Shown here one piece after another: positions 1 through 64,000 of a stretch of DNA of 64,000 bases. A program made the translations under genes and the position numbers. Position 1 is the stretch's first letter; every line of letters begins with the position of its first letter. Source of the stretch: Promethearchaeota archaeon (GTDB taxonomy: Archaea; Asgardarchaeota; Lokiarchaeia; Sigyniarchaeales; SOKP01). Location: NCBI GenBank assembly GCA_048938895.1, contig JBHLLU010000009.1, positions 1 through 64,000 of the forward strand. The letters are read 5' to 3'. The notes under the pieces are model-generated. The model was not told where the DNA came from and did no database searches. It saw nothing but the letters and a program-made list of their open reading frames with translations.

Positions 1-353
1 CCTTCTATAATTGGTTTGTTCATACCACTTAAACTAGGTGTGGGGCTTTCAAATTCGATTGGAATTCCTACTTCCGGCTCTTTAGTTGTTTCATGTATTT
101 TTATGGGATTTAAACCTGTGTCTATCTCCTCTATTTTTGTTGATGCATCAAAACTAGAAAATGAAGACTCTTTCATATTGGATATTTCTTGGGGGATATA
201 TGTATGATCCTCAATATCTGAAATTTTACTTCTTAACGTTGAATTTTCAAGTTCAAGATCGTTAATTCTTTTTATTAACGCTTCTCTTTCACTCTTCAAT
301 TGTTCTATTATCTTTTCATAATCTTCATGGGTAGGATGTTTTGTTTCAGTCAT
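1..353 (-). CDS. Hypothetical protein with N-terminal coiled coil, partial (runs off the window start)
   Basis: Manual translation from ATG at 353: MTETKHPTHEDYEKIIEQLKSEREALIKRINDLELENSTLRSKISDIE..., open to position 1 with a heptad Leu pattern. Not in the ORF track because it is truncated. Confidence 0.7.
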   Translation of the reverse strand, partial: MTETKHPTHEDYEKIIEQLKSEREALIKRINDLELENSTLRSKISDIEDHTYIPQEISNMKESSFSSFDASTKIEEIDTGLNPIKIHETTKEPEVGIPIEFESPTPSLSGMNKPIIE

Positions 354-550
354 TTCTATTAACTCCGTAGTAATTCAATTACTTTTTATACTTTAAAAAT
401 AGTATATTTCTTTAACAGAATAATAAAGTTCTAATTAAAAAACTTAAGGATATCGATAGGTCGGAAATCGAACTTCCTCCTACAAAAGAAGATTTTTTAA
501 CTTCAAATGTTTTATTTCTATATTATAGGATTTTCTGGTGAGCGAATGGT

Positions 551-1378
551 ATGAAATTATATAAAATAAATAATAGAGGAGAATTAATTCAATTAGACAA
601 ACTGAACTTTGATGAAAATGATGTTTATCTTGTTGATGATGAACAAAAAAACACGATCTACATCTGGGTTGGTTTAAAAGTACGACAAGAAACAAAGGAT
701 ATTACAGCAGAAATAGCACGGCGATTAGATAAAGACCGTGGGGGCTCAACAAAGATCCTTATCATGAAAGAGAAACGTGAATATGGATCATTCTTAGCAA
801 TGATGCATAATTTAGAAAAAGGTTTAATCCCGGGAGTTTCAATTGAAAGAAGACCAGAATTCGTATTTGAAGTCTCTCCTGAGAAAATAGAGTCTGTAAA
901 ACTAGATGGGACTCCAGAGGAGCGAAAAATTACTGTTGAAGAAAGAATTGTTGAATGGTTTAAACAAATTAAAGACTATAGGAAAGAAGTGCCAAAAGAA
1001 GAAGTTAAACCGGTTAAATTTATAAAAATTGAAAAAGCTCCGATCCAACAACAATTAATTGTTACTACTAAAGCTGAAGAACCTAAACCACAGGAGGAGG
1101 TAGTTGAAGAAGAAGTAGACTTTGAAACACAAATTAGGGAAGCAGCATATTTCCTTTCTTTGAACAAATATTCCTACAACGATTTATGTTGGATGTTAGC
1201 AGAAAAAATTCAGAAAATGAGCCTTGAGATGCCCTCTATTGAAGATATAAAGCGCAAAGCTGAGGAAGTCTTTCGGTCATCATGTAGTTATGATGAATTA
1301 TGTTGGTTAAATGCTGAATTGGATCTTTTAATTAAAAAAAGTTACCTACCAGAAAAAAAGGAAAAAAGCTATTTTTAG
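551..1378 (+). CDS. Gelsolin-domain protein with C-terminal tandem helical (DUF2934-like) repeats
   Basis: N-terminus FDENDVYLVDD..TIYIWVG..ARRLD..E..SF is a gelsolin-repeat signature. C-terminus has two IRxAAY/IKxKAE...LCWxxAE repeats. SD GGTGAG upstream. Confidence 0.8.
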   Translation: MKLYKINNRGELIQLDKLNFDENDVYLVDDEQKNTIYIWVGLKVRQETKDITAEIARRLDKDRGGSTKILIMKEKREYGSFLAMMHNLEKGLIPGVSIERRPEFVFEVSPEKIESVKLDGTPEERKITVEERIVEWFKQIKDYRKEVPKEEVKPVKFIKIEKAPIQQQLIVTTKAEEPKPQEEVVEEEVDFETQIREAAYFLSLNKYSYNDLCWMLAEKIQKMSLEMPSIEDIKRKAEEVFRSSCSYDELCWLNAELDLLIKKSYLPEKKEKSYF

Positions 1379-1483
1379 GATTATAATGTAATTATCTTCT
1401 TAATAAATAAGATAATATTTATAAAAAATTGGAGAAAATATAATTTAAGCCAAAAAAATAAAATTTTATTAGGGTATGTCTTT

Positions 1484-3694
1484 TTGTATTTTCGCCGTAA
1501 TTTAAGGCAAAAATGTAGGATAATAATAATCATAACTTTTATTTTAGGGGCGTTTGTTTGTATACGTTCGCTACTTAATCCAGTTTTACAAAGTGAAAAT
1601 GATCAAAACTTTAAGAACCTGAAAAATAGTTCGCAAGAGATTAATATAACTTCTCCCGAAAATATTACATATTATAAACCTATGAGCGGATTTTTTCCCG
1701 CGACATATGGATTTGAGAATGATGAGGTTGGTACTATACCAGAAGAATGGGATGATTATAAAGAAGATTCCCTTATGATTAATGAAATAATTAATGAATT
1801 AGATGGTCATAAGAAAGTCATTCATATGGATAAAGGAGATACTTTTGGTATTAATAACAATTTGTGTCAAAATTTTAGCTCTGTACAACAATATGGAACT
1901 ATTGAATTTTGGGCAAGGACTACCGATGTCAATCAGGAAAGTTCATGGCATATGAAAAGCGGTACTTTCAATCAATATTCAATCGCAGGTATAAGGATTA
2001 TGGAAAGTAATTTCCAAATTAAAAATACTACCACAACTTGGTATCCTGTGTCTTATACTGCATATAATAATCATTGGTATCATATAAAAATCCAATTTGA
2101 GTGTGGGACTGGAAATCATTATGGATTAACTCAGTATAATTGGAGACTTTTTATTAATAATAACCAATTCGGGGATTTCAATATGATTTCATCACAATCA
2201 AATGTTTCACATTTTTTAATCCATCAAAATTGGCGATATTATAATTTTGAAATGTATACAGATGCAATTGGGTATTCTTGGGATCCTAATTATAATGTGG
2301 GAGACAATATGGATGAAGGATTGTTATTAAGTTTTGAACAAAAGACTGCTTTAGATTGGATTGGTTATTCTCTGGATGAACAATCCAACAAGACAATAAT
2401 AGGAAATACTACTCTTCCAATGCCTTCAAATGGCTATCATAATGTTCAAATTTTTGGCAATAATACCATTGGTGAACTATTTGAATCTGGTAAAACCCAT
2501 TTTTCAGTTGAATATGTAACCATTAATCTACTCACTCCAGAAAATACAACATATACTGAACCGATGAGAGGTTATTATCCAGCTACATACGGATTTGAGA
2601 ATGATAAAGATGGAACAATACCACAGGAATGGAATTATCGACTGACAATACCTCCACAGGACTCATATATTAAAGTAATATCCTCATTAGATGGGCATAA
2701 TAAGGTTGTTGATTTGAATAAGGGAGACACTTTCGGTAATCATTTACATTTTTATCATTATTTTTCAGCTCAAACCCACGGAACAATCGAATTCTGGTTA
2801 AGGACAACGGATGTAAATGAAGGTTCAGTCTTTAGTATTATGGAAGGAAACACTACGGCGGGAGGAATTTCTATAGGAGCTGATTTTTTTGACTCATACT
2901 TTTCGATTTACACTATAGGTGGTTGGCAATCAATATCTCATTCTGCGGTTAACGATAAATGGTATCATATATCCTTTCAATTTGAATGTGGGACAGGGAA
3001 TCATTATGGATTGGATCAGAATTATTTTAAAGTCTATATTGATGGAATCAAATATGGGGATTATAAATTTTCCAATGTGGTACCAAATGTAAATAGATCA
3101 TATTTCCTTCAAAATTGGAGGTATGATAATTATCACACATATATTGACGCTATAGGATATTCCTGGGATCCAAATTATGATATTGGAAATAATTTGAATG
3201 AAGGTCTTTTACTTACTTTTACTAATTCCTCAACTTTAGATTGGATAGGATATTCCTTAAATAATCAAGTGAATCAGACTATTATAGGAAACCAAGTTAT
3301 TCCAATGCCTGAAAAGGGATTTTATAAAATACAAATACATGGTATATCTACTTCTGGGCATTATTATTCATCAAATTTAGTATATTTCACAATTGATACA
3401 AGGGAAAAATCTCAAAATGGTGTAAATAATATTTTCATACTTATTTTCATTGTATTTGGTATTTTTTCATTAGTAGGACTAATTATGGTTATTGTTGTTT
3501 ATAAAAAGGTACATACCTCATTAAGAGAACCTATCCATTTAAAACCGAAAGTTAAAAAAATAAAACCCGAGAAGAGGGGTATTATAGAAGAGGAACTATT
3601 TTGCCCATTTTGCAATGCACCCATTACATATCAACAGAAATTTTGTAAGTATTGTGGTAGTAACTTAAAAAAAGGTGAAGAACCGGATATCTAG
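1484..3694 (+). CDS. Cell-surface single-pass membrane protein with two tandem beta-sandwich (lectin/LamG-like) modules and a C-terminal zinc ribbon
   Basis: N-terminal hydrophobic segment. Internal duplication (PATYGFEND...GTIEFW.RTTDVN...FECGTGNHYGL...DAIGYSWDPNY, twice). TM helix near aa 652-675, then CPFC..CKYC. Confidence 0.75.
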   Translation: MYFRRNLRQKCRIIIIITFILGAFVCIRSLLNPVLQSENDQNFKNLKNSSQEINITSPENITYYKPMSGFFPATYGFENDEVGTIPEEWDDYKEDSLMINEIINELDGHKKVIHMDKGDTFGINNNLCQNFSSVQQYGTIEFWARTTDVNQESSWHMKSGTFNQYSIAGIRIMESNFQIKNTTTTWYPVSYTAYNNHWYHIKIQFECGTGNHYGLTQYNWRLFINNNQFGDFNMISSQSNVSHFLIHQNWRYYNFEMYTDAIGYSWDPNYNVGDNMDEGLLLSFEQKTALDWIGYSLDEQSNKTIIGNTTLPMPSNGYHNVQIFGNNTIGELFESGKTHFSVEYVTINLLTPENTTYTEPMRGYYPATYGFENDKDGTIPQEWNYRLTIPPQDSYIKVISSLDGHNKVVDLNKGDTFGNHLHFYHYFSAQTHGTIEFWLRTTDVNEGSVFSIMEGNTTAGGISIGADFFDSYFSIYTIGGWQSISHSAVNDKWYHISFQFECGTGNHYGLDQNYFKVYIDGIKYGDYKFSNVVPNVNRSYFLQNWRYDNYHTYIDAIGYSWDPNYDIGNNLNEGLLLTFTNSSTLDWIGYSLNNQVNQTIIGNQVIPMPEKGFYKIQIHGISTSGHYYSSNLVYFTIDTREKSQNGVNNIFILIFIVFGIFSLVGLIMVIVVYKKVHTSLREPIHLKPKVKKIKPEKRGIIEEELFCPFCNAPITYQQKFCKYCGSNLKKGEEPDI

Positions 3695-3727
3695 ATTCAG
3701 ATAAAGGATACAAATTAATTTAATTTT

Positions 3728-4033
3728 TTAACCACAACAGGTATTACCTTGAGGATTTTTAGAACGGGCGCGAGCATCCCACAAACAACCGCATCCTTTA
3801 CGTTCTTGGAGGATTATGGCCATTGCAGGACAGTTTCTTTTACAAGCACTACATTCAGTACATCTCTCAACATCTATAATCTTGAATTTTCCATTATTAG
3901 TTGATTGTGGAATCCCAAATGGGCAAACTTCTGCACAGACACCACACCCTGTGCATAATTCTTGGTCAATGGAAATTTTAGGTAAATTTATTGTTATATT
4001 TATTGAAGCTGGTTTTAAGACGATACTTGCCAC
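3728..4033 (-). CDS. HgcB-like 2x[4Fe-4S] ferredoxin with a Cys-rich tail
   Basis: CTGCGVCAEVCP and CTECSACKRNCP motifs, then GCGC and terminal TCCG. Lies directly downstream of the hgcA-like gene. True start may be ATC at 4024 after SD AGGAGGTG. Confidence 0.85.
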   Translation of the reverse strand: MASIVLKPASINITINLPKISIDQELCTGCGVCAEVCPFGIPQSTNNGKFKIIDVERCTECSACKRNCPAMAIILQERKGCGCLWDARARSKNPQGNTCCG

Positions 4034-4095
4034 CTCCTAATTTTCAAATCTCTAATTAAATAATGTTTTTTATTATATATATGCTATCCTATTAT

Positions 4096-5775
4096 TTAGA
4101 ATAAGATAAATCCTATACCTGCACAAATCAAACCTATGACTAATAATGGTAGATTAATTTTTATGAAAGTTGGATATTCTTCCTGAATTTCAGCAGGACT
4201 TGTTGCCATTGAATATCCACTAAAACTCATTGTAAAGAAGAAAGCAAGCCAGAAATAGAATACGATATTCCATAAACTTACTAATAGTGAATCATGGATA
4301 AACCATGTTAAACTTCCTAAAATAACTATATTCAGTATTCCATATATTAATCCTTTTTTAATAAAACACCGCGTGAAGTTAGTTAACGGAAACAAGAAGG
4401 CAATTAAAGCATTTGTAAGAATTATCCAAAGCCAAATCTCACCAACTCTCCAAAATTTATCAAGCCAAAAGGGATTTAAGAAACTGACACATAGGAGGAG
4501 TAATAATACTCCGAGAGTTGGCTTAAGAAAGATTTTTCGTAATAGAAATGTAGTATGAGTCATGAATGCTCGTAATCGATGTGAAATTGTAAATTTTGCA
4601 AGCTTCCATTTATCTGGTTTTTTTGCTGGACGCTCTTCTATATATTGGGGTAAAAATTTTGCCCACACAGGTCCATAGAGGATGTTAAAAGGGAAGTTTG
4701 GAGATTCACTTTTAATTAAAGGGGCAGCAACACCCCCTGCTGAGAGTTGGGGCAAAATAAGTGTCTTTCTAGTTGTTCTATCACTAATTCCCGTAGCCTC
4801 GATAGCTTCGATAAGTTGTTTATTCCCAAAATTGTCTCCACGTGCCGCACACCATACATTGATACCTTTTGAATCTACACATAACACCCAAGCATCCATT
4901 CCTTTAAGTGCTCGCATAACCCTTATGTATGTATAAGAATAATTTGCTGTTACTATTATTGGAGACTTATCATCTGGATTTCCAGATTGATAGATTCCTG
5001 GTTCAATGGGAACATGATCGATTTGCCCTGTAAAAATACATCTATAGATCTGCATTTGACTTCTAAATCCTTTGAATTTTCTTGAGGGTGGTCGATAATA
5101 TCCCGGTCCATCCCAACCTAATATATCGAATTTTTCTAATTCAAGAGCTCTTATTGAACCATGTCTCCATTCTTTTTCATTAGAGATCTTGAATCCAATA
5201 GACTCTATGTAGTTAAAAAACCATTTCACAAGAGATGTGGGTGGTAATCGTAATCTTCTTAATTTTTTCTTATACCACCATCGCTTTATTTTAAATACAA
5301 TTTTCCAAAATCCTGAAGGTAGAAATTCGGCACCAATAATTACCTTCCCTTTTGGTTTTAAAATTTTCCAAGCATTTCTAAGGAAGATTTGTTGTTCTAA
5401 TGGCCCGAGTTCCGAAAGCATGAAAGTACTCACAATATAATCCTTAGACTCTTCTTCAGCAGGTAATTCTCTGATCGATCCAATTTGATAAATTAATTTT
5501 ATATCCTTCTCTTTCGGATAATTTTTCATAGCATTGTTAATCATTAGAAAATTCTTATCGATTGCTAAAACATCATTTCCTTTTAGTGCTAAATTAGCAG
5601 CTAGTGTCCCTGTACCACAACCAACCTCTAGTATAGATTTTGACGTTCCAATTCTTTCACTAATCCATTCTTTGACTCTTTGATTAACACCCTTGGTTAA
5701 CGCAGTGAATTTTTCATCATATGACTCTGGTTCTTGTTCTAACTTTCTCATAAAGGTTACAGCGATTTTGATCAC
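4096..5775 (-). CDS. Class I SAM methyltransferase fused to an HgcA-like corrinoid-binding membrane protein
   Basis: ILEVGCGTG motif I (MTase about aa 1-215). Then IEPGIY.SGNPDDKSPIIVTANY...GINVWCAARGDNFG...LILPQLSAGGV...YGPVWA (HgcA/CdhE-type corrinoid domain) and about 5 TM helices ending MSFSGYSMATS. Confidence 0.85.
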   Translation of the reverse strand: MIKIAVTFMRKLEQEPESYDEKFTALTKGVNQRVKEWISERIGTSKSILEVGCGTGTLAANLALKGNDVLAIDKNFLMINNAMKNYPKEKDIKLIYQIGSIRELPAEEESKDYIVSTFMLSELGPLEQQIFLRNAWKILKPKGKVIIGAEFLPSGFWKIVFKIKRWWYKKKLRRLRLPPTSLVKWFFNYIESIGFKISNEKEWRHGSIRALELEKFDILGWDGPGYYRPPSRKFKGFRSQMQIYRCIFTGQIDHVPIEPGIYQSGNPDDKSPIIVTANYSYTYIRVMRALKGMDAWVLCVDSKGINVWCAARGDNFGNKQLIEAIEATGISDRTTRKTLILPQLSAGGVAAPLIKSESPNFPFNILYGPVWAKFLPQYIEERPAKKPDKWKLAKFTISHRLRAFMTHTTFLLRKIFLKPTLGVLLLLLCVSFLNPFWLDKFWRVGEIWLWIILTNALIAFLFPLTNFTRCFIKKGLIYGILNIVILGSLTWFIHDSLLVSLWNIVFYFWLAFFFTMSFSGYSMATSPAEIQEEYPTFIKINLPLLVIGLICAGIGFILF

Positions 5776-5936
5776 TTCCTTTTGTGTTAAAATATGAAAA
5801 CAGTCTGAAATGAGTAATATTCAATATCTCTTATTATTTTCCAGATCATCATTTAATAAGATAATTTCTAATAAAAATTGGACTCCTTATATTTTATAAT
5901 GTGTCTTATATATAAAAGATGTAGAATTCTAATAAA

Positions 5937-6548
5937 TTGCAAAATTTTCAAGAAAAGGGATTCAAAATGAGTGAAGATATAAGTGATGAGAAATTTTGGA
6001 AAGATAAACTTCTAAAACATAAATGGACTCTCATTGCAGTGATAATTGCAGGAATATGTGCTTTTATTGGTGTAATATTAGTATTTATTTGGGTAATAGA
6101 AGCTAATCCTTTTGTTGATCCACGTACCGGTACATTTAACTCTTGGACACTGAATTATGTCGTTGGAATGATAATACTTATGATTCTTTGGGAGCTAATA
6201 TTTGTTGGAGTACCCACTGCTTTATTTTTTGGTGTTGGAGGATATTTGTGGTGGAGGCGATTACCTGAAGATGAAAAACAAGAATTTAAAGATCGAGAAA
6301 AGAAAGAGAAATCTCGTAAAGCACAAAAATATGGCGGTGGTAGTGGTGGTTTCGGTTTCATTATGTTTATTGCATATTGTATTTATATTGCAGTAGATGG
6401 GAATTATAATGCAACCTTTGGCTCTCGACCTTTTACTTATTGGCTATATTCTTACATGTTAACATTTATGTGGATTGTAATAGTCCTCGGCGTACCTGCT
6501 TTGATCATTTTCTTAATCTGGTATTTAACAAAAGGCAGAAAGAAATAA
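5937..6548 (+). CDS. Hypothetical membrane protein (about 4 TM); likely start ATG at 5967
   Basis: Four hydrophobic segments with a charged loop. Divergent from the MTase-HgcA-like operon. Confidence 0.7.
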   Translation: MQNFQEKGFKMSEDISDEKFWKDKLLKHKWTLIAVIIAGICAFIGVILVFIWVIEANPFVDPRTGTFNSWTLNYVVGMIILMILWELIFVGVPTALFFGVGGYLWWRRLPEDEKQEFKDREKKEKSRKAQKYGGGSGGFGFIMFIAYCIYIAVDGNYNATFGSRPFTYWLYSYMLTFMWIVIVLGVPALIIFLIWYLTKGRKK

Positions 6549-6575
6549 GAAATTTAAAAAAACATTACTTTTTTT

Positions 6576-8825
6576 TTATCTTTTCGGTTGAAATATCTTT
6601 TTCTCTATTAATTTAAGAACTGTTTCAGCATCCCTTATTTGAAAGCCCTTTCTAGCGTAGAGTAAATAGGAAAGGAAGAAATAATCTGTTTTTCTCATTT
6701 TCATCACTTCTTCGGCTCTAGTGATTAAAGCTTTCTCATCAGAGGAGACTTTTACATCCTGAGGTTTTAGTTCTAATGGGTAAAGTAATGAAGTCTCTAA
6801 GTGTTTATCGAGTAAATCTTTGATATCTTGAAATTTCGAAGTATTTCCTTTAAAGTTAGCTAAATCATCACCATGTATTTCATCAATGTCATAGGACAAA
6901 AATTTTATGGAATCTAAAAAGTCCTGAGAAGGATTTTCCTTCATTATAAGTAAAATTCTAAAATCTTTAAACTCAGACATAATAATTTTTGATTGTTGAT
7001 ATTCGAGCTTTATTGTTTGAGATTGTTGATTAGCATCTGTTAATTCTATACCAAAATTTCGAATTGCTTCTAAAAACCCTGTAATAAGGGAAGCATCAAT
7101 GTCTTTTCCTGCAAGCATCTCTTCATAAATATTTAGCCCTGTTCTTTTTTCAATGATGATGAAATAATCCAAGTTTAAAACATCCATGTATTTATTGTAA
7201 ATTCTTTTTCTATGCTCTTGATGTACTCGTTTAGATCTTTTAACAAGTTTATAAGTTGTGAAGCTAGCACTTGCTAAAATAATTGAACCTACGACTATTA
7301 TCATAATATAGAGTGGATCTAATACAAAAGGTACATTAATTTGGAAAGATTTGGATATAATTCCTGCTTCTTCACCATTAAACCAATAAATATAAGCCCA
7401 ATATATTCCTTCATTTGGATTAGCAGATAATTCATATGAAAGCACAATTTCAGTCGTAGTTGTAGAGGTGATTTCTATATTCTCCCTATATTCCTCAAAC
7501 CCTAATGAGTTTATTAATATATAAGTGAGATTCCCCGGATTAATTGGTGGTAAAACAGAGAATAATAAATCTTGGTTTGGTTCAAATTTAGTTTTTGGAG
7601 TATTCAAGGACATAGCTATATTTGGGGAGTTACAAGAAATTTCCCACAAAGCACCATCAACTATAACATCATTCAGAAACAATAAGTAATCATCTAAAGT
7701 GTTAATTGTAATATTTGAAGTAATATCCAATCCATTTCTCCTTACTGTAAAATTATACCATGAACTAGGATAACTAAATTTTACTGTGTAATTTTCACAA
7801 ATCACATTTAAATCAGGTCTAAGTGTCCATCTATTTTCTGTATTAGGCTTTAGTTTAGCTTCTCCATCGGTAAAGAAATTATTGAACAAGCCAATATGAT
7901 AACTTAAGTTGAAAATTAAACCAATAGAAAGATTATTACCAATGTTAACAGTAAAGCTAGTAGCATTTGGTGCAATTATTTCATTAATTGTAAGGCTTCC
8001 TGTTCCATCCTCAGGTCCATCCACGATTGGATAAGTGGATCCATTAAATTGAGCCGTCATATTTATCTTTTCAGGATTGAATGATTTATTAACTCGTTGT
8101 ATTAACTTATATAATAGTGGTTTACCAACATCATCTAGTTCCCAAATATCATCATAAACTGCGGTATGTAGACTAGTATGAATAGATCCACTCCCGTTAT
8201 ATATCCAATTATAGGTTGATCTATCAGTAGGGAGAACTAATTCCGTACCATTTAATACTAAATAATAACTTCCTGTTGTAAGAGAGACTTCCTCCTCAAA
8301 CATCTGTAAATGCCACCCGGGAGAGGATATATTTATTAAGGTTGAAGTAAGTATGTTTTCATCAGGTATATCATTACCTATATCATATCCTTGTATTTGC
8401 ATATACACTGGTAAGACAGGAGTTCCTGTTATGTAGCCATAAATGTAAACACCAAAAATAATTGTTGGTTCAGTTATACTAATCTCTACTCCATACCCTA
8501 ATTTTCCTTTTGCATCTACAATGTCAATAGATTTCCCACGATCTTCGATCGTTTTAGTTTCTTCCCCTAATTTAATATCAGTGATGTTCATCTCTATATT
8601 TTGAATATTCCAAGTCTCTGTAGGTACTGATATGTCAATTGTACTTACGCTAGTGCTGTTTCCGATGTCTTCCGTAAATTCTGTCATTTGAAATTTGGAG
8701 GTTAGAGGTATAATCTTCTCATTACCTTGAGCATAAGATAAATCAATAAACTGATTAATACTAAAAATCAAAACTGAAACAAATAAAATGCTAAATGTCA
8801 GAAAAAAATGATTTTTATTTTTCAT
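6576..8825 (-). CDS. Single-pass membrane protein with large extracellular beta-rich region and cytoplasmic longin-like domain
   Basis: Signal peptide and TM near aa 503-525. Cytoplasmic IIIEKRTGLNIY...LITGFLEAIRNFGIE...F.GNTSKF pattern. Paralog of the adjacent ORF. Confidence 0.7.
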   Translation of the reverse strand: MKNKNHFFLTFSILFVSVLIFSINQFIDLSYAQGNEKIIPLTSKFQMTEFTEDIGNSTSVSTIDISVPTETWNIQNIEMNITDIKLGEETKTIEDRGKSIDIVDAKGKLGYGVEISITEPTIIFGVYIYGYITGTPVLPVYMQIQGYDIGNDIPDENILTSTLINISSPGWHLQMFEEEVSLTTGSYYLVLNGTELVLPTDRSTYNWIYNGSGSIHTSLHTAVYDDIWELDDVGKPLLYKLIQRVNKSFNPEKINMTAQFNGSTYPIVDGPEDGTGSLTINEIIAPNATSFTVNIGNNLSIGLIFNLSYHIGLFNNFFTDGEAKLKPNTENRWTLRPDLNVICENYTVKFSYPSSWYNFTVRRNGLDITSNITINTLDDYLLFLNDVIVDGALWEISCNSPNIAMSLNTPKTKFEPNQDLLFSVLPPINPGNLTYILINSLGFEEYRENIEITSTTTTEIVLSYELSANPNEGIYWAYIYWFNGEEAGIISKSFQINVPFVLDPLYIMIIVVGSIILASASFTTYKLVKRSKRVHQEHRKRIYNKYMDVLNLDYFIIIEKRTGLNIYEEMLAGKDIDASLITGFLEAIRNFGIELTDANQQSQTIKLEYQQSKIIMSEFKDFRILLIMKENPSQDFLDSIKFLSYDIDEIHGDDLANFKGNTSKFQDIKDLLDKHLETSLLYPLELKPQDVKVSSDEKALITRAEEVMKMRKTDYFFLSYLLYARKGFQIRDAETVLKLIEKKIFQPKR

Positions 8826-8925
8826 TAAATCCTTAATGATAATTTGAAAATTTAAATGTGATTCATTTAAGTTATATTGTGTCCTCTTAGGGAATATCTA
8901 GGATTTTATATACAAAAATAGGAGG

Positions 8926-11190
8926 TTAAATCAATAGAAAAATTTTCTTTTCTATTAAGTCAAGTAGTGCTTCCACATCTTTCGGATTACATTCTTTTTC
9001 AGATAATAGGGCTTTTATAAGAAAATTATCTCTATTATTCATTTTCATCAATGAAACCGCTTTATTGATAAACTCCCTTTCATTCTGCGTTACTTTTAGT
9101 TTTGCAAGTTTTTCAATTTTAGCTATTTTCATTGGATATATGAAAGTAATATTTAAATTCTGCTTAAGTAAGGCTTCAATTGACTGAAACGGTTTCACAT
9201 CCCCGTTAAAGGAATCAATATTTTCTCCAAAATTTTTATAAATATTGTAGGCTAGTTCTTCAATTGAGTATAAGAAAAATCTCGAAGGGGTTTCATGCAT
9301 TATCAAAATTAATCTAATATTAACAAATTCAGTCATTAAGATGATGCGTTCTCTGTATTCTAACTTTATTGTTTGTGATTGATCCTCAACTTTGATTAAT
9401 TCTATACCAAAAGAGTGAATTGCCTGTAAAAATCCTGAAATTAACGCAGCATCGATTTCTTCCTCTGAAAAATTTTGGGTATAAACATTTAAGCCAGATT
9501 TTTTATCGGTGACCATTAAATACTCAAGGTTTAAGATGTCAATACATGAATCATAGAGTTTTTGCTTTTTCTCTAATTGGACATCTCGGAATTTTTTTAC
9601 ATATCGATATGAAATTAATCCTACTGTTACTATTCCTAATGTACCAATTACTATAAGAATAACCATCCATGGTTCTATTGTAAAGGGAACAGAAATTTTA
9701 AAATCCTTACTACTCATCCCAATGTCGGTATGATTGTTCCAGAATACCTCTGCGATATATTTTCCTTCTGTCCAATTTGATGGGATCTCATATGAGAAAA
9801 AATTTGGTGGTGAAAAACAATCTTCTGGAGGGATTAATTCTGGTTTCTTACTTTGTTTTATTATTATAAAAGTATAATTACCTTGAGTTGGAGGAGGAGT
9901 AAAAGAATATTCTAGCTCATCTCCTCTCATCCATTTTGTTTTTGTAATGTCTATATCTAAGTCGATAATTGGAGAATAAGCTTTAATCTGCCATTCAGCT
10001 CCAGCCTCTATAGTGCCATTGGGAATAGTAATAATTCTATTAAAAATGTTAAAATTTACTAATGAAGTTACGTTTTCCATATTTCTATATATATTAATAT
10101 TATACCAGTTTCTTGGAATCTCAAATTGTAGGGAGTAGTTTTGGGTAACCCTATTGAATATTGGCTCCATCGTCCAAAGAACTTGAGATTCTTCGATTTT
10201 TGCATTATTATTAGTTATGAATGAATTTCTTAATTTAACTGAATAATTATAATTAAATTGTAAGGGTGCTGTTCTATTAATTATGAGAGGAAGAACCAGA
10301 GTTACTGCTTCCTGAAAAAAAATATGGTCAATTATTTTCAAAAATCCAATTCCAACGCTTAATCCATCAGTTATTTCATAATTTTCTCCTTTAATTTCAG
10401 CAGTCATGTTCAGGTCTGATGGGAAAAAATTTCCAACAACTTTCTGGTGTATTTTGTACAAAAAACTTGAATTAAAAACTCCTGTACTCCAAGAAGTCTG
10501 ATAGGATGATGTGTGTAAATATGGAATTGTTGGATTAAAGTTATCTATTTGCCAATAATACTTCGCATCAACGTTTACTGGCAAATTCGTTCCATTCATT
10601 ACTAATGAATAATTTCCGATTGAAAGTATAATTGGATCTAAAGAAAAATCTTGATAATACCAATCCAAATTAAGAGATATATTCAAATCTATGGATCTTA
10701 AAATAGTATTATTAGGGTTATGAGTTCCTTCGGTGAATCCCTGTATTTGAAATTTAATCGTTTCATTTGCTTGAGGAGTCTTTTGTCCTCTGATAAAAAT
10801 GCCAAATATTTCAGTAGGTTCTAAAATTTCAAGTTGCGTAGCTAAGGCAAATGTTCTAATTGAAGGGTTTTTATTGATTACTGGAATCTGGTCCGTGCTC
10901 GTGTCTTCAATCGTTTTAATTTCTTTGCCCAATTCTATATCGTTAAAATTAATGTTTATATCTGTAACGGTCCAATTTTCTTCTGGTAATTGAATATTTA
11001 TCCCACTGGCATTTGATTTTAAACCTTCTACTTCAGAATATTCATTAAATTCTAAATTTGAAGAAAAGGAAATAGGTTCCCCATTAATTTGGCCATAAGA
11101 GGATGGAGTGAAATAAAGTATACTAAAATTAAGAAACATAAAAGTGAGTAAGGCAACTAATCCATTTTTAAATTTAATATTCGTTATCAA
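8926..11190 (-). CDS. Paralogous single-pass membrane protein with cytoplasmic longin-like domain
   Basis: Same architecture. Shares LG.E.KTIED, YLVLNGT/YSLVMNGT, NMTA, SGLNVY...LISGFLQAIHSFGIE and QSQTIKLEY with 6576..8825. Confidence 0.7.
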   Translation of the reverse strand: MITNIKFKNGLVALLTFMFLNFSILYFTPSSYGQINGEPISFSSNLEFNEYSEVEGLKSNASGINIQLPEENWTVTDININFNDIELGKEIKTIEDTSTDQIPVINKNPSIRTFALATQLEILEPTEIFGIFIRGQKTPQANETIKFQIQGFTEGTHNPNNTILRSIDLNISLNLDWYYQDFSLDPIILSIGNYSLVMNGTNLPVNVDAKYYWQIDNFNPTIPYLHTSSYQTSWSTGVFNSSFLYKIHQKVVGNFFPSDLNMTAEIKGENYEITDGLSVGIGFLKIIDHIFFQEAVTLVLPLIINRTAPLQFNYNYSVKLRNSFITNNNAKIEESQVLWTMEPIFNRVTQNYSLQFEIPRNWYNINIYRNMENVTSLVNFNIFNRIITIPNGTIEAGAEWQIKAYSPIIDLDIDITKTKWMRGDELEYSFTPPPTQGNYTFIIIKQSKKPELIPPEDCFSPPNFFSYEIPSNWTEGKYIAEVFWNNHTDIGMSSKDFKISVPFTIEPWMVILIVIGTLGIVTVGLISYRYVKKFRDVQLEKKQKLYDSCIDILNLEYLMVTDKKSGLNVYTQNFSEEEIDAALISGFLQAIHSFGIELIKVEDQSQTIKLEYRERIILMTEFVNIRLILIMHETPSRFFLYSIEELAYNIYKNFGENIDSFNGDVKPFQSIEALLKQNLNITFIYPMKIAKIEKLAKLKVTQNEREFINKAVSLMKMNNRDNFLIKALLSEKECNPKDVEALLDLIEKKIFLLI

Positions 11191-11369
11191 TTAAAACCCT
11201 TTAATACCCATATTTTAGATCGAATTAAGAATTTAGTTCGATTCTGTCTTTAAATAATTTATTGTAATAAAATATTTAACATTTTTGTTCTTAATTCTCG
11301 CAATTTAGATATTTGATCCTTAATAATCTATTATAGGTATAAATTATGAGCATAAAAATGTGATTTGAA

Positions 11370-12647
11370 ATGGAAAATTTGGATCTTAATGATTTTCGCG
11401 ATTATATAGGAATGTTTCCACCCCGGTCATTTGCAGATCAGACATGTTATTTTATTTCTGGGTTTGCTAATTCTGGTGTATTTGAGACGACGGAAGGACT
11501 AGTAATATTTGATCTCCCAATCCGCCAATTAGAAATGAGGATGTTTACTAACTTACGAAAATTTACAAATAAACCAGTTAAATATTTTGTCTTTTCACAT
11601 GGTCATTTTGATCATGCTTTTGGATATCTCCCATTTTTAGAGGAAATTAAAGAGAAAGGTTGGGAATTACCTGAAGTCATAGCTCATGAAAATTGTATTC
11701 AACGGTTCAAAAAATATCAAATGTTAGATAAATATCATGACTGGATTAACAAAATGCAATTTGCTTCTATTAGAGGAAGAGCACAAGCAGCTGTTGTATC
11801 CCCGCAAAACATTCTTCAACCAACAATCATTCTAAAAGGGAATGAAGATTGTTATAAGTTTCGATTGGGTAATACAAATTTTGAATTATATCATAATAAA
11901 GGAGAAACTGATGATTCGATTTGGTTGTGGGTACCTGAAAAGAAAACTATCTGTGCGGGTGATTTAATGATTAATTCATTTCCTAATGTGGGAAATCCTT
12001 ACAAAGTTCAAAGATATCCTAACGATTGGGCTTTAGCATTAGATAAAATGATGGAGAAAAAGGCGGAGTATATAGTTCCTGGTCATGGAAAGTTAATTGA
12101 AGGGAAAGAAAACGTGAAGGAAGCGTTGCAGACTACTTCTGAGGCAATGCATTTTGTTCATGATGAAGTTGTTAAAAGGATGAATGAGGGAAAGTGGTTC
12201 GAAGAAATTTTTCATGAAATGGTAGCAATTCAACCACCCAAATTTAAAGAAAACCCATATTTAAGAGAAATATATGGATGCTACCGCTTTGCAATTCATG
12301 CCACTTATAGACTTTACCATGGTTGGTATAATAGTGGAAATCCAACTGATTTATTCCCATCAAAATCAGAATATATTGCTCGAGAGTTCTTAAAGATTAA
12401 TAAAGCAGAGGATTATTATGAGCACGCTAAGAACCTTTATAGTGATGGAAAATTTCAATTAGCCCTCCATGTTCTCGATGTTGTAATTAAAGGAAATGAA
12501 GATAAGAGTTCTATGGTATTTCAAGAAGCTCTAAAATTAAAAATCAGGATCTTAAAGAAGAAATCGAAAGAGGAATCTTCGTTTATAGCTTCAAATATTA
12601 TCAACAATGCAGTTTCAGATCTTAAAGAAAAGTTGAGAGAATTATAA
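11370..12647 (+). CDS. MBL-fold hydrolase, alkyl sulfatase (SdsA1/BDS1-like) with dimerisation domain
   Basis: SHGHFDH motif, GETDD, GDL..FPNVGNP, PGHG, YHGWY.GNP. Confidence 0.85.
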   Translation: MENLDLNDFRDYIGMFPPRSFADQTCYFISGFANSGVFETTEGLVIFDLPIRQLEMRMFTNLRKFTNKPVKYFVFSHGHFDHAFGYLPFLEEIKEKGWELPEVIAHENCIQRFKKYQMLDKYHDWINKMQFASIRGRAQAAVVSPQNILQPTIILKGNEDCYKFRLGNTNFELYHNKGETDDSIWLWVPEKKTICAGDLMINSFPNVGNPYKVQRYPNDWALALDKMMEKKAEYIVPGHGKLIEGKENVKEALQTTSEAMHFVHDEVVKRMNEGKWFEEIFHEMVAIQPPKFKENPYLREIYGCYRFAIHATYRLYHGWYNSGNPTDLFPSKSEYIAREFLKINKAEDYYEHAKNLYSDGKFQLALHVLDVVIKGNEDKSSMVFQEALKLKIRILKKKSKEESSFIASNIINNAVSDLKEKLREL

Positions 12648-12655
12648 ATTTTGGG

Positions 12656-14182
12656 TTATGATCCAGCAATTCTTTTAGGGAAATATGTCTGAGCTTTAAG
12701 ATTTTCATGTAAGAGTTTGTCCACTAGTTCAAATCTCTTTTCTTTAAAATTTTGATTATCCCAGAGATTATTTAACTCATCTGGATCATTTTTTCTATCA
12801 TAAATGTCTCCATATCCGGGAAGACTTTCATAAACAGTTAATTTATACTGTTCAGTGATCAAATGACGGAGTCTTGATTTAAGATCCCCTATTTCTTCGT
12901 CATTTTCTATGAAGCAACAATCCCTTATTTTTGTATTAGGATTCTCTAATATAGGCGATATATCAAAGCCTTGCATATCAGGTGGATGGTGTCTTTCTTT
13001 TATGTTTAGTATACTCAAGATGGTCTTTGGATAATCAATCGTACTGACTAAAGAATCTGAAACAACACCGTTTTCAGTTATTCCTGGTACCTTGAATATT
13101 AAAGGAAGTTGCAACACACCGTTATAAGGGCAAGGACCTTTAAAAAGAAGGCCATGGTCACCCATTAAATCCCCATGATCACTTGTAAATACTACTATAG
13201 TATTTTTGGAAATACCTAACTTTTCTATGGATGCTAAAATATGCCCTATACTGAAATCAATGTATCTTATCGAAGCATAAGTCAGTGCAATTATTTTTCT
13301 AACTTCTTCTTCTGTTGATTCTCGTAAAAACGCCTTTTTAAAAGGGGGATTTCTCAGATGTTTCCCTAAGAATTTGTGATTATATAAGTTTTTAACATCA
13401 TTAAAAGTACCTGGAAGTTCAATTTCTTCAGGATTATACATATCGCGATAATTTTTAGGAGGAGTTATGGGATAATGAGGGTCTGGAAATGAACAATGTA
13501 AATAAAAAGGTCTATTTTCATACTCCCCCTTAGCAAATCTTTCTAAAAATGCAATGGTACGTTCTTTTACATAAGTAGTATTGTAGTATTCTTCAGGGAT
13601 ATCATCACAAAATAATCTAAATAACGAATCATAATTTAGGCATCGCTGTTTAACCTTTTCTGCGATTGAAGGGGATCTCTCCTCTAACCATTCAATATAA
13701 TGACCAGAACAAATACTTCCATTTCCCACTACAACTTCTACTTCATCATAACCATAATATGGATGTGGAAATTTTTCTCTTACGGGGTCATTTCTCCCTT
13801 TAGGATTAACCCACGTTGCGATATTCTCTGCTGATAGAGACTTGCGTTTGAAGGGATTTATCCAGAATTGGTGATGAATTTTCCCAATAGCCGCTGTATG
13901 CCATCCTTTATTTCGAAGGGTATTTATTATATTTGGAATATTTTTCCTTAATTTCATTCCATTACTCCTAACACCGTGCACATTAGGGTAAAGTCCAGTT
14001 ATCATGGTGGCACGATTTGGCATGCAAATTGGATTTGTACAAAAATAGTTTGTAAATCTCACACTTTCGCTCGCAAGTTTATCAATATTTGGCGTTTTCA
14101 ATGTTTTGTTCCCATAACAACTTAAATAGTCTACTCTTTGGGCATCTGTTATAATGAACAGAATATTCATTTTTTCTGGCAT
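12656..14182 (-). CDS. Formylglycine-dependent sulfatase
   Basis: NILFIITD, CMPNR (CxPxR), GKIH, SFPDPH, FTSDHGD. Confidence 0.9.
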   Translation of the reverse strand: MPEKMNILFIITDAQRVDYLSCYGNKTLKTPNIDKLASESVRFTNYFCTNPICMPNRATMITGLYPNVHGVRSNGMKLRKNIPNIINTLRNKGWHTAAIGKIHHQFWINPFKRKSLSAENIATWVNPKGRNDPVREKFPHPYYGYDEVEVVVGNGSICSGHYIEWLEERSPSIAEKVKQRCLNYDSLFRLFCDDIPEEYYNTTYVKERTIAFLERFAKGEYENRPFYLHCSFPDPHYPITPPKNYRDMYNPEEIELPGTFNDVKNLYNHKFLGKHLRNPPFKKAFLRESTEEEVRKIIALTYASIRYIDFSIGHILASIEKLGISKNTIVVFTSDHGDLMGDHGLLFKGPCPYNGVLQLPLIFKVPGITENGVVSDSLVSTIDYPKTILSILNIKERHHPPDMQGFDISPILENPNTKIRDCCFIENDEEIGDLKSRLRHLITEQYKLTVYESLPGYGDIYDRKNDPDELNNLWDNQNFKEKRFELVDKLLHENLKAQTYFPKRIAGS

Positions 14183-14230
14183 TGAAGGACCACTTCATAA
14201 AGAAAATAAGAATAAATGGTAAAATTATTC

Positions 14231-15475
14231 TTAATTATTAACATTTCTGAGGGGTGTCATAAAGCCCCCTGCTGTCCGTTCTGATAAAGGAGTCATTGAT
14301 TCACATTCTTCAATCTTTACTTCTTTTTCAAAGATGAACTTACCAATTTTTTGGGCTTTAGAATACAATTCCTTATGGCTCTTTTCTTCAATAGGTTTAA
14401 AGAGATGCAATTTTACAAAACTTTCAGGTTTTTCTTCTGTATCCCATACACCAATAACACGTCCATCTATCAAAATTGTTGCCGAAATATTACCAGAATT
14501 GTCGAACACAAATTTTGTAAAGTTAGAATCTATATATCTATCTCTTTCTTTATACCCCATTGGATATGGATCAAGTTCAGGTAAAAATGTTAAGATTGCT
14601 TCTTGGTCATTATCCTTTATTTTCAAAGAATCTATATCTTCCTTGAAAAGAAAATAGATTCCTTTTAATTCTGAGATTTGTATCCTTTCAAGGTGAGGAG
14701 TTAAAGCTTTTAATGCCACTCTAATTTTTGTTTTAGTTAATCCTGACCACCAAGAGATATCATTTTCGCTTACAGGCCCATAAGCTTTAATATATTTTTC
14801 TACAAGTAGCTGAATTGCTTGCTGCTCATCAAATTCTTGAACATTAATATCCGAAAGATATTCATGAAACAGAGCATATTTGTTCCGTTTGTCTTTCCAA
14901 CCCTTTATTGGTCTTGCCCTTATCAATAATCGATTATTACTCATAACTTGAATAATTCCAGGAACATCTAGCTTCGAATTTAATTCTTTTCTGATTTCGG
15001 TAGCAGATAATTCTTTTCCTTTTAAGATGTCAAGAATTTGAGCTGAAGTTTCTTGATAATCCTTTAACGAAATTCCCCTAACTTCCATGTATTTTTCAAA
15101 AGACTTATTTATTAAATTATAAGTAGCTGCGTGTACAATTGGGATCATTTTCCTTGATTCAATAAACAATGTTCTTCGCATACCTCGAATTCTACCTAGA
15201 TTTTTATTTATATATAACTCCTTTTCTAAATTGATTTTTTTAAATGTATTAGACCTTGCAAATAATGTAAGGTAAGAGGTTGTAAGATTTGTTGAATGTA
15301 AACCACAAAGATCATCTGTTATTTGAATAATATCCTCAATTTTGGAATTATTTGTAAGGTGTTGCTTTTCTAAGAGAAATTTATTTATTCTTTTCAAATC
15401 GAATGAAATCATATTCTCTTGGTTATGAAGAGTCAATACAAAAAAAAATTTATTAAAAATTTTTTCAAAGAACAA
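14231..15475 (-). CDS. AlkZ/YcaQ (HTH_42) family winged-helix DNA glycosylase; likely start near MISFDLKR
   Basis: GLHST in the catalytic-motif position, RGMRRTLF, YIKAYGPVS..DISWWSGL, LPELDPYPMGY, ILIDGRVIGVW. Confidence 0.8.
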   Translation of the reverse strand: MFFEKIFNKFFFVLTLHNQENMISFDLKRINKFLLEKQHLTNNSKIEDIIQITDDLCGLHSTNLTTSYLTLFARSNTFKKINLEKELYINKNLGRIRGMRRTLFIESRKMIPIVHAATYNLINKSFEKYMEVRGISLKDYQETSAQILDILKGKELSATEIRKELNSKLDVPGIIQVMSNNRLLIRARPIKGWKDKRNKYALFHEYLSDINVQEFDEQQAIQLLVEKYIKAYGPVSENDISWWSGLTKTKIRVALKALTPHLERIQISELKGIYFLFKEDIDSLKIKDNDQEAILTFLPELDPYPMGYKERDRYIDSNFTKFVFDNSGNISATILIDGRVIGVWDTEEKPESFVKLHLFKPIEEKSHKELYSKAQKIGKFIFEKEVKIEECESMTPLSERTAGGFMTPLRNVNN

Positions 15476-15478
15476 TAT

Positions 15479-16387
15479 TTATCTTGGGATCTTTCGCTTC
15501 ATTGTTTTAAACCTTGGATCTTTAATATAAGTATTTAGTGCTGTTATAAAATCCTTTTTGTCTTTTTGAATGTTTACTGAGTCAATGTAGCAATAATTTG
15601 CAGCGTGATCATTAAAAACTTGAGAGGTAACATTATCCCCCAAATTTGCAATAATGTCTCTTTCTTCTATGAGAAATTCCACAGGATCAATTAGTTCAAA
15701 GTCCCCCTTCTCTAAATCATACCATAAAGGTATGTTGGGTCCAACTCCAAGAGATCTGAATCGAAATATCGTTGGATTAATCTCGGTGAGAACTCTTGCT
15801 GTTTCGAGTACATGTTCTTTTGAATATTTCTTCCCACCTAGACCTAATAAAATATACATACTTAGTTTTATTCCAGAAGCCATCACCCTTTTACCGGCTT
15901 TGATAAAGGAATTTGCATTGGTTCCTTTATGCATAAGTCGTAGTACAGTATTACTTCCACTCTCTAAACCCATATAAATAATATCTAAACCTGCCCTCTT
16001 TAATTCCTTTAATTCTTCATCTGATTTCCGTAAAATGTCAAGGGCTTTTGAATAGCAACTCACTCTTTTAACATTATTTAATTTTTCTCTTACATATTTG
16101 ATGATTTTAATAAGGTAATCTGTAGGGGCAGAAGTAGGATTCCCTCCGGCTAAATATACAGGGAATCCATGATAACCAAGTTGAGCAGCTCTGTCTATCT
16201 GCTCAAATACATAATCCAATGGAAGAATTTCATAATCTTGATAAACTTCATAATCCTTTCCTTTATACATCCCACAGAATTTACATTTATTCCAAGAACA
16301 CCCACTAGTTACTGCAATTAGTAAACTATATGCTTCTACAGGTGGTCTGAATAGTATTTCTTTTGGAGAGGCTTTGAGTCTAATCAT
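15479..16387 (-). CDS. Radical SAM protein
   Basis: RPPVEAYS..GCSWNKCKFC (CxxxCxxC), YMGLESG. Confidence 0.85.
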   Translation of the reverse strand: MIRLKASPKEILFRPPVEAYSLLIAVTSGCSWNKCKFCGMYKGKDYEVYQDYEILPLDYVFEQIDRAAQLGYHGFPVYLAGGNPTSAPTDYLIKIIKYVREKLNNVKRVSCYSKALDILRKSDEELKELKRAGLDIIYMGLESGSNTVLRLMHKGTNANSFIKAGKRVMASGIKLSMYILLGLGGKKYSKEHVLETARVLTEINPTIFRFRSLGVGPNIPLWYDLEKGDFELIDPVEFLIEERDIIANLGDNVTSQVFNDHAANYCYIDSVNIQKDKKDFITALNTYIKDPRFKTMKRKIPR

Positions 16388-16455
16388 ATTTATTTCTTAT
16401 ATGATAAGCAGTTATTATAGCAAATATATAAAAGAAAGATAGATAATTAATTATT

Positions 16456-17817
16456 TTATTTCCAAACTTTTGCCGCTTCTTTTAGATGTTCAATGGCTTC
16501 TAGTTCATTAGGTTTGATTTTTAATAATAACTCTGCACCTTGTTTTCTTTTATCCTCTGGCATTTCACCTTCAAACGCAAATGGAAATAATTTAATAAAT
16601 TCTGCAAGTAAATCTTTAGACTTAGAATATTCGTTAGAAGCTTTATTTAACGGTTCATATTGAGGTTTATCTTTATATCGTTCAGCTAATCTTTTAAGAA
16701 ACAATTCTGCTGTTTGCTTACCTTCTAATGCGCAATTGGCGACGTAACTATTGCCATGATAAATTAGATCTTCTCCCTTTTTTCCTGTTTTTAGTACATT
16801 TGCCCATTCTACAAAAGCATCTGGACCTGCAACATAATTTTCATGTGTATAAGCCTCCCCTTCTGCCATACGAATCGCACGTTCAATTGTTTCTTTATCT
16901 TTTAATTCGGTATTTACATCCACTTCTTTTCCAAAAGAAAAATAATGTAAATATCCTGGGGCTTCTAATTTGTCATATGGTATAGGTGTTTCTGGTATAC
17001 CCTGAAGGTGTCGAAATGTGCTGACAAGATAGGATTTACCTTTATATCCGTATACAATGCCATATTCTGGAATAGGAATCCCCCAAAGAACTACTGGACT
17101 TTGATTCTCATCAAATTCTTTCTTAAAATAGTTGAAAAATTTTTTAGCTCGCTCTTTTTGTGCTTCAGGGGTGTCTTCTTCGAGACTTACAACAGCATTT
17201 TCCCAGTCAGTCATCCTATCAGTATAAAATCCCATCTCAAATCCAAGAGATTCTGTACCCTTAAGAATTTCATCATATGCTTTGTGAGCTGTTGGACCAG
17301 ATGGACAAGTACTCCCTTTTGCCACATTGACTAGAAATGACCACCCACTATAACCACCCACATCAATAATACTACATTTTTTTCCAAGAGATTTCAAAAC
17401 ACCAGAAACTGCTCCCAAATATGAGATCCAACTCGATTGGAATTTTGGGACATAACTTGTTTTATTTTCACTTATTTCAGTCATCATACTTTTTCGCCAC
17501 TTTTGTGAATAATATTGTTGGACTTTTTTTCTCTCAAATTTCTCTCGAACTTTTGCATTATCATAAAAATGGTTAATTGCATTTAGTAGTTCTTGCCCAT
17601 CATGGGTAATTCGATAATTTCCTCTCTCGAAACGCTGTATTAATTTTACCTCAATCAATGTAGTTAGATTATTTGAAAGTGCTGTCTTCTGCAATTTTGT
17701 TTCACTCTTCAATTGACTAAAATTTAAATACTGCTCAGTTAATAAAGTCAATATCTGAATTCTTTTGGGATGTGCAACAGCTTTCAAAAATCTTGTCAGA
17801 CCTTCAATATTATCCAT
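16456..17817 (-). CDS. ArsR-family HTH fused to a large C-terminal domain of unknown function
   Basis: LKAVAHPKRIQIL...LSNNL..L winged HTH (about aa 1-85). C-terminal about 340 aa with GYSGWSF..CPSGP and EYGIVYGY. Confidence 0.7.
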   Translation of the reverse strand: MDNIEGLTRFLKAVAHPKRIQILTLLTEQYLNFSQLKSETKLQKTALSNNLTTLIEVKLIQRFERGNYRITHDGQELLNAINHFYDNAKVREKFERKKVQQYYSQKWRKSMMTEISENKTSYVPKFQSSWISYLGAVSGVLKSLGKKCSIIDVGGYSGWSFLVNVAKGSTCPSGPTAHKAYDEILKGTESLGFEMGFYTDRMTDWENAVVSLEEDTPEAQKERAKKFFNYFKKEFDENQSPVVLWGIPIPEYGIVYGYKGKSYLVSTFRHLQGIPETPIPYDKLEAPGYLHYFSFGKEVDVNTELKDKETIERAIRMAEGEAYTHENYVAGPDAFVEWANVLKTGKKGEDLIYHGNSYVANCALEGKQTAELFLKRLAERYKDKPQYEPLNKASNEYSKSKDLLAEFIKLFPFAFEGEMPEDKRKQGAELLLKIKPNELEAIEHLKEAAKVWK

Positions 17818-17957
17818 CTATTTTACCTTAAATTTTTGTTATAGTATTAATTACTACCTTCATATTTAAATATTCCTATTAGATCGAAACTCTGTTCATA
17901 AAAAAGCGGAATAGAGATAATAAATCTATTAAGAAACATCAAAAAAAAAGGAAAAAA

Positions 17958-18692
17958 TTATTTTTTTCTTAAAAAAAGATTCTCCATCCACCGTGGTAAT
18001 ATAAAACCTCCATAGAACTCAATTGAACTTGTTATTAGTAAAATTCTTGCAATGATCAGAACTACAATGGATATTCCACTCAATATTTCTAAAATAGATC
18101 CAATTACAAAGGAAAGGAAAGCAATAAGGAGGAGTCTTCCTTTTAATTTAATTTCTGGGGTAGTAGATCTTAGAGACTCCCGAGCAAATAAACTTCCAGA
18201 TACTAATACAAGAATCACGAGAAAAATTTGGTATATAGTTATGAAGGGTTTATATTCTGCGTCAACTGGACTTGTTACTGTTCCAATTAAATCAAAATCA
18301 ATGGAAAGTAATGAAAAAAATACGATCTCAAATATGAGTCCAGTTAGTCCAAAAAATAATAAAATAATTCTTTTCTTATCTCTATAAAGAAGATCAGTGA
18401 ATGCAACCATCCAAATAAAAGCAGTAATAGGAAGTGGGACGGCACCGATTATGAAATAAATGAATGGTGCAGACATATATCCATCTCCTCCTGTTATAAA
18501 AGCAACTAAAAAAGAAGAAGAGCTTGCATACCACGATGATACAATGCCTAGCCACACAAATCCTACGAGTATCACAGTTCTATTTTTAGTTTTTGGGTAT
18601 TTTGAAATGATATTAATACCAATAAAAATAGAAATAATCACAAATACAAGACTAAAAACTCCATTAAGGATTTCATCTGGTGTTAAAGCCAT
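17958..18692 (-). CDS. 7-TM membrane protein
   Basis: Seven hydrophobic segments and a C-terminal GFILPRW motif. Confidence 0.7.
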   Translation of the reverse strand: MALTPDEILNGVFSLVFVIISIFIGINIISKYPKTKNRTVILVGFVWLGIVSSWYASSSSFLVAFITGGDGYMSAPFIYFIIGAVPLPITAFIWMVAFTDLLYRDKKRIILLFFGLTGLIFEIVFFSLLSIDFDLIGTVTSPVDAEYKPFITIYQIFLVILVLVSGSLFARESLRSTTPEIKLKGRLLLIAFLSFVIGSILEILSGISIVVLIIARILLITSSIEFYGGFILPRWMENLFLRKK

Positions 18693-18832
18693 ATTAATTA
18701 CATTTTTTCTATAATTAAAAAAATCAATTATCTGAATGAAATTTATTGCTAAAAAAATAAATAATCATATATCACGCATTTATTATTATTATTATTATAT
18801 AGAGAAGATTACTATTTTCTTTCAATATTATA

Positions 18833-20080
18833 ATGGATAATCGTCCTGAATTACTTGCTCCTGTTCAAGATTGGAATTCTTTAAAATTAATTGGGAATCT
18901 AACTGACGCAGTATATTTTGGGGTAAAGAATTTCAATATGAGGAAAAAAGCTAAAAATTTTGAAGAAAACGATTTAATTAATATAGCTGAGTTTTGTCAT
19001 AGCCAAGATCCCCCTATAAAGGCATACTTAACTACAAATATTTTAATTTATGATTCAGAATTGCGTGTTTTAGAAAATCTTATATCTGAAGCGAAATATG
19101 CAGGAATTGATGCGATAATTGCTCATGATCTTGCTACGGTTCAAATTGCGAAACGAAATGAAATTGATTTTCATGTATCAACGCAGGCAAATGTTTCTAA
19201 CATAGAATCTGCTAGATTCTATGAAGACTTAGGTGCTGATAGGATAATATTGGCAAGAGAATTATCGCTTACGCAAATTAAATTGATAAAGCATTTTTTA
19301 AACAAGTCTGAGATTGAATGCTTTGTACATGGTTCAATGTGTACTTCAATTTCGGGACGTTGCTATTTTTCTGCCACTATTTGCGACTCTGAAGAATATT
19401 CTGCTAACCGAGGAAATTGTGTTCAACCTTGTAGAAGAGAATGGAAGGTTATTGATGATGAAAGCAATGAATTCATATATAACGGTCAGATGTTTCTTAA
19501 TGCGAAAGATTTGTGTATGATTGAATATATACCTGAGTTAATTAACGCAAAGATTGATGCGTTTAAAATTGAGGGTCGTATGAAAGATTCTATTTACGTT
19601 AAAACAGTAACTCAATGTTATAAGGAAGCTTTGGATTCCTTTTTCGATAAGACTTATACCAAAGAAAAAGTAAATAATTGGCTAGAAAAGCTTTCAAGAG
19701 TATTCAATCGCGGATTTCATACAGGATTTTATTTTAAAAGACCGACTATAGAGGATATTGAATTAGAAAGAAGAGGCAACGTGTCTCCTTATAGACAGTA
19801 TTATATAGGCAAGATAATATCTTATGATAAAAACAGTAAATCTGCTAATGTTTTGCTTGAAGAGTTAGAAAATCCCTTAAAAATAGGTGATGAAATTCTC
19901 ATTACTGGCCCTAAAACTTTGATGATTGAAACTATTCGAAAAATGATCTATAAAGGGGAGAAAATAAAAAGTATCAAAAGAAATAAATACAGTGATCCCA
20001 TCAGATTTAATCTACGATTAAATAATGAAGTGAGAGCAAACGATAAAATTTTTATTCTATCTAAGAATTCTAAAGTGTGA
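18833..20080 (+). CDS. Peptidase U32 family protein (probable Fe-S-dependent RNA hydroxylation enzyme)
   Basis: PELLAP, DAVYFG, HVSTQ, LARELSL, ECFVHGSMC..SGRC, CVQPCR, KIEGR. Confidence 0.9.
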   Translation: MDNRPELLAPVQDWNSLKLIGNLTDAVYFGVKNFNMRKKAKNFEENDLINIAEFCHSQDPPIKAYLTTNILIYDSELRVLENLISEAKYAGIDAIIAHDLATVQIAKRNEIDFHVSTQANVSNIESARFYEDLGADRIILARELSLTQIKLIKHFLNKSEIECFVHGSMCTSISGRCYFSATICDSEEYSANRGNCVQPCRREWKVIDDESNEFIYNGQMFLNAKDLCMIEYIPELINAKIDAFKIEGRMKDSIYVKTVTQCYKEALDSFFDKTYTKEKVNNWLEKLSRVFNRGFHTGFYFKRPTIEDIELERRGNVSPYRQYYIGKIISYDKNSKSANVLLEELENPLKIGDEILITGPKTLMIETIRKMIYKGEKIKSIKRNKYSDPIRFNLRLNNEVRANDKIFILSKNSKV

Positions 20081-20086
20081 TCTCTA

Positions 20087-20767
20087 ATGAATTTCGATGA
20101 AAAAAGGAGAAAGCTAGTCAATAATTTAAAAAATCGCGATTATCCTGTATTAACAAAGTCTGAAGTAATTAAAGCAATGTTAAAAGTACCACGGCACCTT
20201 TTTGTTCCCAAGGATGCTGAATCTTCTGCATATATAGACTCTCCTTTATCGATAGGTGCAGGGCAAACTATTAGTGCCCCTCACATGAATGCAATGATGT
20301 GTGAATACCTCGAATTGAAAGAGGGAGATAAAATTTTAGAAGTGGGAACAGGCTCTGGTTATCACGCAGCATTATGTGCGGAAATTGTTGCCCCAATTGA
20401 TTCAAAAAATCCTGGACATGTATATACAATCGAACGTCATAAAGAGCTAGTAGAAAAAGCAAAAATTAATCTTAAAAAGACGGGTTATGAAAAAAATGTA
20501 ACAGTAATACACGGTGATGGAACATTAGGTTATTCAAAAGAAGCACCCTATGATAAAATCTTGGTTACCGCAGCATCTCCAAAGAAAATCCCCCCTCCTT
20601 TACGAAAGCAATTAAAAAATGGAGGTATTCTCTGTATTCCAGCTGGTTCTAAAAGTTTTGGTCAGGATCTGTATATTATTAGAAGAAATGGGGATGATTA
20701 TGACTCAAAAAGAATAACTGGGGTCAGGTTTGTCCCACTTGTCGGACGTTTCGGTTTTGATGAATAG
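20087..20767 (+). CDS. pcm: Protein-L-isoaspartate O-methyltransferase
   Basis: [56 protein letters not shown]. Confidence 0.95.
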
Positions 20768-20799
20768 TAATCTATCTTAATTATTTTATTACTAAATCA

Positions 20800-20952
20800 T
20801 CATTTTCTGGAAAGTTTGTTTTCTAACCTTCTTTTCCTCAAGTAGGCTCTAGTTTGGTTTACAAATTTAGATTTTTCAATACAAGATTTTAATTGCTCAT
20901 CACAGCAATTCCAACTCATGCAGTCGCTTACAGTATTACAATCTTTTTTCAT
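20800..20952 (-). CDS. Small Cys-rich basic protein (50 aa), below the ORF-track cutoff
   Basis: MKKDCNTVSDCMSWNCCDEQLKSCIEKSKFVNQTRAYLRKRRLENKLSRK, with SD AGGGGGA 8 nt upstream. Aligns without gaps to 21129..21272. Confidence 0.6.
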   Translation of the reverse strand: MKKDCNTVSDCMSWNCCDEQLKSCIEKSKFVNQTRAYLRKRRLENKLSRK

Positions 20953-21128
20953 AGTATATAATCCCCCTAATTGCAAATTTTATCTCACCTAAAATTCTAC
21001 TGTAAATTAGAGTATAAGAACGTTTGATTTATTAATTATCAAAAAATTGAGATAAACTAATTACAACTATAATTTAAAGACTATTTTTTTGTTCAAAATT
21101 TAAATAATCGTTATTTATAAGAAATAAT

Positions 21129-21272
21129 TTATTTTTCAAATTGTTTTTTAAGCTTTTTTTCTAACAATACCTTTCGGATATTTCTAATATGTTCATTATT
21201 TTCTATATTTTTTTTTAATGAAGAGGAGTTATAGGTCCAGCCATTTCGTTTGCCATTGTGATTAGTTCCCAT
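21129..21272 (-). CDS. Small basic protein (47 aa), paralog of 20800..20952
   Basis: MGTNHNGKRNGWTYNSSSLKKNIENNEHIRNIRKVLLEKKLKKQFEK. Shared pattern W-x6-LK-x2-IE-x8-R-x2-L-x4-L. Confidence 0.5.
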   Translation of the reverse strand: MGTNHNGKRNGWTYNSSSLKKNIENNEHIRNIRKVLLEKKLKKQFEK

Positions 21273-21402
21273 TGTCTACGAATCTTTAAATTTTTATAGG
21301 TTTATAGTTGATATTAGACTGTTAATATATTTAAGGGTAGTTAAAATCGACGAAATTCTTACTGTTATCAACAAATATGTAAAATTTGTGAAAGTATAAA
21401 TA

Positions 21403-23577
21403 TTAAAAAGTCTTTATTTTAAGGTGAAATGCAAAACTCTTTTCAAATTTGAAAACGGGGGTTATGTTGATTCCCTGATATATTTTTTGATACCCTTCCT
21501 CTGTATATGCGTAGGCGATAATTGGAAAATTATAAATCTTAATAGAATTCGACTTACTAGAAATTTCGAATTCTATACTTACATCATTAGACTTATCATA
21601 TGCCTTAAAATGAGTACCTTTATATTGAAAAGGTTTTAAAAGATTTCGCTCATCTCCATTAATCAATTCCCTTTGTTTACTTTCCCATTGAAATTGATTC
21701 GTGTCTCCATTAAAGAAAAAGGGAAGATCAATCGCAAGATTTAGCTGATTAACGATTTTTTTAAGAACTTCTTCCTTGTCTAGATTTTCTTCGAAATTTA
21801 TTCGTATAATTATTTCAATATCATTGTCTTCTACATAGATATCTTTTGTTATTCTAACGGGATTTCTATAGTCACTATCTGGGTCTTTTACACTACCTAT
21901 TCTTTCCATCTCTAAGATCGCTTTCCTACCTTCTTTTTCACTGCTAGTTACTTTAAAACCTTTATCAGCAAAATCTCCAAATTCATAGTATTTATCTGAT
22001 TGTAATTGTTCAAAAGTTACATCATCATGCAGAAATCTTAGACGAAGCATACTTCTTCTGTATCTATCTACTAGCACTTCTTTAGTATCTAATTTTTTAC
22101 TCTCGTGATATGCTTCTGGCCACCTTGTTAGAGTATTTAGAAAGTTATATGATTTTGGTTTGTAATCTAATTCAAAAAGAGTACCTCCATCGTTAGGATT
22201 AATATAAATATTATAGATATCTGATTCAATAATGTATTCTGTTTTACTGTTTTTATTAAAATCTAAAGGCATTATGTAAATATATGAGGTCAATTCAGGA
22301 TTAATTAGAGCGTTTATAGTATCAATCAACTTCTCAGCATTTATTAAACATGTGTAAACAGAAAATCTAAGGAATTGTAGATAAATTCCACCAAATAAAC
22401 CATGCCAATAACAGTCATTACATTGTGATTTATATATTTCATCCCATGCATCAGTAATTTTGTTTAAAATAATAGAAATGATTTTATCATCATGGATATT
22501 CAATAGATTTTCCTCAGCAGAAATTAATTTATTTCTAACATATAGCATTTTTTTATGCATGTTATTAGATTCAGGATATTTTACGAGGAAATATCTCCAA
22601 AAACCACCCTTTAAGAATTGATAAATCTCTTTTTTCGACTCGTCTTCCCTCAAACTCTTTCTTACCTTTTTAAAATTCTTACGAATAAATGTAGGAAGAA
22701 CCCATTCTTCCATTTTATCATAACTCGCTGTAGGAAGATATATTAGGCTTTTTGCGGGGATTTTTTCCATATATTCTGTAAGAGTTAATGATTTTATCCA
22801 TGTATTATTGATAATATTTTCAAAAAAAGCAGGAATAAAGGGTTTACCATTATCTCCATCTTCGTGACCTTGCCCTTCTACATAACATATTTCGTGCGTA
22901 GTTCCCCATACACCCATCTTTTCAGCATCTGAAATTAATAACGCAACTCTATCTCCTTCATCGTTAGCCATTTTCCTTAAGTAGTCAATCGAATAGTATG
23001 TTGGCTTCCAAGGGGTTAAATATCTTAGTTCTTCATTGATCGGAAAAATCCTTAAGGCTTTTCCTTCATCTTCCGTAATATATGAGTAGAGAGTCTGCAC
23101 TTCTGTTATTCCTGTCGATCTAAAATGATTATCGTCAACTATAACATATTTTAAACCGGCATCGTTGAGAAAAGAAGGATAATTTGGCTCCCAAACTCGT
23201 TCAGATAACCAGGCACCTTTAACTTCTAAATCAAATATATCCTTTATCAAATCAGATAATTTTTTCATTTGAGCAATTTTATCTCTATACGGAATAATCG
23301 CAAACATAGGTTCATAATATCCACCACCTATAAATTCTATTTGTCCTCTCTTTGCCATTATTTTCAATTTGTTTATAAATTCTGGTTTATTATCCAAAAG
23401 CCATTTTAATAAATTACCAGAAAAATGGAGTGTGAACTTGATCTTTTCAAATTGAAATAAACTGTTAATAAGCGGTTCATAGGATTTTTTATAGACATCC
23501 TCGTAAACGAATTCGAATTGTCCAACTGGTTGATGAAAGTGAAAAACAATCGGTAAATAAATAGAATTTTCGCTCAT
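21403..23577 (-). CDS. GH57 4-alpha-glucanotransferase/alpha-amylase
   Basis: HFHQP, GGYYEP, WLSERVWEP, SDAEKMG, SYDKMEEW, QCNDCYWHGLFGG. Confidence 0.9.
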   Translation of the reverse strand: MSENSIYLPIVFHFHQPVGQFEFVYEDVYKKSYEPLINSLFQFEKIKFTLHFSGNLLKWLLDNKPEFINKLKIMAKRGQIEFIGGGYYEPMFAIIPYRDKIAQMKKLSDLIKDIFDLEVKGAWLSERVWEPNYPSFLNDAGLKYVIVDDNHFRSTGITEVQTLYSYITEDEGKALRIFPINEELRYLTPWKPTYYSIDYLRKMANDEGDRVALLISDAEKMGVWGTTHEICYVEGQGHEDGDNGKPFIPAFFENIINNTWIKSLTLTEYMEKIPAKSLIYLPTASYDKMEEWVLPTFIRKNFKKVRKSLREDESKKEIYQFLKGGFWRYFLVKYPESNNMHKKMLYVRNKLISAEENLLNIHDDKIISIILNKITDAWDEIYKSQCNDCYWHGLFGGIYLQFLRFSVYTCLINAEKLIDTINALINPELTSYIYIMPLDFNKNSKTEYIIESDIYNIYINPNDGGTLFELDYKPKSYNFLNTLTRWPEAYHESKKLDTKEVLVDRYRRSMLRLRFLHDDVTFEQLQSDKYYEFGDFADKGFKVTSSEKEGRKAILEMERIGSVKDPDSDYRNPVRITKDIYVEDNDIEIIIRINFEENLDKEEVLKKIVNQLNLAIDLPFFFNGDTNQFQWESKQRELINGDERNLLKPFQYKGTHFKAYDKSNDVSIEFEISSKSNSIKIYNFPIIAYAYTEEGYQKIYQGINITPVFKFEKSFAFHLKIKTF

Positions 23578-23669
23578 ACTTTAAACTCACTTTTTAATAG
23601 TAGTTAAATATATGTAAAAGGTTTTTACTTATAAAAGATAACTAATAATATAGTTATAGTCTAAATAAA

Positions 23670-25400
23670 ATGGTTCCTATGATGAATATCCTTGATAAAA
23701 ATTTAATACAGAGTGTATGCAATTCAAATGAATTTAAAGGATGGCTTCTTTCAAAAAGATGGTTTGGAGATAAATCAATACTTTCAAATTTAGATTTTGA
23801 TATTAATATTATTTATTTTGAATTAATTAAAGACAACATACTGTTAAATATAATCGAAGTTAAGACTTCAGATTATTCTAAAACATATTTTCTACCACTC
23901 ATTTTTTATAAAAAGATAGAAGAAATATTAGAACCTGAAGAAAAGATAAGAGATATAATTCGAAACATTACTGAAAACACTTTCAGTAAAAAAATAGCAT
24001 TAACTATCGAGAATGAACAAAAAATTATCACTCTTAATCTAGTTGAGGCGGAATTTTGCTTATTTTTTTGGAGGAAAATGTTATTTGATACAAGCATATC
24101 TGAGAAATTTCCATCAATGAATTTGGAATTGACATTATATACTGACCAATTTGAGGATGAAGTAAACATGAAAAAAGTGCAAAACTTAATAGAAGCAGCA
24201 CTTTATCCAGATAGATATAGGCTTTCTATAAACCAATTGGGTAAGGGAAATACAGCTAACATACTGTTTTTGCTTACAATCACTAATGAAAGGACTTCTG
24301 ATCAACTTCCTGTTTCTTATGTTTTGAAATCTTACAAGGATTATTCCGTAAGTTTGGAACCGTCTATATTATTTGTATTAGTTAAAAATAATTTTCCTAA
24401 CGCCCCAAAAATATATGGTTCCATAAAAGTACTCGATAAAGAGACAATTGGGATAACTGAAAATGTTCCTAATGTTGGTAATTTGGGTGAAATATATTGG
24501 AATGAACTAAACAATATGATTACTCATGTTTTTACTGATGTCGGTAAGGATTATTCTAAATACACTGATAAGCAAAATATCTCCAATCTAATAAAAGAAC
24601 ACTGTGCTGAAACTATAAAACTGTCTTCTGATATTGGTAATTCTATCAACAACTTACATAAATCACTAATTTTATCAACCCAATATGACTATTCTTTGGA
24701 ATCTGTAGATAGTAAAATATATCTAAGAAATTATACAGAGAAATTAAACAACTCAATATCAGAATTATTAGCTTATATGACTCAACAATCGGAAAGTGCT
24801 TTTTACAATCTACCTAAAATTAGTTCAATATTAATAGATATAAAAGATATTATCGAAAATTTTCGTTTAGAGTTCCAAACTCCTACGATTAAGATCCAAC
24901 CAGTTCATCAAGATTTACATATGGAACAAATCTTATATAATAAAGTTGATAGTCAATATTATTTCTATTTTATAGATTTCGAAGGTGATCCTAAAATATC
25001 AATTGAAGAAAGGAAAGGAAAATTTCCAGTTGAGAAAGATTTTGCAGCATTTCTGAGAGCATTAAGCTATATAAAATTCAATACATTGCTTACTTTTATC
25101 GAGAAAAAATTTACTCGAAAAGATAAATATGAAGTACCTGAAGAGATACTTTACAATCTATACTTTAGAAGAGCAGCCAGACCTCTAAATAAAACTCTTG
25201 ATGTTGTACTAAAGATTTTAAACATATGGGAGACCAAGCTAATGGGTAAAATATTAAAGAATTTAGACGTAGATTATGTTTTAATTACATATTTCTATAT
25301 TGAACGAGCGCTTTACGAATTAAATTATGAAATTGGTCATCGGCCTAATAAAATACTTGTTCCCATTTTAGGATTAAAGGAGATAGTGGATAAAAGGTGA
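23670..25400 (+). CDS. Maltokinase-like (Mak/TreS C-terminal type) APH-fold kinase
   Basis: WLLSKRWFGDK N-terminal cap, HQDLHMEQIL, IDFEGDP, ERALYELNYE..RP. Confidence 0.8.
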   Translation: MVPMMNILDKNLIQSVCNSNEFKGWLLSKRWFGDKSILSNLDFDINIIYFELIKDNILLNIIEVKTSDYSKTYFLPLIFYKKIEEILEPEEKIRDIIRNITENTFSKKIALTIENEQKIITLNLVEAEFCLFFWRKMLFDTSISEKFPSMNLELTLYTDQFEDEVNMKKVQNLIEAALYPDRYRLSINQLGKGNTANILFLLTITNERTSDQLPVSYVLKSYKDYSVSLEPSILFVLVKNNFPNAPKIYGSIKVLDKETIGITENVPNVGNLGEIYWNELNNMITHVFTDVGKDYSKYTDKQNISNLIKEHCAETIKLSSDIGNSINNLHKSLILSTQYDYSLESVDSKIYLRNYTEKLNNSISELLAYMTQQSESAFYNLPKISSILIDIKDIIENFRLEFQTPTIKIQPVHQDLHMEQILYNKVDSQYYFYFIDFEGDPKISIEERKGKFPVEKDFAAFLRALSYIKFNTLLTFIEKKFTRKDKYEVPEEILYNLYFRRAARPLNKTLDVVLKILNIWETKLMGKILKNLDVDYVLITYFYIERALYELNYEIGHRPNKILVPILGLKEIVDKR

Positions 25401-25405
25401 TAAAA

Positions 25406-26059
25406 CTATTCTTCAAGTATTTTTGCAAATTCAAAAGAATAATATGAAGAAATTCGATCAATGGGATGAATTTCCTTATTGTATTGCTGTGTAAGATTTT
25501 TACTACCTTTCAATTCTTCTTCAGTATATCGTGAGTTGAATTCTTTTCTCGTGAAAAGTTGCCAAGTAAATGCTTCTACAAACTTCTTAGGTCCAAATTT
25601 CTTTGAGATTAGTACATAATTTTGATCATCGATATATTTTCGAAAGAATCCTAAGTTATTACATAAATCTAATTTATAGTCTAGATCATTTCCTTTATTT
25701 TTTATAAGGGCTATTGAGTTGATAAAGCGTGCTAATTTATCTCCTAATAAAATTTGTTCAGATTCTTCTGCCTTTTCAATTATATCTCGAAGAAAGCTTC
25801 TCATAATTATTATGAAATCTTGGTCATCTAAAGATTTCACAGAATTCTTTTGTTTTATTAGACATTGTGAAAATTCCAAATAATTTCTGATTAAATTAGC
25901 TTTAGAGATTCCAAAATTTTGTTTAATATTCTCTAAATTCGAATTCAATTCTTCATCAATTCGCACGGTTATTACTACTGACGAATTTTTTGATTCATTA
26001 TTATTTACCGAATTGGAATTCGAGGTTAAAGATGAAATTCGGTTTGAATTGGGACTTAT
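25406..26059 (-). CDS. Ribbon-helix-helix (CopG-like) regulator with C-terminal domain; probable ATA start at 26059 (track start GTG 25966)
   Basis: The RHH pattern VVITVRIDEELNSNLENIKQNFGISKANLIRNYL extends upstream of the GTG. The frame is open to an ATA preceded by AGGAAGGTG. Confidence 0.65.
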   Translation of the reverse strand: MSPNSNRISSLTSNSNSVNNNESKNSSVVITVRIDEELNSNLENIKQNFGISKANLIRNYLEFSQCLIKQKNSVKSLDDQDFIIIMRSFLRDIIEKAEESEQILLGDKLARFINSIALIKNKGNDLDYKLDLCNNLGFFRKYIDDQNYVLISKKFGPKKFVEAFTWQLFTRKEFNSRYTEEELKGSKNLTQQYNKEIHPIDRISSYYSFEFAKILEE

Positions 26060-26889
26060 TCAAAGCACCTTCCTACATTTTTACTTGTAATATTTGTAAT
26101 TAATTAGTATCTAATGTAATATAAGTAACTTTAGTATTTTAATGCTTGTGATTTGTGCTTCCATTTGAATTAGTCAATCTAGACAGAGCGGATACAGATG
26201 ATTTCTTCATGTCTTTGTATAGGTATGATAGAAATTTTTGGAAAATTTTACTAAAAGGATTATGAATTAATAATAATTCATTATTAGATTAGGAAGATTG
26301 TACTTTCAATCAAGAAGCCTGATAAAGTTCTTGAGATAATAGATCAAGGCTTAATATTTTCTTATTGTTCTTTTTAAGTGTTTATTTTAACAGATTTTTT
26401 TGATGATTTGCAAAAATGCTATAAAGTAAGCTGATAGCTGTATTAGAGTGAATTATTAAAATTTATTAAAGATTTTCATAAAATTTCATAAAAAAATAGA
26501 GGGAATTCGACGTTTTTAATTAGATTAACACGATTAGGTTTTTTCTTAAATTTTGATGCCAAAGTGATTAGCTGTTATTCTAACAATTAGATAATTTAAA
26601 TATTGATTAATAATGCTCCAATTTAAGATCTTCTAAACTTTTAATTTCATTAAACGAATAGTTAATTAATATAATTAGTAATTATTCAAAGTCCCAATTT
26701 ACTATTTTTTCAACATCAAATGTAATTAATGTAATCTTTATCTTTTTATGTAGATAAATGAATACAATTGAGTACCTAAAAGGCATGACAGTTGTGTCAC
26801 AAATTTTGCACAAATCCTTAAAAGTCTAAAAAGACATAAATTTCATGTAATCAAAAAGCAAAATATTATTAAGGGTTGAACATTAAGAA

Positions 26890-27213
26890 ATGGAAATTTC
26901 TCAAACTGGCATTTTGGAAGTAAATTTAGAAAATAAAACAGAATCTCTCTTAATCGAGTCTGATGATCAAATTGAGAAGATAGTAAAAGCTTTATCTTCA
27001 AAAACAAGGAGATTAATACTTCGATATATCCAAGAAGATCCAATGGATGTATCAGATATTGCTTCGAGTTTAAGTATGACAGAAGCAAATATTTCAGCTC
27101 AAATTAAAAAACTCGAAGACGCCGGTTTAATTAATTGCGATTATTCTTCTGGAGCTCATGGTGTTCGAAAATTAAGCAAATTAAGGTTCAATAAATTAAT
27201 AATTAAATTTTGA
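26890..27213 (+). CDS. ArsR-family transcriptional regulator
   Basis: KALSSKTRRLIL...MDVSDIASSL..TEANISAQIKKLEDAGLI. Confidence 0.85.
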   Translation: MEISQTGILEVNLENKTESLLIESDDQIEKIVKALSSKTRRLILRYIQEDPMDVSDIASSLSMTEANISAQIKKLEDAGLINCDYSSGAHGVRKLSKLRFNKLIIKF

Positions 27214-27312
27214 ATTTAATAAAATACAACTCTTTTTTTAGGTTCTTACCTATAAACATGTTTTTAGTTTTGGTTAGTAATTTTGATTTAACAAGCTCTT
27301 TGTGAAAAAATC

Positions 27313-27825
27313 ATGAGAGAATTCAAAACATTATGGAAAGGATTTAACTTTGCATTTAAGATGTATGGTAATTTAAGGAGAAAAAATGTTGATTTACCAT
27401 ATGTAATCCACCCAATCCGAGTGGCGATGATTTTACGAGCTGCAGGCTTCTCTGAATTTGAGAATAGAGATTTAATGCTAGCCGCATTATTTCATGATCT
27501 TTTAGAAGATACTGATCTGACATATGAAGAATTAAAGACAGAATTTGGTAAGGATATAGCATTGATAGTGAGGGAATTATCAAAACCAGATTCTATAATC
27601 AAAGAAGATTGGTTAGAAGCATTCGAAAATTCTTCAAAAGAAGCTAAATTGATTAAAATGGCCGATAGGATCGATAATTTAATGGATATAAAATCAATTG
27701 GATGGTCGATTGAAAAAAAAAGGGAATATGCTGAACAAGGCTTAATAATTTTAAAGATATGTAGGAATGCTAGTCCAAGTTTAGCAAATGAACTTGAAAA
27801 TCTTATAAAACAGCTTAATGAATAA
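27313..27825 (+). CDS. HD-domain hydrolase, Mesh1/small alarmone hydrolase-like
   Basis: RK..LPYVIHPIRVA, AALFHDLLEDT, LIKMADRIDNL. Confidence 0.8.
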   Translation: MREFKTLWKGFNFAFKMYGNLRRKNVDLPYVIHPIRVAMILRAAGFSEFENRDLMLAALFHDLLEDTDLTYEELKTEFGKDIALIVRELSKPDSIIKEDWLEAFENSSKEAKLIKMADRIDNLMDIKSIGWSIEKKREYAEQGLIILKICRNASPSLANELENLIKQLNE

Positions 27826-27858
27826 AAATTTTTAAGTATTCAGTTAATAAATTTTGAT

Positions 27859-29448
27859 TTAATTGGTTATTTTTACTGGTTTTGATTTTGATATTTTTTT
27901 TGATAATCCGCCATTCTGAATTTTATCTTCAGATTCTTTTGATTTTATTGTATTCAAAAGTTTGATTACATCTCCTTGTGCCATAAATTCTTTCATTTCA
28001 TCAGAAATAATTGATTGGGACATCCCCATTGAATGAAGCATATCTAATCCACTCTTTATCACAGTTTTAGCAAATTTAGGAATATTTCGTCCCATCCAGT
28101 TAAATTCACCAAAAGGATTAGTGTATCTTTTTATAAGCATTTTAAGCCATCCTTTACTCATGTAATAAGAAGAATAAGCTTCTCCTACCAAATGAAATAT
28201 TTCATTGTTGGTTAGTTGCTCAGTTCTCATCATCGGATGAAATAAATCATAATACTTATAATTAGTACTCGTCACCATATGTTTTTCTTTCATTTCGTTA
28301 TAAAAATCAGTTCCTGGAAATGCTGTTATTGGTGTGAATTGTACACAGGTCAAATTGAGAGATCGAGCAAATTGGATGTTTTGTCTTACCATAGTTTTAG
28401 TTTCTCCCGGAAATCCAATGATTACACCCCCAAAAATTGAGATTCCACGATCTTGTAGTGAAGAAACTACTCTTTTAACCATATCTGGTGTAGTATTCTT
28501 TTTATTCATTGCATCTAAGCTTTGTTGATGAACTGATTCAATACCAAGAAAGACTTGTCTCATACCCGCTTTATGCATTAAATCAATTAACCAAGGATTA
28601 TGGTATAATGTATCAACTCGTGACTGACAAGAAAAATACATTTTATTTGGCACTCCTGACCGAATTATTGTTTCAAGAATCTCGTTTGTACGTTTTATCT
28701 TAATTGTGAAATTATCCTCACAGAAGAAAATAAAATCATTATTCCAATCAATATCATAGATTTCTCTCATAATTCGCTTAGTGGATTTAGTACGGTAAGT
28801 AACAGGACGATCTGCATTTCTCCACATTTTTATGATACAACAAAATTTACAATTGTGAGGACAGCCCCGTGAAGTTTCAAGCTGAGCAACTCGTGCGCCT
28901 AAATAAATATATTTCTTATCATCTAAAAGATCTCTTCTAGGCATAGGAAAATTGTCCAAATTTGGCTCTAATCTTCGATCTCTGTTATGGATTACTTTTC
29001 CATCATTGTTTTTAAATGAGACACCATCAATATCTCTTAATTGATTATTAATTTTACCTTTATCAATATGTTGAATTAATTCTCGAAATGTGTGTTCCCC
29101 TTCACCTCGGATAGTATAATCTACGGCTGAATGGCTTGCTACATAATCTGGTGCTAAAGTGGGATGATAACCACCCATAATTGTAGTACATCCTTGCTGT
29201 TTAGCCATTTCTGCTACTTCAATAGCGTGAGAGATTTGGGGGGTCATACTAGTTATAGCCACTATGTCTGAATGATTCAATAATGTACGAAAGCTATTTT
29301 CTTTGTATTTATGTACTTTAAAATCAAAAAGTTTTGCTTTATGGTCAGGAACCATTGCTGCTATTGATATAAGACTAAGAGGAGGACCTTTAATAATCGC
29401 ATCAAGCCCAGAACTGATGCGCGCCGGATTTACATATAAAATGTTCAA
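27859..29448 (-). CDS. Cobalamin-binding radical SAM protein
   Basis: PPLSL..IAA, MGGYHPT, RGEGE, ETSRGCPHNCKFC, GIES, GFPGET. Confidence 0.9.
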   Translation of the reverse strand: MNILYVNPARISSGLDAIIKGPPLSLISIAAMVPDHKAKLFDFKVHKYKENSFRTLLNHSDIVAITSMTPQISHAIEVAEMAKQQGCTTIMGGYHPTLAPDYVASHSAVDYTIRGEGEHTFRELIQHIDKGKINNQLRDIDGVSFKNNDGKVIHNRDRRLEPNLDNFPMPRRDLLDDKKYIYLGARVAQLETSRGCPHNCKFCCIIKMWRNADRPVTYRTKSTKRIMREIYDIDWNNDFIFFCEDNFTIKIKRTNEILETIIRSGVPNKMYFSCQSRVDTLYHNPWLIDLMHKAGMRQVFLGIESVHQQSLDAMNKKNTTPDMVKRVVSSLQDRGISIFGGVIIGFPGETKTMVRQNIQFARSLNLTCVQFTPITAFPGTDFYNEMKEKHMVTSTNYKYYDLFHPMMRTEQLTNNEIFHLVGEAYSSYYMSKGWLKMLIKRYTNPFGEFNWMGRNIPKFAKTVIKSGLDMLHSMGMSQSIISDEMKEFMAQGDVIKLLNTIKSKESEDKIQNGGLSKKISKSKPVKITN

Positions 29449-29674
29449 TGAATTTATCCCCTAATATTTATTTGATGTTTTTTTCTTATCTAATCTTCTC
29501 TATCTAGTTATAAACTTTATGGAACTAATAGAAGAGAAAAAGCTTAGAGAAGTTTCTAATTAATTCTCAACTTATTTAAGTAATGTGATGAGAAATATTT
29601 AAACTTTTGTTATTTCTACATAGCAGTCTAATATGATTAGGATGGTGGTACTAGCTAATCTGTTGAAAATAAGG

Positions 29675-30814
29675 TTATTGAAAATAGCGGATTAATGTGT
29701 TTTTAATACTTTCAAAATGCCCTAAATTCAGTTTCAAGAGATCATCAAATATTTCTCTAATACCAACTTTTTCAACTCGTTTAGCAATATTGAAATAAGG
29801 AGAATTCTTTAATTCCTTGACTAATTTCTTATTTTCCTCAAGATCAGCTAGTAAATAATCTGTCGGAGTTAAATTTTGAATTCCCAACATTCCCTGAATG
29901 ATTGCCATCAACATGGAATCGAATGTTATCCGAAGTATTATTTCATTATCAAAATCAGCTGACTGAGGGAGGAGGTACGTTTTCAGAAGAGAAATCGAAT
30001 TCTTAAACCGTTCAAGAGAATCTAGCCCTAGATCTTTAATTTTTTGATTAAATCTTCGATCTTCAGATGCTCTTAAACATAATGCAGCAACTGTTTGATA
30101 TTCAGCAACAAAATGAATAAAGCGTGCTTTTGCATTAAACATGGTATCTTTGGATTTCTCTTCATCTATCATATCCCCTAAATTCTGTAGTGCTTTTTCA
30201 AAATAATTAGCTATATCAATAAATTTATTAGCAGAGGCCTTAAATTCTTTTTTCGATAATAAATCCAATGCTTCTTTTTCCAGCTGTTTATACAATTCAT
30301 CAAATCTATTAATTTTCATAACAGCTTTTAGGATTAAATTCTTGCCCAAATCCTTTTTAATTCCTGAACGCTCAAATGCTTGTCCCGCTTTTAATAGAAA
30401 GATTGAACATACACTATTAAATTCTTCTGGATCAACCTCATTCAAATATTCCGAAGCTTTCTGCCATGAGTCTCCAGCAGTTCCCCAATCTCGCATATTA
30501 TAAGCAATATTACCCAACTGGATCAGTAATTTCGCAGAAACCTCGTATAACTTTAATTCCTCTGTTTTTCTAATAATTGATTTCAATCTGTAAGTGGCTT
30601 GAATGTTATTTTTAAATTGGGAAATAATCTGAGCTATTCTTACATACAATTCATCCAATTTTATATAACTTCCAAGATCCAGGTAAATTTGAGCCGCTTT
30701 CTCATAAAAGTTAATTGCTTCATCTCCCTTGTTTTTATCTGCTAGTGTTTCAGCTCGATCAATTAATTGAATCGCTTCAATTTCTTTATCTTCCCGGTCA
30801 TAATTATGGATCAT
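29675..30814 (-). CDS. TPR/alpha-SNAP-like helical repeat protein
   Basis: Repeated A..FYEKAA..Y, AGDSWQKAS.Y and ASANKF..IA.YF helices. Confidence 0.55.
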   Translation of the reverse strand: MIHNYDREDKEIEAIQLIDRAETLADKNKGDEAINFYEKAAQIYLDLGSYIKLDELYVRIAQIISQFKNNIQATYRLKSIIRKTEELKLYEVSAKLLIQLGNIAYNMRDWGTAGDSWQKASEYLNEVDPEEFNSVCSIFLLKAGQAFERSGIKKDLGKNLILKAVMKINRFDELYKQLEKEALDLLSKKEFKASANKFIDIANYFEKALQNLGDMIDEEKSKDTMFNAKARFIHFVAEYQTVAALCLRASEDRRFNQKIKDLGLDSLERFKNSISLLKTYLLPQSADFDNEIILRITFDSMLMAIIQGMLGIQNLTPTDYLLADLEENKKLVKELKNSPYFNIAKRVEKVGIREIFDDLLKLNLGHFESIKNTLIRYFQ

Positions 30815-30957
30815 TGTTTTTCCCGAAGAATGTTATGTAGTAATTTTATATTCCAATTGTATAGACTTAATTAAAATATTAAAACCTTAGTATTAATAGC
30901 TTTTTATTCTAAAACTCGCATTTTTTCATGGTTTATTGCTTAACGAGTAATATATTT

Positions 30958-31833
30958 TTAAAAAAGTTTTATATTCTTACTTTTCAAGACTTTTTTAAAC
31001 TCAATCGATTGGTACGCAGAAGAAAATGATTCTTTTGCATCTTCAATTGCTCCATAAAAAATAAAGTTTGAGTACCACGTAGCAATAAACATTATACTAG
31101 CTCTTCTATATCGAGTATGAAATTTCACATTCAAGCGAGGTGAGGAATAATGGAATAGAAAAAGGTTCGGGGCTGTGCCTACTGGAAGTTTTAATGAAGT
31201 ACTTACTAATAGTTGAGTTTCTAACACATGAGCTAAACTTTCTAAATTAATTACTCCCCCATCAATCCAAATTTTTTCAACTCCCAGATCTTTTAATCCT
31301 GTAAGTATACTTTTATTATTGGGTTGATTTTTTGTTGTAATATATTCAAATCTCTGGGTGGATGACATATTCTCTGAACCCAAGATTAATACAACAGCGG
31401 ATTTAATTTTATATTTTTGTAGAATTTCGATTTCTCGTTTGTTTTTAAGATTTGAGACTGTATTATAAATATAATGATCTGGTTTTATTCCTTGTTCTGT
31501 AAGGTATTTAATACCATCAATCCGAGATTCTAAATTTCCTCCCAAGATAAAGGGTTGCTCATAATGAGTTATATAAAATTCTAAATATTTTTTCATAGCT
31601 TTAGGCGTAGTTGCTGATATTTCAATAAGATTTGATATTTTATATTTATCTGATAATGAAATTTGAGTATTAATCCTCTTAATTGCTTTTTGTTCATCAA
31701 AAATTTCACTTGCTTTGCGATTAACAAGAGTTTGACCTTGATAAAACATAGTACCAATTAGTAAAGGAGGATAATTAAAATTTCCTCGACCTACTTTAAT
31801 ATCTCCATATTTATAATAATCAGATTCAGTCAT
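30958..31833 (-). CDS. MtrH-like pterin-binding methyltransferase (methyl-H4MPT:corrinoid)
   Basis: GDIKVG..NYPPLLIGTMFYQGQ..FDEQKA, YIYNTV, LPVGTAP, FYGAIE resemble the MtrH family. No other mtr genes in the window. Confidence 0.7.
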   Translation of the reverse strand: MTESDYYKYGDIKVGRGNFNYPPLLIGTMFYQGQTLVNRKASEIFDEQKAIKRINTQISLSDKYKISNLIEISATTPKAMKKYLEFYITHYEQPFILGGNLESRIDGIKYLTEQGIKPDHYIYNTVSNLKNKREIEILQKYKIKSAVVLILGSENMSSTQRFEYITTKNQPNNKSILTGLKDLGVEKIWIDGGVINLESLAHVLETQLLVSTSLKLPVGTAPNLFLFHYSSPRLNVKFHTRYRRASIMFIATWYSNFIFYGAIEDAKESFSSAYQSIEFKKVLKSKNIKLF

Positions 31834-31903
31834 AGTCTTTTAAGTTTCAATTTATGCCATCTATACTATAAAATTATAAGCCATATTAAATTGTCTAAAA
31901 AAG

Positions 31904-32200
31904 TTAAATAATCCGACTTTGAGGTTTTTTAGACTGCTTTATTTTAAGGATAATATCAAGCTCTGCAATAAGCCAAACAAGAACGTCGTAATTAAGTGAA
32001 TCAAAATAAATTTTTGCAGCTTGTTCTCGTATCCGTTCTCGATCTGAATATTTGGGGTCTCTTTGGACAAATAACTGTCTCTCAGCTAGCATCCAACAAA
32101 GGGTGTCATATGTATAATTCTTTTGAGAAAGATAATATGCAGCGACACCAATTTGATCCCTTAAATTATTATTATTACCATTCATTTTTACCAAATACAA
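31904..32200 (-). CDS. Small tandem helical-repeat (DUF2934-like) protein, homologous to the gelsolin C-terminal domain
   Basis: QIGVAAYYLSQKNYTYDTLCWMLAE...IREQAAKIY..NYDVLVWLIAELD aligns to about aa 190-262 of 551..1378. Confidence 0.75.
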   Translation of the reverse strand: MYLVKMNGNNNNLRDQIGVAAYYLSQKNYTYDTLCWMLAERQLFVQRDPKYSDRERIREQAAKIYFDSLNYDVLVWLIAELDIILKIKQSKKPQSRII

Positions 32201-32207
32201 AATTTAA

Positions 32208-33413
32208 CTAATATAGATGTAATTTAACATCACAACTTTTACAATGCCCTTCTTGCAGTTGGTTAAAACATTCCTCATGGTAAAGTGTATTGCATTCAAG
32301 GTTTCCGCATTGAACTGCTTTTTGTCCCTTTTCAAAAATTAGGTGACACATGGGGCATGCTTTGAACAAAGCATCTTCTCCTAGTAGTGCTACATCTTCA
32401 ACAAATTTTGCGGGGAGAATCTCTGGTCTCTGCGTTTTTTCTTCTGTAGTAGTGCGAGAGAGGATACGTAATTTTTGTATTTGAGTAACCTCAGTAGGAA
32501 TTTTTAGTAAATAAAAACAATGAGGGCATCTAGCAGTTCCAGATCTTTTTACAATATGATCTTTTTGAGAATCAGCCCAACCTGCTAAACAATGTATATG
32601 AAATGGAGTAGTACAATTAGGACAATAACGTCCTGTAACATAAAATGATCCTTTTGTGTAAGGGTTTTTATCTGAAAAACAAATTGAGCATTTTTTGTAA
32701 TCTACTTCACCTCTTATTTGTTTAGCTCGTAGTTCTTGGTCTTTAGTTAGATCTTGGACTCTCAGAAGATTTGCAGCAATTTTTCTGAGAAAGGCGGGAT
32801 TTTCACTGATTATATCTTGATTTGAGCCATATTTTTTGTAATTATCATCTGCAATTTCTTGAGCAGATCTCATTAAGGCTTCCGGATCACTATTATAGAA
32901 ATATCTACCTTGGGTGATATCACTTAATTTCTTCAACGTATTAACTTCCCCAAACTGTCCCACTAAAAAAGTATCAATTTTTATGTTTAATCCCTGTGCA
33001 AGTCTAGCCATTTTTACTGGATCAGCAGCTGATTTCATGATTTTTCCATCAGAAATTAATAAAATCCTAGGGGGTTTAGCTCCAATTTTTCTTAGTTCTA
33101 CAATAACTGTTTTTATTGCCAAAGCTACACCATCTCCCAATGCTGAATAACCATTACAAGTAAGCGAATCTAATGCTTTGTTAAGATTATCTACATAGGT
33201 TGAAGTTGTAAAACCAATTACTTCTTCCGCTCTATCTGAAAATCTGATTATGGCGAATGTACTCAAACTATCCAATTCAAATCTTTTACTAATAAGTGTT
33301 TTGACTGCTTCAGTACAACTTCTTAATCGGTATGGAGGAAAATCCTTTCTATACATCGATCTTGAGGTGTCCAAACATACAACAATATTTTCAGGTATTC
33401 TTTGTTCAGTCAT
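32208..33413 (-). CDS. vWA domain protein with two C-terminal RING-like zinc fingers
   Basis: MIDAS motif DTSRS, LISDG. Fingers CSIC..CPNC..FHIHC..W..CPHC and CPMC..C...C..YHEEC..CKSC. Confidence 0.8.
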   Translation of the reverse strand: MTEQRIPENIVVCLDTSRSMYRKDFPPYRLRSCTEAVKTLISKRFELDSLSTFAIIRFSDRAEEVIGFTTSTYVDNLNKALDSLTCNGYSALGDGVALAIKTVIVELRKIGAKPPRILLISDGKIMKSAADPVKMARLAQGLNIKIDTFLVGQFGEVNTLKKLSDITQGRYFYNSDPEALMRSAQEIADDNYKKYGSNQDIISENPAFLRKIAANLLRVQDLTKDQELRAKQIRGEVDYKKCSICFSDKNPYTKGSFYVTGRYCPNCTTPFHIHCLAGWADSQKDHIVKRSGTARCPHCFYLLKIPTEVTQIQKLRILSRTTTEEKTQRPEILPAKFVEDVALLGEDALFKACPMCHLIFEKGQKAVQCGNLECNTLYHEECFNQLQEGHCKSCDVKLHLY

Positions 33414-33587
33414 ATTATGATTACGATTTTTAGGGCATGAATATAAGAGTTTAACGACTGTGCTTTTCTAATTAATCTATTTTTTAAACATTAATTAATT
33501 ATTAATTAATTAGTAAAATTACTAAAATTTAATAATATCTTATTAAGTATAAAGTATAAAGATAAATGTAAATTATTCTGATGCAGA

Positions 33588-34796
33588 ATGTCAGATCAAA
33601 CCGATAAAAATGTAATTTTAAAAGACTTCTTTAAACGTAATGTGGTTATTAGCGAACTTGAAGATATTTTAAGATTTAAACCAGAAACGTTGATAGGTGT
33701 CGATAAAGTAAGTTCAGATCAATTATTCTCAAATGGCATAAAAACAATTGAGGAGTTAGCCAAATTATCTGTCACAAATCTTCCTGAAATAAATGATATA
33801 TTACCTTCAATGCTACAAAAATGGATTAAAATTGCTCAAGTAATTCAAAAAAATGTGCAAGAGCAATTAAGAAAACATAAGAAATTATTAATGATTGGAC
33901 TTGATAACGGGGGAAAAACTTCCATTTTAGCCGTTGTTCAAGATAAGTTTTCAATCATTAAATCTTTACTTCCTACACGGGGTGTTAAAAGAGAAAAGCT
34001 AGATTTTTTCGGCTATCCAATTATAAGCTGGGACCTTGGTGGGCAAGTTCAATATCGTGAGAAATTATACTTTAATAGACCAGAACTTTTCTTTACAGAA
34101 GCAGATATTATATTATATGTAATCGATAGTCAGGATCCTGATAGATTTCCAGAGGCTGCTAACTATTTTAGAGAAGTTTTAAATGTTTTAGAAGAATTAA
34201 AGGAAAAACCCGCTATTCTTATTGTTCTAAGCAAAAGTGACCAAGATATTCGTAAAACTCTTCAATGGCAACAAAATGTAAGTGCAATCAAAAATAAATT
34301 TAATAAAGTTGCTGATGAGTTTTCACAATTTACCGTTGATTTTTGTGATACAACTGTATTTCAGCGGGAAACAATAATGCAAATGTTTAGTATTGCATTA
34401 AAAAAAGTATCAGATACCTCAGAAATCATCGAAAACATCCTTGAAGATTTTTGCCATCAAGTAGAAGCGAAAGCTTCGAGTTTAGTATCAATGGATGGAT
34501 TAATTTTTGGAAGTTATACCGGTTCTGATACAGATGAAATGCTAGTGAATAATACTGCACTACTTTTACAAACTCTTTCCAACTTTTATAATACTATTGG
34601 TTTGATACGTGAAAAATCGATAAGGCTAGATTTACCGCTCAATGGATTTACAATTCGAGGAGAAAAATTATTTGAATATTCAGATCTTCAAATTCCTGTA
34701 TATCTTTGGGCTCTTTCTGAAGAACCCGATAAATTAGAGGGTAAGTTAGACTATTTTAAAGAACAATTATTACCGTTGATAAATCTCTTCCTTTAA
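33588..34796 (+). CDS. HhH-like domain + Arf/Rag-like small GTPase + roadblock-like domain
   Basis: G1 GLDNGGKTS, G2 PTRG, G3 WDLGGQ, G4 SKSD. N-terminal IGVD....L...GIKTIEELA; C-terminal SSLVSMDGLIFGS. Confidence 0.85.
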   Translation: MSDQTDKNVILKDFFKRNVVISELEDILRFKPETLIGVDKVSSDQLFSNGIKTIEELAKLSVTNLPEINDILPSMLQKWIKIAQVIQKNVQEQLRKHKKLLMIGLDNGGKTSILAVVQDKFSIIKSLLPTRGVKREKLDFFGYPIISWDLGGQVQYREKLYFNRPELFFTEADIILYVIDSQDPDRFPEAANYFREVLNVLEELKEKPAILIVLSKSDQDIRKTLQWQQNVSAIKNKFNKVADEFSQFTVDFCDTTVFQRETIMQMFSIALKKVSDTSEIIENILEDFCHQVEAKASSLVSMDGLIFGSYTGSDTDEMLVNNTALLLQTLSNFYNTIGLIREKSIRLDLPLNGFTIRGEKLFEYSDLQIPVYLWALSEEPDKLEGKLDYFKEQLLPLINLFL

Positions 34797-34816
34797 TTAT
34801 TTTTTTATTACTAATA

Positions 34817-35029
34817 TCATATCAAATCTTCTTGAGCAGCTAATAAATATTCGTTGCATTTATCTAACATTTCAATTGCTTTATTCAAATTTTCAACTAC
34901 TGTGTTCAAACCTTTATTTAAAGCAATATCTCTCCATTTCGAAAAGTTTTCCTTATGAGAGACGTTATGATCAGCCCAATGTTGACATAATTTTGAGAGC
35001 TTTAGAATATCCTTATCTTGTTTTTCCAA
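34817..35029 (-). CDS. Small His-motif helical protein (HWxxHNxxH), possible metal chaperone
   Basis: KLCQHWADHNVSHKENF. Directly downstream of cdhA on the same strand. Confidence 0.65.
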   Translation of the reverse strand: MEKQDKDILKLSKLCQHWADHNVSHKENFSKWRDIALNKGLNTVVENLNKAIEMLDKCNEYLLAAQEDLI

Positions 35030-35222
35030 ATCAAATCACTTTTCGGTCTATATGTTTGAATCTATTATTATTAATCTTACTGAACACATTAATGTATTCT
35101 TAATATTATAAATAAATTCACACGATTAAATGCAAGAAAATTTATTTTAAGAACAACATAAAATTGAATTAAGCTTAATCCATTATTAGTTCTGCAAAAA
35201 GAAAAATAAAAAAATAAATAAA

Positions 35223-37571
35223 TTAAGTTCTACACATACGTTTTAAAAGAGTAGGATCCACGATTTCTTTTGGCTCCCAGCCTTTCTCCTTGAGGTATTC
35301 CTGAATTTCATCTTTCATGCTAATAGGAATATCTGCTTCGAGTCGAATGAATTTCTCTAGGTCATTTGGGAATTTGACTCCCTTATATTTGCGTTCCAAG
35401 TCTATCCAATGAGAAAGCTTTATCATTCTACCTTTTGAGTTATCAGCAGGTCTTATTGCTAACTTAGCGACTAAACAAATTGCTTGTTCAATGCTTTCTG
35501 CAGTGGTTAACAGATGTTCCGGACCTGGGCCAACAAGATGATCTTCTGATCCATCTCGAGCATTAAAAACCTTCCAAGTATCTTCATCGTAAGACCGTCC
35601 AATATACATTCTTCGATATTCTGCTGCATGAGGGCCTACAACTGCAGGAATACCTAAACCATTAGCCATACTAGCAATGCTTGCCGCCTTTTGGGACATG
35701 GCACCCCAAGCTACTCCAACTGCACCAACTCGGTTTAAGATATAATCCGCAATCTCCTCGTAATTGCCCCGTAATGGCCGTCGGGCGAAAATATTAGCCA
35801 CCTTAATAGCTGCTCCTGTTATATGCGGATTTGAAACACAACTACCAACATTAACTAAACACCCTCTATCAAAATCACCAGGAAATCTGTCATATAACGT
35901 CTTGCCTTCCTCATCTTTGACAAGACCAATATCCATTGCTCCGCAACCAGATACAACTACAATATAATTTCTTATTAAGAATTCCTCAGCCATTTTATAT
36001 AGTTCTTGAATTTCATGAGCATAGTTACCACACCCTATAATCGCTACAATACCAGGGATTTCTCCCAGAACGATTGGGGCCCCTACATTGCGGATCTCTG
36101 TGTCCATAATTGGACCACGCCCTGATCTACAATTATATTTCTCTGTTTTGATATATTCTCTCCCAGCATATTGGATAAGAGTCAATGGAGATACATTTTT
36201 CATACAATCAGATTCACATCTACCACATCCTAAACAATCATGAAAAATACTTTCTAAAACGGAGAAATCCGCGTCTTTTGCTAATTTGACACCTTCCACA
36301 AGAGGTAGATCATTTGGGCAGTTTCTTTGGCAGTTTCCACATCCATTGCATCTCATAGCCATTTCTTGGCATCCTTTTTCATCTGGGACACCACTTTTAC
36401 CTTTTCTAATTGGTTTTATCTTAATTGCCGTTTCTGCTGCTACTTCTCCAGCTTTAATAGGATCTAAAATTAAAACACCGTCCATTTTACCACTAACCAA
36501 ATCATCAACAATCTCCATCATGGGATCATCGGTCCTATCTGGAAAGCCACCCATTATTTTTTCATTGGTGGTAATGTATGGTGCTCCTACAGCTTTTGAT
36601 TCTTCATAAGTTCTCAAATTGACACATTGTTCATCAACCATTACTACATCAGCTAAACCAGAACGGATATAATGTAGTTGTCTTGAATAAGAACCAATTA
36701 TTTTTGCTCCATCATAGTAACGAGTAAGATCATGAGCTGTACAGCAAATTGCACCCACATCAACCTTATCTTCATAGCCCTTTTCTCGTATGTAATCAAC
36801 TAATTCAACTCCTGGAGCAACATTATGCCCAATCATCAAGACAGTTGCCTTATTTTCCGTATCCATTGTACCCATTCCTAATTCAACTATAGGTGCTTCT
36901 GGATCCCCCAATGGCATACCATAAGCAGCAATTTGTATAGCATCAGAAATTTCCATTCCGACTGAATCACATAAACCAGCAAGAAAGCTTTTTGCTTCAT
37001 AATCAAGATAACTAGATTCTTGACCTGTATGACCTGCGGCTAAAAGTTGTGTTAAAGTATAATGAACGTAATCCATAGCAGTTTCTAAATCCTCCAAATT
37101 CTGAGGCTTCATCCCAACCACTAAGCGTGTATGAGGCATCTCAACGGCAATATTATTTCCGAAGTTAATCGGGACGTTCCCATATTTCTCTTTTAACCAA
37201 TGTAGAAGATGATCTCCATGAGCACTATGACACGCTGCACCTATACAACACGCAATTTCAACAATTCTTGCCTGCTGAGTTTCCATATTGATTCCGCATG
37301 CTCCTGTTCTTCCTTTGGAAAGATTACATTTCCCATACGTACATAAACAGCACATATCACAAATGGGCATATAAAATGGTTTATAACGATCCATAAGCTT
37401 GAAAAACCAAGATCTAAGATCTCTTAAATGTGGAGAAGGATGAGGCCCCATAGGTTCCCATTCAGTCTCGTCACCATAAGAAATTTTTCCAGTTGTAAGT
37501 TCGAAGCCTTTAATAGAACCAAGAGGTCCTTTATACTCATCTATTTTTAGTTTTGCGCCTTGTTTTTCCAT
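35223..37571 (-). CDS. cdhA: CO dehydrogenase/acetyl-CoA synthase complex alpha subunit
   Basis: CDMCCLCTYGKC, GAACHSAHGDH, ICCTAHD, two ferredoxin motifs, GSCVSNPH, WGAMSQKA. Confidence 0.95.
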   Translation of the reverse strand: MEKQGAKLKIDEYKGPLGSIKGFELTTGKISYGDETEWEPMGPHPSPHLRDLRSWFFKLMDRYKPFYMPICDMCCLCTYGKCNLSKGRTGACGINMETQQARIVEIACCIGAACHSAHGDHLLHWLKEKYGNVPINFGNNIAVEMPHTRLVVGMKPQNLEDLETAMDYVHYTLTQLLAAGHTGQESSYLDYEAKSFLAGLCDSVGMEISDAIQIAAYGMPLGDPEAPIVELGMGTMDTENKATVLMIGHNVAPGVELVDYIREKGYEDKVDVGAICCTAHDLTRYYDGAKIIGSYSRQLHYIRSGLADVVMVDEQCVNLRTYEESKAVGAPYITTNEKIMGGFPDRTDDPMMEIVDDLVSGKMDGVLILDPIKAGEVAAETAIKIKPIRKGKSGVPDEKGCQEMAMRCNGCGNCQRNCPNDLPLVEGVKLAKDADFSVLESIFHDCLGCGRCESDCMKNVSPLTLIQYAGREYIKTEKYNCRSGRGPIMDTEIRNVGAPIVLGEIPGIVAIIGCGNYAHEIQELYKMAEEFLIRNYIVVVSGCGAMDIGLVKDEEGKTLYDRFPGDFDRGCLVNVGSCVSNPHITGAAIKVANIFARRPLRGNYEEIADYILNRVGAVGVAWGAMSQKAASIASMANGLGIPAVVGPHAAEYRRMYIGRSYDEDTWKVFNARDGSEDHLVGPGPEHLLTTAESIEQAICLVAKLAIRPADNSKGRMIKLSHWIDLERKYKGVKFPNDLEKFIRLEADIPISMKDEIQEYLKEKGWEPKEIVDPTLLKRMCRT

Positions 37572-37735
37572 TTTTTAATCAGTTTTTTTAATTTTTTTAA
37601 CTAAAATAATAATTAGATTAATACTATATTCTATTTTAAAATTTCAAATTTCCTATTTGGGATATCTTTTAGTGAATTTAAAAATTAATTATTATATTAG
37701 AAAAAATATAGAGCGAAATTGGTTAAAATAAAAAA

Positions 37736-37751
37736 GTGTGAAACTTCACAC
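37736..37751. promoter_or_regulatory. Perfect inverted repeat GTGTGAA-AC-TTCACAC, putative operator between cdhA and the DUF1295 gene
   Basis: 7-bp arms with a 2-nt spacer in an otherwise very AT-rich divergent intergenic region. Confidence 0.45.
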
Positions 37752-37851
37752 AGCTTTAAATTAGGACTTTGATATTTATTGTATAAAACCCTTTAATTTT
37801 ATTATCTTTATTTAATTAAAAATCGATAACTAGGGATTATGTGATTGGTAA

Positions 37852-38763
37852 ATGAAGGAGAGAGATAAAGAAAACCGCATGATTAATGCTTATATGTTCC
37901 TTGTTTTTTCTTATTTTATTGCATTTCTCATTTCAATTTTTATGGGAATTATTTTTTATTCCCTCCATTCACTTTTAATGATTCTATTAGCGGATATCGC
38001 AGGAACTTTGGTTATATTTATAATAAGTACAATCATAAAGAATACTAGTTTATATGATCCTTATTGGAGTGTTGCACCTTTAATAATTGCGTTATTTTTT
38101 CTATTATTTCCCCAAATTGTTGAAACTAGTAATATGCGTTATCTCGTTGTTTTCATTATTATAGCAGTCTGGTCTATACGGCTTACTTTTAACTGGCTGC
38201 GGCAATGGGGTGGATTAAAGCATGAAGACTGGAGGTATATGTATTACAGGAGAAAAATGGGAAGAAAGTTCTGGTTCATTAATCTTACGGGATTACAATT
38301 AATGCCTACTATTTTAGTGTATTTAGGCTCAATTTCAATATACCCTATAATTTCCTTGAGAAAAAATTCGTTTAATTTTCTTGATATCTTGGGTATAATA
38401 ATAACAATTGGAGCGATACTTATAGAAACAATATCTGATCAACAATTACACAATTTTATAGAAAATCGTGAATCTTCTCAGCAATTTATTACAAATGGTT
38501 TATGGAAATATTCAAGACACCCCAATTATTTTGGAGAAATTCTATTTTGGTGGGGTTTGTATATCTTTGCTTTGGCATCAGATTTATCCTTTTTTTGGGC
38601 TATAATTGGCCCTATTTCTATTACATTACTTTTTCTTCTTGTTAGTATCCCTTTAATGGAAAAGAGGAATTTAGAGAGGAAACCTGAATATATTGATTAT
38701 ATACAAAAGGTCTCAAGATTACTACCTTGGTTACCAAAGAAGCGGTTTGAAAAAATGAATTAG
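37852..38763 (+). CDS. DUF1295 / steroid 5-alpha-reductase-like membrane protein
   Basis: YDPYWS, EDWRY, ETISDQQL, GLWKYSRHPNYFGE. Confidence 0.9.
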   Translation: MKERDKENRMINAYMFLVFSYFIAFLISIFMGIIFYSLHSLLMILLADIAGTLVIFIISTIIKNTSLYDPYWSVAPLIIALFFLLFPQIVETSNMRYLVVFIIIAVWSIRLTFNWLRQWGGLKHEDWRYMYYRRKMGRKFWFINLTGLQLMPTILVYLGSISIYPIISLRKNSFNFLDILGIIITIGAILIETISDQQLHNFIENRESSQQFITNGLWKYSRHPNYFGEILFWWGLYIFALASDLSFFWAIIGPISITLLFLLVSIPLMEKRNLERKPEYIDYIQKVSRLLPWLPKKRFEKMN

Positions 38764-38839
38764 AATCTATAGATACATTTATTAATTTCTTTCAACAAGT
38801 AATATCTTAATTTATTATCATCTGAAATATATTTTGAAT

Positions 38840-39448
38840 TCAATCCCCCACACTGGCTAAATGCGCAATATGAATTAAACCAATGATTATTAAAAATATT
38901 AAATTATTATGTAATTTGGTTAGAAATCGTTTTAGTTTTATGTATTTTTTGACCTTTCTAAATACCGTTTTAATTAAAATACCTGAGATTACATAATAAA
39001 AATAAATATAAGCCGTAATCCAACCGATAAGAATTGTGCTCTGTGCCTCATAGCCTAATATAGTTATACCATGTATAAATAAAAATATAAGAGCTGCGAT
39101 TGCTCCAATATAATGTAAAACTAAAAATGGTTTTCTCACTTTAATAAAAAGGTCTCTTATAAAGTCTCGAATTCCTTTAAAAAATAAAATCTTTTTTGGA
39201 AATATCTTTCTTGAAATTATAAAACTCTTATAAAAAATGACATAAAGAAGAGATACTACAACTAAACCTACAGAAACCCAACCAAAATTTCTGGCAATTC
39301 CCCCTTCACCTTCATTGTCTTCTCCTCCTTCTTGGGCGATTGATTTTAAGATAAATTGGGAAAAGATCAAAACTATTAATAAAACGATTACAATATTTCT
39401 AAGATGTTTTTGCCATGAAGAATGTGAGATAGAAGTGTTTTGATACAT
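38840..39448 (-). CDS. Membrane protein with TM histidines (possible b-type cytochrome)
   Basis: LHYIG..FIHG and LHNN..IHIAH within or near TM helices. Confidence 0.55.
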   Translation of the reverse strand: MYQNTSISHSSWQKHLRNIVIVLLIVLIFSQFILKSIAQEGGEDNEGEGGIARNFGWVSVGLVVVSLLYVIFYKSFIISRKIFPKKILFFKGIRDFIRDLFIKVRKPFLVLHYIGAIAALIFLFIHGITILGYEAQSTILIGWITAYIYFYYVISGILIKTVFRKVKKYIKLKRFLTKLHNNLIFLIIIGLIHIAHLASVGD

Positions 39449-39491
39449 ATTTTATCAATTCAGTATATATTAAAATTAAAAACTAATATGC

Positions 39492-40085
39492 TCACAGAGT
39501 AGATAAAAATTCAGAAACGTTTTCTTCAGACTCTTCGTCAATTAAACTATCATCAAATTCTCCACCAATATAATTGAATCTATATGTACACTTTTCTGCA
39601 TCCAACAAGGCACAATTAATTTCTTCTCCGTCAACGTCTAGTTGCAATACATCAAAAAGGCCATTAAATATTCCTTGGTATAACAGGCATAGATTTTTTG
39701 CCATGATATTATCAGATTCCTCACAGGCAAGTGAACCCTCTACGTCTATTATAATGTGGTCTTTTTTGAACTTGCCTACCAATTGACCGTAACCCATAAG
39801 CTCTAATGCTTCAAGAGCTCCCAATAACACTTCTTTTCGAGTTGCTAAAGATTCACTTGACCAATCTTTACTATAGAAGAATTTTTCCATAAAATCTTTC
39901 CCAAGAGACTTCCCAACCCAAATCAGGATATCATCTGCATTTGTACCGGCAAATTCAGAAAATTCAATTATATCGAGAGGTCTTAACATAAGCAATTTCA
40001 TATCTTTCTTTTTATCACCAAAGAATAAGTGCCCCTCTTTATCATCAAACATAATATTTAACTCTTTTCGTAATCTTTTCGACAT
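39492..40085 (-). CDS. V4R-domain (Bet3/TRAPP-related fold) protein
   Basis: MGYG, C...GIFNG.F...EINC..D..KCTY V4R pattern. Confidence 0.75.
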   Translation of the reverse strand: MSKRLRKELNIMFDDKEGHLFFGDKKKDMKLLMLRPLDIIEFSEFAGTNADDILIWVGKSLGKDFMEKFFYSKDWSSESLATRKEVLLGALEALELMGYGQLVGKFKKDHIIIDVEGSLACEESDNIMAKNLCLLYQGIFNGLFDVLQLDVDGEEINCALLDAEKCTYRFNYIGGEFDDSLIDEESEENVSEFLSTL

Positions 40086-40227
40086 TATTATTCCCTAAAT
40101 CGATTTTCTCAGAGGTTTGATAAATAGTTATTAAGATGTTATTTCTTATAATAGAAATTTAAATCCCTAGATATTTAAACTTAATGATTGGATCATTAGG
40201 TTTTAAAATTTACTAGAATATTAAGCT

Positions 40228-41247
40228 CTATTTTTGGATATGGTTATACTTTGACATTAAATCGAAGATCATTTCAACCGTTTTTTCAATGTTGTGATTT
40301 GTTTTTACCGAAGTAAACAGGAATTGCCAATTCCTGTTCTTAATTTTTTCGAATCCAAAATATGTAAATACGTCTTTTTTTAATGTTTCAAGATTTTTAT
40401 CTGATTGTCTAATTAAGTCACTTTTATTCCCTAATATCAATAGAGGAACTGCTTCCAACTCCTTATTATTTAGTATTCTCCAAAGTTCTCTTTTTGATTC
40501 TTCGAATCTTCTCTGATTTGCAATGTCTAGCATGTAAATAAGTATGTTAGAATCCTGTAAACCTTTCAACCACTTAGATCTGAAAATAGATTGTCCTGGA
40601 AGATCCCAAATAGCTAATAATCCTCCCTGATCTTCATGAATATATTCTATATTAAATTTTCTTGTAGGTGTAAAGTAGTTGTCATTGTACTCTCCAGTTT
40701 TTAATCGTCTTACAAAACTTGTTTTTCCAACATCATCAATTCCAAATAAAAAAACTTTAAAAAATGCTTCTTTCTCGTAGTAATATTCTAATTCTGGTGT
40801 TTTTTCTACAACTTCATCACCAAATCTTCGAAGATCAATAAACATCGAAATCAATAAGTTATCTATTTCCATTTCTTCTTCAAAGGAATATCCATTACCA
40901 TTATTCAGCAATTCACATAATAATTCTTCAAATATGTCCTTATAATCATATGGATTATCTTCTTCCTCAAAGATCAGTCCCACAATTATATCCTCGTCAA
41001 TACAAGAAGTATAGATATTGAAGTCATTAATATATTGAGCTATTGGTTTTTCAATTCTAAAATGGTTTGAAGATCTATATGTTGAGGGAGTGCTTTTGAT
41101 TTCTGCTTCTTTTTTTTGATCATGTCCTCTGATGATACTATTAATGAGGATTCTATTGTTGTTATTAATAATTTCTTTAGGGTAACAATAAATATTGAGA
41201 TCCTCTAAATCCTTCTTACCCTTGAACAAAAAGATATTATGTAACAA
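40228..41247 (-). CDS. Longin/uDENN-like domain fused to an Arf-like small GTPase
   Basis: G1 GIDDVGKTS, PT, WDLPGQ, NKSD, TSVK. The N-terminal ~150 aa (IYCYP...IIVGLIFEEEDNPYDY) is an alpha/beta domain; the longin assignment is inferred. Confidence 0.8.
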   Translation of the reverse strand: MLHNIFLFKGKKDLEDLNIYCYPKEIINNNNRILINSIIRGHDQKKEAEIKSTPSTYRSSNHFRIEKPIAQYINDFNIYTSCIDEDIIVGLIFEEEDNPYDYKDIFEELLCELLNNGNGYSFEEEMEIDNLLISMFIDLRRFGDEVVEKTPELEYYYEKEAFFKVFLFGIDDVGKTSFVRRLKTGEYNDNYFTPTRKFNIEYIHEDQGGLLAIWDLPGQSIFRSKWLKGLQDSNILIYMLDIANQRRFEESKRELWRILNNKELEAVPLLILGNKSDLIRQSDKNLETLKKDVFTYFGFEKIKNRNWQFLFTSVKTNHNIEKTVEMIFDLMSKYNHIQK

Positions 41248-41416
41248 TTAAAATTTCCGAAATTCTTAATTCCTATAAGGTAAAAAATAAAAACTATTTA
41301 AAAAAAGTTTGGAATCTTGCAGACTTTGTATCTTTTTAAAGTTTTTGGTTTACCTTATAAAAGACAAATATCCTTATGATATTTATAAATGAACAATAAA
41401 ATGTAAATTCAAAAAT

Positions 41417-42832
41417 TTAATCTTCTTCTTGCGCATCAGGTTCTTCTGGAGGTATCTCTTCTTTACTTTCCTCTGATTCTTCAATAGTTTCTTCGTTTTC
41501 TTCTATAGTTTGTTCTACTTCTACTTCAGGCTCAACTTTTGCACCTACAGGAGTTTCACAATGAGGACATTTACTCCACCCAGGTCTTAGTGCATAACCA
41601 CATTTCACACATTCCTTCAAGTCTTTATCTGGTTCCCATTCAGGAATATCCAAACCACCTTGTCTTTTTCGAGCTAATTCTTGTAAATCTTCTTCAGTCC
41701 AAACCTCCATTCCTTCAGGTAAACCCACACTCCGCTCAGATGCGAATTTATTTAATTCTTCCTCTGTCCATTCTGGCATACTTGGTTGAGATTCCATTCT
41801 TTTTTGAGCTTCCGAAGCTAGTTCTTCAGCAGTCCAAACTTTTAGCTCTTGACCTCCAGGAGTCCTAGATAGTGGGGGTGATACCTGCCCTGGGGTTTGA
41901 GGAGGTTGAGAGGGCACCCCAACAGAAGGAACATTACAAGATTCAGCAGAAAACTTTAATAACGCTTCAAAACATCTAGAATACTTGTTTGGGTCTTTTC
42001 CCTCATCGAGAACTAAAAGTAATGTAGTCTTTTCAGAACTATGAGGTACAGCAATACTGAAGACAGCGATATCTGAAGAAATTCTGTCTGATTCTAATCC
42101 TGAAGTTATTCTTTCCATTGAGTTCATGAGTTCATTATCTTTCATTAAAAAATCACATATTGGATCCCCATGTCTTTGATAAGCTTCATGGTATTTAGCA
42201 AGATGATTTTTTGTTATTGTTGAATCTAATGAGGTAATTAAGGCACTTACATAAGAATAGATTTGAGATTTGGGATCTTTTTGAGATTCATCAAGTTTAT
42301 AAGCCCCTAAATCGATTGGTCCCATAATTGGTGCAAATAATGGTTTCTCTCCTTTTGTTTTCCCAAAGATTATTGAACGTGAGAGAAGGCACTTTACTTC
42401 ACCATAATACGCAATTGAGTTGTCTAAAAGCTCAAGTTTCTTATCGAAAACTATACGAGGGACAGTTCGAAATATCACATCAACCCAGGGCATCTCTTTT
42501 ACAGGGATAATTGCAATACATGTTTTTTCAATGAGTTCACGTAAAAGTTTGACAAAACCCTTCAATTCTTTTTTTATATCTGCATAATCTTCATTTACTA
42601 GTTCTTCATTAGCTCGTTCTTCGAGCTCTTTAAATTTCTCTTCATTAACTTTTAGATTTCCTCCGAAAGATTTGACATCACCTACGATATTATCTTTCAA
42701 TATTGCAATTGCATTTTCAATCGCTTTTTTCTGGAAATCTGTAAGATCGTGGTCTTCACTGGCTACTATGTAATCAGCAGGATCAAATTCTAACTTATTT
42801 TGGAACACTTGAAAAAGTTTCTGTTCTGACAC
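41417..42832 (-). CDS. Hypothetical protein with Pro-rich linker, WT(A/E)E(E/D)L repeats, zinc ribbon and acidic tail
   Basis: VWTAEEL, EWTEEEL, VWTEEDL, EWEPD; then CVKC..CPHC. Confidence 0.7.
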   Translation of the reverse strand: MSEQKLFQVFQNKLEFDPADYIVASEDHDLTDFQKKAIENAIAILKDNIVGDVKSFGGNLKVNEEKFKELEERANEELVNEDYADIKKELKGFVKLLRELIEKTCIAIIPVKEMPWVDVIFRTVPRIVFDKKLELLDNSIAYYGEVKCLLSRSIIFGKTKGEKPLFAPIMGPIDLGAYKLDESQKDPKSQIYSYVSALITSLDSTITKNHLAKYHEAYQRHGDPICDFLMKDNELMNSMERITSGLESDRISSDIAVFSIAVPHSSEKTTLLLVLDEGKDPNKYSRCFEALLKFSAESCNVPSVGVPSQPPQTPGQVSPPLSRTPGGQELKVWTAEELASEAQKRMESQPSMPEWTEEELNKFASERSVGLPEGMEVWTEEDLQELARKRQGGLDIPEWEPDKDLKECVKCGYALRPGWSKCPHCETPVGAKVEPEVEVEQTIEENEETIEESEESKEEIPPEEPDAQEED

Positions 42833-43540
42833 TTCTTTTCACTTTAACTAGTTTATAGTTTTAAATAATAGATATTTATAAATATAGCAACGAAATGACT
42901 ATAAAAATTTATTTGAATCCGCCTTTTATCGAAATTTAAGAAAAAAGATTAATACTTTAGAAATCAGGTTATGAAAACTATAAATAATCCTACAAGTCGA
43001 CAAGTAAAGATTCTCTTCCTCATTACTGAAGACAATAAAGGATTATTTAATATTTCACACAAAAATTTTCTAGAATTTTTGCAGTGTGTAATAGCTAAAA
43101 ATGGTTATTAGAACCTAAATTATAGTTAATATAAAGCTTTAATTTTAATTTTGTTTAACTAAATGTCTATTTGAATTAAGAAAATATTTGTGATTATTTA
43201 AATAAATAAAAAATGTTTATTTAAACTCAATATTTTTTATGATCATTTTAATTTACATTTGAAGCTAGGTAAAATTTTTTTAAACAGGTTTATATAGATA
43301 TTAAAACTCCAAAAACGACATTAAATTTGAGGAGTATAGCATTGTTCTTAAAATTAACATATTAATATACATTTTGGAATTGGAAAGACATGACAAAATA
43401 GTATTGCTTTAAATATATTAATACGATAAAAAAAAATGTTTATATATTATCTTATCATCTATGATCATATAAAAAAAATTGTGGTTTAAGGCGATTGTTT
43501 TAAAAAAGGCATTAGACAATTTGCCGAATCTTGATTTTGA

Positions 43541-43846
43541 TTGAGGAGAAGTGAAATGAAAATTGTTACCGTTAATATACCTGAAACTTATCTCGAAAGT
43601 ATTGAGAGACTCATAGGGGAGGATGGATTATATCCTTCACGATCTGAATTAATCCGTTGTGCGGTTCGTGATTTTTTAATAAAAGAATTAAAAAGAGCGA
43701 ATGAAATGATAAGATATAAAGAAGTCGAGGTTGAGGAACTTGACGATAAAAATTACGTAAGGGTTCCTGTAGAAAAAGTCGACGAAAATAATGAACCTGT
43801 TCGAGAATTTAAGACTTATAAGATAATAAAAAGACTTGAATATTAA
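43541..43846 (+). CDS. Ribbon-helix-helix (CopG/Arc/MetJ) transcriptional regulator; likely start ATG 43556
   Basis: MKIVTVNIPETYLESIERLI..GLYPSRSELIRCAVRDFL. Confidence 0.85.
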   Translation: MRRSEMKIVTVNIPETYLESIERLIGEDGLYPSRSELIRCAVRDFLIKELKRANEMIRYKEVEVEELDDKNYVRVPVEKVDENNEPVREFKTYKIIKRLEY

Positions 43847-43870
43847 AATTTTAAAGGATTTTTAGGTTTG

Positions 43871-43902
43871 AAGGTTTCCACCTTTCCTCATTTTCTTTTT
43901 TT
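43871..43902 (+). terminator. Short hairpin plus T-tract after the RHH gene
   Basis: AAGGT-TTCC-ACCTT followed by TTTTCTTTTTTT. Confidence 0.35.
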
Positions 43903-44161
43903 GATATTATGTATTATGTAATGAACTATTTTTAAAATTGGAAGTTTAAATTGTCTAACTTTTGCTTTTTTTTGAATTATAATAATTGGGGTAGAATTAT
44001 TACTATGTACAACTAATTAGTTATTTAAGTAAGAAATGAATTTACTAATATTATTATGATATAAGATAATTCAATGAGAAAGAAAAATAGAGGTAATTTT
44101 TATCCCTCATAGAAATAAAAACACGAAAAAGAATGATGCTCAAGGATTTGTCCCTAACTTT

Positions 44162-45388
44162 ATGGAATGGGGTATCATTTCTAAAGAAAACTTTAAAGAT
44201 ATTTATGAAATACCAATTAAGCGTTGGGATCCTCTTTCTACAATAAAGATCACTTCAAAAGATTTTGGTCTTCGAACCGAGCACACAAGATATTATGGTC
44301 ATTATTCCTACATATCTCCAATTAGAGGTAATCGCCCGAAGGGTTTTAAATCAGAAGAGGAGGAGAAACAATTTTATGATTGCTCAAAAAGAACAAAACT
44401 GAAGCATAAAGATGTCTTTTCTTCGGTTATAGAAGGAAAGCAAGTTTATGACAATTGGGGAATGCCTATTGGTGATGGGTATACAATTATTATCAATCAG
44501 GATGAAATTAGGAGAGATAATCCTTTTTCTAAGAATCCCCATAGAATTGATAGAATTCCAGAGGAAAGTAAAGCTCTGACTTTAATTAATAGATACCCCT
44601 CAATGGCACGAATAGTTGATCCTGAAATCGATAAATATGTAAAAAGTAAATTACCTTCTCACCTGAAATTATCAAGGGGGATTAATTTGGTAACAATTTC
44701 AAGGAATTTCTATCCTTCATTATGTTTCAATTTAATCCCTGCAGATTTATTATCAGGAATTTTTCTTTCTATGAAAGCAGCAATTCTTTATTGTGTTGAA
44801 GAAGCAATTGAGAATGATTATTATGATATCCCTGTCGTGCCTTTCTTTAATATCGGAAGGAAAGTTGGTGGTTCCCAACCTCGGATTCATAGCCAAACTT
44901 ATATAGATTTGAATATGGATGGACATGGAAGTCGATTAGAAGGATACCTTGAAGCATTTAAGGGAATGGGAGATGAATGTCATTTATGCAAAACTTCACA
45001 TGGAGATACTGATAGAATTATCCTAAATTCTGATTTTTGGACATTTTATACTACTGGAAGTCCCGTGCGAAATTATCATATAAGATTTCACCCAAATGAA
45101 CATATTAGACGGTTTTCTCAATTAAAGGTTAATCAAATTGACGATTTAGCTTATTCTTTAAAAATTATCTTCCAAGCTTTAGATGATATTAATATTGATA
45201 AGAATAGAAATATCTTGTTTAACTCTTGTCCATTTGGTTATGATGCCAATTTCCATTTGTTTGCTGATATAATCCCTCATGAAACTATTGGAGGTGCTGA
45301 GATGGCAGAGGATATGAGAGTCGCCCGAAAATTACCACATATTGCCGCAAAAGAAATAAGAGAATCATTAGAGAAGTATACGAGATAA
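44162..45388 (+). CDS. GalT/HIT-family nucleotidyltransferase (possible ATC start at 44102)
   Basis: RGNRP, INRYP, GGSQPRIHSQ (GalT GxSxxHPHxQ equivalent), CHLC, C-terminal HIT-like half. Confidence 0.7.
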   Translation: MEWGIISKENFKDIYEIPIKRWDPLSTIKITSKDFGLRTEHTRYYGHYSYISPIRGNRPKGFKSEEEEKQFYDCSKRTKLKHKDVFSSVIEGKQVYDNWGMPIGDGYTIIINQDEIRRDNPFSKNPHRIDRIPEESKALTLINRYPSMARIVDPEIDKYVKSKLPSHLKLSRGINLVTISRNFYPSLCFNLIPADLLSGIFLSMKAAILYCVEEAIENDYYDIPVVPFFNIGRKVGGSQPRIHSQTYIDLNMDGHGSRLEGYLEAFKGMGDECHLCKTSHGDTDRIILNSDFWTFYTTGSPVRNYHIRFHPNEHIRRFSQLKVNQIDDLAYSLKIIFQALDDINIDKNRNILFNSCPFGYDANFHLFADIIPHETIGGAEMAEDMRVARKLPHIAAKEIRESLEKYTR

Positions 45389-45536
45389 TTGTTTGAAGAG
45401 GCTCTATTTATTTTATTTTAATAATTTTTTTATATCAAATAAAATTAGATTTATAACTATTGTATCTGATATATATAGTGTTTGTTATCTTAATGAATTC
45501 ATTTATTATCTTTCTTAAGGAATATTTTAATTTACT

Positions 45537-46688
45537 ATGACTCGTGAATGGTCTGCCATAATACTTGCTGGTGGTAAAGGCGAGAGATTGATGCCTTTGA
45601 CCTCTTTAATTCCAAAACCTTTAGTAAAAGTAACCAACGTTCCTATGGTCGATTATGCTATTGCACATCTTGTTTATGCAGATATTAAGCATATAATTCT
45701 TGCTTTAGCATATAAAGGAGATTTATTAAAGAATTATATTGAAAAAACTTGGACTGCTGATAGACTTGGTGATGTTGAACTGGAATGTGAGATACAAAAA
45801 AGTAATGGAACTGCTGATGCATATAGGTTACTTACAGATAGAATTGATTCCGAAAAAGTTGTTGTTAGCATGGCAGATATTGTCACTAATTTACCTATGA
45901 AAGATTTTATGGCATTTCATTCAGAAAAAAAAGGTCTGGCTACAATATCGATGAAAACTGTGGAAAGCCATACATCTCAATATGGAGTAGTTCTTTTAGA
46001 TAAAAACCGTAAAATTTATCTTTTTCTTGAGAAACCAGCCCCAATGGAACTATATGTAAGCAGCATGGCTCAGAGAGCCGATCTTTTTCTTCATACTAAC
46101 ATTATAAATACTGGGATTTATTGTTTTAATAAGGATATAGGAAAGATACTTCATGAAACAGGTTTAATGGATTTTGGTGGTGAACTTTTTCCATATCTTC
46201 TTGAAAATCAATATAATTTATATGGGTTTGTTAAAAATTATTACTGGATGGATGCGGGGAATTCTACCACCTATTTATGGGTAAACTGGGATCTACTTCG
46301 AAAGTATGCATGGCCTATTTTACCGAACGGTGTAGAATATGATGGAATTTATGTTATGGGAATTATTAATTCTGGTCAAAATATTGAAATCCAAAAACCA
46401 ACTTGTTTTGCAGAATTTGTGCAATTAGAAAATCGTGTCAAGATTAAAGAACTCTCTTCCATTGGACATAATGTTATTATAGGAGAAGACAGTGTAATTG
46501 AGAAAAGTGTAATTTGGGATAATGTGAAGATTGGAGCAGGCTGTATTATTACGGAAAGTATAATTTGTGATAATTGCACTATTGGCGAAAACGTTGTTTT
46601 AGAGAGATCGATAATTGCACCAAACTGCAGAATTGAAAATAATTCCCAATTACGAGATAAGACCTTGGAGCTTGGAACAAATATTTAG
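45537..46688 (+). CDS. NDP-sugar pyrophosphorylase (nucleotidyltransferase + left-handed beta-helix)
   Basis: AIILAGGKGERLMPLT..PKPL, FLEKP, INTGIY, YWMDAG, hexapeptide repeats. Confidence 0.9.
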   Translation: MTREWSAIILAGGKGERLMPLTSLIPKPLVKVTNVPMVDYAIAHLVYADIKHIILALAYKGDLLKNYIEKTWTADRLGDVELECEIQKSNGTADAYRLLTDRIDSEKVVVSMADIVTNLPMKDFMAFHSEKKGLATISMKTVESHTSQYGVVLLDKNRKIYLFLEKPAPMELYVSSMAQRADLFLHTNIINTGIYCFNKDIGKILHETGLMDFGGELFPYLLENQYNLYGFVKNYYWMDAGNSTTYLWVNWDLLRKYAWPILPNGVEYDGIYVMGIINSGQNIEIQKPTCFAEFVQLENRVKIKELSSIGHNVIIGEDSVIEKSVIWDNVKIGAGCIITESIICDNCTIGENVVLERSIIAPNCRIENNSQLRDKTLELGTNI

Positions 46689-46708
46689 GAAATCATTTTT
46701 TAATATCT

Positions 46709-47182
46709 GTGGGGATATTATCTCGTAAACTGATGAAAAATGAAATATTTATATGTTCAAATGTAATTAATACAATTATGCCTTATTGCATTGAGTGTGG
46801 ACTGAAAATTGAGGAAACTTGGAATATTTGTCCTCAATGTGGAAAAGAACTTAAAAAACAAGAAATCCATCAACCTCAGCCACTCCCACGATTCCAACCA
46901 CAACCAACAGCACCTAGAGTTCCTACTTATCAAAAATCTTCTTCCATGGCAGGGCAAAACACTTATGGTGCTGTTGCTTTAGTATGTGGTATTGTAGGTT
47001 TGTTCTGTGGAGGAATTGTTTTTGGAGTTATAGCTATTATAATAGGCGGTCTTGGATTAAATAGAGATGAGAATTCTGGTATGGCAGTAATAGGTTTGAT
47101 TTTAGGTGTTATAGATATTACGTGTTTCTTTATTTCTTGGTTCTGGCTTTTTAGTTGGTTTAGCTTTCCATTTCCATACTAA
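46709..47182 (+). CDS. Zinc-ribbon + DUF4190-like membrane protein (likely start MPYC)
   Basis: CIECG..CPQCG, Pro/Gln linker, two TM helices ALVCGIVG..GLILG. Confidence 0.75.
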   Translation: MGILSRKLMKNEIFICSNVINTIMPYCIECGLKIEETWNICPQCGKELKKQEIHQPQPLPRFQPQPTAPRVPTYQKSSSMAGQNTYGAVALVCGIVGLFCGGIVFGVIAIIIGGLGLNRDENSGMAVIGLILGVIDITCFFISWFWLFSWFSFPFPY

Positions 47183-47217
47183 ATATAAGTATCTTAAAAA
47201 TATAATTCTGGTTTAAG

Positions 47218-47892
47218 TTGAATTCGATAAATAATAATCAATATCATAATCAATTGGAGGATCCTAGTTCACTTTCTAGTGATGGGCAGGAAAATGGCAG
47301 ATTTAAGAAGATCTTATTGTATGTTAAAAGTTTTCTCCCTTTTTTTTTAAGTCATCATCCTGAATGTAAATATTTCAAGGGTCATACCATAAATTGTGGT
47401 AAAATCAGGTTATGTATTGGGTGTTTTATTGGTTATCCTACAGTATTCCTCACAGTTTTCCTTCTTGCAATGCTAGATACAAATAACTTCTTTAGTTCTG
47501 ATTTTTTTTTTATATTAAGCTTTGTCTTTTTAGGAACTTTTTTTCTTAGTTTGCTAAATCTTACCAAAAAAAAAAAAATTAAAATTATACAGAAATTTTT
47601 GATTGGTGTAGGTGCAGCCCTATTATATAATTGGATAATGAAATGTCCTAATCCGAGAAATATAAACTCAAAAACTGCATTTATAATATTCTACCCTCTT
47701 TTAATTATCTTAAATTTATACCATGCTTATGGCATCCTCGGCTCTTGCTATAAATGTGAAACTCCATTTAACTGGGGAATATGCTCTGGTTTTAATAATA
47801 TAAGAGAAAGAATGAAAAATAATAATTTGGAGAACTTCTTATTAAAGTTTGAGAGTTTTTCATTAAAATTGCAAGAGAAAAGAGCTAATTAG
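47218..47892 (+). CDS. DUF2085-like Cys/His membrane protein
   Basis: LSHHPEC..HT...LCIGCFIGY, 4 TM segments, CYKC..C. Confidence 0.6.
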   Translation: MNSINNNQYHNQLEDPSSLSSDGQENGRFKKILLYVKSFLPFFLSHHPECKYFKGHTINCGKIRLCIGCFIGYPTVFLTVFLLAMLDTNNFFSSDFFFILSFVFLGTFFLSLLNLTKKKKIKIIQKFLIGVGAALLYNWIMKCPNPRNINSKTAFIIFYPLLIILNLYHAYGILGSCYKCETPFNWGICSGFNNIRERMKNNNLENFLLKFESFSLKLQEKRAN

Positions 47893-47903
47893 GAAAAATA
47901 ATT

Positions 47904-49481
47904 ATGATTCTTGGATATTTTGGTTTAATTCTACATGGGCATATCCCATGGTGTAAGAAATCAGGAAGATGGCCTGCTGGAGAGGAATGGCTATTTGAAG
48001 CTATGAATGAGACATATATCCCATTTCTTAATGTGTTGAGAGATCTTAAAGAAAAAGGAATAAAAACGGCCATAACAATTAATATTACTCCAATATTAGC
48101 CGAACAGTTGGCAGATGAATATATGAAACAACAATTTTCGGGATATATGGAGAATCTGATTTCACGAGCTCAACAAGATATAAAACGTTTTGAGAACAAT
48201 CCTCAAAGAAAGGCAATTGCTAATTTCCATTTAGCTAAATTCAAGTATAATTTAGAAACTTTTTATCATAATTATTATAGAGATATTCTAGGAAGCTTTA
48301 AATGGCTCCAAGATGAAGGAATGATTGAATTGATCACTTGTGGAGCAACACATGGATTTTTACCTCTGTTTGAAAGTAATTCTGGAGTTTTTTCCCAAAT
48401 TCAATTAGCTGTAGACGCTCATAAAAAATATTTCAATAGAGAACCTAAAGGGATTTGGTTACCTGAATGTGCTTATAGACCCAAAGAATATAAGAATGGA
48501 AAAGTTAGAGAAAGTATTGATTACTGGTTAAATAACTCAGGAATAGAATACTTTTTTGTTGATTCGCATGGAATTTTGGATGCTGAGATTCTTGAAACTA
48601 AAAATGAAATTGGGTTAAATACTAGTTTCGGATATAATTTAGAAAGTAATGTCTCAGTTTTTGGACGAAATAAAAATACGAGTAGACAAGTCTGGGATGC
48701 TAATATTGGATATCCCGGGAATGAATATTATAGAGAATTTCATAAGAAAGATCATGAATCTGGATTGCATTATTGGAGGATTACAAAAAAACAAGAGAAG
48801 CAGTTATATGATATCGAAAAAGCTGGCAAAAAAGTAGATGCTGATTCAAATCATTTTATGAACCTTGTTGAAACAGAATTACTAGACTTTTCAAATGAGA
48901 CTGAGCTCAATGGAATTATAATTTCGATGTATGATTTTGAGCTATATGGTCACTGGTGGGGCGAAGGAATAGATTGGTTAAAGAAAGTTTTTGAACTTAT
49001 CATTAAGAATCCCAGTATTGAAATGATAACTATTTCAGATTACATTGGCAAAAACAAAAACAACTTCTCTGTTATTTCAATGAAGGAAAGTAGTTGGGGC
49101 GAAGGGGGAGATTTCAGAGTATGGAAAAATCAAGATCATGGATGGCTTTGGCCCTATATCAATAGTTCGATGAAAGCATTTGAACAAGTATTAGAAAATA
49201 ATCCTAATCCAAACGGATGGGAACAACAGGTGCTTAAACAAATTGCGAGAGAGTTGATCTTAATGGAGGGAAGTGATTGGCCATTTTTACTCTATACAGA
49301 ACAGGCTAAGGAATATGCTAATCAAAGATTTCATCACCATCATCAACGATTTCTTAAATTGATATGGGGCGCGAAAGATTTTACTGATCAAAATAGAATT
49401 AATCTACAAGAATTAGAAGAAATTGAATCAATTGACTCATGCTTTCAGGAAATTAACATAGATTATTTCAGAAAAAAGTGA
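47904..49481 (+). CDS. GH57 1,4-alpha-glucan branching enzyme
   Basis: LHGHIPW, EEWLFEAM.ETYIP, CGATHGFLP, WLPECAY, YDFELYGHWW, ESSWG, SDWPF. Confidence 0.9.
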   Translation: MILGYFGLILHGHIPWCKKSGRWPAGEEWLFEAMNETYIPFLNVLRDLKEKGIKTAITINITPILAEQLADEYMKQQFSGYMENLISRAQQDIKRFENNPQRKAIANFHLAKFKYNLETFYHNYYRDILGSFKWLQDEGMIELITCGATHGFLPLFESNSGVFSQIQLAVDAHKKYFNREPKGIWLPECAYRPKEYKNGKVRESIDYWLNNSGIEYFFVDSHGILDAEILETKNEIGLNTSFGYNLESNVSVFGRNKNTSRQVWDANIGYPGNEYYREFHKKDHESGLHYWRITKKQEKQLYDIEKAGKKVDADSNHFMNLVETELLDFSNETELNGIIISMYDFELYGHWWGEGIDWLKKVFELIIKNPSIEMITISDYIGKNKNNFSVISMKESSWGEGGDFRVWKNQDHGWLWPYINSSMKAFEQVLENNPNPNGWEQQVLKQIARELILMEGSDWPFLLYTEQAKEYANQRFHHHHQRFLKLIWGAKDFTDQNRINLQELEEIESIDSCFQEINIDYFRKK

Positions 49482-49495
49482 ACTAAAAATTAGAT

Positions 49496-50017
49496 TTACC
49501 GTATCACTAATACATCACATGGGACATTGGCTACAACATATTTAGCTACTGAGCCTATTACTAGTTCTCTTAATTTAGAGTGGAGCCCGCTATATCCCAT
49601 TACCACAAGGTCAAACTTTTTCTTTTTGACAATTCTTTCTATGTAATGTTCTGGATCTTCCTTGATGATTAAACGTGTTTTTACAGGTACTTGAACTTCA
49701 TCAAAAAATGCTTTTGTTCCATTTAATATATTTTCGCCTATTTCTTCAATCTCCTCATCATCTAAACGTAATATCTCTGAGTTATCTTGTATTAATACCC
49801 CATCGGGTATTGCAGTTGCAGTAATATTATAATAAGCATTAGAAGTATAGGGTGCAGTTAACCCATGAGACGGGGGAGTAACTTTTTCTGCCAAATGTTT
49901 AACAGAATGAAAAATCCTAATTTCACTACCCCATTTTTTATAAAAAGATATTATAACTGCAGTTGCTCTCTTCATGGAAGAATGACCATCTGTAGCTAGT
50001 AGTATTTTCTTATACAT
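49496..50017 (-). CDS. Universal stress protein
   Basis: MYKKILLATDG, DLVVMG..G, IGSVA..V...PCDVLVIR. Confidence 0.9.
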   Translation of the reverse strand: MYKKILLATDGHSSMKRATAVIISFYKKWGSEIRIFHSVKHLAEKVTPPSHGLTAPYTSNAYYNITATAIPDGVLIQDNSEILRLDDEEIEEIGENILNGTKAFFDEVQVPVKTRLIIKEDPEHYIERIVKKKKFDLVVMGYSGLHSKLRELVIGSVAKYVVANVPCDVLVIR

Positions 50018-50278
50018 ATAATCACAATTAGAATTTAGTTGTAATGAATTAGCAAATATGAATTATTAAACTTACTTTCTTTATTTTATAAAAAGCATCT
50101 TTCCGTAATCTTATGTATTCATTAGGAAAAATGAATTTTTTTTTCTTAAATTCAAAGAGTAAATTGCTTGATTAATGAATGAAAACAAGAAATGATATAC
50201 ATTAATGGAACTAATATTTTGGAATAATCATGTTTATTACTGTATTTATTTTATATAAAAAATAATTAAAAAAAACTT

Positions 50279-50704
50279 ATGGGTGATGCTGTTATTTATG
50301 ATAAAATATTAATAGGGGTTGATGAATCAGAGGAATCTAAAAAGGCAACTCAGCGTGTTTTAGAAATTCAAAATGAGTTTGGTGGGAATACAGTTGCATT
50401 TCACTCTGTTTTACATGGTTTTTTAAGTAGAGAATCAGTTAAAGAAGAGCATATGAATGAGGGAAAGAAAATTTTAAATAATGTTGAGAAACTCTTTCAA
50501 GATGCAAATCTTAAGATCGAAACAAGGCTGATAGAAGATGTTCATCCTGAAGTTTTCATAAAAAACGCTGTCGAGAGAGAAAACTTTAATTTAGTTGTTC
50601 TTGGTAATAAGGGTAAGCATAAACTTTTGAGTGGTTCGGTAATGGGTTCTATCCCTACTAAGGTAATGGATAGTGTTTTATGTGATGTGCTAATTGTGCG
50701 ATAG
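50279..50704 (+). CDS. Universal stress protein
   Basis: YDKILIGVDES, LVVLGNKG, MGSIP..V...CDVLIVR. Confidence 0.9.
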   Translation: MGDAVIYDKILIGVDESEESKKATQRVLEIQNEFGGNTVAFHSVLHGFLSRESVKEEHMNEGKKILNNVEKLFQDANLKIETRLIEDVHPEVFIKNAVERENFNLVVLGNKGKHKLLSGSVMGSIPTKVMDSVLCDVLIVR

Positions 50705-50720
50705 ATTTTTCTGCTTAAAA
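50643..50720 (+). repeat. Direct repeat A, copy 1 (USP 3' end plus downstream sequence)
   Basis: 78 bp, 76/78 identical to 52299..52376. Confidence 0.9.
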
Positions 50721-50804
50721 GCTATTTGAATAAACGCTTAGGTTCTCAAGCTTTTGATCAATAAATAGTAAGGATATTTATATGATTGAAGCTTAAAAAT
50801 ATAT

Positions 50805-51227
50805 ATGGATAATTATTGTTCTAAATGTGGAACAAGCTTAAAACCAGAATGGAAAGCATGTCCTAATTGTGGAAACACCATTCTTGAAAAGAAAAATCCA
50901 TTCCAGGAAAGTAAGGTTTCTACTCTAATAAATAACGTGAATCCATATCATATAGTCAGTGCCTCAAAACTTCAAAAATCTAGAAAAAAAAAATATGGGG
51001 AGATCTACGGATTTTTTGCATTAATATTTGCTCTAGTAGGTCTCTTTTTTGGGTATCCCATAGGGATTGTAGCAATAATCATTGGTGCACTTGGAATTAA
51101 TAAGGTAGATCTCACGTATATGTCATATAGTGGGATATTTATTGGAATTGTTGATTTGATTTGTTTTTTTATAGCATCTTCTGTATCGTATTTTTCTATT
51201 TGGGGTATTTTTGGTTTAATATGGTAA
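50805..51227 (+). CDS. Zinc-ribbon + DUF4190-like membrane protein
   Basis: CSKCG..W..CPNCG and TM helices. Paralog of 46709..47182. Confidence 0.75.
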   Translation: MDNYCSKCGTSLKPEWKACPNCGNTILEKKNPFQESKVSTLINNVNPYHIVSASKLQKSRKKKYGEIYGFFALIFALVGLFFGYPIGIVAIIIGALGINKVDLTYMSYSGIFIGIVDLICFFIASSVSYFSIWGIFGLIW

Positions 51228-51440
51228 GTTGAGGTATAACTACTGACCAATCAAAAAACAAAAGAATTTTTTTGCCATTCTTTCTCTAACACATTCATAT
51301 CTAATGTAATAATTATCTATAAGACATTAAATAAATTTTAAATAAAATATAAGCATAGTTAGTCATAATAAATTTTTAATTTTAAAATCTTTTAGACAAA
51401 AATCAAGCACGCAATTAATTCTAAAGAAAAGGTAATTAAT

Positions 51441-52193
51441 TTGAGTAATGTAACCATTGTAAAAAACGATTTATTTTCCCTAATGGAGAATAAGAAAGCT
51501 AAGAAATTAGCAAAAACCTTAGGAAAAATGATAACTCTTCCTGATATTCCCTTAAATGAAATTTATGACATGATTGGGGAATTATTAATCAAAGATTCTG
51601 AATATTTTATGGAAAATGTCTACCCGCTTTTACTAAAATCACTCAAGAGGATTGATAGTTCCCAGATGACAGAAATGGATATATACATCCTCAGGAATTT
51701 TTGCTTTTTGGAGGAAGAGGAAATAGTTGCTACATTTTTTGGATCGATATTAGAAAGTAAGGTTACGTCAACAGGTCGAATTTATTTAACAAATTATCGA
51801 CTAATATTAAGTGGGACGCAGGAAGTACGTTCAGCACAGTCTAAAATGGTTGGCCCTGGAAGACCAGGTTTGATTGGAATGGCATTTAGGGCCGGTATTA
51901 CACGTCATCGTAAAGCAGTACGTAGAGCTATTACAAAAGCTCTTCGAAAGGATATCGAATCACTAAACCTTGTCGAATGGGGTTATTATTTTCCAATACA
52001 TGAAGCATATGATATTCAAATAGTTAAAAATGGGATTTCTTATTCCGTTACTGTCGAAACGGAAAAAAAACCAATGATAATGTCAATGTCAATAGTCCCA
52101 TTAAGAATTAAATCAAAGTCTACTGAAGAATTTCTATTAGAGAAGGAACAATTGCAATCTCAAATACAAGACTTATTACTGAAATATAAATAA
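51441..52193 (+). CDS. GRAM/PH-like domain protein
   Basis: EEEIV..F......GRIYLTNYRLIL is the typical GRAM/PH-like strand motif. Confidence 0.55.
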   Translation: MSNVTIVKNDLFSLMENKKAKKLAKTLGKMITLPDIPLNEIYDMIGELLIKDSEYFMENVYPLLLKSLKRIDSSQMTEMDIYILRNFCFLEEEEIVATFFGSILESKVTSTGRIYLTNYRLILSGTQEVRSAQSKMVGPGRPGLIGMAFRAGITRHRKAVRRAITKALRKDIESLNLVEWGYYFPIHEAYDIQIVKNGISYSVTVETEKKPMIMSMSIVPLRIKSKSTEEFLLEKEQLQSQIQDLLLKYK

Positions 52194-52211
52194 TTTTTTT
52201 TTTTTTTTTTT
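52194..52211 (+). terminator. Oligo-T (T18) archaeal-type terminator
   Basis: Unbroken T run immediately after the stop codon of 51441..52193. Confidence 0.55.
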
Positions 52212-52260
52212 ATTTTTTAACAAATGGTTCGATCCAATATTTGGTCAATAAAAAATTGTT

Positions 52261-52296
52261 TATAGTCTTTTACTTGGAAATCCATATTTACAAAAA
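52261..52296 (+). repeat. Direct repeat B, copy 1
   Basis: 36 bp TATAGTcTTTTAcTTGGAAATCCATATTTACAAAAA, 34/36 identical to 53782..53817. Confidence 0.85.
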
Positions 52297-52298
52297 TT

Positions 52299-52376
52299 TG
52301 GGATCTATCCCTACTAAGGTAATGGATAGTGTTTTATGTGATGTGCTAATTCTGCGATAGATTTTTCTGCTTAAAA
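52299..52376 (+). repeat. Direct repeat A, copy 2 (orphan USP 3'-end fragment)
   Basis: Encodes GSIPTKVMDSVLCDVLILR-stop without the rest of the gene. Confidence 0.9.
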
Positions 52377-52392
52377 TTTTTGTTTAGCAAAA

Positions 52393-53535
52393 TTATGTAT
52401 TTATGTGGATTAATTTTGCGGGGGGGAATCCATTGAAATTTGTTGCGGAAGCATTAGTATAAGCACCGACATTTTCAGAATAGAGTAGATCTTCTATATC
52501 TAAATCAGGTAATTGTTCATTAAGCGAAATCTTATCTAAGGCATCACATGTTGGGCCTACAACAGCAGATTCTTTCGGTAAACCTTCTTTAAAAGCTTTA
52601 AAATGATATTGGACATGGTCGAAAATAACTCCTGAAAAGGTATTATAGATACCATCATTAACATAATAATATACTTTGTTGTTTCTCATAGCTTTACCGT
52701 TAATTTCGACAATAGCAATTGCAGTGGTGGCAACAAAAAAGCGACCGGGTTCTGCTATTATTTTCATCTTGGCAATATCAAAATATTCAGAGATGTTTTC
52801 ATTAATTACCTCTGCTAAAGATTCAAATGAGGGAACATTTTCATCATAAGGAACAGGAAATCCCCCACCTATATCTAAAAAAGTTAATTCTTGTCCAATA
52901 TCCTTAGCTTGTTCGAATATATTATGAGCAATTTGAATAGCTTTAAGATAATTATCAATATTACTACATTGACTACCAACATGAAAGCTAACTCCTTCTA
53001 CATCAAATCCCACCCTTTTAGCATAACTTATTAAGTCTAAACAAATCTTAGGATTAGCTCCAAATTTAGTTGAGAGTTCCACAACTGAACCAGTATTAGG
53101 AACATCCACTCTTAAAATCAAACGACTGTTTTTACAGTATTTAGCAATCTTATCAATTTCTACATAATTGTCAAATGTCATACGGATAGAATATTCATCA
53201 AGTTTTTTTAATGATTCAATTCTTTTTACAGGATTTGCATAAATTACGTTTTCATTAATAAATGCTTTTTTCTCCTCATGGTTTCCCTTAATGGTATTAT
53301 AAACAATCATAAATTCTTCCCACGATGCAACATCAAATCCACAACCTTCATTATACAATGTTTCTACAATTTTTGACTCGGGATTAGCTTTAATTGCGTA
53401 AAAAGGTTTAATATAGGATAGATTCTTACAGAATTTTCTGTAATTCATTTTAATTAAATTATGATCAATTACAATCAAGGGAGTACCATGCATATTTACA
53501 AGGTTTAGTAAAGTTGATTTATCAGTCATTTTCAT
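52393..53535 (-). CDS. Ornithine/lysine decarboxylase, fold type III PLP enzyme
   Basis: PFYAIKANP, FDVAS, KFGA, FHVGSQ, DIGGGF, EPGRF, GPTCD, GAYT..FNGF. Confidence 0.9.
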   Translation of the reverse strand: MKMTDKSTLLNLVNMHGTPLIVIDHNLIKMNYRKFCKNLSYIKPFYAIKANPESKIVETLYNEGCGFDVASWEEFMIVYNTIKGNHEEKKAFINENVIYANPVKRIESLKKLDEYSIRMTFDNYVEIDKIAKYCKNSRLILRVDVPNTGSVVELSTKFGANPKICLDLISYAKRVGFDVEGVSFHVGSQCSNIDNYLKAIQIAHNIFEQAKDIGQELTFLDIGGGFPVPYDENVPSFESLAEVINENISEYFDIAKMKIIAEPGRFFVATTAIAIVEINGKAMRNNKVYYYVNDGIYNTFSGVIFDHVQYHFKAFKEGLPKESAVVGPTCDALDKISLNEQLPDLDIEDLLYSENVGAYTNASATNFNGFPPAKLIHINT

Positions 53536-53781
53536 ACTGAATTTTCATTTTCAATTTTGATTTAAATAAGGATGCATGATTAAAATCTTTTTAATAATTT
53601 TAACTTCTAAACTAAATTTCTTTTAAGCAGTTCTTAACTAATATTTTAGGGATGTCTTTTCTCCTACAGTAAAAATTCCTTAAGAGTTCAAGTGCTCTTT
53701 GGAATGATAACTATAAAATTAGATCATATGTTTAGCTAACAAAAGATTAAACATTTTTAAAAACATTTATAAATATTTTAA

Positions 53782-53817
53782 TATAGTTTTTTATTTGGAA
53801 ATCCATATTTACAAAAA
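53782..53817 (+). repeat. Direct repeat B, copy 2 (upstream region of the solute-binding protein gene)
   Basis: Matches 52261..52296 and ends 14 nt before ATG 53832. Confidence 0.85.
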
Positions 53818-53831
53818 AGAGTAGAGATTTA

Positions 53832-56585
53832 ATGAGAAAGTCTTTAAAAGTAATTGTTTTTTTTTTCTTACTTATATCCATAATTAACCCTATTCTACTT
53901 ATTAGAGTAGCAAATGTTCTGTCTGATGAGGAACAGATGTCAAGCCCTTCAATTATAGAACCTGCTGCACCAAGTATTTTTGTTGTAGGTGCTTGTGGGC
54001 CACGCAACATAGCACACTGGGATCCATGTACTTATGTAACCAGTACGGGAGATTATTATTTGGATAATGCTCTTGAATGCTTATTTGCATTTCCATATAA
54101 CACAACAGGCGACCTTGATGAATTACAACCAGTACTTGCAACCAGTTGGACGTATGAATATAGGCCAAATGAAATGAATGTTGATGGTTTTGTAAATTAT
54201 GACGGAATTAAGTCAATGGAGATAACGCTTAGAGCTGGTGTTCAATTCCACGATGGTTCAGATTGGAATGCAACAGTATGCAAATGGAATATTGATAGAC
54301 TTATGACAATTTTGGGAAATATCAGTGGTGTTCTGACATACATTGATGCGAATATACATTCTGCACAAGATAATTATTGGTTGCAAGTAGATGATTGGGC
54401 TGAATTTGAAACCGCCAGTTGGAATGTTACACAGTTTAATGGAATCCCTTCCAGCTATGCAGAATATGGGATTTCTGGAGATTTAATCAGTCGCTTTCCT
54501 CGCTTTGCAAATGTAACAATTATAGAAGATTTACCATCAGGAGGAAAAGTCAAAATCTATTTTAATGATTGGCGTACTGGTCCACACTATCTCAAGGGAA
54601 TAGAGATGATCTCAATGTACAGTTATGTAGATTATTTTGATACTATTATCAAAGGTTATGGTGATGATCCCGCTTTTCCACAAGATAATCCTGCAGTTTT
54701 TCCTGGACACTTAATAGGTACTGGTCCTTATATTTTTAATGAACATGTAATGGATGTTGGTACAATGACAAGATTTGATAACTGGTGGAATGCCACTGCT
54801 CAACAGGCTGAGGGTTTTCATAGTGTTCCAGAAGTTGCTTTGGCTACATTTGCCCACACAGAAGCAGGATATCAAGCTAGAAGTACTGCTATGGTTACTG
54901 GGGATGTTCACTTCGCTTATGATCGAGCATGGGAACCCCTTAATTATGATGATATGATTGCAGCTCCAAATGTAAACTATATACCTCTGGGAGTTGAAAG
55001 TTACGGAGAGAATATCATTTTAAATTGCATAAATGAAACAATTATGAAAAGTTTTTATGCTGATCTAGGTATAGATATGAGTCCCTACTACGCACCTTTC
55101 CAAGCGTCATTCATAGCTTCAGGAATTATGAATTCGGATGGTACAATAAACGTGCATGGGGTGAATCGAGCGTTTAGGAAAGCGATTTCTTATGCGTTTG
55201 ATTATGATACATATATTCATGTTGCCTTCAATGATCGGGTGGTACGTTCGGGAGGACTTCTTGGAAAAGTGAATCCGTATTATAATAGCTCCATATCGAT
55301 TGCTACTCAAGATCTCACTATAGCACGTCAAACCCTTTTAGATGATCCATTTTGGGGACCAAAATGTGCTGCTAGAGGCCTTGATATAAGTAGTGCAACA
55401 AGTGAATGGAATGCAGTAGCGGATATCAATCCTATTTATACTATGGAGTATAGTTGGGATCAAGCCCATTTAGAAGCATATAGTGTATTGACAGCAAGCC
55501 TTAGAGATATTGGATGTAGTATAGATGGTTGGGAAGATATACCTGATACATACTCTAAAATGACTGCATATTTTACTTTTCCTTGGTTCACAACCGATGG
55601 TTTTGCCATGAAATTTTATTATCCCCCAATAGAGGTTCTTCCTTACATTGAAGCCTATTATAAGAGTCCCTCTGGATCTATACCACTCTGGCCATATAAT
55701 CAATTTTACAATATGGGCTTTAACTATAATTCAACGTGCGATGATTTAATTGAAAGACTAAAATTTCAAAACAGTACTGGAATACAGGATTTATACAATA
55801 AACTAGCTCATTGGGTTCAGAACTATCAATATCCATGTATATATTTAGCAAACGATTTGATTGGGTATGCCATTAATGAGGATTTTGAATATACCTGGTA
55901 CTGGGAGACCTTCAAGTATAATTTAGTTAAAGCTGCTCCAAATCTATTGCCAGAGGCTGATTTTATAGTTGATACTACAAATATCATAGAAGGTGAATCA
56001 GTGAACTTTACATTTACTGGTAGTGAAGGAGATCCTTCAGCAACATATCAATGGGATTTTGGGGATGGATATTATTCTGCAAATCAGAATCCAACTCACC
56101 AGTATACTACAGCGGGAATCTATACTGTCAGCTTATATATTATAGATGCTAATGGTGATTCTGATAATGAGACAAAGGTAGATTTTATAACCGTAGATCC
56201 AGATTTGGTTCCGCATTCTAATTTTACTACTGATACCACAACAATTGTAAAAAATGAATGGATAGAATTTGAATTTACTGGAACTATAGGGAATTCTCCA
56301 GCGACTTTTCTTTGGAATTTTGGGGATGGCTTAACTTCTACAATTCAGAATCCAACTCACCAATATACGACAGTAGGAACTTTTAGTGTTAGTTTAATTG
56401 TAATTGATAAGAATGGGGATTTAGATACAGAAACTAAAACAGATTATATTATTGTTGAAGAAACTCCGTCTGATGTGGAAATATTTGGATATGAGACAAA
56501 TCTCATCATTGGAATTATTGCCATAACAATTGCTGTAATAATCCTTAAAAAACCCAAGTTTAAAACCAAATTAAAAGGAAGATAA
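53832..56585 (+). CDS. Family 5 ABC solute-binding protein with two PKD domains and a C-terminal membrane anchor
   Basis: LECLF..PVLATSW, LRAGVQFHDGS..NA, GTGPY, RKAISYAFD. Two WxFGDG..QNPTHQY PKD repeats. IFGY-TM-KK tail. Confidence 0.85.
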   Translation: MRKSLKVIVFFFLLISIINPILLIRVANVLSDEEQMSSPSIIEPAAPSIFVVGACGPRNIAHWDPCTYVTSTGDYYLDNALECLFAFPYNTTGDLDELQPVLATSWTYEYRPNEMNVDGFVNYDGIKSMEITLRAGVQFHDGSDWNATVCKWNIDRLMTILGNISGVLTYIDANIHSAQDNYWLQVDDWAEFETASWNVTQFNGIPSSYAEYGISGDLISRFPRFANVTIIEDLPSGGKVKIYFNDWRTGPHYLKGIEMISMYSYVDYFDTIIKGYGDDPAFPQDNPAVFPGHLIGTGPYIFNEHVMDVGTMTRFDNWWNATAQQAEGFHSVPEVALATFAHTEAGYQARSTAMVTGDVHFAYDRAWEPLNYDDMIAAPNVNYIPLGVESYGENIILNCINETIMKSFYADLGIDMSPYYAPFQASFIASGIMNSDGTINVHGVNRAFRKAISYAFDYDTYIHVAFNDRVVRSGGLLGKVNPYYNSSISIATQDLTIARQTLLDDPFWGPKCAARGLDISSATSEWNAVADINPIYTMEYSWDQAHLEAYSVLTASLRDIGCSIDGWEDIPDTYSKMTAYFTFPWFTTDGFAMKFYYPPIEVLPYIEAYYKSPSGSIPLWPYNQFYNMGFNYNSTCDDLIERLKFQNSTGIQDLYNKLAHWVQNYQYPCIYLANDLIGYAINEDFEYTWYWETFKYNLVKAAPNLLPEADFIVDTTNIIEGESVNFTFTGSEGDPSATYQWDFGDGYYSANQNPTHQYTTAGIYTVSLYIIDANGDSDNETKVDFITVDPDLVPHSNFTTDTTTIVKNEWIEFEFTGTIGNSPATFLWNFGDGLTSTIQNPTHQYTTVGTFSVSLIVIDKNGDLDTETKTDYIIVEETPSDVEIFGYETNLIIGIIAITIAVIILKKPKFKTKLKGR

Positions 56586-56613
56586 TAAATCTTCTATATA
56601 TTTTTTTTTCTTA

Positions 56614-58011
56614 CTATAATTTGCATAGTTCCAAAATTCTTCCCCAACAGGGATACAACTCAGGAATTAATAATTGATTGCGTCTAACAATATATTCTTT
56701 ATCTCCTCCTTGTTCCAATATTTCTACGAATCGAGAACCTTCTAAATTTAGATTCCATAATGGGATAACTTTTTCAGTTTTATTAAAGCTGCTATTTATA
56801 ATTATCAATAGGGTCTGTTTAGTAGAACGTCTAAAATATGCTATAACGTTTTTATCTGCAAAAACAGGTGTTAGGTCGCCATGTGTTAATGCATGATTAT
56901 TTTTTCTTATCTCTATAAAGTTTTGGATGTTTCTAAAGATATCGCTACTCATTGAAGGCCATCCATCATAAGAGCTTGGCATCGGCTGCCTTACATCATC
57001 ATCAGAGTACTTTGTTTTTATTCCCCTAAGGCCTATTTCATCACCATAATAAATTTTAGGAATTCCATTAGCAGTAAGAAGGAACATAAATGCAGGAAAA
57101 ATATATCTGTCATCCTTGAGAACAGAGCGAATCCTCGTACAATCATGATTTCCTAAAAAATTTAAAAAAGTTATGTCTTTAAATAAACCCCATTTAGGAT
57201 GAAATGATCTCTCTAAAACCGCTTTCAGCTCATATATATTATTAGAATTTATCGCACTCCAAATGGATTTATAAACATGATATCCAGTCCCCGCATCTAA
57301 TAATTCTGGTCCCACCCATTTATTATAAGGTTCACGAATCAATTCTCCAACTAAAAGGCAATCAGGTTTGGCTTTTTTGCAAACTTGTCTAAATTCCCGC
57401 CAAAAACTAGCATGTATTAAATAAGCTACGTCTAAACGCCAACCATCTATTCCAATTTCTTCTAACCAATATCTACAAACAGAAAAAATATATTCTCGTA
57501 CATCTTTTTCGGTTAGGTTTAACTTTACAAGTCCATAATGTCCTTCCCAATTTTTGTAGTCAAAACCATCATTATATGGATTATTTCTTGAGAAATCAAT
57601 AAAGTGCCAATGTTTTCGCCAAGATTTTTCCCGGTAGATTTGTATATCTTTGAATGATTCAAATTCCCTGCCGACATGGTTAAAAACGCCATCAATAATA
57701 ACTCTAATATTCATATTGTGTAGTTCAGTAATAATTTGTTTAAACAAATCATTGTTTCCTAAACGATGGTCTATTTTCATGTAATCTTTTGTATCATATC
57801 CATGCGAAACGGATTCAAATAATGGTCCAAACTGAATCACATTAACTCCTAAATTCTTGAAATGATCATAGAAATTTCTAATTTCCGCTAAACGATCAAC
57901 CTGCCCATTTTCAGCCGTATTATATTTAGGAGCTCCAAAAAAGCCTAATGGATATATATGATATAGGATTGCTGTCTTTGCCCATTCAGGGATATAATCA
58001 ATTTGTTCCAT
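56614..58011 (-). CDS. GH13 alpha-amylase family (cyclomaltodextrinase/neopullulanase-like)
   Basis: HGYDT, DGVFNH, GIDGWRLDVA, GE, NHD, YYGDE. Confidence 0.9.
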   Translation of the reverse strand: MEQIDYIPEWAKTAILYHIYPLGFFGAPKYNTAENGQVDRLAEIRNFYDHFKNLGVNVIQFGPLFESVSHGYDTKDYMKIDHRLGNNDLFKQIITELHNMNIRVIIDGVFNHVGREFESFKDIQIYREKSWRKHWHFIDFSRNNPYNDGFDYKNWEGHYGLVKLNLTEKDVREYIFSVCRYWLEEIGIDGWRLDVAYLIHASFWREFRQVCKKAKPDCLLVGELIREPYNKWVGPELLDAGTGYHVYKSIWSAINSNNIYELKAVLERSFHPKWGLFKDITFLNFLGNHDCTRIRSVLKDDRYIFPAFMFLLTANGIPKIYYGDEIGLRGIKTKYSDDDVRQPMPSSYDGWPSMSSDIFRNIQNFIEIRKNNHALTHGDLTPVFADKNVIAYFRRSTKQTLLIIINSSFNKTEKVIPLWNLNLEGSRFVEILEQGGDKEYIVRRNQLLIPELYPCWGRILELCKL

Positions 58012-58140
58012 TGATGAATAAAATAGTCCCTAGTTAATCTATTTTGTTTTAATTGGGAAAAGAATCAAAATCTATTTTTTTACAAAACCTTTAAGGTTGT
58101 GCTATTTAGATTCTTGCTTTCAAGAAGATAAGTTAGGTTT

Positions 58141-58656
58141 TTATCTGATTACCATCACATCACAAGGAGCATTCTTCACTACAGCTTCAGCTACAGAACC
58201 TAAAAATACTTGGCTAAGCTTTGAATGAACCCCTTTAATACCAATAACAATGAGATCATATTTCTTTGCAACTTTTTGAATATAATCTTCAGGGTTATCA
58301 TTTTTTACCAACTTTATTTTCGCTGGGACTTGAACTTCATCAAATATTGCTTTTTTTTCCGTTAAAATATTCTGCGCTATTGTAAAAACCTCAGAGAAGC
58401 TTAATCTTTGTATTTCAGGCTCATCTACTCCTTTTATTAACATCGGTTGACTGATAACCCTACCAGTAAGATATGAATTAGCATCATAGGGAATAGTCAA
58501 GTTAGGAGAAGTTGGGGAAACTTTTTTTAGCATATGCTTGATTGAATGAAAGATAACAATTTTACTCCCCCATTTTTTATGAAAACCAATAATAATTGGC
58601 GCAGCTCGGTTTATATGCTTGCTCCCATCAGTGGCTATTAGAATTTTCTTATACAT
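58141..58656 (-). CDS. Universal stress protein (paralog of 49496..50017)
   Basis: MYKKILIATDG start at 58656, LGSVAEAVVKNAPCDVMVIR. Confidence 0.88.
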   Translation of the reverse strand: MYKKILIATDGSKHINRAAPIIIGFHKKWGSKIVIFHSIKHMLKKVSPTSPNLTIPYDANSYLTGRVISQPMLIKGVDEPEIQRLSFSEVFTIAQNILTEKKAIFDEVQVPAKIKLVKNDNPEDYIQKVAKKYDLIVIGIKGVHSKLSQVFLGSVAEAVVKNAPCDVMVIR

Positions 58657-58869
58657 AAGATTTCTCTCAAGGCTATCTTTTATAAAAACTAGCAAGTGTT
58701 AACTTTTAAATTTACTTTCTTTAATTTATAATATTAGAACCAGTTATTCCAATTAACATCAAAAGTTCAATTATAATAAAAGATTTATATTTTTTTATAA
58801 TCACCTTTATCTACTATTCTGGGTTTTTTATATAGATACAAGTTGTAATTAATTGGAGGTGTTAAACCT

Positions 58870-59274
58870 ATATTTAACAAGATCTTAATTGGAATTGATG
58901 AGTCAGAAGGATCGATAAAAGCAGCTAAAAAAGTGATTGAAATTCAAAAAGGTTCTGAAGGTAAAGTAATAGCATTTCACTCAACTGAGCATCGAAAATC
59001 AGATTCAGATGCTAAAGATAATGAAGAACACAGTAAAAAAGTCTTTTCTGAGGTAGAAAAATTGTTAAAAGAAGCAAACATTTTATTTGAAAAAAGGCTT
59101 ATCACTGATATTAACGCAGAGGATTATATAAAAGACATTGTTGAAAAGGAGAATATTAGTCTTGTCGTCCTCGGTTATAGTGGGAAGCATGGAATTCTAA
59201 AAAGGAGAATACTAGGTTCCATTCCAACCCAAGTCATGAACAATGTATTATGTAATTTACTGATTGTAAAATAA
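58870..59274 (+). CDS. Universal stress protein (paralog of 50279..50704); probable ATA start at 58870
   Basis: In-frame FNKILIGIDES lies upstream of the track GTG (58933). SD GGAGGT at 58855-58860; in-frame stop at 58846. Confidence 0.8.
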   Translation: MFNKILIGIDESEGSIKAAKKVIEIQKGSEGKVIAFHSTEHRKSDSDAKDNEEHSKKVFSEVEKLLKEANILFEKRLITDINAEDYIKDIVEKENISLVVLGYSGKHGILKRRILGSIPTQVMNNVLCNLLIVK

Positions 59275-59373
59275 ATTAATTGAAAACAAACTCTAAAAAA
59301 ATATCCAATTATATTTTATTTTACCTTACATTCTCTAAATTATTTACGAGCATAATGGTTCGAGAATTAAGGA

Positions 59374-61086
59374 TTATTTTTTAGCAAAGGGTTCAAGATC
59401 TAGTGCTTCAAATAATCCATCATTCGCTTCAATCGTACCTAAAAAGTGCCACTCCCCTTCTTCAACATTTTGACCATTTGCATATGTATTTGCCATATTA
59501 TAGAGCCTGTTAAAATTGTCATAGTGAAGAGCTATCCTGTTTTCAGCATAATCTCGCGCAGACCAAGTTGTTATTAAGAATTGCCAATCACTGCTCTCAA
59601 GTAACAATAATTCTCGTGCCATTTGCTTGAGGATTTTAATCAGATTAGGATCATGTGAATATTTATGTTTAGCTATAATCTCTTCACTCTTAGCTTCACA
59701 TTCATAAATTCTAGACCACGTCCACGTTGTCCATTCATTAAGCCACACCCAATGAGATGATGCTTGACCCCACGATCCCTCAATCACACTAACAACTTTA
59801 TTTGGGGGATTATTTTCTGCGTAAATTCTAGTATTTGTTAGATTTATTTCAGGATCATCTTCCATCCATCTAAGGATGCGTGATATCCACCAGTTTCCTT
59901 CAAACCACCAGTGTCCGAAGAGTTCTGCATCGTAGGGTGCCACTATAATACCCTTTCTTTCAAATCGATGTTTATAATCTCTTAATATGTCTTTAGCTAG
60001 ATTTATGTAATGACTAGCATTCTCATCTAGTTTGTTTGGAACATCTTCTGGCCAATAAAGCATTTTCTTACCTAGATCGAGTTTTGGGCTCGTAACCTTC
60101 CAGTACTTCAAACCTCCAGGAAAATGTTTCTTATGGAAGTCTAAATATTCTGCACAACCGGGATAACCATGTTCCCCCGACCAAACCACTATACCCGTTT
60201 TTTCATCTCTAGTAAAGAAACCAACTGGACCGGGAGTGCTGGGATCAGTGGAAACCAAGTAAGGTTCATATTGTGATTTTTCAAAAGAAGTTGGAATTTC
60301 TTCATATTGTGATTCAAATTGCTTCCATAATTCAGCTAGCAAGGGAAAACGAGCAGCATAAACACCCTGTGATTTTCCGCCAAGCAATAAAGCAGTATCA
60401 ATGAAGAAGTATTTTAATCCATTTTTCGCTAGGAAATATTCTAAACCAGGTCTATCATATTCCTCACCAGTTATTGGATTTTTCCATCGGTATCCTGGAC
60501 GATAAGCACATTCAGGCAACCAAACACCTGTAGGAGATCTTCCAAAATGTCTTTTATAATTATCAACAGCTGTTTTAAATTGAGCATCAATAGAACTTTC
60601 CTTAGAAAGAAGGGGTGCGTATCCATGGGTTGCTCCGCAGGTTATAATGTCTAATAAACCCATATCTTGTAGTTTTTTAAACTCACCTACAATATCTTTA
60701 TTATATCGGTGTAGGAAATCTTCCTTTACTCGGGAATAGAACTCCTGCCACCATTTCGTTAGTTTAATCCTTCCTTCTTCATATTTATTTTCGGTGAAAT
60801 CATTGTAATCATAAACAGCGGCGTTATATTTCTCATCTAAATACCCTTGAAATCCATCAATAAAGGTGGGATGACGTAACATCTCACATAAAACAGGAGT
60901 AAGGGTTAATGTCAATTTTGGTTTATATCCATCATCAACAAGTTTATTAAGTTCCATCAATAAGGGGATATAAGTTTCAGCTGCTGCTTCATTGAGCCAA
61001 TCTGTCCCATGGGGCCAGACGCCATGATTAAGAACCCACGGTAAATGAGCATGAAGCGTCAGGCAATAACTACCAATTTCACTCAT
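59374..61086 (-). CDS. GH57 1,4-alpha-glucan branching enzyme
   Basis: LHAHLPW, WLNEAAAETYIP, CGATHGY, WLPECAY, YDAELFGHWWFEG, EGSWG, SSDWQF. Confidence 0.9.
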   Translation of the reverse strand: MSEIGSYCLTLHAHLPWVLNHGVWPHGTDWLNEAAAETYIPLLMELNKLVDDGYKPKLTLTLTPVLCEMLRHPTFIDGFQGYLDEKYNAAVYDYNDFTENKYEEGRIKLTKWWQEFYSRVKEDFLHRYNKDIVGEFKKLQDMGLLDIITCGATHGYAPLLSKESSIDAQFKTAVDNYKRHFGRSPTGVWLPECAYRPGYRWKNPITGEEYDRPGLEYFLAKNGLKYFFIDTALLLGGKSQGVYAARFPLLAELWKQFESQYEEIPTSFEKSQYEPYLVSTDPSTPGPVGFFTRDEKTGIVVWSGEHGYPGCAEYLDFHKKHFPGGLKYWKVTSPKLDLGKKMLYWPEDVPNKLDENASHYINLAKDILRDYKHRFERKGIIVAPYDAELFGHWWFEGNWWISRILRWMEDDPEINLTNTRIYAENNPPNKVVSVIEGSWGQASSHWVWLNEWTTWTWSRIYECEAKSEEIIAKHKYSHDPNLIKILKQMARELLLLESSDWQFLITTWSARDYAENRIALHYDNFNRLYNMANTYANGQNVEEGEWHFLGTIEANDGLFEALDLEPFAKK

Positions 61087-61251
61087 AATTTCTCAATGAA
61101 TAAATTATAGTATAGTATATAATTCTATCTTAAATACTTAAAAGATAATGATGATTAATTAAAAACGGTAAAGTTATATAATGTAGTTTAGTTAGGTATT
61201 ATTATTATATCCAATCAAAAATAAATCATAAATTTAAAATTGCAATCTTAA

Positions 61252-62640
61252 ATGACTCTTACACCAATAAAAAATCTTAATGAACTGAACAAAAACGGGA
61301 GAATTATTGGTAAGGCAAATTATGTTTTCACACCAGAAATATCAAGTTCAATTGGTTCTATCCATGGGAGTTTATTTAATCAGAATGAATCTATTGTTAT
61401 GGGAAGAGATTATCATAATGATAGCAGAATGTTGAAAAGGGCATATACATCTGGTGTGATGTCTACAGGAATTAACCTTCTAAATTTATCAGATAGTACT
61501 TTTCCCCTGGTACAATTTACAATTAGACGATTTGGAGCTAGTGGTGGTGTATACTTTTCAGGAGGTCATCTATTTAGTGAAGATGTGGGAATAAGGTTCT
61601 TAGATGCTGGAGGAATAGAAGTTTCAAAGAGCCAAATTCAAAAGATAATTGATTCTTATAATTCCTATCCAAAGCAAGTAAGGAGAGTTGATCCGAATGA
61701 AATTGGACAAATTACCACTATTTATCAGACTTCTGACATTTACATTAAGTCTTTACAACAATTTGTCGATAAGAAAAAAATTAAGAAAGCTAACTTAAAA
61801 ATAGTTGTAGATTGTTCATATGGTCCTACGGGTAAGATAACTCCACTTCTAATAAACGAAATCGGGGTTGAAGTAATTGCTTTGAATACTCATTACCGTG
61901 AAAGGTCTTCTAGTCCTGTACCAAGCATCAATACTATAAGAAATACTGCGGATATAGTTAAGGCTTCAAATAGTCATCTTGGAGTGTGTTTTGACGTAGA
62001 TGGTTCACGAATATTGGTTGTTGATGAAAATGGTTTAGAGATTTGTTTTGAAGATTTACTTATGTTATTTGTAAGTTTTGATAAGCGTATCCAAAACTCA
62101 AGAGCAAATACAATTATAACAACACCTTCAATTCCTCCTGTGGTAAAGGATTTTATAGAAAATGGAGGTTTTCCTATTAAACAAGTTGAGAATTACCCTG
62201 GGGAAATTTCTAGACAAATTAGAGAGGAGAGAGCTTGTTTTGCCGCAGCAGACACGTTGAAGTTTTATTTTCCAGAGTGGGCTCCTTTTTCTGATGGTAA
62301 TTTTATTTTACTTAAGATTCTTGATATAATGACAAATCAAGATGATCTACTCAGTTCTCTAACTAAAGGATTTCCAAAAGGTACAAAGATTAATAAAACA
62401 GTTCCAATTTCTCAAGATCTTTTAGACAATATACATAATCGATTAAGAGAGGCTGCCGAAGAATCAGGATATAGATACCATGATATCATAAATGAATTAA
62501 AAGTCATAGACAATAATGGTTATGCTCTGATAAAAGTGGCTTTACATAGGAATGCAATACTCTTATCTGCGGAATCCGTGCATAAAGAGGAAGCTCAGAA
62601 AATGATTGATAAGCTAGAAAAGATAATTTTAAAACTCTAA
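61252..62640 (+). CDS. Phosphohexomutase (PGM/PMM)-fold protein with degenerate active site
   Basis: GRDY..DSRMLKRA, GGVYFSGGH (no phospho-Ser), VVDCSYG, FDVDGSR. Confidence 0.75.
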   Translation: MTLTPIKNLNELNKNGRIIGKANYVFTPEISSSIGSIHGSLFNQNESIVMGRDYHNDSRMLKRAYTSGVMSTGINLLNLSDSTFPLVQFTIRRFGASGGVYFSGGHLFSEDVGIRFLDAGGIEVSKSQIQKIIDSYNSYPKQVRRVDPNEIGQITTIYQTSDIYIKSLQQFVDKKKIKKANLKIVVDCSYGPTGKITPLLINEIGVEVIALNTHYRERSSSPVPSINTIRNTADIVKASNSHLGVCFDVDGSRILVVDENGLEICFEDLLMLFVSFDKRIQNSRANTIITTPSIPPVVKDFIENGGFPIKQVENYPGEISRQIREERACFAAADTLKFYFPEWAPFSDGNFILLKILDIMTNQDDLLSSLTKGFPKGTKINKTVPISQDLLDNIHNRLREAAEESGYRYHDIINELKVIDNNGYALIKVALHRNAILLSAESVHKEEAQKMIDKLEKIILKL

Positions 62641-62775
62641 GTTCACAAAAGAACTTAAAGATCTAATTCAAATTATTAAAATTATATTATTATATTTAGA
62701 ATTAAAAATTTAAAACAAAAGCAACTAATTATATAATAATATAAATTAACTTAAGAACAAGTAAAAGATGATTTT

Positions 62776-63435
62776 ATGGTCGATGCTAGTGCTGTTATCG
62801 TTATAATTACTTTTTTTGTGATTTATGGTATATTTTTGGTTTTTGATCTATTCAAAAGAAATGAAAAATACGCATATTTAAGCTATATTGTTGCAGTGCT
62901 TCCTGTCAACTTCTATTGGGGTTTAGGCTACGATGTTTTATTTGCTTACGTTATTCTTTTCATCTTATGGATCATCAGCTTATTACGAGACACAATTGCT
63001 ATGTATCTCAAAAGAGATAAAGAGATAAATGAGATTCTTTTGTACCTAACACTTGCTATTATTATTCAACTAATAATTAGTGCAATATTACCAGAAGTAA
63101 ATTCTGATTTAACGAATTACACCGAACAAGTATTATACTTTTGGTTACCAAACGTTCATTCTGCTGTTTTCAGAGAAAGTACAGCAATAATCTTTAAAGT
63201 GACCGCGACAATATTGGTACTCTTAGTGATTGTCCCTTTAATCATAGATATAAGGGATGAAGAAGCAACATTACCCGTCTTAATTTTATTTGTTGCCATA
63301 TTTATACTCCCCTTTCTATATTTAAGCTATATATGGCTTCCTGAGGCAATGGGTGTTATGACATTTTTATTTTCAGTAGTACTCTTTTTAGTTTTGCTTC
63401 TTATAACGCGGTCTGGCAAGGAAATAAAAAAATAG
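62776..63435 (+). CDS. Hypothetical polytopic membrane protein (about 7 TM)
   Basis: Multiple hydrophobic helices. Confidence 0.65.
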   Translation: MVDASAVIVIITFFVIYGIFLVFDLFKRNEKYAYLSYIVAVLPVNFYWGLGYDVLFAYVILFILWIISLLRDTIAMYLKRDKEINEILLYLTLAIIIQLIISAILPEVNSDLTNYTEQVLYFWLPNVHSAVFRESTAIIFKVTATILVLLVIVPLIIDIRDEEATLPVLILFVAIFILPFLYLSYIWLPEAMGVMTFLFSVVLFLVLLLITRSGKEIKK

Positions 63436-63540
63436 TCTGTAATTCTTCAAACAACTTTTTCTTATTATTTTTATATTTATTTCACGAATAAATAGTACTT
63501 TATGAGGAATTCAAATAGTAATATTTCTTTATATTCTGTA

Positions 63541-64000
63541 ATGGCAAAAAAAAAAGTTAGTGTTGATTCTGAAAATGAGGGTGTTGAGCCAATATCCAAA
63601 TCTTCTTATAGTTTAAAAGACCTTCCTGGTGTTGGAGATGCAACCTTAAAGAAATTAAAAGATGCAGGTATATTATCAGTTAGGACTTTAGCGATGTATC
63701 CTTTGAGTAAACTGACTGATGAGGTCGGATTAGGAGACAAAACTGCTGAAAAATTAGTTAAAACTGCTCAAGACGTAGAAAACATGAAATTTAAATCTGC
63801 TGATGAAATTTGGGAAAAACGTAAACTATTAAACAAACTCTCTACAGGTAGCCAGAATTTTGACGATTTATTAGGTGGAGGAATTGAACCTGGTGCGGTT
63901 ACTGAGCTTTTTGGTGAATACCGTACAGGAAAAACTCAATTAGCCCATCAATTATGTGTGAATGTACAGTTACCATATGAGGAAGGTGGGCTTGAGGGTA
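63541..64000 (+). CDS. radA: DNA repair and recombination protein RadA, partial (runs off the window end)
   Basis: Manual translation: MAKKKVSV...[19 protein letters not shown]...[46 protein letters not shown]. Confidence 0.93.

What the first reader, a model, noticed from the sequence alone, without database searches (positions are those of the whole stretch)
3728..5775. SAM-methyltransferase::HgcA-like fusion plus HgcB-like ferredoxin: a self-contained corrinoid methylation module
Seen: one 559-aa protein carries a class I SAM MTase (LEVGCGTG), then the HgcA-type corrinoid domain (EPGIY..GNPD..SP..VTANY; GINVWCAARGDNFG at 4837-4860; LILPQL; YGPV) and about 5 TM helices. These end in MSFSGYS.ATS..I.EE, recalling the HgcA terminal MNFTG.ST.TS..V.KE. 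A 2x[4Fe-4S] ferredoxin follows 62 nt downstream, with CTECSACKRNCP, an extra GCGC and a terminal Cys-Cys, i.e. HgcB hallmarks. Established: HgcAB methylates Hg via a Cys-ligated cobalamin, hgcAB-like genes have been reported in Asgard archaea, and canonical HgcA has no N-terminal MTase. Inference: the fused MTase (resembling the corrinoid-protein-associated MTases found beside hgcA-like genes) loads SAM methyl onto the corrinoid or takes it off. The ARGD-for-AGKG cap-helix change may indicate a substrate other than Hg (another metal(loid), a thiol or a membrane lipid).
Basis: partly seen in the sequence, partly recalled or inferred. Interest (0 to 1): 0.9.

Follow-up and report, generated by a model that had tools for sequence, protein, structure and literature searches.

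The report
Methyltransferase fused to mercury-methylase-like protein
A gene pair common in Asgard archaea joins a SAM methyltransferase to a relative of HgcA, the vitamin-B12 membrane protein that methylates mercury, and places an HgcB-like ferredoxin beside it; this looks like an untested methylation system, probably aimed at a metal or metalloid.

Summary
Window 4096-5775 (-) encodes a 559-aa protein (551 aa from the ATG at 5751). It has a CpaM-like class I SAM methyltransferase, an HgcA-type corrinoid domain with cap-helix Cys309 (NVWCAARG), and five membrane helices. Sixty-two nt downstream, 3728-4033 (-) encodes a 2x[4Fe-4S] ferredoxin with every published HgcB hallmark.

It is not an assembly artefact. 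The full-length fusion occurs across Asgard archaea: 205 of 400 phylum genomes match at E<=1e-20, paralogue-only hits included. The ferredoxin is adjacent or fused in 47 of 48 testable loci.

It belongs to none of the curated families; HgcA, HgcAB-like, CpaM and HgcB all score below cutoff. In trees it forms its own clade (98/87), outside canonical HgcA (100/100), leaning towards HgcAB-like (86/87), far from CdhE. The same genome also holds a genuine CpaM plus HgcAB-like pair. Only 1 of 400 phylum genomes has a true HgcA.

Likely mechanism (inferred): ferredoxin reduces cobalt, the fused domain delivers the SAM methyl to Co(I), and Cys-ligated methylcobalamin passes it to a thiophilic acceptor held by the ferredoxin cysteines. 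ArsR- and MarR-type Cys-rich regulators in some relatives hint at a metal(loid). The substrate is unknown. It is a new variant of a known kind.

The parts
4096..5775 (-). Fusion gene: CpaM-like SAM MTase :: HgcA-like corrinoid domain :: 5-helix membrane domain (559 aa from GTG 5775; 551 aa if started at ATG 5751)
   Evidence: ORF; Pfam; NCBIfam; AF2 mean pLDDT 92.6, pTM 0.88
5131..5751 (-). Class I SAM methyltransferase domain (residues 9-215), CpaM-like
   Evidence: NF043040 136.7 bits, residues 7-213 on profile 3-214/216; 34% identity to this genome's stand-alone CpaM; Rossmann fold in AF2; Foldseek matches to class I MTases
5608..5631 (-). SAM motif I LEVGCGTG (residues 49-56)
   Evidence: G52, G54 and G56 invariant in 68 aligned family members; D73 and D112 at least 90% conserved
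5011..5130 (-). Linker between MTase and corrinoid domain (residues 216-255, helix 237-249)
   Evidence: AF2 secondary structure; bridged without indel or joint by an independent study's contig, X5 record 20, window 5005-5437
4591..5010 (-). Corrinoid-binding domain (residues 256-395) of HgcA/CFeSP type
   Evidence: PF03599; NF040863 and NF043039; CFeSP large subunit in PDB, E 2.7e-9; Foldseek top hit is the HgcA model 9a0b_A
4837..4860 (-). Cap helix NVWCAARG with putative Co-ligand Cys309
   Evidence: N306, W308, C309 and A311 invariant in 68 sequences; clade-specific ARG in place of the GK-motif HgcA group's AGK
4099..4590 (-). Membrane domain (residues 396-559), five long helices
   Evidence: DSSP helices 397-433, 435-460, 471-494, 504-521 and 527-558; aligns with the HgcA membrane domain (NF040863 profile to position 318/325)
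4174..4230 (-). Conserved C-terminal motif MSFSGYSMATSPAEIQEEY (residues 516-534)
   Evidence: Aligned with the HgcA consensus; G520 invariant; in the predicted ferredoxin interface
3728..4033 (-). HgcB-like 2x[4Fe-4S] ferredoxin, 101 aa
   Evidence: NF040864 56.3 bits, best family; adjacent or fused in 47 of 48 testable loci; predicted complex score 0.69 against 0.00 for the best control
3920..3955 (-). First CxxCxxCxxxCP motif (C27-P38)
   Evidence: Invariant cysteines
3827..3862 (-). Second CxxCxxCxxxCP motif (C58-P69)
   Evidence: Invariant cysteines
3785..3796 (-). GCGC motif (G80-C83), positional counterpart of HgcB Cys73
   Evidence: Invariant in 27 sequences; 12-14 residues after P69, matching the HgcB definition in PMC7305189; in the predicted interface
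3734..3739 (-). C-terminal Cys-Cys (C99-C100), counterpart of HgcB Cys94/Cys95
   Evidence: C100 invariant and C99 at least 90% conserved; retained in distant Asgard families

Best explanation
The two genes encode a membrane-bound, three-cofactor methyl-transfer machine of the HgcAB type with its own SAM-binding domain. Proposed cycle: (1) the HgcB-like ferredoxin docks on the corrinoid and membrane domains and reduces cobalt to Co(I); (2) the fused CpaM-like class I MTase domain binds SAM and delivers its methyl to Co(I), giving methyl-Co(III) with Cys309 of the cap helix as the lower ligand; (3) the methyl passes to a thiophilic acceptor, most likely a soft metal or metalloid ion, held by the ferredoxin's extra cysteines (C81/C83, C99/C100) at the membrane surface. 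Shown here: domain identities, conservation of the cofactor and SAM motifs, obligate gene linkage, alternative fusion orders, and a predicted complex. Inferred: the direction of methyl flow, the Cys-on ligation and the nature of the acceptor. It is a separate lineage of the HgcA superfamily, not an HgcA orthologue.
For: SAM motif I (G52, G54, G56), D73, D112 and the cap-helix N306, W308, C309, A311 are invariant or at least 90% conserved in 68 family members spanning 23-91% identity. Rosetta-stone evidence: the same three modules occur in four arrangements. These are MTase | corrinoid-ferredoxin (this genome's L001 pair, both above curated cutoffs), MTase-corrinoid | ferredoxin (the window), a triple fusion of 596-601 aa (L042, L043; 9 MT-Cor-Fdx among 193 classified sequences), and bacterial MTase-corrinoid plus a short ferredoxin. 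The ferredoxin is adjacent in 45 and fused in 2 of 48 loci with enough flank. Predicted complex of fusion 236-559 with the ferredoxin: ipSAE 0.69/0.70/0.69 against a best control of 0.00. That mark was reached by 58 of 80 solved and 2 of 110 mismatched pairs; runs agree in at least 92% of contacts; partner pLDDT at least 76. The interface includes cap helix 308-314, 343-353 and 516-537, and the ferredoxin GCGC 80-83. No experimental HgcAB structure turned up; the only HgcA entry Foldseek found is a computed model, 9a0b. AF2 of the whole fusion gives mean pLDDT 92.6 and pTM 0.88, implying a defined inter-domain arrangement. Purified canonical HgcAB uses SAM to form methylcob(III)alamin with Cys ligation (PMC11588087). 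The ferredoxin meets the HgcB definition in PMC7305189. ArsR-family genes (PF01022, with a CVCE motif) lie upstream in 9 of 50 loci, 3 of them 3-4 bp upstream on the same strand. Cys-rich MarR genes lie upstream in 15 of 50. [quoted passage not shown]
Against: There are no biochemical data for any member. The window's own locus has neither the ArsR nor the MarR gene, so the metal(loid) hint comes from relatives only. All four curated family models score below cutoff, so function cannot be transferred by orthology. The P. furiosus fused HgcAB, a member of the wider branch this clade leans towards, does not methylate Hg (Podar 2015 as cited in PMC10083202). Canonical HgcAB uses SAM without any separate MTase domain, so a fused MTase is not strictly needed to load the cobalt and may do something else. 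I could not read model coordinates, so the distance from the SAM site to the cobalt was not measured. The MTase domain's best structural match is a phospholipid N-methyltransferase (8ys9, TMt 0.77), which is compatible with an organic membrane acceptor.
Confidence: 0.55

Rival explanations
1. It is a true mercury methylase. The module does the same reaction as HgcAB (SAM to Co to Hg(II)), making Asgard archaea cryptic methylmercury producers.
For: The cap-helix Cys, the membrane domain with its C-terminal motif, and all HgcB cysteine hallmarks are retained. By contrast, the HgcAB-like protein in this genome and the triple fusions end right after the second cluster, without those cysteines. SAM is the donor for HgcAB. 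One survey lists Asgardarchaeota among putative methylators (PMC12484752, passages read).
Against: It scores 170 bits against the 275-bit HgcA cutoff. It lies outside the HgcA clade (100/100), on the branch that holds HgcAB-like proteins, whose tested member does not methylate Hg. The cap helix reads CAARG instead of the CAAGK seen in the GK-motif HgcA group; all four members of that group that I checked pass the HgcA model.
Confidence: 0.15
2. The acceptor is organic and in or at the membrane (a lipid, quinone, or other hydrophobic metabolite or protein). The corrinoid relays a SAM methyl to an unreactive carbon, as in cobalamin-dependent SAM methylases such as TsrM.
For: The module is membrane-embedded. 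A basic, aromatic helix (residues 157-174) sits in the MTase domain. The best structural MTase match is a phosphatidylethanolamine N-methyltransferase. Secondary NCBIfam hits are UbiE/UbiG/MenG quinone MTases, and for this genome's CpaM the PmtA lipid MTase. About half of the Asgard genomes sampled match at E<=1e-20 (this count includes paralogue-only hits), which fits a housekeeping role. The window locus has no metal regulator.
Against: It does not explain the four invariant extra cysteines of the ferredoxin that sit in the predicted interface. It also does not explain the ArsR (CVCE) and Cys-rich MarR neighbours. No lipid or quinone biosynthesis genes are linked in the 50 loci.
Confidence: 0.17
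3. The MTase domain is only a repair module. As in the reactivation domain of methionine synthase (recalled), SAM plus the ferredoxin's electron re-methylates oxidised Co(II), while the catalytic methyl donor is another compound, such as a methylated pterin.
For: The combination of SAM domain, electron donor and corrinoid mirrors MetH reactivation logic (established knowledge, recalled). The genome has a Wood-Ljungdahl corrinoid protein (CdhE at 470 bits, above its 306-bit cutoff), so methyl-pterins are available.
Against: No pterin-type (TIM-barrel) methyltransferase is linked in the 50 loci. For canonical HgcAB, Me-THF did not serve and SAM did. The MTase here is a class I Rossmann fold, whereas the MetH activation domain has a different fold (recalled).
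Confidence: 0.08
4. It is a degenerate or non-catalytic relic of an hgcAB-like system.
For: All family models score below cutoff.
Against: The frames are intact with no internal stop in the large majority of matches (3 of the listed matches have one stop). Cofactor motifs are invariant over 23-91% identity. Synteny is conserved across classes.
Confidence: 0.03

Closest known systems
HgcA/HgcB mercury methylation system (NF040863 / NF040864; Pseudodesulfovibrio mercurii ND132)
   Same: Corrinoid domain with a cap-helix Cys in NVWC; a five-helix membrane domain with a homologous C-terminal motif; a downstream 2x[4Fe-4S] ferredoxin with a Cys about 12 residues after the second cluster motif and a C-terminal Cys pair; predicted ferredoxin contacts to both domains; SAM implicated as methyl source; ArsR-type regulators nearby in some loci.
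   Different: An N-terminal 215-aa SAM MTase domain is fused on. The cap helix reads CAARG, not CAAGK. About 35% identity, 170 bits against a 275-bit cutoff, and a separate clade. The ferredoxin has GCGC (two Cys) where Cooper et al. describe a single strictly conserved Cys (Cys73) in HgcB.
CpaM + HgcAB-like fusion protein pair (NF043040 + NF043039), including the non-methylating fused HgcAB of Pyrococcus furiosus
   Same: The same three modules (SAM MTase, HgcA-like corrinoid membrane protein, 2x[4Fe-4S] ferredoxin) and the same wide branch of the tree (86/87). A genuine pair lies about 78 kb away on the same contig. The corrinoid domains are 41% identical and the MTases 34% identical.
   Different: The fusion point is permuted: MTase-corrinoid | ferredoxin instead of MTase | corrinoid-ferredoxin. 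The window's membrane domain aligns with HgcA to the end (profile position 318/325), whereas HgcAB-like aligns only to position 268. The separate ferredoxin keeps the GCGC and CC cysteines that the HgcAB-like tail lacks. The cap helix is CAARG rather than C(G/A)(A/S)CG.
Corrinoid iron-sulfur protein large subunit / CdhE (NF003195; PDB 9fzy, 2h9a, 4c1n)
   Same: Homologous corrinoid-binding Rossmann-like domain with a cap helix (E 2.7e-9, residues 243-385).
   Different: It has none of that protein's N-terminal [4Fe-4S] and TIM-barrel parts (the match covers only chain residues 310-450). It has a Cys in the cap helix, a membrane domain and a fused MTase. It scores 70 bits against a 306-bit cutoff and is separated at 100/100 in the trees. 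The genome has its own CdhE elsewhere.
Cobalamin-dependent SAM methylases (TsrM-type) and the MetH reactivation module (analogy only, recalled and as discussed in PMC11588087)
   Same: The logic of SAM methyl to cob(I)alamin to acceptor, with an iron-sulfur or flavodoxin electron donor.
   Different: Unrelated folds and no radical SAM domain. Here a class I Rossmann MTase, a Cys-on corrinoid domain and a membrane domain are involved.

Membership tests
HgcA (NF040863) | Score at or above the curated cutoff of 275 bits | tested here: not met
   170.4 bits. Proteins passing the model score 397-469 bits.
HgcA (NF040863) | Cap-helix cysteine in an NVWC context (Cys93 of ND132) | tested here: met
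   N306, W308 and C309 invariant in 68 sequences.
HgcA (NF040863) | Cap-helix continuation CA(A/G)GK | tested here: not met
   The window has CAARG. The GK-motif group, all four checked members of which pass the model, shows NVWCA(A/S)GKGTF.
HgcA (NF040863) | C-terminal membrane domain of five helices | tested here: met
   AF2 helices in 397-558; alignment to HgcA profile position 318/325 and to the HgcA consensus.
HgcA (NF040863) | Placement inside the HgcA clade | tested here: not met
   The HgcA clade (100/100) excludes it; it forms its own clade at 98/87. An AU test of HgcA plus this clade as one group did not finish.
HgcA (NF040863) | Methylates Hg(II) | not testable with these tools
   Needs a biochemical assay.
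HgcAB-like fusion protein (NF043039) | Score at or above the curated cutoff of 285 bits | tested here: not met
   175.2 bits; this genome's real member scores 372.5 bits.
HgcAB-like fusion protein (NF043039) | Ferredoxin domain fused to the C-terminus of the corrinoid membrane protein | tested here: not met
   The ferredoxin is a separate gene 62 nt downstream.
CpaM (NF043040) | Score at or above the curated cutoff of 180 bits | tested here: not met
   136.7 bits over profile positions 3-214/216; it is still the best family, with the next at 46 bits. This genome's stand-alone CpaM scores 250.7 bits.
CpaM (NF043040) | Class I SAM-binding motifs intact | tested here: met
   G52, G54 and G56 invariant; D73 and D112 at least 90% conserved; Rossmann fold.
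CpaM (NF043040) | Encoded next to an HgcA-like corrinoid protein | tested here: met
   Here it is covalently fused to one.
HgcB (NF040864) | Score at or above the curated cutoff of 99 bits | tested here: not met
   56.3 bits, best family.
HgcB (NF040864) | Two CxxCxxCxxxCP motifs | tested here: met
   C27-P38 and C58-P69, invariant.
HgcB (NF040864) | Conserved Cys about 12 residues after the second motif, plus C-terminal cysteines (definition in PMC7305189) | tested here: met
   C81/C83 lie 12-14 residues after P69, and C99-C100 are at the C-terminus.
HgcB (NF040864) | Encoded directly downstream of, and binding, the HgcA-type protein | tested here: met
   Adjacent or fused in 47 of 48 testable loci. 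The complex model supports binding but does not show it: 0.69 against 0.00 for the best control.
CdhE / CFeSP large subunit (NF003195) | Score at or above the 306-bit cutoff, with the full 450-position architecture | tested here: not met
   70.4 bits, only profile positions 308-446; a separate clade at 100/100.

The most novel reading that the evidence does not exclude
Partnership with a SAM methyltransferase is the original state of the whole HgcA superfamily. MTase-fused forms sit on most deep branches, including those nearest canonical HgcA. This Asgard-wide clade would be a dedicated membrane SAM-to-cobalamin-to-metal(loid) methylase under ArsR-type control. Asgard archaea would then be a widespread, overlooked source of methylated metal(loid)s in anoxic sediments, and mercury methylation by canonical HgcAB a derived side branch that lost the separate SAM domain.
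Probability: 0.18. Interest if true: 0.85.

Novelty: new variant of a known kind. Interest (0 to 1): 0.62.

Why it matters
The native function of HgcAB-type proteins, and why microbes keep them, is a long-standing open question. That SAM is their methyl donor was shown only in 2024. This family gives independent genomic support for a SAM-to-cobalt route in the superfamily: the SAM-binding enzyme is physically fused to the corrinoid protein, in several different gene orders. It also offers a compact two-gene system that can be expressed and assayed. It matters for environmental surveys too. Only 1 of 400 Asgard genomes sampled has an HgcA above the curated cutoff, while about half match this fusion query at E<=1e-20 (a count that includes genomes matching only through the HgcAB-like paralogue). 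Loose hgcA searches in sediments may therefore count proteins whose substrate is unknown. If the acceptor is a metal(loid), an abundant sediment lineage would join the cycling of methylated toxic elements.

Tried and rejected
CdhE/CdhD identity is rejected: 70 bits against 306, and a 100/100 split in the trees.

An assembly-artefact fusion is rejected. The frames are intact and full length in many genomes and named MAGs. An independent study's contig bridges the junction (X5 record 20). X1's 8704-base contig spans the whole stretch but is near-identical and may be the source, so it is not counted as independent.

HgcA orthology is rejected.

The deep branching order is unsettled. A quick corrinoid-domain tree put the clade on the HgcAB-like side at 82. 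A quick tree with the membrane domain put it outside an 86-supported HgcA plus HgcAB-like group. The careful tree returned it to the HgcAB-like side at 86/87, but its bootstrap had not settled (correlation 0.969). An AU test of this clade plus HgcA as one group never finished and made no progress, so there is no result.

Expression: no RNA holder was listed among 17 runs, which is no evidence either way. X6 and parts of X5 cover only parts of the stretch.

Literature: searches for 'corrinoid protein-associated methyltransferase', CpaM, HgcAB-like, fused hgcAB plus methyltransferase, HgcA plus selenoprotein plus methyltransferase plus fusion, and hgcA plus Asgard or Lokiarchaeota found no description of this fusion in the held library. 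Haft & Gwadz 2023 (PMC9879109), the likely source of the NCBIfam models, is not held. Supplements of Lin et al. 2023 and of the marine survey, which may list these very sequences, were not seen. Lin et al. trimmed the first 327 alignment columns, which may have held this domain.

Conserved neighbours beyond the ferredoxin: only regulators recur, and none in the window itself.

Rows dropped and choices made. Tree 1 kept 36 of the GK-motif sequences: 4 anchors plus 32 drawn at random from those at least 320 aa long. It also dropped domains with incomplete HMM cover. Tree 2 used 79 rows that I picked for balance. I chose the 20 distant loci from the table for spread, not at random. Several named loci are the same genomes as genome-search loci (for example L089 = L041), so the two sets are not independent. 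In notebook entry 3 I wrote 46 adjacent ferredoxins, and in entry 4 I wrote 16 MarR loci. Recounts give 45 adjacent plus 2 fused, and 15 MarR loci.
Full report
WHAT IS THERE. On the minus strand, window 4096-5775 is an open frame of 559 aa from a GTG. An ATG at 5751 would give 551 aa, which is the length of most homologues. Sixty-two nt downstream, 3728-4033 encodes 101 aa. Pfam places class I methyltransferase domains at residues 48-147 (Methyltransf_25, 56 bits) and CdhD PF03599 at 241-346 (55.4 bits against a cutoff of 24.8). The small protein matches 4Fe-4S families. NCBIfam is more specific. Residues 7-213 match CpaM, the 'corrinoid protein-associated methyltransferase' (NF043040), at 136.7 bits; the next family scores 46. 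Residues 255-551 match both the HgcAB-like fusion protein (NF043039, 175.2 bits) and HgcA (NF040863, 170.4 bits, aligned to profile position 318 of 325). CdhE scores only 70.4 bits. The ferredoxin's best family is HgcB (NF040864, 56.3 bits). Every one of these scores is below its curated cutoff (180, 285, 275, 306 and 99 bits).

IT IS A REAL, WIDESPREAD FAMILY. A word-indexed search found 533 homologues at E<=0.001 among the 8000 candidates scored. The best 120 are 62-91% identical. Of these, 119 carry both MTase and PF03599 domains; the exception is a 482-aa fragment. Where NCBI names them, it calls them only 'methyltransferase domain-containing protein', from Promethearchaeota/Lokiarchaeota, Thor-, Hod-, Heimdall- and Hermodarchaeota. 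In 400 genomes of the window's phylum, 205 match at E<=1e-20, including 108 of 134 in its own family. This count includes genomes that match only through the HgcAB-like paralogue. By my count from that table, 96 of the 134 have strong full-length matches. Co-linear matches over residues 4-558 at 31-37% identity occur in three distant families, with frames of 547-601 aa. Named records put the full-length fusion in Promethearchaeota, Hermod-, Hod- and Thorarchaeota. At 25-31% identity it also appears in bacteria: Chloroflexota/Anaerolineae, Poribacteria and Zixibacteria. An exhaustive HMMER scan of 1.84 billion representatives gave 2313 hits at E<=0.001 and 63 at E<=1e-30. Contigs of public runs cover the locus. 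One from a different study (X5, a relative with 38 differences over 433 bases) bridges the MTase-corrinoid junction with no indel or joint.

THE FERREDOXIN IS AN OBLIGATE PARTNER. I examined 50 loci: 30 from the window's genus and 20 that I chose for spread. A homologous ferredoxin lies directly downstream on the same strand in 45. It is fused to the C-terminus in 2, giving a triple fusion of 596-601 aa. Two contigs end too early to tell, and one locus has none within 1.5 kb. In 27 aligned homologues the eight cluster cysteines, G80-C81-G82-C83 and C100 are invariant, and C99 is at least 90% conserved. Cooper et al. 2020 (PMC7305189, passages read) define HgcB by four features. These are two CxxCxxCxxxCP motifs, a strictly conserved Cys about 12 residues after the second motif (Cys73, essential), and C-terminal cysteines (Cys94/95, needed for 95% of activity). 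The window's ferredoxin meets each one. The triple fusions and this genome's HgcAB-like protein end straight after the second cluster and lack these cysteines. A complex prediction of fusion 236-559 with the ferredoxin scored 0.69/0.70/0.69 against 0.00 for the best of three controls. The mark was reached by 58 of 80 solved and 2 of 110 mismatched pairs. The runs agree in at least 92% of contacts, and the partner's pLDDT is at least 76. I supplied my own alignments, so those counts hold only roughly. The confident interface joins cap helix 308-314, the PQLSAGG loop 343-353 and the conserved C-terminal motif 516-537 to the ferredoxin's cluster motifs and residues 76-91, which include GCGC. This supports binding but does not show it.

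WHERE IT SITS IN THE SUPERFAMILY. The window's contig also carries, about 78 kb away and outside the window, a 223-aa CpaM (250.7 bits, cutoff 180). It overlaps a 363-aa HgcAB-like fusion protein (372.5 bits, cutoff 285). The window protein is 34% identical to the first over 166 aa and 41% identical to the second over 145 aa. The genome's third PF03599 protein is its CdhE (470 bits). It has no HgcA above cutoff, and only 1 of 400 phylum genomes does. When the C-terminal 291 aa are searched alone, identity falls sharply from fragments of this family (41% and above) to about 35% for everything else. That second group includes proteins that pass the HgcA model at 397-469 bits. I classified 193 sequences with my own domain HMMs: 47 are MTase-corrinoid, 9 MTase-corrinoid-ferredoxin, 17 corrinoid-ferredoxin and 118 corrinoid only. 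The cap helix sorts by group. The GK-motif HgcA group has NVWCAAGKGTF, and HgcAB-like has NVWC(G/A)(A/S)CG(D/G)DF. The window's clade has NVWCAARG..F, including its Thor-type (ARG(I/T)HF) and third-family (ARGDKF) members. In the careful tree (79 rows, 285 columns, LG+C20 PMSF, CdhE outgroup), CdhE splits off at 100/100 and canonical HgcA is 100/100. The ARG clade is 98/87, with the 11-row Promethearchaeota-type subclade that holds the window protein at 100/100. The HgcAB-like, triple-fusion and Chloroflexota group is 100/96. The ARG clade joins that group at 86/87, with four other MTase fusions as nearest neighbours. That bootstrap had not settled. One quick tree gave another deep order, and the AU test did not finish. 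The safe statement is therefore this: it is a distinct lineage, not HgcA and not CdhE, probably on the HgcAB-like side. That agrees with Lin et al. 2023, who placed Thor and Loki sequences in the fused-HgcAB subtree (PMC10083202, passages read). MTase-fused forms lie on most deep branches, including those nearest canonical HgcA (Zixibacteria and Poribacteria lineages). The order of those branches is unsupported (24/69 and 28/39).

STRUCTURE. AF2 with 68 family sequences gives mean pLDDT 92.6 and pTM 0.88. The model has a Rossmann MTase (to about residue 215, with a basic, aromatic helix at 157-174), a linker helix at 237-249, the corrinoid domain at 260-395, and five long helices in 397-558. 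Foldseek's top hit is 9a0b_A, the deposited HgcA model of Cooper et al. (E 9e-13, TMt 0.59, 26% identity). For the MTase part, the top hit is a phosphatidylethanolamine N-methyltransferase (8ys9, TMt 0.77), followed by many class I MTases. The high pTM implies a fixed inter-domain arrangement. I could not read the coordinates, so the key distance from SAM site to cobalt is unmeasured.

CONSERVATION. In 68 sequences at 23-91% identity, the invariant residues include G52, G54 and G56 (SAM motif I), E122, N306, W308, C309, A311, P342, L344, G348, G368, R400 and G520. D73 and D112, the usual SAM-ribose and adenine contacts of class I MTases (recalled), are at least 90% conserved. The membrane domain aligns with the GK-motif HgcA group (78 sequences) through its motifs 'P..R.F..KG' and the C-terminal 'nfTG..t..Ts.sGv..E'.

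CONTEXT. In the window the pair stands alone, between a convergent 736-aa protein and a divergent 203-aa membrane protein with no family. It has no nearby regulator. In relatives, an ArsR-family gene (PF01022, 57 and 36 bits; CVCE motif and a Cys-rich N-terminus) lies upstream in 9 of 50 loci. In three Thorarchaeota-type loci it is 3-4 bp upstream on the same strand. A pattern scan of named Thorarchaeota loci found a matching 129-133-aa ORF upstream in 5 of 6, partly the same genomes. A MarR-family gene (PF01047, 64 bits) with CC and NGCCP motifs lies 311-1192 bp upstream on the same strand in 15 of the 30 same-genus loci. The bacterial fusions have NVWCAAGGG(Y/F)(F/L)-type helices, and none of their ferredoxins ends in a Cys-Cys pair. 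[quoted passage not shown]

MECHANISM. Zheng et al. 2024 (PMC11588087, abstract and passages read) showed that purified HgcAB takes its methyl from SAM, not methyl-tetrahydrofolate, through a Cys-ligated methylcob(III)alamin. Against that background, the most economical reading has three steps. The ferredoxin reduces the cobalt. The fused CpaM-like domain presents SAM and methylates Co(I). The methyl then leaves to an acceptor bound by the ferredoxin's thiols at the membrane face. The alternative fusion orders of the same three modules are the strongest evidence here that the three work as one machine. The retained HgcB cysteines and the thiol-rich ArsR and MarR neighbours favour a soft metal or metalloid acceptor, but not strongly. 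The window itself lacks the regulators, and an organic membrane acceptor or a repair-only role for the SAM domain is not excluded. Whether it methylates mercury is open. It keeps the HgcB cysteines that the non-methylating HgcAB-like type lacks. But it changes the cap helix and sits outside the HgcA clade.

NOVELTY AND VERDICT. The parts are known kinds, and NCBI curators already link CpaM with HgcAB-like proteins. This arrangement has a permuted fusion, a full HgcA-like membrane domain, a separate Cys-tailed HgcB-like ferredoxin, and its own ARG cap helix and clade. It passes no curated model, is annotated only generically, and was not described in any paper I could search. One probably relevant paper and all supplements were out of reach. 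I rate it a new variant of a known kind, of solid interest to the mercury-methylation and Asgard fields because it is common, compact and directly testable.

Noticed in passing
G000 contig C83:83247-85006 (locus L001 776-2535), about 78 kb beyond the finding and outside the window: A genuine CpaM (223 aa, 250.7 bits) whose stop overlaps the start of an HgcAB-like fusion protein (363 aa, 372.5 bits). The genome therefore carries two paralogous MTase/corrinoid/ferredoxin systems with different fusion points.
   Followed up: yes
L042 2783-4573 (-) and L043 3000-4805 (+), a distant family of the same phylum: Triple fusions of MTase, HgcA-like domain and ferredoxin in one 596-601-aa protein, with cap helix NVWCAACGGDF (read in L043) and no Cys tail after the second cluster.
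   Followed up: partly
L037 4745-5137 (-), L040 4716-5117 (-), L041 2649-3041 (+); also L017, L018, L023, L044, L049, L052: ArsR-family regulators with a CVCE motif and Cys-rich N-termini upstream of the fusion. They sit 3-4 bp upstream on the same strand in Thorarchaeota-type loci and are divergent at 1-2 kb in Promethearchaeota-type loci.
   Followed up: partly
L012 689-1153 (+) and 14 further same-genus loci: A MarR-family regulator with an N-terminal CC motif and an internal NGCCP motif, 311-1192 bp upstream of the fusion on the same strand. It is absent from the window.
   Followed up: partly
L092-L109 (named bacterial MAGs: Chloroflexota/Anaerolineae, Poribacteria, Zixibacteria): Bacterial MTase::HgcA-like fusions (501-569 aa full-length frames, plus one 404-aa frame at a contig end; 25-32% identity), mostly followed by a short 79-105-aa ferredoxin that does not end in a Cys-Cys pair. 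One (L095) has a GK-type cap helix, NVWCSAGKGNF, yet falls outside the HgcA clade.
   Followed up: partly
L064 (G397:C110:1082-2017): The only HgcA above the curated cutoff among 400 genomes of the phylum (436 bits). That genome is listed with 9% contamination, so its origin is uncertain.
   Followed up: no
window 551-1378 (+): A 275-aa protein with a gelsolin repeat (PF00626, 29.8 bits), a eukaryote-like cytoskeletal signature typical of Asgard archaea.
   Followed up: no
window 6576-8825 (-) and 8926-11190 (-); also 1484-3694 (+): Two apparently paralogous proteins of about 750 aa, with a signal-like N-terminus, a large N-glycosylation-sequon-rich region, one membrane helix and a conserved cytoplasmic tail, and no Pfam family. 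A 736-aa protein with an internal duplication and a C-terminal zinc-ribbon hint lies convergent to the ferredoxin.
   Followed up: no
window 11370-12647 (+): A metallo-beta-lactamase fold protein with an alkyl-sulfatase dimerisation domain (PF00753 and PF14863).
   Followed up: no
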